Assembly (NCBI RefSeq): GCF_002113885.1
Contig: NW_018480077.1
Location: 1,659,773 to 1,723,772 of the forward strand
DNA from: Mizuhopecten yessoensis
Lineage: Eukaryota
Direction of reading: 5' to 3'
Length of the DNA stretch: 64,000 nt
Below, piece by piece: positions 1-64,000 of this stretch (positions are counted from its first letter, which is position 1; each line of letters begins with the position of its first letter). The position numbers were made by a program, and so were the translations under genes. The notes below the pieces were generated by a model, which did not search any database, was not told the origin of the DNA, and saw only the letters and a program-made list of their open reading frames with translations.

Positions 1-705
1 CTCTTTAGTTTGACCGTGAACAACGATATCATCCGATATGTTCTGTACCCCTTCGATGTCGTGAAACACTTGAGCTACTATGTGTTGATATTGTTCTGGC
101 GCGGACGTAATGCCGAACATTAACCGTTTATATCTATAGAGTCCTTTGTGAGTTACAAATGTTGTAATATTCCGCGACTGCTCTGCTAGCTCGATTTGGT
201 GGTACCCATATTTCAGGTCTAACCGACTGAACACTTTGCTGCCGTTAATATCATATAAAATCTCGTCCGCCGTCGGAATCGGGTGTCTCTCACGAATTAT
301 GGCCTCGTTCGCTCTACGCATGTCTACACATAGGCGGATATCACCGTCGGGTTTCGGTACCACGATAACGGGGCTTACCCATTGCGTATGGGTGTTAACT
401 TTCTCGATGATGTCGAGGTTTTCGAGCTCGTCAATTTTGTCACTGACTTTCTGACGCATACTGTACGGAATTCGATACATATGCTGAGCTACCGGTTGTA
501 CACTCTCGTTGATGTGAAGTTTTAACTCGAAATCCTTCAGTTTTCCAATTCCATCAAAGCATTCTGGGTATTTCTCACAAACGTCACTCGACGCGTTTAT
601 AACGTTGACACCAGGGTCAAGTTGGAGCAAACCTAACTCCTTCGCTGTTTCTCTACCTAATAGAGCTGGTCCCGCGCCATCTAACACAAAGATTTCCGTC
701 TCTAA
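1..705 (-). CDS. pol: Retrotransposon pol (protease C-terminus and reverse transcriptase), partial, +1 frame relative to the gag ORF
   Basis: Stop-free frame 705->1: LETEIFVLDGAGPALLGRETAKELG...QWVSPVIVVPKPDGDIRLCVDMRRANEAI...FSRLDLKYGYHQI...TTFVTHKGLYRYKRLMFGITSAPEQYQ...NISDDIVVHG. Absent from the ORF track because it runs off the edge. Confidence 0.93.
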
Positions 706-1870
706 GACATTTTTCACCGCTCGGCCCGACCACAGCCGTTACAAATTTACCCAGGAGTGGTAATGGATCCTTCGAACCATACGAGTACAACCTTTTGTTT
801 GTTTTCTCGGACATACACTTGAGTTTATTTTCCTTACGTTCATTCCACTTGATCTTGTCAATAATATTTACTGACGCACCACTGTCAATAATAAAGTCAA
901 CCAACTGTTCATCAACCTGTATTTTCACAACTTCGGACGATTTGACATCGTGATTTACCTGAAACGCGTATTCATCACTGTCATCATCTTCTCCATGAGG
1001 CGTTTCTCCAACCGCGTTGATTTTACCGCGTTTTCCCGACTTACCATATTTATGTCGACCACCATTATGTCCATAACCACCTCTCCCCCCATTAAAGTTT
1101 CCTTTGGGTTTGTTATGAGTTTTTGGCTTCTTAGTTTTACAACGTGAGGCGAAATGACCAATTTCACCACATTCGTTACACTTTTTGTCTCTCGCAGGGC
1201 ATTGTGTGTCTCTACTCATGTGACCTGTGTACCCACACCGATAACAGATTGGACCGGAAGACGGACGCAAATTATCTCGGCTCGCAACCGCATGTACTGT
1301 TGAACTCGGGGTATGATTCGAACTAGGACTCTCCATTTTCTTTGCTTGTGTTTCTGACAGTTCCAAAGATTGGGCGATTTGTCTCAACTGTTCTAATTTC
1401 AAATCATCACCTCGTTCCAACAAACGCGTTCTCAATTTGTGAGATTTACATTTTTCAATAATCTGGTCTCTAATTTGTTCATCTTCCTTGTCAAAAGAAC
1501 AGAGTTTGGCCTTACGACGTAACCTCGTTATAAACTGTTCGATAGTGTCATCATTTTGTAACATGTTTCTGAAACAATATCGTTCGTATGGCACATTGAC
1601 TTTCCCCTTGAAATGTTTGTTGAGGGCATCGAGTGCTTCCAAATATTTCGAATCCCCTTCACCGTCTGGTAGTGTAAAAAATATGTCCTGCACTTCTTCA
1701 CCGGCACATTGCAACAATAAAGCTCGTTTCTGATCGGCATCTTTAACACCTTTACCGTCAGCGAAAAATTCGAAACTCCTGACCCAACGTTCCCACGTTT
1801 GCTGTAATCGATTTTGGTCACCACGTGGTTCAAATTTCGACAGGTTATTCAGCTCTATCATTTGAGCCAT
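653..1870 (-). CDS. gag: Retrotransposon Gag plus N-terminal part of aspartic protease
   Basis: 405-aa ORF with knuckles CYRCGYTGHMSRDTQC and CNECGEIGHFASRC and protease active site FIIDSGASVNII. The last ~16 residues are out of frame with pol. Confidence 0.93.
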   Translation of the reverse strand: MAQMIELNNLSKFEPRGDQNRLQQTWERWVRSFEFFADGKGVKDADQKRALLLQCAGEEVQDIFFTLPDGEGDSKYLEALDALNKHFKGKVNVPYERYCFRNMLQNDDTIEQFITRLRRKAKLCSFDKEDEQIRDQIIEKCKSHKLRTRLLERGDDLKLEQLRQIAQSLELSETQAKKMESPSSNHTPSSTVHAVASRDNLRPSSGPICYRCGYTGHMSRDTQCPARDKKCNECGEIGHFASRCKTKKPKTHNKPKGNFNGGRGGYGHNGGRHKYGKSGKRGKINAVGETPHGEDDDSDEYAFQVNHDVKSSEVVKIQVDEQLVDFIIDSGASVNIIDKIKWNERKENKLKCMSEKTNKRLYSYGSKDPLPLLGKFVTAVVGPSGEKCLRDGNLCVRWRGTSSIR

Positions 1871-1923
1871 GTTCGTTTTTTGTGTTTACTTACAACCACA
1901 ACAACGGTATGTTCGATTTCCAC

Positions 1924-1935
1924 TCCTCGTCGCCA
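1924..1935 (-). other. Primer-binding site complementary to the tRNA-Ser(GCT) 3' end
   Basis: Minus strand TGGCGACGAGGA, 2 nt inside the LTR end; complements the ...TCCTCGTCGCCA end of metazoan tRNA-Ser(GCT). Confidence 0.85.
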
Positions 1936-1937
1936 AA

Positions 1938-2135
1938 TGTTATGTTGGTATCTTCGGATTAAACCACAGGATTTAACACAGACGAATTAAATCAGGAACT
2001 CCACATTTATTAATGGCTGCTCTCTTGCTTAACACTCATTGGCTAATATCTCGTGTGCCAAGGGCGACAACTCTTATAGACGTTATGTATGTAAGGTGTC
2101 ACTACAGTAAGTATCGATCATAGTAGAACACTACA
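1938..2135 (-). repeat. 5' LTR of the Gypsy element (~198 bp)
   Basis: TG...CA ends with imperfect inverted termini (TGTTATGTT at 1938, AACACTACA at 2127-2135) and minus-strand AATAAA at 2006-2011. The outer end could alternatively be 2106; the partner LTR is outside the window. Confidence 0.7.
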
Positions 2136-2439
2136 GTACTACTCTATTTAAATACTTAAATTCTTATCATTAAGGCGTTTTACGTACTTTCCTTTCTATT
2201 TCAATATTCGTTTAGACCATTCTGGATTTCCAACTTTGTTCTTGCATCACCGTTGATTCCCTAGAAGAACAAAACGGCTGTATTGTTGTATCTATTACCA
2301 AATGTTAGAGGTGATGTCCCATGTGTGTGTCTTGGGTTAATCGTTATCACATTATCAAATTTTCGTGAGAATATTGCGAAAAAACACACTTTGTAACGTA
2401 TTACTTTCACCCTCTTGGCTGTGAACAATGTAAGGTGTG

Positions 2440-3080
2440 TGGCATCTGATTAACCCTCTTGGCTGCGAGGTCTGAAGCGTTTGACAGATCGTGTAAGTTG
2501 TGAGGAATGAAATGTATGAATCGTTTGACAAAGCTGATTTTTCTTTGAGATACGTTTGACAAACCCGATCTTAAGTGAGGGGTAGGAAGCAGGACGGTGT
2601 GGTGTAGAGCGTTCAACAGACCCAGTTGACTGTGAGGACTCTGTGAGAGTTTGACGAATCGTGTTGGCTATGAGGACTGTAAGGTTAGAGGACTGAAAGA
2701 TTTTAGAGTTTGACGGATCCCGTCGGATATGTGAGGACTGTTGGGTTGGCGGATCCGGTCGGCTATGGGGACTGTGTAAGCGTTTAACAGACCTTTAGGG
2801 ATATGGGGGGGGCTGTACTTTTGACGGATCCCGTTTGCTATAGAGATTTTGTAAGCGTTTGACAGATCTTGTTGGATATGTGGACTGTACTTGTGATAGA
2901 TCCCGTCAGCTATGGGGACTGTGTAAGCTTTTACCAGGCCTTGTTAGATTTGGGGGACTGTACTTTTGATGGATCCCGTCAGCTTTGGGGACTGTGTAAG
3001 CTTTTAACAGACCTTGTTTGCAATGAGGACTGTACAAGATTTCGGCTTTTGGCAGATCTAGACGGCTTTGGGGACATTGA
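2440..3080. repeat. Degenerate tandem repeat
   Basis: Recurrent tttgac(a/g)gatcccgt and tatg(g/a)ggactgt motifs. Confidence 0.7.
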
Positions 3081-3256
3081 GGTCTAACTCTATCAATCTT
3101 CTGTGAGGAGTATATGTTCTGGAGGGATTGAAACCCGGTCTTCTGTAAGGAACTGGACAGACCTGTGAGAATTGCATATCAGGGTCTTTTAAAAACTGAT
3201 TGTATTTATTGTGCATTGCGGCCAGCCGAAAGAGAAAATGTCGCTTAACCAATTTT

Positions 3257-6200
3257 CTAATTCACAGTTACCTTTGAAAGTGAAAGGAAATAAAAACCAC
3301 TGACAGATATACCTCCAGACACTCGCCACTATTAAGAAGCTAACCAAACGTTATATATCTGAGTTTTATTGGCTTAGATGATGTCATTAGGCGAGACGTT
3401 ATTCCTGGTCCAAGTCAGGCTTGGCTGCCAATCCTAAAACTACGGCCAAGACTTGTATTTACAGGACATTAAAATAGTTCCTACTCCAATTTGAAAGCGT
3501 TCCTGTTGTATATGTAGTTGCCTTTGGATAGCATTGATCATGTAAATGGACGGTGTTGACGGAATGAAGACAGTTTTACGGCACAGAAACTCCAATTATA
3601 CATTACGCAGCTACATTATACATGGTCTCTCAATAAAACACATCACTAGAACGTCATTGGTCAACTGTCCACACACACAATCAAAAAAGAGGAAATTAGG
3701 TTTAGATGTACGACATGGCGAAGGAAAGCAGCCTTTAACATTGATCTACAGTCTGGGCGGTTTAATTACTGTGAGAGCCTGTTCTTCTGACCTTTCGAAC
3801 ACTGGGTCGAGGGACTTAATAATGTAACATTAATAACATTACGTCTGCGAAAGACAGTACAAGTTCTTGAGATTATTATTTTTTTCATCTCATCAAAAGT
3901 ATCTGGATGATGTAAGCACTGGGGTTGCTGCATACGTAACATCGTTGCATGCTTAATAAGAAAATCAAATCTGGTATGGTCCCTTAACAATCGATCTGCT
4001 TGCCGACCGTTGTTTCTGTGCTAGTCATTTTTCACAATGCGCTGGAACATTCTCAATTATCCACAAGAGACACATTATTTGAGAACTTTCCATTAAGACA
4101 ACTAGGCGTAAAAAAATATCAGTATTAGTTACATGAATAACGTTACAGATGAATCGGCCGACTCTGTGAGGCCAGCGGGATCAAGGGGGAGTAACCATTT
4201 GAGGAATAGGGGATCAAACCTCTGTGAATCTAGGTTCAAGTGATTTTAAGAATTTGCGACAGGCGCAGATTTAAAAAAATGATGATGGAAAGTGTATAAA
4301 TATGAATAACGGAAAGTCTGGAAGTATGAATGACGGAAAGTCTGAAAGCATTATTGACGAAAGATTGAAAGTATGATTGACGAAAGATTGAAGATATGAT
4401 TGACGAAAGATTGAAAGTATGATTGACGAAAGTTTGAAGATATGATTGACGAAAGATTGATAGTATGATAGAAAGAAAGTTCTAAGTATAACTAACCGAA
4501 AATATCTGAAAGTATGATTGATGGAAAGTCTAAAGTATGACTCAATCAATAAGCTTCATGGATGTCTGAAAGTATCATTTACTGAAAGTCTGCAGGACTG
4601 ACTGGTTGAAAGTTTGAAACTATATATATATATATATATATAATGACGGAGAAACTCGTGCAAAAATCCACAATTTCCATTATCCGACCATACTTTCTCG
4701 TTTACGTAAAGTGCCGACAGTTCCCGGTTGACTTCAAAGCAACGACGATTCGATGTAAGCAAGACATCGTAATGAAACGAAACATCAAATGAGTCAGACA
4801 AGATAGCTTGTTATACAAATACAAACTTCATTTATTTTACAATAATTATGAAACAATCAATATATAACTTTCATCTTACATTATGATAATAATTCGAGGT
4901 TCTTATATACCGCTTTATCACAAACCTAGTTCGTAGGTCGTCTCAAAGCGATTCACAAATTATTATCCGTGGTTATAGGGCCTTGACAACCAGCCAATAT
5001 ATTTATCAACTCCATTTCGGCGCTCACAGCTAGCATTCTACAATTCTAGCACTGCCCAACCACGTACTCATTTACAGCTGAGTAGACTGGAACAAGCGGA
5101 GTAAAGTATCTGGCTCAAAGATACAACACAGTGCCGTGCCGTGTCGTGACTCGAACCCGCAATCCTTCGGTCACGAGCCCGGCGTCCTACCACTAGACTA
5201 CCGTGCCTCCTATATCAACCACTCTTGTTAGCCCGGATGTTAAACTAGCGCGCAAGGGTCTTAATGTGGGAGGAAACCGGACTACCCGGAGAAAACCCAC
5301 GTGGTCAGGCAGGTCATCCCGTCTTTCACATTCGACCGTGGAATCGAACCCCGGCCGTATTGGTGACAGCCGCGTGTGTTGCTATCCACTGCGCCACCCG
5401 ACCACCACAACAGGTAGTTACACATTGGTCATTTACTTTATATTTCCTAGCGATACTATGGAGCGTGGTGCAAGTAACCCAAAGAGTGAGTCTCTAAGTT
5501 ATCTCCTGTGTTAAGAACACGTCCGACTTTCCAATATCACAAACTAGTAATTTTTAACATGATGCACTATAAAGTCAGTGAGTTTAGACAATCTTACCGC
5601 GTCTGCCTCCCAGATGTAGCCTATTACTGTCTGTGAAATTGAATTTGACTGACATTATAGCACCATGGGTTGCATAAAGAACGCGACCAGGGGAATTACG
5701 AATGACGTCACTTGTTTCATGAAGCAGACGATTTTCTAACAGGACATATGGCATCGTAAATATCAAATAATTCCTTAAATCACACTTATAAGAGACATTT
5801 TTGCAAAGATGAAAATGCCTGTGCACTTACTAAACTACATGCTTGTATTTTGATATACAATAAGTGCATGTATATATATTTATTAATTGTATATTGGGGT
5901 TAAATATGTGTATATTGACATAGATGGTTTAATTTTGTTTAGCGCTCTATTTACAGCTGAGGTAATCTTAGGGGTGCATCCATGTGTTATGTATGTGTGT
6001 TAGAGATAGGACATTTTAGTGTGTTTGCCTCCTTGCGATTGCGCGGATCTGATGCCGACTTCAGAAAGCTACCTCACTGAATACTATGCCGAAGTCACCC
6101 AACATAGTATTCCGCCTAGTCACTTTATACTGACAACGGGTTAACCAGTTGTTGCGTTATCCTAATTGATGAATAAGCAGGGAATAAGAATTGTTTAAGG

Positions 6201-9200
6201 ACTATGGTATATTAAAATAAAGTGAGTGTACGTTGACGTAGAGTAAGTGTACATTGACGTAGAGTAAGTGTACGTTGACGTAGAGTAAGTGTACATTGAC
6301 GTAGAGTAAGTGTACGTTGACGTAGAGTAAGTGTACGTTGGTGTAGATAATGTACTTTGACGTAGAGTATGTGAACGTTGACATAGAGTCAGTGAACATT
6401 GACGTAGAGTAAGTGTACGTTGACGTAGAGTAAGTGTACGTTGACGTAGATTAAGTGTACATTGACGCAGAGTAGGAAAACGTTGACATAGAGTAAGTGA
6501 ACATTGACGTAGAGGAAGTGTACGTTGACGTAGAGTAAGTGTACGTTGACGTAAAGTAAGTGTACGTTGACGTAGAGTAAGTGTACATTGACGTATAGTA
6601 AGTGTATGTTGACGTAGAGTAAGTGTACATTGACGTATAGTAAGTGTATGTTGACGTAGAGTAAGTGAACATTGGCGTAGAGTAAGTGAACATTGACGTA
6701 GATTAAGTGAACATTGACGTAGAGTAAGTGAACATTGACGTAGAGTAAGTGTACGTTGACGTAGAGTATGTGAACATTGACGTAAAGTAAGTGTACGTTG
6801 ACGTAGAGTATGTGAACATTGACGTAGAGTAAGTGTACGTTGACGTAGATTAAGTGTATGTTAACATAGAGTAAGTGTATTTTAACGTAGAGTAAGTGTA
6901 CGTTGACGTAGATTAAGTGTACATTGACGCAGAGTAGGAAAAAGTTGACATAGAGTAAGTGAACATTGACGTAGAGTAAGTGTACGTTGACGTAGAGTAA
7001 GTGTACGTTGACGTAAAGTAAGTGAACATTGACGTAGATTAAGTGAACATTGACGTAGATTAAGTGAACATTGACGTAGAGTAAGTGAACATTGACGTAA
7101 AGTAAGTGAACATTGACGTATAGTAAGTGTATGTTGACGTAGAGTAAGTGAACATTGACGTAGAGTCAGTGAACGCTGATATAGAATCAGTGAACGCTGA
7201 CGTAGAGTCAGTGAACGCTGACGTAGAGTAAATAAACATTGACGTAGAGTAAGTGTACGTTGACGTAGAGTAAGTGAATATTGACGTAGAGTAAGTGAAC
7301 ATTGACATTGACATTGACATTGTTCACTGAACATGGAGAAACAAGTGAACGCTATTGCCAAATCCTGTTACTACCAGATCAGGAACATCGGCTGTATTCG
7401 GCAGTTTTTAACTGCAGATGCATGCAAGATTTTGGTGCATTCACTTGTTACCCCTCGGTTGGATTAATTATGGTAACGCCCTGCTCTTTGGTATATCTGA
7501 CAAACTAACTAGTCGTCTGCAGAGGGTCCTGTTGACTTAGGGTAAGTGTATATGTTGACGTAGCGTAAGTGTATGTTGACATAGATTAATTGAACGTTGA
7601 CGTATAGTTAATAAGTGTGTGTTGACGCTGAGTAATAATGTAAATGATGTTTGGAAAATTAGGGGGATTTTTTGTAAATACTTTCGGTCTATTATACGAT
7701 CACGTTAGAAAGACGAGTGCATATGAAATACGCAATTGATCTATCTGTATTTCATTATTCCTTACAATCCTAAACCAATTGACAATGCAACTCTTCCAAA
7801 AGATGGCAACCAAAAACTGATATATGTTACACATGTAAAATACCTGTGAAAAGAAGGAATTATGATATGTACCATAATTGGTCTGTCTTTGTCTTCCTAT
7901 ATCAACAGTTTTCTAAAGTTCTATCAAAATGCGTTAAAAGGAGAACACATGGCGCACGACTTAAGGGAGGTAACTCTTACAAATTATGGTTACACCAGAA
8001 TTTCACCCATATATTGTTGATCCCAATTAAACATCGAAATTCTGATACGCAATTTGGGGGCATTAAACATTTGCTTTAGCTATCAAAATGGTAAAAGGCG
8101 ACGTTAACTTAGTCTGTGAAAAGGCATTAAGGACAATGTCTTCATAAAAATACATTGTAGTTAATTGTCAATCACTTTTTCGATCCAATTGAATGCTAGG
8201 AAATAAATGTTCCAGTAACATATTCTACGGCTATGTAAATGTAAAACCAATGGTCTTGTTACCGTAATGAATAGAGTAACTTTATAAAAAAGTGTCCTTT
8301 CGTAACATTTATTGTTATAAAACTAAAGATAAAATAAAACTGTTATAAACATTTAAGCACTTTTGGTTATGGTTTATAACAATCTAGGTCACTTAGCCTT
8401 CGATTTGTTATCCACAGTCTGCTAAGATATATATGAGTGGGGAATTTTACTACGATGTTTGTGGTTTCTTGTGGCAGGATCTATCTTCATTTGCGGCTTC
8501 TCCACAGCTAGTAATATAGAAATTTTTCTCCGCATGACCAATAATGAGCATTCGATGTCATTTCGTAACATTTAGTTGAGTCGCAAAATTAAAATAGCGG
8601 TGAGCTATTTCCATTAAGACATCAGCCCTAATGACCTATTATTAGGTAAACTTGGCTAGCTACCATATTAAAAACTAGCGTACATGTTCAATATATCCAC
8701 GTTACATACAAGATCTAGACTATAGCCAAAAAATAACAATTTAATCACTAGGCCCGTTAATATTTAATAACGAATACACAATGGGATCCAACCGTTTTGA
8801 TGGCGTTAAACGAAAGTATGTTTTTCGGAAATTACTTACTCTATTTTTGTAAGCGTGGACATACCTGTATTTGTTATATGGATTACGTATATCATTCATC
8901 TATTGATTACAAGCATTGGCTATTAATAAAATCAACAACTGCTAGTGCTATGTCCAAACAGCAAATTTCAAAACAAATTTTATGAACCCGCATAACTCGA
9001 ATACTCGGACAACTCGAAGTATAACGAGGTTCGACTTACATGAATTCTGATGATTGATTGGGGTCTTCAAGTACGACTTATAAATGGATAGAAAATTAGG
9101 ATAACCATATTAAACTTTTTTAAGGGCTTTTTGAACCTTAACGGCACTTGAAATAGATATAATAATATTTGTATTTCGTCTTTACGTGGCTTTACAAAAC

Positions 9201-11494
9201 ACATTTATATTGAGATTCCTGGAACCACTATGGTTAACGTAATTAAGTGCAGTAGATATTGTGGTATACAAACACCGTACCTCTAATATACCAGTGTTTT
9301 CATTCTATACCTAAATTGGTGTCTACCACTTTTACCTAATAAACCTCAATGTTGTGTGATCATCAAATGTGTGGTAATTTGAGTGATAAAGTGTTTATCG
9401 GGATTAAGAGCTATGTTAAATTCATCACTATTCCTCTCATCTCCGCAATGAAAATACAACTGAGTCGGCTCTATTTCTTAACATTGTACAAGCTATAACG
9501 TTATAGTAATTCGTTATCTGTTTTACAGGCGCATGATATCGTTATAATCATACAGCATACATGTACACCAACTGTCTGTTACTGAGTATGCGCACGTGTC
9601 CAGCTCCAAGGCTTAATAGGTTTATCATTTGCATGAAGCCAGTAAGTAATATTCAATGCACAGTTCTTACTCGCGAAAGGTATAATGTATTGAGATGCGC
9701 GGTCGGAAGGGTTTATGCAGAAAACTATAGCACTACTGTATATACACACAATCCTATGAGACACGAGAACAATCTGAGGATGACATATCCCACAGTAACA
9801 ATCACTAAATTAGAAAAGAAAATGTTGCTAACTTTCCTAAAGAATATAGCAGGATTTTGCCTCGGCATCAGAAAGCATATTTGTACCATTCAAAACACCT
9901 GGCTTTAACGAAAATGAATCTGATTTTTTTTTTTTTCATTTTTGCTTCGATTATGAAATTACCATGTCACTTTAGGGCAACATTTATATCCCCGAGACCA
10001 AACAGTCGGCCGGGAGAGAGGGGAGGGATAAAAAGGGGCAAAGATTTCCGTATTTCCTTTGTTACCCAGTCATTCTCCCAAACATCAAACTAATAACACT
10101 CTATTTTCAATTATGGATAGTATTATTATAACATAAAAATCATACAAAAATCAAACTGTAAAACTCGAAATATATGTAAACAACCTATTAACAATGTACA
10201 GATCTTTTAAACGTTGCCCATTAATAGAAACAGAGACACAAATTACAATTATATATGTCGCTGATAGAAAAGATATTGAACTATCAAAATGACTTAAAAG
10301 CATTCTAAAATTGAAGACATCGGGTTTTGTTGCCAAGATAGTTAATCATATTAGTTAATCCACGGAATTAGATTATCTAAGTCCGTGGTTAATCTCGATC
10401 AATACTCCGTAGCAATATTGGATTATGACTGATCGAGATATGGTGGGGTGCAAAACAATTTAAATTTAATCAGATGGAATAATTTTCATGCATATGCTTA
10501 AATTAATATGCTGTTATCACTGTGTACACACAAATCTATCAACCTGCAAAGTTGGCAAGAAGGGTTGATTTTGAGCGTTGTAAAAGTCCAAATTGAACGA
10601 GATATATGCTTAAGCAACATATTATTATTGATGTTGTGTAAGGAGTGAACTGAAAGCAGTTCAATAATACTTCTCATAGAAAATTCAATTACATTTAATT
10701 TATTGTTATTCAGCATTTAGTTTAAATAATGTATGTACCGTGTATGCTTGCTCAATGAATAGAACAGCCATCGCACAGGGAGGGTCAGTGGTATCCAACA
10801 ACGTAACAATTATGACGTCACAAAAATGATGACGTCAACACTCCGGTCCATGGCATTCATAGCTCAAATGAATGTCAACCGAATTTGGTAGGGTTATATA
10901 GTGGCAATGCCATACGATGGTAAATATTTGATTTTCTATCTATATAAAGATGCATTCGGTACCTTACCTGATATGAGCCTATACTACTACCCTCGTCAAG
11001 GAAGCTAAAATAAATAAACAAATAAATAAATAACAGAGAAATGCAGACTTTTATCCATGCAAAGTTTTCAACAACCTTACAAATGTAAATAATTTGACTG
11101 ACATTACAGTATTGAAAAAGAAATGACATGTCAATTTTCAGATTTAATTATGACATCACCTTGACACGCTGGAAGATGTGTATTGTTAGAGTTATCTGTC
11201 TTGAATGGCGTAAGTGAGGTGACGTCACGTCCACTTGCCACGGCGAACGAGAACTACTTTTCATCCTATAAATAAATACACATTATTGAATAAAAGACTA
11301 AAACTTGTATGATTGATTCGCAATCAATTCGCTTTTGTATATTTATGTTGAATTTTTAACATGGAATGTTTCAAATCTTTCTATATTGAAAACCGGTCAA
11401 TTGATTTTCGGGTTTATTTTCTTACAGCGGAGGAAGTTGATAAGTCTCTTAGGAAGCCATATTGAAGACATATGACGATATGTTACCTGTCCAT
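3257..11494 (-). CDS. Hypothetical 5-exon micro-gene, 56 aa (or a spliced lncRNA / 5'UTR)
   Basis: Exons 11494-11487, 11004-10968, 7843-7766, 5630-5598, 3271-3257, all joined by GT-AG introns, give a stop-free MDSFLDEGSSIGSYQVFYMCNIYQFLVAIFWKSCIVNWFRITVIGYIWEADAVTVN*. No homology recognised. Confidence 0.33.
4300..4642. repeat. Degenerate ~23-bp minisatellite ending in (TA)n
   Basis: Repeated gattgacgaaagattgaaagtat; TA run at ~4620-4642. Confidence 0.8.
4831..5406 (-). mobile_element. V-domain tRNA-derived SINE, interrupted by a second SINE
   Basis: Head GGTGGTCGGGTGGCGCAGTGG...GGTTCGATTCC (A/B boxes) and V-domain GTGGGTTTTCTCCGGGTAGTCCGGTTTCCTCCCACA. Tail at 4835-4856 matches the copy at 12281-12507. 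Confidence 0.85.
4886..5210 (-). mobile_element. tRNA-derived SINE with CORE/Nin-like centre and L2-like tail (copy 1)
   Basis: Head GGAGGCACGGTAGTCTAGTGG...GGTTCGAGTC, centre TGTATCTTTGAGCCAGATACTTTAC...CAGCTGTAAATGAGTAC, tail AAAGCGGTATATAAG...(TTA)n. Closely similar copy at 50427-50774. Confidence 0.88.
6025..6210 (-). mobile_element. Meta-domain SINE fragment
   Basis: Minus-strand ACTGGTTAACCCGTTGTCAGTATAAAGTGACTAGGCGG resembles the MetaSINE central domain. Confidence 0.6.
6220..7640. repeat. 21-bp minisatellite (~50 units), interrupted by a LINE fragment
   Basis: Unit TTGACGTAGAGTAAGTG(T/A)AC(G/A); degenerate units resume at ~7530-7640. Confidence 0.95.
7322..7529 (+). mobile_element. 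L2/CR1-group LINE ORF2 fragment (RT thumb region), frameshifted
   Basis: MEKQVNAIAKSCYYQIRNIGCIRQFLTADACKILVHSLVTPRLD, then a 4-nt insertion, then YGNALLFGISDKLTSRLQRV. Matches the L2-type 'LRNI..IR..L...SRLDY.N.LL.G...LQ.VQN' pattern. Confidence 0.85.
10361..10387. mobile_element. 27-bp palindromic mini-element with 7-bp TSD (copy 1)
   Basis: GTTAATC [CACGGAATTAGATTATCTAAGTCCGTG] GTTAATC. Confidence 0.7.
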
Positions 11495-12280
11495 GATAAA
11501 TGAAAACCGGCTGGAAATTATAATTGTTTGAATCGCTATTCAGCATATGCAGACACACAAGGGAAGACATCGTTAGATTTTGTCTAAGTGGAACGAAATA
11601 CGCCCAGCTGTCCAGATGATGCGGTATAAACATCCAAATATTTTTGCATTTTGTTTACCTGTGGTCACCCCCCCCCCCTCCTATTTCGTGATAACTTCCT
11701 AGTGTATGGTGTTGTACAGAATGAGATATCAGTTGTTGATAACAACTAACCAGTGATGTTGTTGTTATTACAGCCTTATGAGCCAATATTGATTAGTGTT
11801 CTTGTGTACTACATTCTGAAATATGGCATGAAATTTATGCAAACTTGCTTAGATGACGTTTGGGGGTGGGGCTGTGGTTTAATTGATCGGTAATGATCAA
11901 TTGACTTTGATCACCTACGATCTACAAAGGAATTTTAAAACAATAAAATTCAATATATCTTGCGTAAACGTGATTTTCAGTTGCTCATTTTGTATTTAAA
12001 ATCTCGAGTCCAGGAGAAAAAATATTTTCACTTGACAAATGTCACATGATTGAATTGAGTTTATTCAGATATTTTCTATTTGCATGTGTACTTTACAAGA
12101 ATGCATAATGATGAAGGGGTATACAATTTCGTATTTAGAATGCTATCCTACTGGTTAACTTTGAAATTTGTTAATTGCCCAACCTTTCTTTTCATGTAAG
12201 TAGTGTAACATTAGTGCAGGCAAATTCACCACCCTGTGATGAAAATGCCATATCATGTCAGAACGCATAAATATAAACAT

Positions 12281-12507
12281 TATATATTTTACAACAATTA
12301 TGAAACAAGTTATGTCAACTTATGTTAATCACTCTTGTTGGCCCGGATGTTAGGGGGTCTTAGTGTGGGAGGAAACCGGAATACCCGGAGAAAACCCACA
12401 TGGTCAGGCAGGTGACCCCATACCCTTTCACGTCAGGTCGGGGAATCGAACCCTGGCCACCTTGTTGAAAGGCAAGTTCGCTACCCACTGCAACACCCGA
12501 CCACCCC
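12281..12507 (-). mobile_element. V-domain tRNA-derived SINE (uninterrupted copy)
   Basis: tRNA-like head with GGTTCGATTCC, V-domain GTGGGTTTTCTCCGGGTATTCCGGTTTCCTCCCACA, AT-rich tail. Confidence 0.88.
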
Positions 12508-13287
12508 TGTCATTATGTCATGATACACAAGATGTGAAGTAAATAATGTCACCATAGTCTTCAACACTGATAAAGCTTTCAAATATTTTCACAAGAAGAG
12601 GTATAAGAAGGGAACAGTTATGAAATATCTTTAAAACACAACATATCATATACATTTGATCTGTGCTACGGACATCTCGTCAATTAAGCTCGTTAATCTG
12701 AGGCCAGTTAGTTATTTAGTGTAAATTCACATACATACACATTGAAATACCCATATATATCTCAACGCTAATTGCAGTTAATGGTCGACTGAGCCATCAA
12801 TGCAAGTAAATTGTTTTCTACAAGTGTACTTTGGTACATGTATACAATGTACTGACGATCCAATGCGTGTTTATGGAAATGACGCTCAGAAAGATCCGCA
12901 ATTTGATAATTCTTTTTCCATTTTCATGCAATGTGTATTTAGAATACAATCAACCAGTATCATTTTTAAAGTATTGTTTGCGTCTAGCATTCAACCATCT
13001 TACAACACTTAAATTAAAATACCATCTTGAAATTTCTAGATTTATATATCTGAAAAGAATTTGTCATCAGCCTGAAAGTACTCCTGTACAATCGCATGCT
13101 GATTGTACATAGAGACAGAAGTAAGTGTACCAAAAGACCGATTTTTACATGAAAAAATAAGTACATTTACGACACATGGTCGGACAGTCTTTGTTGAATA
13201 AGTTTTCAAGTCCAAAACACCGTTTTAATTTGTCAGACGTTGACGTGCAAGACGATAGGAGATGTACATGTGACGAATTATCCAAAA

Positions 13288-13302
13288 GGCGGGGGCGGGG
13301 CG
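13288..13302. promoter_or_regulatory. Overlapping GC boxes (Sp/KLF) upstream of AP1G1
   Basis: GGCGGGGGCGGGGCG ~350 bp upstream of the candidate first coding exon, in otherwise AT-rich DNA. Confidence 0.45.
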
Positions 13303-13652
13303 ACCTTTGAAAGCCCTGGACCCTCTCATCCAGACCCGCTTTAAAATATTATGTTGGGCAGCAATTTGGAAGTTCATATTTGTTCAGGACTGGGTCTTTA
13401 TTGCGTACCATGTAAATTGACATCATCTCGGCCCATACCAGCCATCTTTCTCAAACAGCATTAATCAGTTTCTTCAAGTTACCGAAAAATAACTATCAGT
13501 TAAGAAAAGCCATGCATTTCAATGTTAATCATTGTTACACACACACATTTGGAGCTGTTCGTATCAATACGACTTGTGTAACATAAACATAAACATACAA
13601 AATTTACCATTTAAACACTTAGATTACTTGTAAATTAGTAAAATGTTTGAAG

Positions 13653-31431
<17,779 letters not shown>

Positions 31432-32257
31432 TGCCAGCTCGACAGTGTACCAGCTGCCAAATAAACTACAGGATTATTGATAAACAACAAAAGTGTGCAA
31501 ATTGGAATTCACAAGAGAGGAAATTCACTCTTGGACATTCTCCGACTCCGGTCCACAGGAGGTATCAAGTTGGCCTAACACTCACAGTTGGTCTAGGCAA
31601 CAATTTCTTCAGTCATGTGACCTTCTTGCAGGCGGGCTCTGCCTTGGTCACATTCCTTCACGGCCCGTTGTGGATATGAGACACAGAAGTCTTATAAAAC
31701 CTTCAGTGTTGCTAGTCATTCCCAGGGATCCGCGCATAAACACGATTTGCAATGTTTTATTGAAGACAACAAGAATGTTGTTTACGGAGGAGATATGGCA
31801 GAGAAGGAGATGTATTTAGCAATGTACCAATTTTTGATATTTATAAATGTGCTAGGAGCCATCTGTGGTGTATTTTGGTCCTGTTCCAGAGAGAAAGGGT
31901 GTTGAATGAAAGGCTGTGAGAAGTATACAGTGATCAGACCACGAGTAGGACCATTTACCTCCAACATACACATGGGATTCGTTTTATTGTCAGTTAATAT
32001 AAAATGCATTATTTTTTCCAAAGAAAAATACAGTATTTAGTTAGATGTTACAAGTCTTAAAGAAAAATAAATGTCTTCCTGAAGTCTTTCACCTGAAGAA
32101 ATGCTTTATGTTCTTTGATTGGTTGTACCTTTATAGTAAATGACGGATACAAAAAATATGATGGGAACAATTTTTTACATGGTAATGTAAAGACGTACAA
32201 TTCTGGATGAATCCTGATTTTAGATATATATATTGAACTACTCTATGTGTATCATTG

Positions 32258-32348
32258 TTAACCCTTTCACCCCTAGGTAACTTTAGTAGACTCTACCATA
32301 CATTTATATGGACGAGTCCATTATGGTCTACAGTGGTGAAAGGGTTAA
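32258..32348. mobile_element. MITE family B, inverted orientation, in the presumed AP1G1 3'UTR
   Basis: TTAACCCTTTCACC...GGTGAAAGGGTTAA with the interior reverse-complemented relative to the other copies. Confidence 0.88.
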
Positions 32349-35300
32349 ATAAGAAAATGTAACGGGTGAACCCTACAGCTGCTCACTGTCCTGGATGTAT
32401 TGGGGAGCTACCTGTTCAGTATTCGGGTCTGATCGTGACGTACAAGAGAGGAATAGTGATGAAGACTAATTATTTTACCTAGTGCTATAAAGTGATACTT
32501 TCATCTTTGATCTTGCTTTGTCCAGTCCTGATCACAGTGAAGAATAGTTCTTTGTTTTGTTCACCAAATGTATCTCATATTATAATTGTAAACATTTGGA
32601 TTGTGAGGCGACACTGAACACGAGAGTACATAGGTAATATAAACAGTCGAGGGTTTCTTTCTCGGTACACAAATGTAATATATTTATTGTGTGCGACAAA
32701 TATGTAAATGTAGTCATTGTTACATGTCTTACACCACACTGATCATGTAATATCATTATTTAAGTCCGTCAAAATTTGTACTGGCTATGGATAGCTACTG
32801 GTAATTTGAATCAAGGGGGAAAATGTAGTCGAACCATTTAATAACAGTTATCACGATCGGCAAAAAAAGAGTGCAGTTTCAGTATTTTGAACAATCAATT
32901 CACCTGTTGAAAACAATGCTCAATATCAAATTTTCTGGTCAAATGCAAATCATTGAATCATGATCATGATTATGTATTTAACTTGAACATATGTAGGTCT
33001 ATTTAATAGCACAAAAGCTGATGCAATGTACATGCACATACTGTGAACATAGATTGTGATGCTCATATGTTTCCACAGAAATTTTCTCCAATGTGTAAAA
33101 TTAACTACTAAGGAGAGAGAACAATTATCACATTTACAGTATACATGTCTGAAGCAAAACTAGCAATAAAGCTATTAAACTTAAATTTTTAAAGATCAGT
33201 TGGGTTAGACAGGATATCTGATTGAGTTAATATTATACAAAGTTCAACTGTATTTGTTTCAGTAACATTTGACACTTTGCTATAAAATACAAACAAAAAA
33301 TGTGCAAAATGTGGATTTATGTTAATTAACCTGTAAGTAAATGGCAGGACATGTACAAATGGGTGATTTAAGAGGTGACTGGTTACAGCTGGAAATAATG
33401 GGTTTCAATTTCCAGAGGTCATGTGTTTAGAGGTCATGTGTTTAGAGGTCATTAGATAGACTTGGTACCTAGAACCATGTGAACATTTGGCTGTGTGGTG
33501 CTCACCTTGATGCACATTAAATATTTGTGTCCTTAGGACGTTAGAAGTTTGTTTTGTTTTACATACCATATTAAAGGTTAAAAACCTAAAGAGGCTAAAT
33601 CTGAAATATCAATGGCAAAAGAGTGTTTGTTACTGAAAAACTACTTGAAATATTGTGGATCTTTGTCTGTAAAAGCTTGGGGTTTTCTAAATGGTCAACA
33701 CACACAGGAAACATGAGTTTAGGTACAGTGAATACAAATTTTAAATAAAATGTTCATGGACGTATGAATTTCTGCATGAAATCAAGTATATGAAGTGTTC
33801 CAAAGAGTACATGTATACATCTATATGTATTTATTACGTTAGGGAACACATAGAGTGGCAGGGTACAGTGTATAGCCGTAGGATGACTAAACTTTTCTTA
33901 GACCTTTGAATGAATTGCATGTCTATAAAATAGTTGAAGAATACCACGATTGACTGAGCAGTATATGTTCATCTCGAGAACGAGTTTAATGATTTACCGG
34001 TACTTTTCAGAACTATTAAATGTACGAATACGAGAATCACAATTTCAATGCTGAATTTTAATGCAAAATTTTGGACGAAATTAGCTAGTTAACATTTTAT
34101 AGTGAAGATATCTACATTCATAGAGATGTCCACAGTAGTACTAGTGTGTAAAGAAATCTACAACAACTAAGATCTGACCAGGTCAGGTATCAAAGGTTAA
34201 AATTCAACCGTCTTATCCTATTGTCATCTAAACCTGTAGCACAAGTCATAAAACTCGACAACTTCTATGTACGTGATAATTTTGATCTTCTGTCATTTAT
34301 GATTTCTAATGAACAATGTATGATTCTATGCATTTGTGTTGATCATGATCATCTGCATAATTGTGTTTTCATTGTGATGGACGATTCAGGTTTGCAGAAT
34401 TTGCGGTAACTATATAAATGCATTGTCGTGATATGGTCAAATATGTGTTAAATTTTGGTGTTAAATAAAATTTTAAACCAAGTCCAGCAAAACCCCATTA
34501 TTTCTCCAACTTTTGTTCTGGTGAAGTTTTGGCATTCTAAAGGGTTTTGCTATACTTTAGGGGAAATGTGAGGAAAAAGGAAAAGGTGACCTTAAAATAT
34601 AGCAGTACATAAGGCGTCAGACAAAACAGGCATTAAGAATTCACTGTGGTTTATCAAAGACTTGTCTACACAAGCAAAATTGAAATTCATATTGCTGAAA
34701 ATTTGAGGCTATCAAATCCCATGGGAATTAAGTAAATGGAATTTTTGTTTATGTATAAAAGGCAGTTTACAAGACTTGAAGTGTATGTTTGCAGAATAAA
34801 GTTGTACGGTGAATCTGATGTATGATTAAATGGTTAAGATTGATTAGGAACCCTTGACTAGGATGCATCAATGCTGCGGAAATAAGTCATCCCTATCGCT
34901 TTATTATTGATGCTTAGTTGGTCAACAACCAATGCATACCTAGGACCATTACATGATGTTGATGTATGTAAGACAGAAGTGCTAAGTGTACTGAAGGAGC
35001 GTGTAACAATGTTGTCAGGGCTAGTTTTTGTCCATGTTTAATTGAGTATGAATTAACATAAAGGCTTTCAATATTTTGCTCATTCATTTGAAAATTCAAA
35101 TAGTGCATATGCATGAAACAAAAATCTTTAAGTGTGTCCTTGTGATGCATAATTTGAAAGTGTTAAACAGTATGAAACTAGGGGAGAATTATCTCTGCGT
35201 CCTGCTTCTGTATGTAGATAACTCTTGAAGTAGACAGTAGTAATAATGAAAGTTCAACACAATAATGGGATTGTAATATATAATCAATTAAACTCCTTGA

Positions 35301-35429
35301 GGTTATAATTATAGATTTGTTTGGGTTAAAATGGATTAGACATGTTACCAGTGACTACAGAGACTGTTCCAGGTTAAATATATAAGCAGTCTTCTAGGGA
35401 TGTGGGTATATTATTGACAGTGCAGGTTG

Positions 35430-35902
35430 TGTGGCTTCCATGGCTTCACCAGTACGTCAGCTACACCAGTATGTCGGCTACACCAGTACGTGAAGTACTC
35501 GTGGCTTCACCAGTACGTCGGTTACTCGTGGCTTCACCAGTACGTCAGCTACTCGTGGCTTCACCAGTTCGTCGGCTACTCGTGGCTTCACCAGTACGTC
35601 GGCTACTCGTGGCTTCACCAGTACGTCTGTTACTCGTGGCTTCACCAGTACGTGGCTACTCGTGGCTTCACCAGTACGTCGGTTACTCGTGGCTTCACCA
35701 GTACGTTGGCTACTCGTCGCTTCACCAGTACGTCGGTTACTCATGGCTTCACCAGTACGTCGGTTACTCGTGGCTTCACCAGTACGTCAGCTACTCGTGG
35801 CTTCACCAGTTCGTCGGCTACTCTTGGCTTCACCAGTACGTCGGTTACTCGTGGCTTCACCAGTACGTCGGCTACTCGTGGCTTCACCAGTACGTCAGCT
35901 AC
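35430..35902. repeat. 27-bp minisatellite (~17 units)
   Basis: Unit GTGGCTTCACCAGTACGTCGGCTACTC. Confidence 0.95.
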
Positions 35903-36496
35903 TTGATAAATAACATGATTCCTATGTACAATTAAAAGTCCATGGTTCTTTTTTAGGATTTAATGATGCATCATGACAAATTTATTTGAATTAAACACAC
36001 GCTTTTGTATTTTTCATCAAGATACAGCTTATGAATTATAGTGATTGTTTGGTGGTGCTAAATTCTTGCTGTGTCTGGATGAATCATGATGATTAAGCAA
36101 TTTCCAATTTAGAATTGAAAAGAACTGTTAACGTTTTAAAAAAAAAAGAAAAAATGGAAAGGTGCAGTGAACATTTATATTTCAGAGATACAAGAGTTCT
36201 AGATGTTTTATACATGTATATTGGTACCCTTCTTGTATGTTTTCAAAAATAAATATTTAAAAAAAAATATGTTAACTTGTAAACACAACAAGCTTCAGAA
36301 CTAAAATGTTCACACACCAGGCCTACTTGAATATAGGTAAAATCTATGTATATCTACTCAACTGTAAACAAATCCATTCTATTTATCATTACATGTCTTG
36401 TATCTCACATTGTTATTGATTTCATCTTTTTTGTTACATTCATCTCGGCTGTAATTGATTAAACAGAACAAAGCAGTCCAAGGTGTTGTTGTTATA

Positions 36497-39400
36497 CTTA
36501 ACCAATGATGTAGCTCAACAGTACCGATACAGCTCTGACTTAATGCTGCACCAATGATGTAGCTCAACAGTACTGATACAGCTCTGACTTAATGCTGCAC
36601 CACTGATGTAGCTCAACAGTACTGATACAGCTCTGACTTAATGCTGCACCACTGATGTAGCTCAACAGTACTGATACAGCTCTGACTTAATGCTGCACCA
36701 CTGATGTAGCTCAACAGTACTGATACAGCTCTGACTTAATGCTGCACCACTGATGTAGCTCAACAGTACTGATACAGCTCTGACTTAATGCTGCACCACT
36801 GATGTAGCTCAACAGTACTGATACAGCTCTGACTTAATGCTGCACCACTGATGTAGCTCAACAGTACTGATACAGCTCTGACTTAATGCTGCACCACTGA
36901 TGTAGCTCAACAGTACTGATACAGCTCTGACTTAATGCTGCACCACTGATGTAGCTCAACAGTACTGATACAGCTCTGACTTAATGCTGCACCACTGATG
37001 TAGCTCAACAGTACTGATACAGCTCTGACTTAATGCTGCACCACTGATGTAGCTCAACAGTACTGATACAGCTCTGACTTAATGCTGCACCACTGATGTA
37101 GCTCAACAGTACTGATACAGCTCTGACTTAATGCTGCACCACTGATGTAGCTCAACAGTACTGATACAGCTCTGACTTAATGCTGCACCACTGATGTAGC
37201 TCAACAGTACTGATACAGCTCTGACTTAATGCTGCACCACTGATGTAGCTCAACAGTACTGATACAGCTCTGACTTAATGCTGCACCACTGATGTAGCTC
37301 AACAGTACTGATACAGCTCTGACTTAATGCTGCACCACTGATGTAGCTCAACAGTACTGATACAGCTCTGACTTAATGCTGCACCACTGATGTAGCTCAA
37401 CAGTACTGATACAGCTCTGACTTAATGCTGCACCACTGATGTAGCTCAACAGTACTGATACAGCTCTGACTTAATGCTGCACCACTGATGTAGCTCAACA
37501 GTACTGATACAGCTCTGACTTAATGCTGCACCACTGATGTAGCTCAACAGTACTGATACAGCTCTGACTTAATGCTGCACCACTGATGTAGCTCAACAGT
37601 ACTGATACAGCTCTGACTTAATGCTGCACCACTGATGTAGCTCAACAGTACTGATACAGCTCTGACTTAATGCTGCACCACTGATGTAGCTCAACAGTAC
37701 TGATACAGCTCTGACTTAATGCTGCACCACTGATGTAGCTCAACAGTACTGATACAGCTCTGACTTAATGCTGCACCACTGATGTAGCTCAACAGTACTG
37801 ATACAGCTCTGACTTAATGCTGCACCACTGATGTAGCTCAACAGTACTGATACAGCTCTGACTTAATGCTGCACCACTGATGTAGCTCAACAGTACTGAT
37901 ACAGCTCTGACTTAATGCTGCACCACTGATGTAGCTCAACAGTACTGATACAGCTCTGACTTAATGCTGCACCACTGATGTAGCTCAACAGTACTGATAC
38001 AGCTCTGACTTAATGCTGCACCACTGATGTAGCTCAACAGTACTGATACAGCTCTGACTTAATGCTGCACCACTGATGTAGCTCAACAGTACTGATACAG
38101 CTCTGACTTAATGCTGCACCACTGATGTAGCTCAACAGTACTGATACAGCTCTGACTTAATGCTGCACCACTGATGTAGCTCAACAGTACTGATACAGCT
38201 CTGACTTAATGCTGCACCACTGATGTAGCTCAACAGTACTGATACAGCTCTGACTTAATGCTGCACCACTGATGTAGCTCAACAGTACTGATACAGCTCT
38301 GACTTAATGCTGCACCACTGATGTAGCTCAACAGTACTGATACAGCTCTGACTTAATGCTGCACCACTGATGTAGCTCAACAGTACTGATACAGCTCTGA
38401 CTTAATGCTGCACCACTGATGTAGCTCAACAGTACTGATACAGCTCTGACTTAATGCTGCACCACTGATGTAGCTCAACAGTACTGATACAGCTCTGACT
38501 TAATGCTGCACCACTGATGTAGCTCAACAGTACTGATACAGCTCTGACTTAATGCTGCACCACTGATGTAGCTCAACAGTACTGATACAGCTCTGACTTA
38601 ATGCTGCACCACTGATGTAGCTCAACAGTACTGATACAGCTCTGACTTAATGCTGCACCACTGATGTAGCTCAACAGTACTGATACAGCTCTGACTTAAT
38701 GCTGCACCACTGATGTAGCTCAACAGTACTGATACAGCTCTGACTTAATGCTGCACCACTGATGTAGCTCAACAGTACTGATACAGCTCTGACTTAATGC
38801 TGCACCACTGATGTAGCTCAACAGTACTGATACAGCTCTGACTTAATGCTGCACCACTGATGTAGCTCAACAGTACTGATACAGCTCTGACTTAATGCTG
38901 CACCACTGATGTAGCTCAACAGTACTGATACAGCTCTGACTTAATGCTGCACCACTGATGTAGCTCAACAGTACTGATACAGCTCTGACTTAATGCTGCA
39001 CCACTGATGTAGCTCAACAGTACTGATACAGCTCTGACTTAATGCTGCACCACTGATGTAGCTCAACAGTACTGATACAGCTCTGACTTAATGCTGCACC
39101 CCTGATGTAGCTCAACAGTACTGATACAGCTCTGACTTAATGCTGCACCACTGATGTAGCTCAACAGTATTGATACAGCTCTGACTTAATGATGTAGCTC
39201 AACAGTACTGATACAGCTCTGACTTAATGCTGAACCAATGATGTAGCTCAACAGTACTGATACAGCTCTGACCTAATGCTGCACCAATGATGTAGCTCAA
39301 CAGTAGTGATACAGCTGACTTAATGATGTAGCTCAACAGTACTGATACAGCTTTGACTTAATGATGTAGCTCAACAGTACTGAAACAGCTCTGACTTAAT

Positions 39401-40786
39401 GCTGCACCAATGATGTAGCTCAACAGTACTGATACAGCTCTGAATTAATGCTGCACCAATGATGTAGCTCAACAGTACTGATACAGCTCTGACTTAATGC
39501 TGCACCAATGATGTAGCTCAACAGTAGTGATACAGCTGACTTAATGATGTAGGGCAACAGTACTGATACAGCTCTGACTTAATGATGTAGCTCAACAGTA
39601 CTGATACAGCTCTGACTTAATGCTGAACCAATGATGTAGCTCAACAGTATTGATACAGCTCTGACTTAATGCTGCACCAATGATGTAGCTCAGCAGTACT
39701 GATACAGCTGACTTAATGCTGCACCACTGATGTAGCTCAACATTACTGATACAGCTCTGACTTAATGCTGCACCACTGATGTAGCTCAACAATACTGATA
39801 CAGCTCTGACTTAATGCTGCACCACTGATGTAGCTCACCAGTACTGCTACACCTCTGACTTAATGCTGCACCACTGATGTAGCTCAACATTACTGATACA
39901 GCTCTGACTTAATGCTGCACCACTGATGTAGCTCAACAATACTGATACAGCTCTGACTTAATGCTGCACCAATGATGTAGCTCAACAGTACTGATACAGC
40001 TCTGACTTAATGCTTTACCACTGATGTAGCTCAACAATACAGATACAGCTCTGACTTAATGCTGCACCAATGATGTAGCTCAACATTACTGATACAGCTC
40101 TGACTTAGCTCAACAGTACTGATAAAGCTCTCACTTAATGCATCATTATTTCAGAGCTCCATCAGTACTGTTGAGTGTCATCAGTGGTGCAGCATTAAGA
40201 CAGCTGTATCAGTACTGCTGAGCTACATCGGTGGTGCAGCATTGAGTCAGAGGTGTATCAGTACTGTTGGGCTACATCGGTGGTGCAGCATTAAGTTAGA
40301 GCTCCATCATGGTTTAAGGGCTACATCAGGTAACTCAACAGTACTGATGTAGCTCTGACTTAATGCTCCACCAATGATGTAGCTCAACAGTACTGATACA
40401 GCTCTGACTTAATGCTGCACCACCGATGTAGCTCAACAGTACTGATACAGCTCTGACTTAATGCATCATTATTTCAGAGCTACATCAGTACTGTTGAGTT
40501 ACATCAGTGGTGCAGCATTAAGTTAGAGCTACATCATGATTTCAGAGCTACATCAGGTAACTCAACAGTACTGATGTAGCTCTGACTTAATGCTGCACCA
40601 AAGATGTAACTCAACAGTACTGATGTAGCTCTGACTTAATGATGTAGCTCACCACTGATGTAAATCAACAATACTGATACAGCTCCGACTTAGAGGAGGC
40701 TGACATCAGTGATGTAGCTCTGACTTTAGGCTGCATAACTGATGTAACTCAACAGTACTGATGTAGCTCTGACTTAGTGCTGCACT
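36497..40786. repeat. 49-bp satellite array (~4.3 kb) with homogeneous core and inverted segments
   Basis: Unit CTGATGTAGCTCAACAGTACTGATACAGCTCTGACTTAATGCTGCACCA; apparently identical units ~36600-39100; inverted blocks at ~40152-40328 and ~40473-40556. Confidence 0.97.
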
Positions 40787-41655
40787 TTTTTATTCAAAAG
40801 TTAGATTGTTACAAAATTTGTGAAAAATTGTAACAAAAGAGATATGTTTTCTGGCAGCAACATTTTTTCTTGCTATTAAACAGCAGGAGGGAGGGAGTGA
40901 CCTGGGGGCAACAAATTATTCATAATTTTGATAAAGTACCTGAGGACTTTTCAATTCATGAAGAGTATTTGATTCCAACATATTCTTAGTCCAAAGATGA
41001 AGATTGTTGAAACTTTAGACTATTTGACCTCGTTGGGTTAGATCACTTTAGTTCACATCTTGGTTTGCATTTGATCATGGAACCTTCCTGCAAACTTGCA
41101 TTGAAAACTGTTCAGTGGTTATGAAGAAGAAGTCAAAAATGTGAATTGTTTATGGATGCAATTACAATAGGTCACCTGCTTTCTCTTAGGTGACCTTAAA
41201 AGCTAAGTGAAATCTTGAGACAAATATAATGCTAAAATAAAGATATACAGAAAAATAGATATTTCAAAATAATAAATGAAAACATTTTATTCAAAAAATT
41301 AACTGAAAGAAAATTTCGAAAGAGAACCATTTACCAAAACACAAAAACAAGTCAAAATGTAAAAGTTTAGAGATGAGGAAGGGAAAATGATTGTAATCAG
41401 TCACCTGAGAAAACGCTCAGGTAACTTAATGAGTTTAATACATGTGTAGGCAAAACTGATTAGTTTATTGCAATAAGGAGTAACAGAAAACTTTCATTCA
41501 CATTGTCAACACATTAACATCCAAAGACAAAACTGAAATTCAAAAAAATATTCTCTCCCAGACATTTAATATATCACAATCATTGTATGACCACACAAGT
41601 AAATTCAACAGTATTTCAAACACACACAGATAATGCAATGATGCCATACTCGGTC

Positions 41656-44600
41656 TTAATTTCGTCTCCAGGAGAAATTTGCCACAGCCTCTTTACAAGC
41701 ATTGTTTATATCTGCATACTTGTATATGTATCCCTTCTCCTGCGTTCTGGCAGGTGACACATTTTGCCCTTCCAAAATGATCTTTGCCCTTTCTTGTCCA
41801 AACATTGTTTTCATGACAATCTCGTTTAAGAACCCTGGAAGCAGAGCAGGCCGGGACATGGACTTGGCTAGGGCTTCACTGAATTCCTGGTTTGTGACAG
41901 AGTGCGGGGATACTCCATTTAACACACCAGTGACAGAGTCCGTTATTATGCCATGATGAAATATTCCTGCCAGATCGTGGACATGTATCCATGGCAACCA
42001 TTGTGTTCCCTTTCCTATTTTTCCTCCCTGACAAAGGAAATAACTAGGATATAGTTGTTGGACCATTCCTCCATCTCCTGCAAGCACCACACCTGTAACA
42101 AAAATATAAACACATCAGCTCACATGTGTTGGTACACCATGAGAAGGAATAAAATAATTCACCAATATGTAGTATCATACCAATATTAACAAAATCATTA
42201 ATTTAAACCAGAATTTTAACAACTGAGCCATGTTCAAAGATAACCCTCATCTGATCATATTCTACTTTATACCTAATTGTTACATAATGGTATTTTTTAA
42301 CTTTTATCAACAGATGTATACAGGTACTACCACACTAGTTATCTCCCTTCGACCATGCATCATATCGTTGAGAACTAATTTGGTATGTATACTGTATAAC
42401 GGGAAATTTTCGTTGCAGTTTAAATTACATCTTTTTTGCGGTCTGTAATGAGGGCGAGTTACCTTTACAGCAGGCATTAGTCAACAACATTATCAACATA
42501 GTAATTAAATGTGACAGGCGAATTAACATTTGGCGAATTTGATTTCACAGGCGAAGAGCAAAAGTTTGAATGGGCAAAAATTTCCCGGTATTCAGTACCC
42601 TTATGTGGCCCAATGACAGGCTAATACAAGAATTTTATCTTGTATGTTGACCTAGTGCAGTCAGTGACTAGTCCAAAACCTCATCAACAAAGGACTCGTA
42701 CATAGTGCAGTCAGTGACTAGTCAAAACCCTCATCAACAAGGGACTCGTACATAGTGCAGTTAGTGACTAGTCCAAAACCTCATCAACAAGGGACTCGTG
42801 CATAGTGCAGTCAGTGACTAGTCCAAAACCTCACCAACAAGGGACTCGTACATAGTGCAGTCGGTGACTAGTCCAAAACCTCATCAACAAGGGACTCGTG
42901 CATAGTGCAGTCAGTGACTAGTCCAAAACCTCACCAACAAGGGACTCGTACATAGTGCAGTCGGTGACTAGTCCAAAACCTCATCAACAAGAGACTCGTA
43001 CATAGTGCAGTCAGTGACTAGTCCAAAACCTCACCAACAAGGGACTCGTACATAGTGCAGTCAGTGACTAGTCAAAACCCTCATCAACAAGGGACTCGTA
43101 CATAGTGCAGTCGGTGACTAGTCCAAAACCTCATCAACAAGAGACTCGTACATAGTGCAGTCAGTGACTAGTCCAAACCCTCATCAACAAGGGACTCGTA
43201 CATAGTGCAGTTAGTGACTAGTCCAAAACCTCATCAACAAAGGACTCGTACATACTGCAGTCAGTGACTAGTCCAAAACCTCATCAACACGGGACTCGTA
43301 CATAGTGCAGTCAGTGACTAGTCCTTATGTGGCCCAATGACAGGCTAATACAAGAATTTTATCTTGTATGTTGACCTAGTGCAGTCAGTGACTAGTCCAA
43401 AACCTCATCAACAAGGGACTCGTACATAGTGCAGTTAGTGACTAGTCCAAAACCTCACCAACAAGGGACTCGTACATAGTGCAGTCGGTGACTAGTCCAA
43501 AACCTCATCAACAAGGGACTCGTACATAGTGCAGTCGGTGACTAGTCCAAAACCTCATCAACAAGAGACTCGTACATAGTGCAGTCAGTGACTAGTCCAA
43601 ATCCTCATCAACAAGGGACTCGTACATAGTGCAGTGAGTGACTAGTCCAAAACCTCACCAACAAGGGACTCGTACATAGTGCAGTCGGTGACTAGTCCAA
43701 AACCTCATCAACAAGAGACTCGTACATAGTGCAGTCAGTGACTAGTCCAAAACCTCATCAACAAGGGACTCGTACATAGTGCAGTCAGTGACCAGTCCAA
43801 AACCTCATCAACAAGGGACTTGTACATAGTGCAGTCAGTGACTAGTCCAAAACCTCATCAACAAGGGCCTCGTACATAGTGCAGTCAGTGACTAGTCCAA
43901 ACCCTCATCAACAAGGGACTCGTACATAGTGCAGTCAGTGAATAGTACAAAACCTCATCACCAAGGGACTCGTACATAGTGCAGTCAGTGTCCAAAACCT
44001 CATCAACAAGGGACTCGTCCATAGTGCAGTCAGTGACCAGTCCAAAACCTCATCAAAAAGGGACTTGTACATAGTGCAGTCAGTGACTAGTCCAAAACCT
44101 CACCAACAAGGGACTCGTACATAGTGCAGTCAGTGACTAGTCCAAAACCTCATCAACAAGGGACTCGTACATAGTGCAGTCAGTGATTAATCCAAAACCT
44201 CATCAACAAGGGACTCGTACATAGTGCAGTCAGTGACTAGTCCAAAACCTCATCAACAAGGGACTCGTACATAGTGCAGTTAGTGACTAGTCCAAAACCT
44301 CTTCAACAAGGGACGTGTATAGACGATTCCTTACCAGATCGCACTATAAATTGTCGTGTTTTGACATCTTCAGGTAATTTGGCTGCAGCTTCCCAATCAA
44401 TGACGAGCTTAGAAAGGAAATCAAAATCTTGAACTGGGCTGTCCTCTGTGTAAACCTCAGTGGGGCTTGGCTTATACCCTGCTGCTCAGATGAAAGTGAA
44501 CAGTTCATTATTACAAAACACATACAATATAGACAGAGAGTAGAACTTGACAAACACATGAAAGTGAAAATGTTAAAAATAATATGTACTCCCAGTGTTC

Positions 44601-47600
44601 AATATTTTTCATAGAATATCACTAAACTGCATGACCAACATCTTGACATTTTTTTCCAATATTGCCTGCTGCTCAGATATAAGATAACAAGTTCTTACAA
44701 AACACATACACATGTAGACAAAGGGCTTGTTCGTTTATGTGGAACAACCGGTTTGACCGTTTATAAATGTACCAATTTCGGGTATAAATCCTGGCGGACC
44801 TGCAAATGTTTATGCAGGCCTTGCAAGGCTTTGTCAAGGCTCATCTGAAAGCAGCATCAGATTACTAGGTCCGAACTTATTTGATAAACGAACAACTATG
44901 GTCCGACCGGTTTGACCGTTTAAACGAAAACGGCCAAGGTTCTAAGAAATTAACAAACAGATGAAGTAAAAATCAAGTCATGTATTCCTACTGTTTAATA
45001 TTTTCCATATAATAATGCTTTATATAAACAATATTTTGACATTTTACCATTTAATAATTGAATCAAACCTAGAACTCTATATATATTTCATGTATCTAGG
45101 ATAAGTTTATCAATGGAATGTTTTCTTTAATTCCAAAGGGGCAAGGACAACACATCAGAATCTTACATTTTTCAGTAATTAAAATGATCAAAATCGTTAA
45201 GATTTGCCGTATTGTCCATATTCCGTTGGAATTCTTGTGCTTTTAGTGTAGGCTCTGTATGCCACATACTTCCACTGGAATAATCATCTGAATTGCACCA
45301 GAATTTCTACTAAAAGGGACATTGCTTTTCACTGTGAAATGATCATGATATATCTAAGGTCAAAATCAGCATTAGTGATCAGGCCTGTCAATTCACTGGA
45401 TACAGAGGCTAGAGTTGTTTGTATCGTAAATAAGTAGCATGACTTCGGTGATAGAAACATAACTTACAAACGCAAGTTTACACAACTTTGGTACAGATTT
45501 TTGAAATTTTAATCAACCAATAATGTATCGATCAATACAACCAAGATTTTTTCTATGACTTTTACGACCATCTTTTTTCTCTATTGAATGATAATCTTGA
45601 GCCTTCATTGCTGTTATTTTTTGTTTCCACGTAACTATTTTATAGGTTTTTTTTTGTTTTCTTTAATAAAAATACCTACCTCATTCTATACACAAAAATA
45701 AAACTATCTATCAAGATTTATAGTATAGTAACCTTGATACTGGAAATCCCAACCAGCAAAACTCACTTAAGAGACTTGAGGAGAAGCCAGATAAACACAA
45801 ACCCACTCTTGTGTCTGTAGAATGGAAACTCATGATATTCATACCCACTACCGAATCTGTTGACGGAAAGCCCCAGATATACTTACCAACACCAGAGATT
45901 GTTGCGAACACTTTAGGTGGATTTTTGGACTGTGAGATGTAGGAGACAAGCTTTTTGTTGCTTTCTATTCTGCTGGACCTGACTTTTTCCATAAAATCAG
46001 GTGTCCACCTGCAACAGTAACACCATGTCATCGTCAGATATAGAGAAGCTTGAATATTTGATGACAAAACAAGTTTTGATGTTTGACCTCTATTTGCAAC
46101 ATTTTACGTTTAATTGAAGTTAATGCAAGCTGTAAGTGTTATATTCCGAAGTGTTGATAGAACAGTATACCAGGAAATTGTTGCCAGTTTAATTTTCGTT
46201 ATTGCTCTCATTAAGGAAGTTTATGCAAGCTGTAAGTAATACATTCTGAAGTGTTGATACTGTATACCAGGAAATTGTTGCCACAGTTTAATTTTCGCTA
46301 TTGCCCTCATTAAGGAGGGTCACAAATTTATCATTACAGTGAACATTAATGAACAACAGTAATTAAATGTGAAGGGCAATTTCGTCTGGGCAACTATGGA
46401 TTTATGGCTAAGGGTGAAAGTTTGACTGGGCGAAAATTTCCCAATATACAGTATTCATGTATAAGTTTATGATATTGCATTTAATATGTATGTTGAGAAA
46501 CTGGACTTCCTGATAAGGTTATCACTGTAAGGGCCTATCTGACAGATTACTAGACTGCTATAACTTTGTACCTCTTCAATGGGTTGAGGATGTTTTCCCC
46601 AGCCACGTTCACCACAGCAGTTATGTCGTCCGGAATACCATGACGGTCTAGGTCACTCTGACAAATAGAAATTACACAACAATTTCTAATGTTGATTATT
46701 CAAATAATTGCAGCATTACTTGGTTGATGTTTTATGCATACTTATCTTTTATTTTAAACTGACTTCTAGGACATTGTTCTGAGGCTACCTTTTTTAACCC
46801 ATCAATACCCACCTGATCGGGCTTTCTGTTCCGTTTAAACATTATCTGGAAACAAACATCTTGACAATGTTTCACAAGAGTGTGCACAATACGTGGATAT
46901 TTACATACAACATTGTACTTAGACTCCTTTACCATTACATTATAATATTGATGCATAGCGTTGGTCGTAGGTCTCCTTTTCATTTACATGTACAATACAT
47001 TATTAGTCGAAAGTCCCCAATATTGTATAATCCATCAGCCCAACAATTGCAATCACATTGATGATATTCAAGGCTTTCATGTCAAATACGAGTTTTCATA
47101 CCAGGACAGAAAAAATGTGATACAGGAGTGAAACACATCTTGTATTCATGAGGAAACCATTCTATTTACGATCTGTTTATTACATTTTTCCAAAGTTACT
47201 TGAAACTGCCAGTGACATGTAAAAAACAACTGTATTGTCAGGACTTTTGTATGGAATCCCTTTTGAATGAAGGTCACACTTTATCCTAACTTTTCTACGG
47301 AGGTCAAACTTATCACAACTTTTGTATGGAGGTCACTCTTTATCATCCCTTTTGTATGGAGGTCACACTTTATCATCACTTTTGTTTGGATGTCACACTT
47401 TATCATCACTTTTGTATGGAGGTCACACATTATCATCACTTTTGTATGGAGGTCACACTTTATCATCCTTTTTGTATGGAGGTCACACTTTATCCTAACT
47501 TTTGTTTGGATGTCACACTTTATCATCACTTTTGTTTGGAGGTCACTCTTTATCATCACTTTTGTTTGGATGTCACACTTTATCATCACTTTTGTATGGA

Positions 47601-50600
47601 GGTCCCACTTTATCACAACTTTTGTATGGAGGTCACACTTTATCATCACTTTTGTATGGAGGTCACACTTCATCATCACTTTTGTTTGGAGGCCACACTT
47701 GATCTCAACTTTTGTATGGAGATCACACTTTCTCATCACTTTTCTACGGAGGTCAAACTTATCACAACTTTTGTATGGAGGTCACACTTTATCATCCCTT
47801 TTGTATGGAGGTCACACTTTATCATCACTTTTGTATGGAGGTCACACTTTATCATCCTTTTTGTATGGAGGTCACACTTTATCCTAACTTTTGTATGGAG
47901 GTCACACTTTATCATCACTTTTGTTTGGAGGTCACTCTTTATCATCACTTTTGTTTGGATGTCACACTTTATCATCACTTTTGTATGGAGGTCACACATT
48001 ATCATCACTTTTGTATGGAGGTCACACTTTATCTCAACTTTTGTTTGGATGTCACACTTTATCATCACTTTTGTATGGAGGTCACACTTTATCACAACTT
48101 TTGTATGGAGGTCAAACTTTATCATCACTTTTGTTTGGAGGTCACCCTTTATCATCACTTTTGTTTGGATGTCACACTTTATCATCACTTTTGTTTGGAG
48201 GTCACGCTTTATCATCACTTTTGTATGGAGGTCACACTTCATCATCACTTTTGTTTGGAGGCCACACTTTATCTCAACTTTTGTATGGGGATCACACTTT
48301 CTCATCACTTTTCTATGGAGGTCACACTTTATTAGAACTTTTGTATGGAGGTCACACTTTATCATCACTTTTGTATGGAGGTCACACTTTATCACAACTT
48401 TTGTATGGAGGTCACACTTTATTATCACTTTTGTATGGAGGTCACACTTTATCATCACTTTTGTTTGGAGGCCACACTTTATCTCAACTTTTGTATGGAG
48501 ATCACACTTTCTCATCACTTTTCTATGGAGGTCACACTTTATTAGAACTTTTGTATGGAGGTCACACTTTAACATCACTTTTGTATGGAGGTAACACTTT
48601 ATCATCACTTTTGTTTGGAGGTCACACTTTATCATCACTTTTGTTTGGAGGTCACACTTTATCCTAACTTTTTGTTTGGAGGTCACACTTTATCATCACT
48701 TTTGTTTGGAGGTCACACTTTATCATCACTTTTGTTTGGAGGTCACACTTAATCATCCCTTTTGTTTGGAAGTCACACTTTATAATCACTTTTGTTTGGA
48801 AGTCACACTTTATCATCACTTTTGTATGGAGGTCACACTATATCATCACTTTTGTTTGGATGTCACACTTTATCGTAACTTTTGTTTGGAAGTCACACTT
48901 TAACATCACTTTTGTATGGAGGTCACACTTTATCATCACTTTTGTATGGAGGTCACACTTTGACAGGAGTTTGGATACGAGGTCATAATTACTTTGCATT
49001 AGTAATGTGACATCACTATCAACATCATCACTAGTGAATTTATATCATACTTTAACCCTTTCACCTCTGTAGACCATAATAGACTCATCCAGATCAATGC
49101 ATGGTAGATTCTAATAAAGTTACACAGGGGTGAAAGGGTTAACACCTAATTCTTGTGAAGATATACTGATAATTCCTCATGTATATTTACCATTGAAGCT
49201 GTCCTGTTCTATCAGATAACGGCATTCATGATGGACGTTACATAATTTTAATCAACTTAATATGTATAGTGTTTTTACAAAAGGTCATTACCGTTTTATC
49301 AGTATGTAAGACAAACTTTTATAAACTAGCTTACACAATACAGTGGTCATGTTGTGCACTACTTACCCAGGTTTGTGTTGAACTACCAGGTTTCCTGGAC
49401 ACTGTGATCACTTTGTGCCCTTGTTCTAATAGAATTTTCCTCAAGTGATGACCCACCAGGCCAGTCCCACCTGCTGTTATCATGAAAAAGACACAAATTG
49501 TCAGTTAAGCTATGGAAATATCAAATATCTGTGAAAAAATAATAACCAGCATACTTAGGTTTTCATTGAGTGTCATTAGTTACAAAGAGAAACAAGCATT
49601 TTCAGATACACTTATTACACATGCTATATATAGCTTTCAGTGGGCAAAAGCAGTAGTCATATTCAATGAATATTCTTAAATTCAACAAGAGGCCCATATG
49701 GGCCTTAACGGTCACCAGAGTCCAACAGTATTTATTTTTGTTGTTGAAGTATGCACCAATTTGAGTACAAAATAGTTAAGTATAACGTCAACTTAAGTTT
49801 GTCAGGACCATGAGCTGATCCTTCCTAGACCGAGTTTCAGTTAAATCGGCGCATTAAAACTTGTTTTTTTAAGTTTGAAATATAGTGCACACTTTTTTAG
49901 GTAAATATTGTCATGTCAAAAAATGGCGGCTGTGGTTGCCATATTGGATTTCTGATCGACCCAAAAAATAACAACACTTTGTCAGGACCATGAGTCGATC
50001 ATTCCTACAAAGTTTCAGTTCCATCGGCCTAGCAGAACTTGACTCGAGTTTGAAATAGTTTTTCAAAATGGCAGGGAGATGTCAGTAACCTTCCCATGAA
50101 ATATTAATGAAATCCCTTTGCTAGTATTTCAGCTTAAATTGAAAATGTAAAATGTTAACGGACGACGACGGACGAAGACGGATAGCAATAGGTCACTTGA
50201 GCTAAAGCTCAGGTGGCCTAAATCCAAATGAGTCAGGATTTCATCCTACCTTATGGTAATTTTCATACATTATTAATCAACAAGCAATCGTAAAATTTAA
50301 GAAGTCATATCTTTCTGTAAAACACAAATCAAGCTAACAAAGCGCTGCTAAATTTTACCATCACTTTATGAATGACTGGAATGTTAAAACTTATACATAT
50401 AGTACATGTATTACACCTGAAACATTAATAATAATAGTTTGAGGTTCTTATATACCGCTTTATCACAACCTAGTTCGAAGCTCGTCTCAAAGCAGTTCAC
50501 AAATTATAATCCGTGGTTATAGGGCCTTTGCAACCAGCCAATATCTTTCTCAACTCCCTGGGGAGCATACAGCCGGTGCTGCCATTTTGGCGCTCACAGC

Positions 50601-53118
50601 TAGTATTCAATAACTCTAGCACTGCCCAACCATGTCCTCATTTAACAGCTGAGTAGACTGGAACAAGCGGAGTAAAGTAGGTATCTTGCTCAAAGATACA
50701 ACACAGTGCTGTGCCGTGACTCGAACCTTCGGTCACAAGACGTACGTGTCCTACCACTAGACTACTGTGCCTCCTAAAATTAAAAGTGTGTACTGATAAT
50801 ATTTTATCATGTACAAACTTGATAGCTCAACTCAGCATGCTGCTGGCTAAATATCAGGACTCTTGGGATCTTCGTTATTCAGAAGAATTTTATTTTACTG
50901 ATTTTAACACATTTGACACCATTGAAAGTGGATCAAGGTCACTCATAATATGCTGCTGGCCAATACCTAGGCCTTTTGGTTATACATTATAAGGTTTTAA
51001 ACATTATTAACCCCTGTGACCTCCAACGTTGGTCAAGGTCATTCATTTATACAAACTTGATAGTTCTCCACACCTGCTAATACTACATAACAAACTACAT
51101 GACCCTAGGCTTCTTGGTTATACAGAAGAAGTCATTTAAAGGGTTATCAATACTTGTACTGCATAACAAACTACATGACCCTAGGCTTCTTGGTTAAACA
51201 GAAGAAGTCATTTAAAAGGTTTTAACATATTTTACCCTGCCCATAACTCATTCACCCCTGGAGACACATTTGAGCTCTTCCAATTCAAAGCTTGGAATAG
51301 TTCATTATGAAATTTCAGGGGTGAATGAGTTAAAAGTAGGTCACAGTAAATCTTTTGAACAAACTTGATATGCTTCTATTCCAGCAGCTGCTGGCTAAAT
51401 ATAACGATCCTATGTTTTTTGGTAATTCAGAATAAAGGATTTATCATACATGTATTTGATTCACCCTTGAACCCTTGGTCCTAAACCCAGGTTAATATCA
51501 TTCATTTGAAAAAAAAATATTGCCCTCCTCTATAGCTTGCTACATGACAAATAACATGAGTTTAAACAATTTGAATTATTCAGAAAAATGTAACTTACAA
51601 GGTCCTTCATTTGAGAAAACAATACCATCCACCCCAGTATAAGCTAGCTATACATGTATACAGGTCAAATATCATACCCTTTAGGCCTATCTGATATTTA
51701 GAAGTTGTGTAAAAGATTCAACAAATTTGGCCTCTGTGAGCTTTAAGGTGGGCAAGGTCATCCATAGCATGTTATGCTTGGCCAATAATATGACCATGTG
51801 ATAGAGAAGTCATTTACTAGTAAATGTTTAGTGTTTTACCCATGAACATGAGACTGTCAAAGTGGATCATATATGGTCATTCATATAGTTATCATTGCTT
51901 GCTACATGATAAATGACCCTGGTACATGACCCTAAGCCTCTTTGTTAAACAAAAGAATCATTTGAAACACTCCAGTGCAATTGACCCCTCTGCACTTAAA
52001 AGTTGGTAAAGGCAAATCTTTGTCTTTGAAGTGCCTCCAACCAAACACTAGGCTATTAATAATTGAAGTAAATAGACTATATTAATTGAAATGGTAAAAT
52101 CTATGATATTCTAGTTACATGTATTATTTTCTGTGAACATGTATTAAATGGTTCTAGTATTCTCCTATTAATTCGAAAATATACTACATCTTCTCTATAA
52201 TACTCTCTCTCTATATATATATATGTATTTATGAATGTATGAAATGTGTGTATTTTCTCTGGAAAGGGCTTTTATAGGCAATGCCTGTGCCTAATCCAAT
52301 TGTGTTTTTTTGAATACAATAAAATTGATTTGAAATGAAAAATGAAAATCATTTTAATAAACTTAATATATCAGCCCCTATACTCAAGCATGCTTCTGCA
52401 TGGCTACTTAATCATGACTGTCTTTAGACGTCTCTGTGATAAGTTCAAGTTCAAGTAATTTTTATTTATAGTTGGTACATTTATAAACATTTCAACACAA
52501 GTCTTTATGGCTTTTACAACCAACTGTACATGTATAACAAATGCAAATAATGATAATAAGAACAACTGACAAAATTGTATCACATCAATATATACATACA
52601 TACATGTTAAAAGTGAATAAATTAAGAATCATTTCACAGTCTAAATAACAATGTAGTTTATGGTAATATCACAGTCATATAGGGTATTTAAAATGTTGTA
52701 ATCTAAAGCATAAACTTACAGATATGTAATGAACACTTGTATATCACACCAGTGTTACTAAAGGATATGGTTATTCAAAAACCAGCCAAATTTAAATTTT
52801 GCAAAATGAAATGCTCCTCTTCAACATGTCACTGGCAAAATCTGTTGACCCTAGGCCGTTCGGTTATGCAGAAGAAGTTGTTTCAAACCTTGTAGTGGGT
52901 CAAGGTCATTCATTTGTAAACAAAAATAAGACTACAGGATAATTTACAGATGTCATTGCCTAGACCTCTAATTAATTCAAACCAGTGTTGGGGCGCAAAA
53001 ATCGTTTCAAACCTCATTTTAACACTTTGTCGACCGATAGAAATACTTACGAATTGCATTGATTTGTGTTAAATTTGTCACTTTTTAAAAATAACTCACC
53101 AATGATAACCTTTTCCAT
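41656..53118 (-). CDS. SDR39U1: Epimerase family protein SDR39U1 (NAD(P)-binding extended SDR), ~305 aa
   Basis: Exons 53118-53100, 49473-49367, 46657-46572, 46008-45887, 44481-44335, 42092-41656; GT-AG, phases consistent. MEKVIIAGGTGLVG (Rossmann GxxGxxG), VVNVAGENILNPLKRW, DWEAAAKLP, VRSGVVL, GGKIGKGTQWLPWIHVHDL, FGQERAKIILEGQNVSP. Confidence 0.95.
42390..42597. mobile_element. TA-flanked Tc1/mariner-type MITE (copy 1)
   Basis: TACTGTATAACGGGAAATTTT...AAAATTTCCCGGTATTCAGTA; related copy at 46258-46453. Confidence 0.7.
42599..44314. repeat. 50-bp satellite array in SDR39U1 intron 5
   Basis: Unit CATAGTGCAGTCAGTGACTAGTCCAAAACCTCATCAACAAGGGACTCGTA, ~32 units; the unique leader recurs at 43324. 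Confidence 0.96.
44723..44936. mobile_element. Small MITE
   Basis: Imperfect TIRs GGCTTGTTCGTTTA / TAAACGAAAACGGCC with repeated ACCGGTTTGACCGTTTA subterminal motifs. Confidence 0.55.
46258..46453. mobile_element. TA-flanked Tc1/mariner-type MITE (copy 2)
   Basis: TACTGTATACCAGGAAATT...AAAATTTCCCAATATACAGTA. Confidence 0.7.
47268..48962. repeat. 30-bp minisatellite (~56 units) in SDR39U1 intron 2
   Basis: Unit TTTGTATGGAGGTCACACTTTATCATCACT; source of many spurious long ORFs. Confidence 0.97.
49052..49142. mobile_element. MITE family B
   Basis: TTAACCCTTTCACC...GGTGAAAGGGTTAA. Confidence 0.88.
49684..50222 (-). mobile_element. HINE/Helentron-like element, same family as 21644-22341, opposite strand
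   Basis: Reverse complement of the same 5' hairpin, microsatellite, 146-bp unit and GGCCCA..TGGGCC 3' palindrome, with fewer internal units. Confidence 0.88.
50427..50774 (-). mobile_element. tRNA-derived SINE with CORE/Nin-like centre and L2-like tail (copy 2)
   Basis: Colinear with 4886-5210; retains a ~27-nt segment missing from copy 1. Confidence 0.88.
50800..52030. repeat. Old degenerate satellite / HINE-type repeat array
   Basis: Recurrent aaacttgatag, gctggctaaatatca, gaccctaggcttcttggtta, agaagaagtcattta and ggtcaaggtca motifs. Confidence 0.6.
51243..51333. mobile_element. MITE family A (copy 2)
   Basis: TAACTCATTCACCCCTG...CAGGGGTGAATGAGTTAA. Confidence 0.85.
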
Positions 53119-53808
53119 TTGTATAACTAACTCGGTAAGCAAGAAAAAAAACTATCGATGTTAGCACGGACTTAGATAATACTCTAATTCCGTGATGTTA
53201 GTAACCAGTGCGGCCTAACCGGTGTGCTTCTTGTGTAATGTTTTGTTTACAGATTGTTGTGCACGGAATTGTACCTTCAACTTCGACCTGCCACGCCCCA
53301 GTTTTAGCTGAGCCAGCACGAATTTAATTTGTGCACGCTCGATCCTTAATTTTTTTTACACAAAGAGGTCTTCGTTTTGAAATTTGTAATGGATCCCAAT
53401 AGTGTCAACATAATATATAGAAAGTTTAATTAACAGAGAGCAAAAAAAAAATAGACGATTCTTCGCTTCCGATTTTGTGAGATTAGGGATGCAATCCGTG
53501 TCGTTATTTTTCTTATAATTCGAAACTGTGGCAATATCAAATATATATTTACTTTCGATGTTTATGCTTTTCTGTGAAATAATGTTACTATGATTCAAAA
53601 GGTGCGATAAATGACTCTGATTGTGCTTATATCAAAAACAGTAATGAACAATAATTTCATCACCCTTCAACAAAAATACGAAAATAAAAAGTAGCTTTAT
53701 CTGGAACCAAAATGATGTCGAAGCCGCTTGGAAGCAGCCTCTCCGTACTTGTTTGACAAGATTCACATAGTAATCTAATGAAAAGGAAGCCATAAATAAC
53801 GTAATAAG
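53119..53808. promoter_or_regulatory. Putative bidirectional promoter and 5'UTRs between SDR39U1 and AMFR
   Basis: Divergent start codons 690 bp apart; CpG-containing; CCACGCCC (Sp/KLF) box at ~53292. Confidence 0.7.
53165..53194. mobile_element. 30-bp palindromic mini-element with 7-bp TSD (copy 2)
   Basis: ATGTTAG [CACGGACTTAGATAATACTCTAATTCCGTG] ATGTTAG. Confidence 0.7.
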
Positions 53809-56800
53809 ATGCCAGTGGTGTATCTTGAGCGGCTTCCATTGCCAAGTCTTCAGACATATTCGGCGATATCGGCAATTCTGTTGTCATGTTCGGTGTTTTA
53901 CGCGTATCAAGTTGTTGTCAGTGTTGAGGAAATTTCCAAAAGTGTGACTGTTGATTTGCCAGCACCTGCAAGTATCCCGCGTGACGTGGGGTCCATCCTA
54001 AACAAAAGAGAAGATGCGTCGAGTATTGAGCCTGTTGAGGAGTTCATGAACTTTACCCTACCATATGACAATCTTGGCTGGAATATTTTCCATGTCCTCA
54101 CCACAGAAGGGTGGTGTATTTGGGTAAATACTATATTAAACCATACACATACACAGTACTAGAAATAAAGTACTCAGTACTTCTGTAGAAGTAAATTAAT
54201 CAGTATCAGGGCTCACCCCAGACCTAAAAAATCAGTAGCCAAAAAAGTAGCCATGTTTGAATTTCAGTAGCCAATTTTTTTTATTAAACAGTGGCCATAC
54301 TTTCTCGGCCCCCAACCCCTCCATAAAATCATTAAATATTTAATATTTTTTGAAGTGCAATCCTATTCAATATGATGTTAAATTAAGGAGTACTCTATTA
54401 AATTAAAAAAAATGTTATACATCATGTTTATAATTTAATCCATAATGTGATATTTTTTTAATCCTTTTTCAGATTACATGGCTGTTATTTTAAGAAAATA
54501 TAACTTAAATTAAAATGCTGAAAATTTCCACCTGAACTTTTTTATTTACTTTTTTAAAAGAGAGAAAAATCAGCCTTTATATCTTTTTCTTGACACAGGA
54601 ATTGTGAAAAAATCTAGCTTGAAAAGTTCAAATAAGATATTCGCCATTCCGTGCCTTCAATCAAAAAATAAAACTATTAAAATCCAAATCAAAAGTAGCC
54701 TCAGTGATGCAATATTGATAATTATTTTTCCTTTGTTTACATTCACCGTAATTCATGTTTTATGTAAAAAAAAAAATATAAATATAATTAAAAAGATCAC
54801 ACATTTCAAATGTAAATGGCAGTAGAACACATTTGAAAGAAAAAGGACGAATTTATAACGATATTGATCAACCCTTCGAAATAAATCGGGAGCACATCAC
54901 GTCGCGCAACATGGCCATTCCCGTGCACGTGTCGTCAATTGGCACCTATTACAAGCGACCGTCAAAGTAATTCTGAACGGTTTGCTGTTCTAAAAACTGC
55001 ATAACGGCGATGCTAAATAACTTTTATCGATCACTTGAAATTCTAAAACGTCTAACCACAAAAGTACACAGTCAGATACGATATAGGGCCTATCGTTTGA
55101 GGTTATCTGAAAGGCCAAAAATCAGCACTTCGACATGGTGTTTCAAGGCGTTACTTATACTTTCTAATCAAGCATATCGGACGTTTTTGTGCTTACTACG
55201 GTACTGGAAAAGGTAAATGAATACCATGTACACTAATTTAGATATACTGAACCCGTAAATTTGTTGGATGCGGTGTTTGAACGAGTTTATCAGATCGGCT
55301 TACGGCGTCATCAAATGTACGTGTGCGAGACCACCTAAGTGTGACTATATATCGGACTGTTTTCTCAACATCAAAGGGTCATCCAATTAACTTGACCCCA
55401 CTGTCCATAATTATTGTACAAGAATTATAACACCTCTTGCCATCTGAAGCTTGATAATCTACTTTACAACTTAGACAAAAGCATTAACTAACTCGCAGTC
55501 GTACAGCGCGCGCTGATCTGTGACGGCCCTGATTATGTTTACGCAATCAGTGTCAGCCACAATACACACGTGAGCTCGAGTAGAAGGATCGTTTTCTGCG
55601 ACAAAGATACAGAGTTTCCCCATTTTTAAAAACTTAGTAGTCAATTTAGTAGCCACATCGAATTTTTAGTAACCAATAAAAAATAAAAGTAGCCAATGGC
55701 TACTTTGGCTACCGACAGCGTGAGCCCTGAGTATCAGGGAAAAAAATTGTATGGAACGGATTACTTTTTATACACATATATAAAGCTCTGGGTCATATTG
55801 AATATCACATGAATTCTATGGCTGAGACTGAGATATATATATTTTACTTATAGTATAAAGTAATGAATTAATTTCTTTGAGCCGTTTCATGAAAAAAAGA
55901 AATTCAATTCACTTCAAAAGTATTTTATTGACAATACATATATAATAAAAACATATAAGTTAAAATTAAAGAAGATGTTAGAACAGTATTGACAAAAGAA
56001 TCAGACAACAGGCTATATGCCTATATCGGTCTTCTATTTCCGGTAGCCATGTACAATGATTAAATATATAGATTGTTGTAAAAAATATTTAAAAAGATGG
56101 GCCAAGGAGCATCATTCTCCCTTTCCTTCAAGATTCAAATGCAAAATCCTAATTCAGTAACTGCCAAATGCGTAAATTAATACAATTTGCGACCATTGAA
56201 ATTCTCCTGTTTACATTCAACAGTTTCGGGAACATATTTCATTGCTTTCTAATCAGTGTATGATATGTATTTCTCTCAACCATGCATTGATACATGATAC
56301 ATGTGATAGAAATTGACGTTTTAAGTTCGGCATTTATTGGTAGATAGAAGTAAGCATTTTATTTTAGCAATGGGCATTAATATAACCAGTGGCGAACCCA
56401 GACAGGTTTTTGGGGCTTCAGGAAACCCCCCTGGCCTGAGAATTTTCCTTAAAAATCATGTATTTTCACCATTTTCCTCAATTTTTCCCCACATGGAACA
56501 CCCCGATAGGTCTCTGGATCTGCCACTGATAAAGCATTTCCCATATTTCACACCAGCTTTCAATACATTTATGGAGGGAGACTTTGCTGGGTGATGACCA
56601 GTAGCCAGGTAGTCTAAATGGTTAGAACGTTATGTCCAGATATACAGGATTTGTATGCCCTGTGTGTACATGTTTAAATCTGTAGCTGGCCCCATTTCAT
56701 TTTCCCTGCTCTAGTTATGGTGGTGCTTGTGACCAACCAATTTTTTAAGGATTGTTTTGGCTTGGCAAGAGGGGGTGCATATGTTTCAGTACTCATACTT

Positions 56801-59800
56801 GTCGGTACTTTCATGATTTTTTTTCAACTTTTTTTGTCACTTGACTAACATTATTATTTTGTTTACTTTATTGCATGTGTCTGTGTATATATGTGTTGCT
56901 GATATATATATAATAATATATTTAATGATTTTATATTATAAGATTTTTCAGCATGCATGTATTTTTTTGTCTTTATAAAAAAGTACTGAATCATTCTATT
57001 CTTGAGTACCATATAACTACCATCTGCTAGGAACCAAAACACCTCGAGTATTGATAGGGTATACGTAATTAAGACATATATATATGTAATTAAGACAAGT
57101 GTACAAATCAGCAGCTCACCATTGTGATCTTACTTTCAGACACTGGTCAACACTGCCTATTGCTGTTTGATTTTTCTGGGGAAAGTGATTCAGAAACAAG
57201 TATTTGGTGACCTCAGAGTCAGTGAGAGGCAGGTGAGTAATGTGTGACTAGCTATAGAGTAAAGTTGCCCTTCAATGCACAGAAACAGTCTGCTTATGGT
57301 CATCGCAAGCCTCTTTGACAACACTTCACAAATGTTTCCTTGTCTTCTGTATAGATTTTGTGTACTGTTAATTAATGTACATAGAGTGGGGTAATTAGTA
57401 GGGTTCAATATTTTGACAGAGCTGTGTAAAATTTCATAACAATCAGCCTGTCTTTTATAGCATTTCCATGTTGGCGCCTACCAATTATATGGAACCTACC
57501 TGTTAAGTATATAGGCTCATGTACATGTTATCTACAATGACCTTGCACAACTGAACACTGTTTTCACAAAAACTCTGCCACACATCTGTCCACTACGATG
57601 TATCCTTGTTTCATATGTTGACGAGGAACCTTCATCGACCTATAAAGTTACGTTATGTTATGACTGGAAATGTGTAATATGTGTAGTTATTAAAGTCAGA
57701 CTTCCTTCTAACAGATGACACACAGCATAAAGAGGAGTGCATTGTACTTATAGTTCTACAATTACAAGCTAGAAGTAATATTTGTGTACACACATGTATC
57801 TGTATTACACACATTGAGTCATTTGCAATCTGATTGCTATCAGACATGAAAACCTTTGTATGATTGTGCTTAGAATAGAATGATATTCAACTTGAATCAA
57901 ACAAACAGTAACAAAGTTAGGTAGGTTTGAATAGCTAGTGATATAGCTTTTTAGGTCACCTGAGACAAAGTCTCAAGTGACCTATTGCGATCACCTTTTG
58001 TCCGTCGTGCGTCCGTAAACAATTTACATTTTCGACTTCTTCTCCAAAACCCCTGAACCAATTTCAATGAAATTTTGCAGGAACCTTCCATGGACAAAGG
58101 TCAACAAAAATAGGGGCCGGTTTAGTCCCAAGCCCCCAGGGGCCTGAGGGGCGGGGCCAAAAAGGGTCAAATTGACCAAAATTTCAAAAATCTTCTCAAT
58201 ACCCAGATATGGTAGAATCAAATACTCTTCATAGATGGAAGGGTCTTTATGTGCTTTACCAAAATTGTGAATTTCTTGACCCTGGGGTCTCACGTTTCCC
58301 CCTGGGGAGGGGGTAAACTTTACTATATTTTATATAGGGAAATCACATTTTGGACCAACATTTGTTTAATTTCCATTGGAAGTAATTCAATTTGGGTTAG
58401 CATTATCAGTATTAGGTAGCAGTTTGATAATAAGCACATATCAGCCCTGACTGGGGCTGATGGGTGGGGGCCAAAAAGGGTTGAATTGACTGAAATTTCA
58501 AAAATCTTCTTCTCAAGACCCAGATATGGTATGGTAGTATCAAATACTCCTCATAGATGGAAGGGTCTTAAGGTTTATGACCCTATGGTCTAACGTTTAC
58601 CCTCTGGGGAAGGAGGGGGGGGGCAAAATTTATTATGGTTTATAATGGCAAATGATACTTTGAATATTACATGTTAATAACTTGATTGGAATTATAACCT
58701 TGAGTTGACAGTTTGATACTGAAAATTTTGAGCCAGCCCTACCCCCAAGGGCTGTAGGGTGGGGCCCAAAGGGGTCAGTGTGCTAAAATTTCTTCATTTT
58801 CCTTGTTTAGAATCAGAGGTGCTAGTTTCAAATACTTTTAAGTCTGAAATCTGTATGCTAGATATTGAATAAGGTTGTTTTATTGTTTTTTGTCACTTTG
58901 AATAATATTTCTGTTCATGTTAAAAACAAAATCAACTCTCTGTATAAATATATCAGGTGACCGTTAAGGCCCATGGGCCTCTTGTTATTTGAAGCATCCA
59001 ATTCATGCTATGTAATACAAATTTGCTTGTTATGTACATTATAGTCCACAAAAGTCTCACCTGTTTTATGTTACATATTTCAACAACCTTTTGTTTTCTT
59101 TTGCAGCATTTGAAAGATCGAATATGGAATTTCCTGTTCTACAAATTCATCTTCATTTTCGGAGTGATGAACGTGCAGACGATGGATGAGGTGGTAAACT
59201 GGGTGGCTTGGTTCACCATCCTCGGCTTCTTTCACCTCCTCATCCAGCTGTCCAAAGACCGCTTTGAATATGTATGTCACATTCTGCTAAGTTCATTGTA
59301 TATTTTGGCTTTATAAAGGCAACCTTTTGATATAGCATTGCTTTTAAATAGCCAATGTTTAAGTGTGATGGTTTTGTAGATGATCAAGCTACATCAGTTG
59401 TGAATTATGAAGTTTGGCAAGAAGACTTATTTACATCAGTTTTATATTCGAAAATTTGAAAGATAAACTTAGTTAATAGATATCAGTACATGCAGTAAAT
59501 TGGAAATTGAATACATGTACCTCATGTTCCTTCTTCATTGCATTACCTGCAGAAGACACATTATCTAAAATATAAATTTAGATATAACAATTATTTATTT
59601 ACCCAGTTCAGGATTAAGTATGTTTAAGTCATTTTTGTAAATAATTTTGTAGGTGTCTTTCTCACCGACGACACCTAAGTGGTTCCACTTGAAGTTGATC
59701 TCCCTCCTGAGTGTGGTATTATTGTGTAGTGCCACCCTGCTGGTGATATGTATCTATGTAGGCATGTATGCTGGGCTTACAGTCCTAGCTTTCATGGCAG

Positions 59801-62800
59801 CAGAGGTAAGACTTCTATACATAATAAAGACATCTGTAAGCCTGCTGTGTGCACTGGTTTTGCAATTCTTATCTCATAATTTGAATATTCCACAATACTT
59901 TTTACTGTAGTTTCATCTTAAGCATCGTTAAGATTTAAAATCTACTGACGTGGTAAAGACAATGGAATTGATTATCTGACAGGCCTTTTATGGTACTGGT
60001 ACTTTTGATCAGTATGTATTAAAATAATAATCTTATACCTGACACTGAGATTTGTATTAGATTTATAAAACTTGTACAATGATAAGATAAAGATTTTGAA
60101 TTATTATTATATTGTAGTGCTTGATCCTAGGCTTTCGGACCCTCTATGTTATTCTGCGGTAAGTCATCCACATATCTTATCCACAATAAAGCAATGTCTT
60201 CTTTTCAATGCTGTTGCTTCAAATATTGTTTCATCATCTTTAAGGATCAATGGAAGATTTGGTTTGGAGGTGAATATCTTATTTGATGCATAGTATACCT
60301 GATGTACTGGTACATAAATATTTACAGGTAGTGTTACTATATTTAGATGTGTTGTATTTCAGGTATGTGATACACCTGGTGGACATGAATATGGAGGGAG
60401 TGTGGGAGAACAGAACAGTCTATATCTACTATGCAGAGCTTGTGTTTGAACTGTCTGTCCTCTCCGTGGATTTCGCACACCACCTACACATGCTGGTATG
60501 TTCGTGGATTATATTTTGTGCTATCTCAGCCTCATAGTTTGATAATAAATGTAAACAATGTTTATTCATCATAAAATGTTTACTCTCCTGGTAATATATT
60601 ATCAATATGGTTAGCTTTAAACTATATAAAAACAATAATCATCTATGAAGCGAGCTCAACATTGTATTTCATATAATTTGTTAAGGTCTTTGTTAATATC
60701 AGGACAGAAAGATTGTAATAGAGTTGTTTTTTATTTTCCAGCTGTGGGGTAATTTCTTCCTCAGCATGGCAAGTCTTGTGATCTGTATGCAGCTTCGTTA
60801 CCTTTTCTACGAATTCCAGCGCAGAGTCAGAAGACACAAAAATTACAGAAAAGTTGTGAAAAATATGGAGGCTAGGTAACTAAACACAACAAATTCATTT
60901 GGAAGATTTTGTAAAATACCATCAACTAGTGATAGTGACTTGTGATCCACCTACTTTTTCTGGTCTTCACTACGTATCTTAACCAGACTCCTCCCTCCAC
61001 CCATAAAAGCATTCAATGGCTGTCAGCTGTGTGTCCATTCCTTGCCTTACTTCTTGTTAGCTAACCTGGTCCGAAGGACCAAGGTGAGCTTATGCCATAC
61101 CGTGGCGTCCGTCGTCCGTACGTCAACAATTTCTTTAGACGATTACTTCTTCTTAACCACTGGTTGGAATTAAACTAAATTTGACTGGAAGCATCCCTAG
61201 GTGGTGGGGATTCAAAATTGTACAAATGGTGGGACTGACCTCCAAGGGGGCTGAGGGGCGGGGCCAAAAGGGGTCAATTTGCCCATATTGCTTTAAGCGA
61301 CTTCTTCTCTGGAACTAAGAAGTGGATATAAACCATATTTGACTGGAAGCATCCCTAGGTGGTGGTGATAAAAAATTCTACAAGTGGTGGGGCTGACTCC
61401 CCAGGGGGCTGAGGGGCGGGGCCAAAAGGGGGCAATTAGGCTAGAGCTACAAACGACTTCTTCTTTAGAACTGTGCACTGGATATCACTCATATTTGATC
61501 AAAAGCATTCCTGGGAGGCAGGGATTTAAAATTGTACAAATGGTGGGACTGACCTCCAAGGGGGCTGAGGGGCAGGGCCAAAAAGGGTATTGGGCTATAC
61601 TGCTTTAAGTGACTTCTTCTCTGGAACTAAGAAGTGGATATAAAACATATTTGACTGGAAGCATCTCTAGGTGGTGGCGATTCAAAATTGTACAAACGGT
61701 TGGGCTGACCCCCCGGGCTAAGGGGTGGGGCCAATAAAATGTATTACTTGGAAATGGTTAAGATCCCCACCATATAACCATATATACAATGGCTGAGTAT
61801 AAAGAGAAGAATGCACATCTGCTTCCAGGATGTCCCTAGGGTCTGGCCCCACCCTTGGAAACATAGTCCCTGGGCCATAACTTTAAAACAATTGAGATCC
61901 CCACCCCAAAACTATATATACAAATGCTGGGCATAAAGAGACGAATGCAGTCATGATATTAGAATTGATCCCAGGGTCTGCCCCACCCTTGCAGACTTGG
62001 CCCCTGGGTCATAACTTTGAAATGGTTAATAATCCCAACCCAAAATTATATATACAATTGTTGGGCATAAATAGACGAATGCAGTCATGATATTAGAATT
62101 GATCCCAGGGTCTGCCCCACCCTTGCAGACTTGGCCCCTGGGTCATAACTTTGAAACGGTTGAGATCCCCACCCCAAAACTATATATACAAATGCTTGGC
62201 AAAAAGAGACAAATGCAGTCACGATATTAGAATCGATCCTGGGGTCTGGCCACAACTCAAGGGACCTAGTTTCTGAGTCAAAGCTTGGAAACAGTTGAGA
62301 TCCCCACCCCATAACCATACATAAAATTGCTGGGCATGAAAAATCTAATATAGCTATGCTACAAGGATTGGCCTTGTGGTCTGGCATATTCCCTTGATCT
62401 CATTTGGAGAATAGTTTGCCATTATTACTTAGGTATCCAGGTGAGTGATGCAGGCCCTCTGGGCCTCTTGTAATTACTCTAGCAGCCATATTTCTTGACA
62501 GAAAATGCCTTTGAAATGTGTTGATCAAGTTAGCATAGTTGCAAAACACTCTGGAGAAAGAAATTTGGAAAATTACTGGTTGTCTTCACTGGTTTTAGAG
62601 TACGGTATGCCAGGTAAAAAGTATTAGGTTTGCATGTAAATAATATCCAAGATACCGGCTAATCCTATTTCCATTTTTGCCTATTTATAAAATTTGTTTC
62701 AATGAGCTATGTAATTTATTAGAGTTTACTGTACATTCATTTAAAGATATTCTTTTGGAAATTTCAATCGCAGATACTTTATACATTATTGTAGTAAGAG

Positions 62801-63778
62801 ATCAGTTTGTTCGATGGTGTTCCTGTTGTTAAAATAATTTAATTGTATCCATATCAGGTATGTCTGTTCATCTACTGAATGACAAATCTAGCACTTCCCT
62901 GAACAATGGCTGTGCTCATTGATTTTGACCAGACAAAACGTCTGTACTGTAAGAAGTTTGTATGAAAGATGTATGTTTATTGCAGATTCTCAATGGCTAC
63001 TACTGATGATTTAAAAGATAACAATGACAACTGTGCCATATGCTGGGAGCCAATGGAAACTGCTCGCAAACTACCATGTGACCATCTCTTCCACAAGTAT
63101 GACCTATTAAAATATTTGTACTACAAAGACACCATGTAACTGGGACTGAATATTATAACTCTTTAAATCTTGATAAACATGTAGCACTTGATGTTGTAGT
63201 CATGTTCCATTGTGGTCTAATAAGCGATTTTTGCAGCATTTTAATGATTCCTTACCATTGTAGATGAACTATTGATATTTTGTAAATGCATTTTAACTTG
63301 TAACAATATTTTTGAAAGTTTTTGATATCCTCAGTTGGGTTATGTATGTGGTACACCTGTATTAACCCTGATATTTACAAGTACACTGTACTAATACAAT
63401 TTAACAAAAATATTTAATTGGAACATCCCACTCTCTAAGGAAGTTTGATTTTTAGCTATACTATACTTATATGTTTCCTTAATAGTATATATTTGTGTAA
63501 AAATATTTTGGTTGCTTTATATCATTATGTGCGATGCAGTTTTCTTCAATAAATACAACAAAATATGATTATTTCCATTTGCTGTGACAGTGGTTGCCTC
63601 CTTTCATGGCTGGAACAAGACACATCCTGTCCAACCTGTAGAACAACACTTAATGATAGTCCGGAGGAACCGCCACGGGAACATGTTCCTGATGCGCGGG
63701 GTGATGCCCCCATCAACACACCACCTCCAGGACAGCCAATCAACCGTGCCTTAACCAACCATTTCTTCCACTTTGATG
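53809..63778 (+). CDS. AMFR: E3 ubiquitin-protein ligase AMFR/gp78, exons 1-9 (3' part beyond window)
   Basis: Exons 53809-54123, 57140-57232, 59107-59271, 59653-59805, 60118-60158, 60363-60495, 60742-60875, 62986-63096, 63591-63778. MPVVYLERLPLPSLQTY, VFGDLRVSERQHLKDRIWNFLFYKFIFIFG, KDRFEYVSFSPTTP, RING-H2 CAICWEPMETARKLPCDHLFHNGCLLSWLEQDTSCPTCR, NHFFHFDG. Confidence 0.96.
54207..55729. mobile_element. 1.5-kb non-autonomous DNA transposon, hAT-like ends with 5-bp TSD
   Basis: TIRs CAGGGCTCAC / GTGAGCCCTG; TSD AGTAT (54202-54206, 55730-55734); AGTAGCCA motifs clustered at both ends. Confidence 0.85.
56387..56528. mobile_element. Small hAT-like MITE
   Basis: TIRs CAGTGGCGAACCCAGA / TCTGGATCTGCCACTG. 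Confidence 0.7.
57948..58987 (+). mobile_element. HINE/Helentron-like element (complete copy)
   Basis: 5' TAGGTCACCTGAGACAAAGTCTCAAGTGACCTA hairpin, GTCC microsatellite, internal repeats, 3' CAGGTGACCGTTAAGGCCCATGGGCCTCTTGTT. Confidence 0.9.
61054..62471 (+). mobile_element. Composite HINE/Helentron-like element with two internal arrays
   Basis: 5' hairpin AGCTAACCTGGTCCGAAGGACCAAGGTGAGCT, (CGTC)n, ~4 x 157-bp units then ~5 x 134-bp units, 3' CAGGTGAG..AGGCCCTCTGGGCCTCTTGT. Confidence 0.88.
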
Positions 63779-64000
63779 GTGCTTAAAAATATTATTTTCT
63801 TATCCCTTTGGCTTGATAATACTGACAAATATCCATTTTCCTTCTCTGTAACTTTGATGGTACTTGCAAACTATATTTGTTCTCATTCTTAACCCATCTT
63901 CATATGATCTTAGCTGTTGCAAGAATGTGAAACCCTTGGCTAAAATATAATTCATTCTCAACACTGGTTAGTTTTTCTGAATCTTTGCCTAAATTATAAT

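What the first reader, a model, noticed from the sequence alone, without database searches (positions are those of the whole stretch)
10354..10394. Ultra-short (27-30 bp) palindromic mobile element with 7-bp target-site duplications
Seen: CACGGAATTAGATTATCTAAGTCCGTG (10361-10387) is flanked by the perfect direct repeat GTTAATC. Its reverse complement, with a 3-nt insertion, recurs 43 kb away (53165-53194), flanked by a different perfect 7-bp repeat, ATGTTAG. The same insert with different TSDs of equal length is the signature of independent transposase-mediated insertions. The element is little more than two ~12-bp TIRs. Known: 7-8 bp TSDs with 5'-CA ends are typical of the P-element superfamily, and typical MITEs are much longer. 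Inference: a minimal TIR-only transposon, or a stereotyped internal-deletion scar of a P-like element, short enough for repeat annotators to miss.
Basis: partly seen in the sequence, partly recalled or inferred. Interest (0 to 1): 0.72.

Follow-up and report, generated by a model that had tools for sequence, protein, structure and literature searches.

The report
Excision scars of a P-type transposon
The two tiny palindromes are almost certainly repair scars left where a P-element-like jumping gene cut itself out; over 1,200 such scars in this animal genome point to the same 17-base staggered cut known from the fruit-fly P element.

Summary
Window 10361-10387 (27 bp) and 53165-53194 (30 bp) are the same insert in opposite orientation. 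Each is flanked by a different perfect 7-bp duplication.

Most likely they are not mobile elements. They look like excision footprints of a cut-and-paste transposon family with two distinguishable ends, CACGGACTTAGATAACA ("C-end") and CACGGAATTAGATTAGA ("A-end").

- **Abundance:** the genome holds 1,264 short copies (24-54 bp) with perfect 12-nt ends, against 0 in the control.
- **What varies:** copies differ only at the central junction. A sample of 100 shows about 40 junction types, and the 27-mer makes up 32%.
- **What is kept:** each end retains at most 17 nt. Joins show 0-3 nt microhomology, short fillers or templated fillers.
- **Parents:** elements of 1.9-5.6 kb with the same ends and 7-bp duplications exist. 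One copy with the same A-end carries a degraded P-type transposase, with RNase H and GTP-binding insertion domains.
- **Target:** TNN-GTNNNAC-NNA, a Galileo/1360-like core.

The headline "ultra-short mobile element" is not.

Two earlier notes of this scan, on other DNA of this genome, reached the same reading for other families. This is a new member of a known kind and of moderate interest.

The parts
10354..10360 (.). Left copy of the 7-bp target-site duplication GTTAATC (site 1)
   Evidence: identical to 10388-10394
10361..10375 (+). Retained tip of the A-end TIR, 15 nt (CACGGAATTAGATTA). The last 3 nt (TTA, 10373-10375) are the junction microhomology shared with the C-end tip.
   Evidence: parent A-end sequence
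10373..10387 (-). Retained tip of the C-end TIR, 15 nt (CACGGACTTAGATAA read on the minus strand)
   Evidence: parent C-end sequence
10388..10394 (.). Right copy of the target-site duplication GTTAATC (site 1)
53158..53164 (.). Left copy of the 7-bp target-site duplication ATGTTAG (site 2)
   Evidence: It fits the target logo, with T three bases upstream and A three bases downstream.
53165..53179 (+). Retained tip of the C-end TIR, 15 nt
53180..53182 (.). 3-nt junction filler (TAC) that belongs to neither end
53183..53194 (-). Retained tip of the A-end TIR, 12 nt
53195..53201 (.). Right copy of the target-site duplication ATGTTAG (site 2)

Best explanation
Both window sites are excision footprints of a P-superfamily cut-and-paste transposon.

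**Proposed sequence of events**
1. The element has about 29-bp imperfect TIRs, an A-end and a C-end. It inserted at each site and duplicated 7 bp of a palindromic target (TNN-GTNNNAC-NNA).
2. Its transposase later cut it out with a cut staggered by about 17 nt inside each end. The donor flanks therefore kept the TSD plus a 17-nt 3' tail of each TIR.
3. The two tails are nearly identical rather than complementary. Host end joining trimmed and joined them.
4. Site 1 was joined through a 3-nt microhomology, giving the commonest product, the 27-mer. Site 2 was joined with a 3-nt filler, giving the 30-mer.

**Shown**
- The family and its two distinguishable ends.
- The 7-bp TSDs and the target logo.
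- Long parents with the same ends.
- A linked P-type transposase.
- The 17-nt ceiling and the junction spectrum.

**Inferred**
- The staggered cleavage itself.
- The repair pathway.
For: **1. Abundance.** 1,264 short copies against 0 in the control. Pile-up depth at 10338-10404 is about 900-1,700 times the flanking depth in four individuals.

**2. Junction variation.** Copies differ only at the centre. In the first 100 of the census I count 32 canonical 27-mers and about 40 other junction types of 24-48 bp.

**3. Retained length.** Among 61 copies read with flanks, retained length stops at 17 nt: 18 copies at the C-end and 25 at the A-end, with only 1 longer on each side. Joins are a 3-nt microhomology (15 copies), a 1-nt microhomology (15), blunt (6) or fillers of 1-42 nt (25).

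**4. Two different ends.** 59 of the 61 copies carry one C-end and one A-end, as expected for the two different ends of one parent.

**5. Templated filler.** One 14-nt filler is an exact copy of flanking sequence 84 bp away.

**6. Long parents exist.**
- 62 C-ends and 70 A-ends match 25-nt TIR patterns, against 0 in the controls.
- A 4,692-bp non-coding element has the TSD GTCAAAC.
- 8 of 10 further elements of 1.9-5.6 kb have perfect 7-bp TSDs.
- Some copies are 99% identical.

**7. Linked transposase.** Contig C2226 (L095) has the A-end, then 972 bp that are 96% identical to the non-autonomous element. Downstream lie open frames with PF21787 and PF21788. They match the Drosophila P transposase 6p5a at E = 2.9e-9.

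**8. Match to experiment.**
- The 17-nt stagger is the known peculiarity of P transposase (PMC7776569).
- Sequenced P{wa} excision junctions in flies show the same picture: TSD, up to 17 nt of each end, 1-3 nt microhomologies, small and templated insertions, and one dominant junction (PMC2895639).

**9. Target.** The palindromic logo with a GT...AC core resembles Galileo's GTANTAC (PMC4168063).
Against: - No polymorphic site was caught with the element still in place. Site 1 carries the scar in all three individuals whose contigs cover it.
- The share of one junction type (32%) is high.
- Some 27-mers share flanks, so they are copies of one scar inside another repeat. This inflates the counts.
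- A few copies keep 18-22 nt of an end.
- The common 35-mer has a constant extra base (17+1+17) that I cannot explain.
- The transposase-bearing copy is frameshifted and runs into an assembly gap. Its C-end was not seen and no THAP domain was found.
- My 61-copy sample was drawn with three different search patterns and is not unbiased. However, the ceiling also holds in the unbiased list, where about 5 of 100 exceed 17 nt.
Confidence: 0.9

Rival explanations
1. The 27-35-bp units are themselves mobile. On this reading they are minimal TIR-only non-autonomous transposons, mobilised in trans and amplified to hundreds of copies.
For: - Hundreds of identical 27-mers sit at different sites with different 7-bp TSDs.
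- Both terminal 12-mers are intact.
- One sequence makes up 32% of the copies.
Against: - Variation is by central indels and fillers with a hard 17-nt ceiling on each side, not by point-mutation subfamilies.
- One filler is templated from the flank.
- With a 17-nt stagger at both ends, a unit of 34 bp or less yields no double-stranded excised product (inference from geometry).
- Drosophila P transposase binds internal sites beyond the TIR tips (PMC7776569).
- An experimental P excision likewise gives one dominant junction.
Confidence: 0.06
2. The short units arose mainly by interrupted gap repair (internal deletion during synthesis-dependent strand annealing), not by direct joining of the staggered tails.
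For: - Deletion derivatives do exist. L049:84-1517 joins 12 nt of the A-end to the last 1.42 kb of the parent.
- A 74-bp copy has a 42-nt interior.
Against: - Sizes are not continuous. 98 of the first 100 census copies are 38 bp or shorter, and the long elements start at about 1.4 kb.
- Retained ends pile up exactly at 17 nt.
Confidence: 0.03
3. The palindrome is a conserved protein-binding or regulatory site, unrelated to transposition.
For: It is a near-perfect palindrome repeated many times.
Against: - Flanking 7-bp duplications of different sequence occur at 52 of 61 copies with at most 1 mismatch.
- The same ends bound kilobase elements.
- The centre of the unit is variable.
Confidence: 0.01

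Closest known systems
Excision footprints of the Drosophila P element (for example P{wa} repair junctions; PMC2895639)
   Same: - Both TSD copies are kept.
- Up to 17 nt of each TIR tip is kept.
- Joins use 1-3 nt microhomologies, small insertions or templated insertions.
- One junction type dominates.
   Different: - The TSD is 7 bp here, not 8 bp.
- The TIR sequence is different.
- These are natural, fixed, germline scars accumulated in over a thousand copies in a non-insect genome, not laboratory events.
Galileo and 1360 (P superfamily, Drosophila)
   Same: - 7-bp TSD with a palindromic GT...AC core (GTANTAC in Galileo; PMC4168063).
- P-type transposase.
- Internally repetitive non-autonomous copies.
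   Different: - TIRs here are short, about 29 bp, not hundreds of bases.
- The flanking target positions differ (T at -3 and A at +3 here, against AANGT/ACNTT).
- The host is a different phylum.
Zebrafish Pdre2 / THAP9 elements
   Same: P-type transposase outside insects, with short TIRs and internally deleted copies (PMC10983969).
   Different: Pdre2 has 8-bp TSDs and 13-bp TIRs of unrelated sequence. The parts of that paper I read do not describe a genome-wide population of scars.
MITEs (miniature inverted-repeat elements)
   Same: Short, with TIRs and TSDs, and in high copy number.
   Different: MITEs are usually 100 bp or longer, carry a homogeneous interior and are themselves mobilised. 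Here there is no interior, and the centre behaves as a repair junction.

Membership tests
P superfamily of DNA transposons (parent element) | Transposase with an RNase H-like catalytic domain interrupted by a GTP-binding insertion domain | tested here: met
   L095:2890-4776 and 4743-5489 hit PF21787 (E = 2.5e-8 and 2.6e-14) and PF21788 (E = 1.3e-21), all above the curated cut-offs. They match the Drosophila P transposase 6p5a at E = 2.9e-9. The copy shares its A-end and 972 bp with the non-autonomous family.
P superfamily of DNA transposons (parent element) | N-terminal THAP zinc-finger DNA-binding domain | tested here: inconclusive
   There is no THAP hit in the open frames upstream of the RNase H domain, even at E up to 5. 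PF12017 gave no hit in the genome. The only copy read is frameshifted, may contain introns and runs into a gap.
P superfamily of DNA transposons (parent element) | 7-8 bp target-site duplication with a palindromic target preference | tested here: met
   The register is exactly 7 bp. The logo is T-N-N-[G/A T N N N A C]-N-N-A. Of 12 long elements, 10 have perfect TSDs.
P superfamily of DNA transposons (parent element) | Terminal inverted repeats | tested here: met
   The TIRs are about 29 bp and imperfect. The A-end has 70 hits and the C-end 62 hits, against 0 in the controls.
P superfamily of DNA transposons (parent element) | Cleavage staggered by 17 nt inside each end | tested here: met
   The evidence is indirect: retained tips stop at 17 nt on both sides. 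Direct mapping of the cut is not possible with these tools.
P superfamily of DNA transposons (parent element) | GTP requirement for transposition | not testable with these tools
   This needs biochemistry.
Transposon excision footprint | Both TSD copies retained, with only terminal bases of the element between them | tested here: met
Transposon excision footprint | Junction heterogeneity typical of end joining (microhomology, blunt joins, fillers, templated insertions) | tested here: met
   compared with PMC2895639.
Transposon excision footprint | Intact elements with the same ends exist in the genome | tested here: met
Transposon excision footprint | Some sites are polymorphic between an occupied allele and a scar allele | tested here: inconclusive
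   Only site 1 was examined. The scar is present in the three individuals whose contigs cover it, and neither an occupied nor an empty allele was seen.
MITE (self-mobile miniature element) | Homogeneous length and interior, with variation mainly by point substitutions | tested here: not met
   About 40 length and junction types occur among 100 copies, and there is no interior beyond the two tips.

The most novel reading that the evidence does not exclude
The canonical 27-mer, and perhaps the 35-mer, may be more than a scar. It could be re-mobilised by the P-type transposase. That would make it the shortest known eukaryotic transposable unit and would imply that this transposase needs nothing beyond about 13 terminal bases on each side.
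Probability: 0.05. Interest if true: 0.75.

Novelty: new member of a known kind. Interest (0 to 1): 0.4.

Why it matters
- **Conservation of the mechanism.** If the scar reading holds, it points to the odd 17-nt staggered cut of the fly P transposase being shared by a distant P-type transposase. The host is coded; it may be a scallop, but that rests only on my recollection and an earlier unchecked note of this scan, and I did not test it.
- **A natural record of repair.** Over a thousand germline end-joining junctions formed at one defined break structure give a readable spectrum of microhomology use, fillers and templated insertions in a non-model animal.
- **Transposition history.** Scars outnumber surviving elements by roughly 20 to 1 and cluster locally, which records past jumps that ordinary repeat annotation misses.
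- **Annotation.** Such 24-40-bp palindromes with TSDs should be filed as footprints, not as new mobile elements or regulatory motifs.

Tried and rejected
- **PF12017 (Tnp_P_element).** No hit in the genome. The family also rang in none of the 14 control genomes, so this says little.
- **Best PF21787 hit, C5526 (L094).** There are no CACGG-type ends within 6.5 kb, and its "1,077-aa frame" is an artefact of an N gap. It is a different P-like lineage, 69% identical over the queried stretch.
- **C76738.** A C-end lies 3 kb from a P-like hit, but its orientation places that gene outside the element. I rejected it as a link.
- **L082.** It looked like a long element with the A-end, but it is probably a one-sided scar: the A-end tip is followed directly by a near-copy of the TSD.
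- **L049 1,434-bp unit.** I first took it for the parent. It is a deletion derivative of the 4.7-kb element.
- **Reads from four individuals at site 1.** No occupied or empty allele was seen.
- **Literature search for the terminal 12-mers.** Only chance primer matches turned up.

Full report
**1. Observation**

Both sites are exactly as described.
- Site 1: GTTAATC at 10354-10360, the 27-bp insert at 10361-10387, and GTTAATC again at 10388-10394.
- Site 2: ATGTTAG at 53158-53164, the 30-bp insert at 53165-53194, and ATGTTAG again at 53195-53201.
- The 30-mer is the reverse complement of the 27-mer with three extra central bases.

The window belongs to a 988-Mb assembly of 82,659 contigs.

**2. 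A very large family of short copies**

- The 16-nt pattern CACGGAMTTAGATWAT hits 688 + 696 times, against 2 + 1 for the reversed control.
- The census pattern is CACGGACTTAGA, then 0-30 bases, then TCTAATTCCGTG. It gives 658 + 606 = 1,264 hits against 0.
- Contigs of four other individuals pile up over 10338-10404 at roughly 900-1,700 times the flanking depth.

I read 61 distinct short copies with their flanks.
- 38 have a perfect 7-bp flanking repeat, 14 have one mismatch, and the rest have more.
- The neighbouring 7 bp never match better than 3 mismatches.
- Only the 7-bp register works.
- The duplicated sites share a palindromic logo, T-N-N-[G/A T N N N A C]-N-N-A. This indicates real transposase-mediated integrations.
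- 59 of the 61 copies carry one "C-end" (CACGGAC...) and one "A-end" (CACGGAA...).

**3. The short copies behave like repair junctions, not like a MITE family**

In the first 100 census hits I count 32 canonical 27-mers. The rest fall into about 40 other types of 24-48 bp, for example a 31-mer six times, a 29-mer five times and a 35-mer four times. The termini are constant and only the centre differs.

Measured against the parental TIRs (section 4), the retained length stops at 17 nt.
- 18 of 61 copies keep exactly 17 nt of the C-end and 25 of 61 keep exactly 17 nt of the A-end.
- Only one copy on each side keeps more.
- By my manual count, about 5 of the 100 unbiased census copies exceed 17 nt.

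The joins are of these kinds:

| Join type | Copies |
|---|---|
| 3-nt microhomology (the 27-mer: 15 + 15 - 3) | 15 |
| 1-nt microhomology | 15 |
| Blunt | 6 |
| Fillers of 1-42 nt | 25 |

- Site 1 is the 3-nt microhomology product.
- Site 2 is 15 nt of the C-end, a 3-nt filler and 12 nt of the A-end.
- The 35-mer is 17 + 1 + 17.

One 48-bp copy (L090) has a 14-nt filler that exactly copies sequence 84 bp downstream. It is also an inverted copy of the adjacent flank. That flank is itself a scar of a second family with CAGAGACGT ends, so a more complex history cannot be excluded there.

**4. The parents**

A 25-nt C-end pattern has 62 hits and a 25-nt A-end pattern has 70 hits, each allowing up to 2 mismatches, against 0 in the controls. 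They pair on the same contigs, in the right orientation, at 1.4-9 kb.

- C5425:206923-211614 is a 4,692-bp element with the TSD GTCAAAC. It has no open frame of 90 aa or more (the longest is 87 aa) and carries 425-bp internal tandem repeats.
- Of ten further pairs of 1.9-5.6 kb, eight have perfect 7-bp TSDs and one has a single mismatch.
- Several copies are 99% identical, which suggests recent activity.
- L049:84-1517 is a deletion derivative. It joins 12 nt of the A-end to the last 1.42 kb and has the TSD GTTTTAC.

Most long A-ends read CACGGAATTAGATTAGAGGG. This explains the A-end tips in the scars, and also the occasional "CCC" or "GGG" beyond position 17.

**5. The transposase**

The genome has 25 matches to PF21787, the RNase H N-terminal domain of P-type transposases.

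On contig C2226 (L095) an A-end lies at position 67.
- The next 972 bp are 96% identical to the 4.7-kb element. Further collinear patches reach the start of the coding region.
- Open frames at 2890-4776 and 4743-5489 carry PF21787, split by a frameshift, and PF21788, the GTP-binding insertion domain.
- They match the solved Drosophila P transposase 6p5a at E = 2.9e-9.

This copy is defective.
- The frame is broken after 5489, and an N gap starts at 6440, so its C-end is unseen.
- No THAP domain was detected.
- Fragments of the same transposase, 90-91% identical and with stops, lie on C4672 and C660. Other P-like lineages are 59-69% identical.

**6. Mechanism**

[quoted passage not shown] Each donor flank therefore keeps the TSD plus a 17-nt 3' tail of TIR sequence.

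Sequenced P{wa} excision junctions in flies (PMC2895639) show exactly what is seen here:
- the TSD and up to 17 nt of each end;
- 1-3 nt microhomologies and small insertions;
- templated insertions linked there to polymerase theta;
- one junction recovered far more often than the others.

I therefore read the scars as end-joined donor sites. The cleavage geometry and the repair pathway are inferred, not shown.

One geometric point argues against self-mobility. If the cut is 17 nt inside each end, the two excised strands of a unit of 34 bp or less would not overlap, so no duplex could be moved.

**7. Clustering**

In the first 100 census hits at least nine pairs lie within 5 kb of each other. 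Most pairs have different junction types, for example three on C101 within 2.3 kb. About 0.6 pairs are expected for 1,264 random sites in 988 Mb (my count and arithmetic). This fits local hopping, which is reported for P elements. The two window sites, 43 kb apart, fit the same tendency weakly.

**8. Comparison with known families**

- The 7-bp TSD with a GT...AC core matches Galileo and 1360 of the P superfamily (GTANTAC; PMC4168063). It differs from the 8-bp TSD of the canonical P element and of zebrafish Pdre2.
- The TIRs are short, unlike Galileo's.
- The terminal 12-mers appear in no paper of the library except as chance primer matches.

**9. Earlier notes of this scan**

Two notes on other DNA of the same genome (s1-515148, s1-517151) reached the same reading for other P-like families and quote a 17-19-nt stagger. 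I found them after my own analysis. They agree with it, but they are not independent evidence.

**10. What remains open**

- No occupied or empty allele was seen at site 1 in three individuals, and site 2 was not examined.
- Some 27-mers share flanks (the TSD GCCAAAC at four or more loci). They are copies of one scar inside another repeat, so counts of independent events are lower than raw counts.
- The constant extra base of the 35-mer, the few tips of 18-22 nt and the 32% share of one junction are not fully explained.
- The host organism is coded. I did not test its identity.

**11. Verdict**

It is best explained as excision scars of a new P-superfamily family (confidence 0.9). This is a new member of a known kind, of moderate interest.

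Noticed in passing
window 10673-10940: A repeat of about 270 bp, some 300 bp downstream of site 1, has very high copy number. Contigs from four individuals pile up to thousands of times the flanking depth and show many internal joints.
   Followed up: no
window 6252-7237: There is a long tandem array with a 21-bp period (units like CATTGACGTAGAGTAAGTGAA). It appeared as weak pattern hits.
   Followed up: no
L090:1540-1620 (C657, near 711.45 kb): Scars of a second P-like family with CAGAGACGT ends lie directly beside a CACGG-family scar. An 18-bp tandem duplication spans the junction.
   Followed up: partly
C101:471853-476156 (L037, L038, L039, L063, L064): Five scars of different junction types lie within 4.3 kb. 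This may be a local-hopping trail or a strong insertion hotspot.
   Followed up: partly
L001, L004, L006, L030: The same 27-bp scar, with the same TSD (GCCAAAC) and the same flanks, occurs at four or more loci. One scar was apparently carried along when another repeat amplified.
   Followed up: partly
C5425:206923-211614 (L093 + L092 + L091): The 4.7-kb non-autonomous element contains four to five internal tandem repeats of 425 bp. This recalls the internally repetitive Galileo/Foldback-like structure.
   Followed up: partly
C5526:67000-73500 (L094) and C5342:71194-72144: Other P-type transposase lineages, 67-69% identical over the queried stretch to the one studied, are present without CACGG-type ends nearby. 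The genome has at least 25 PF21787 matches.
   Followed up: partly
window 10341-10360: The target of site 1 already held AGTTAATC twice, 13 bp apart, so GTTAATC now occurs three times within 54 bp.
   Followed up: no
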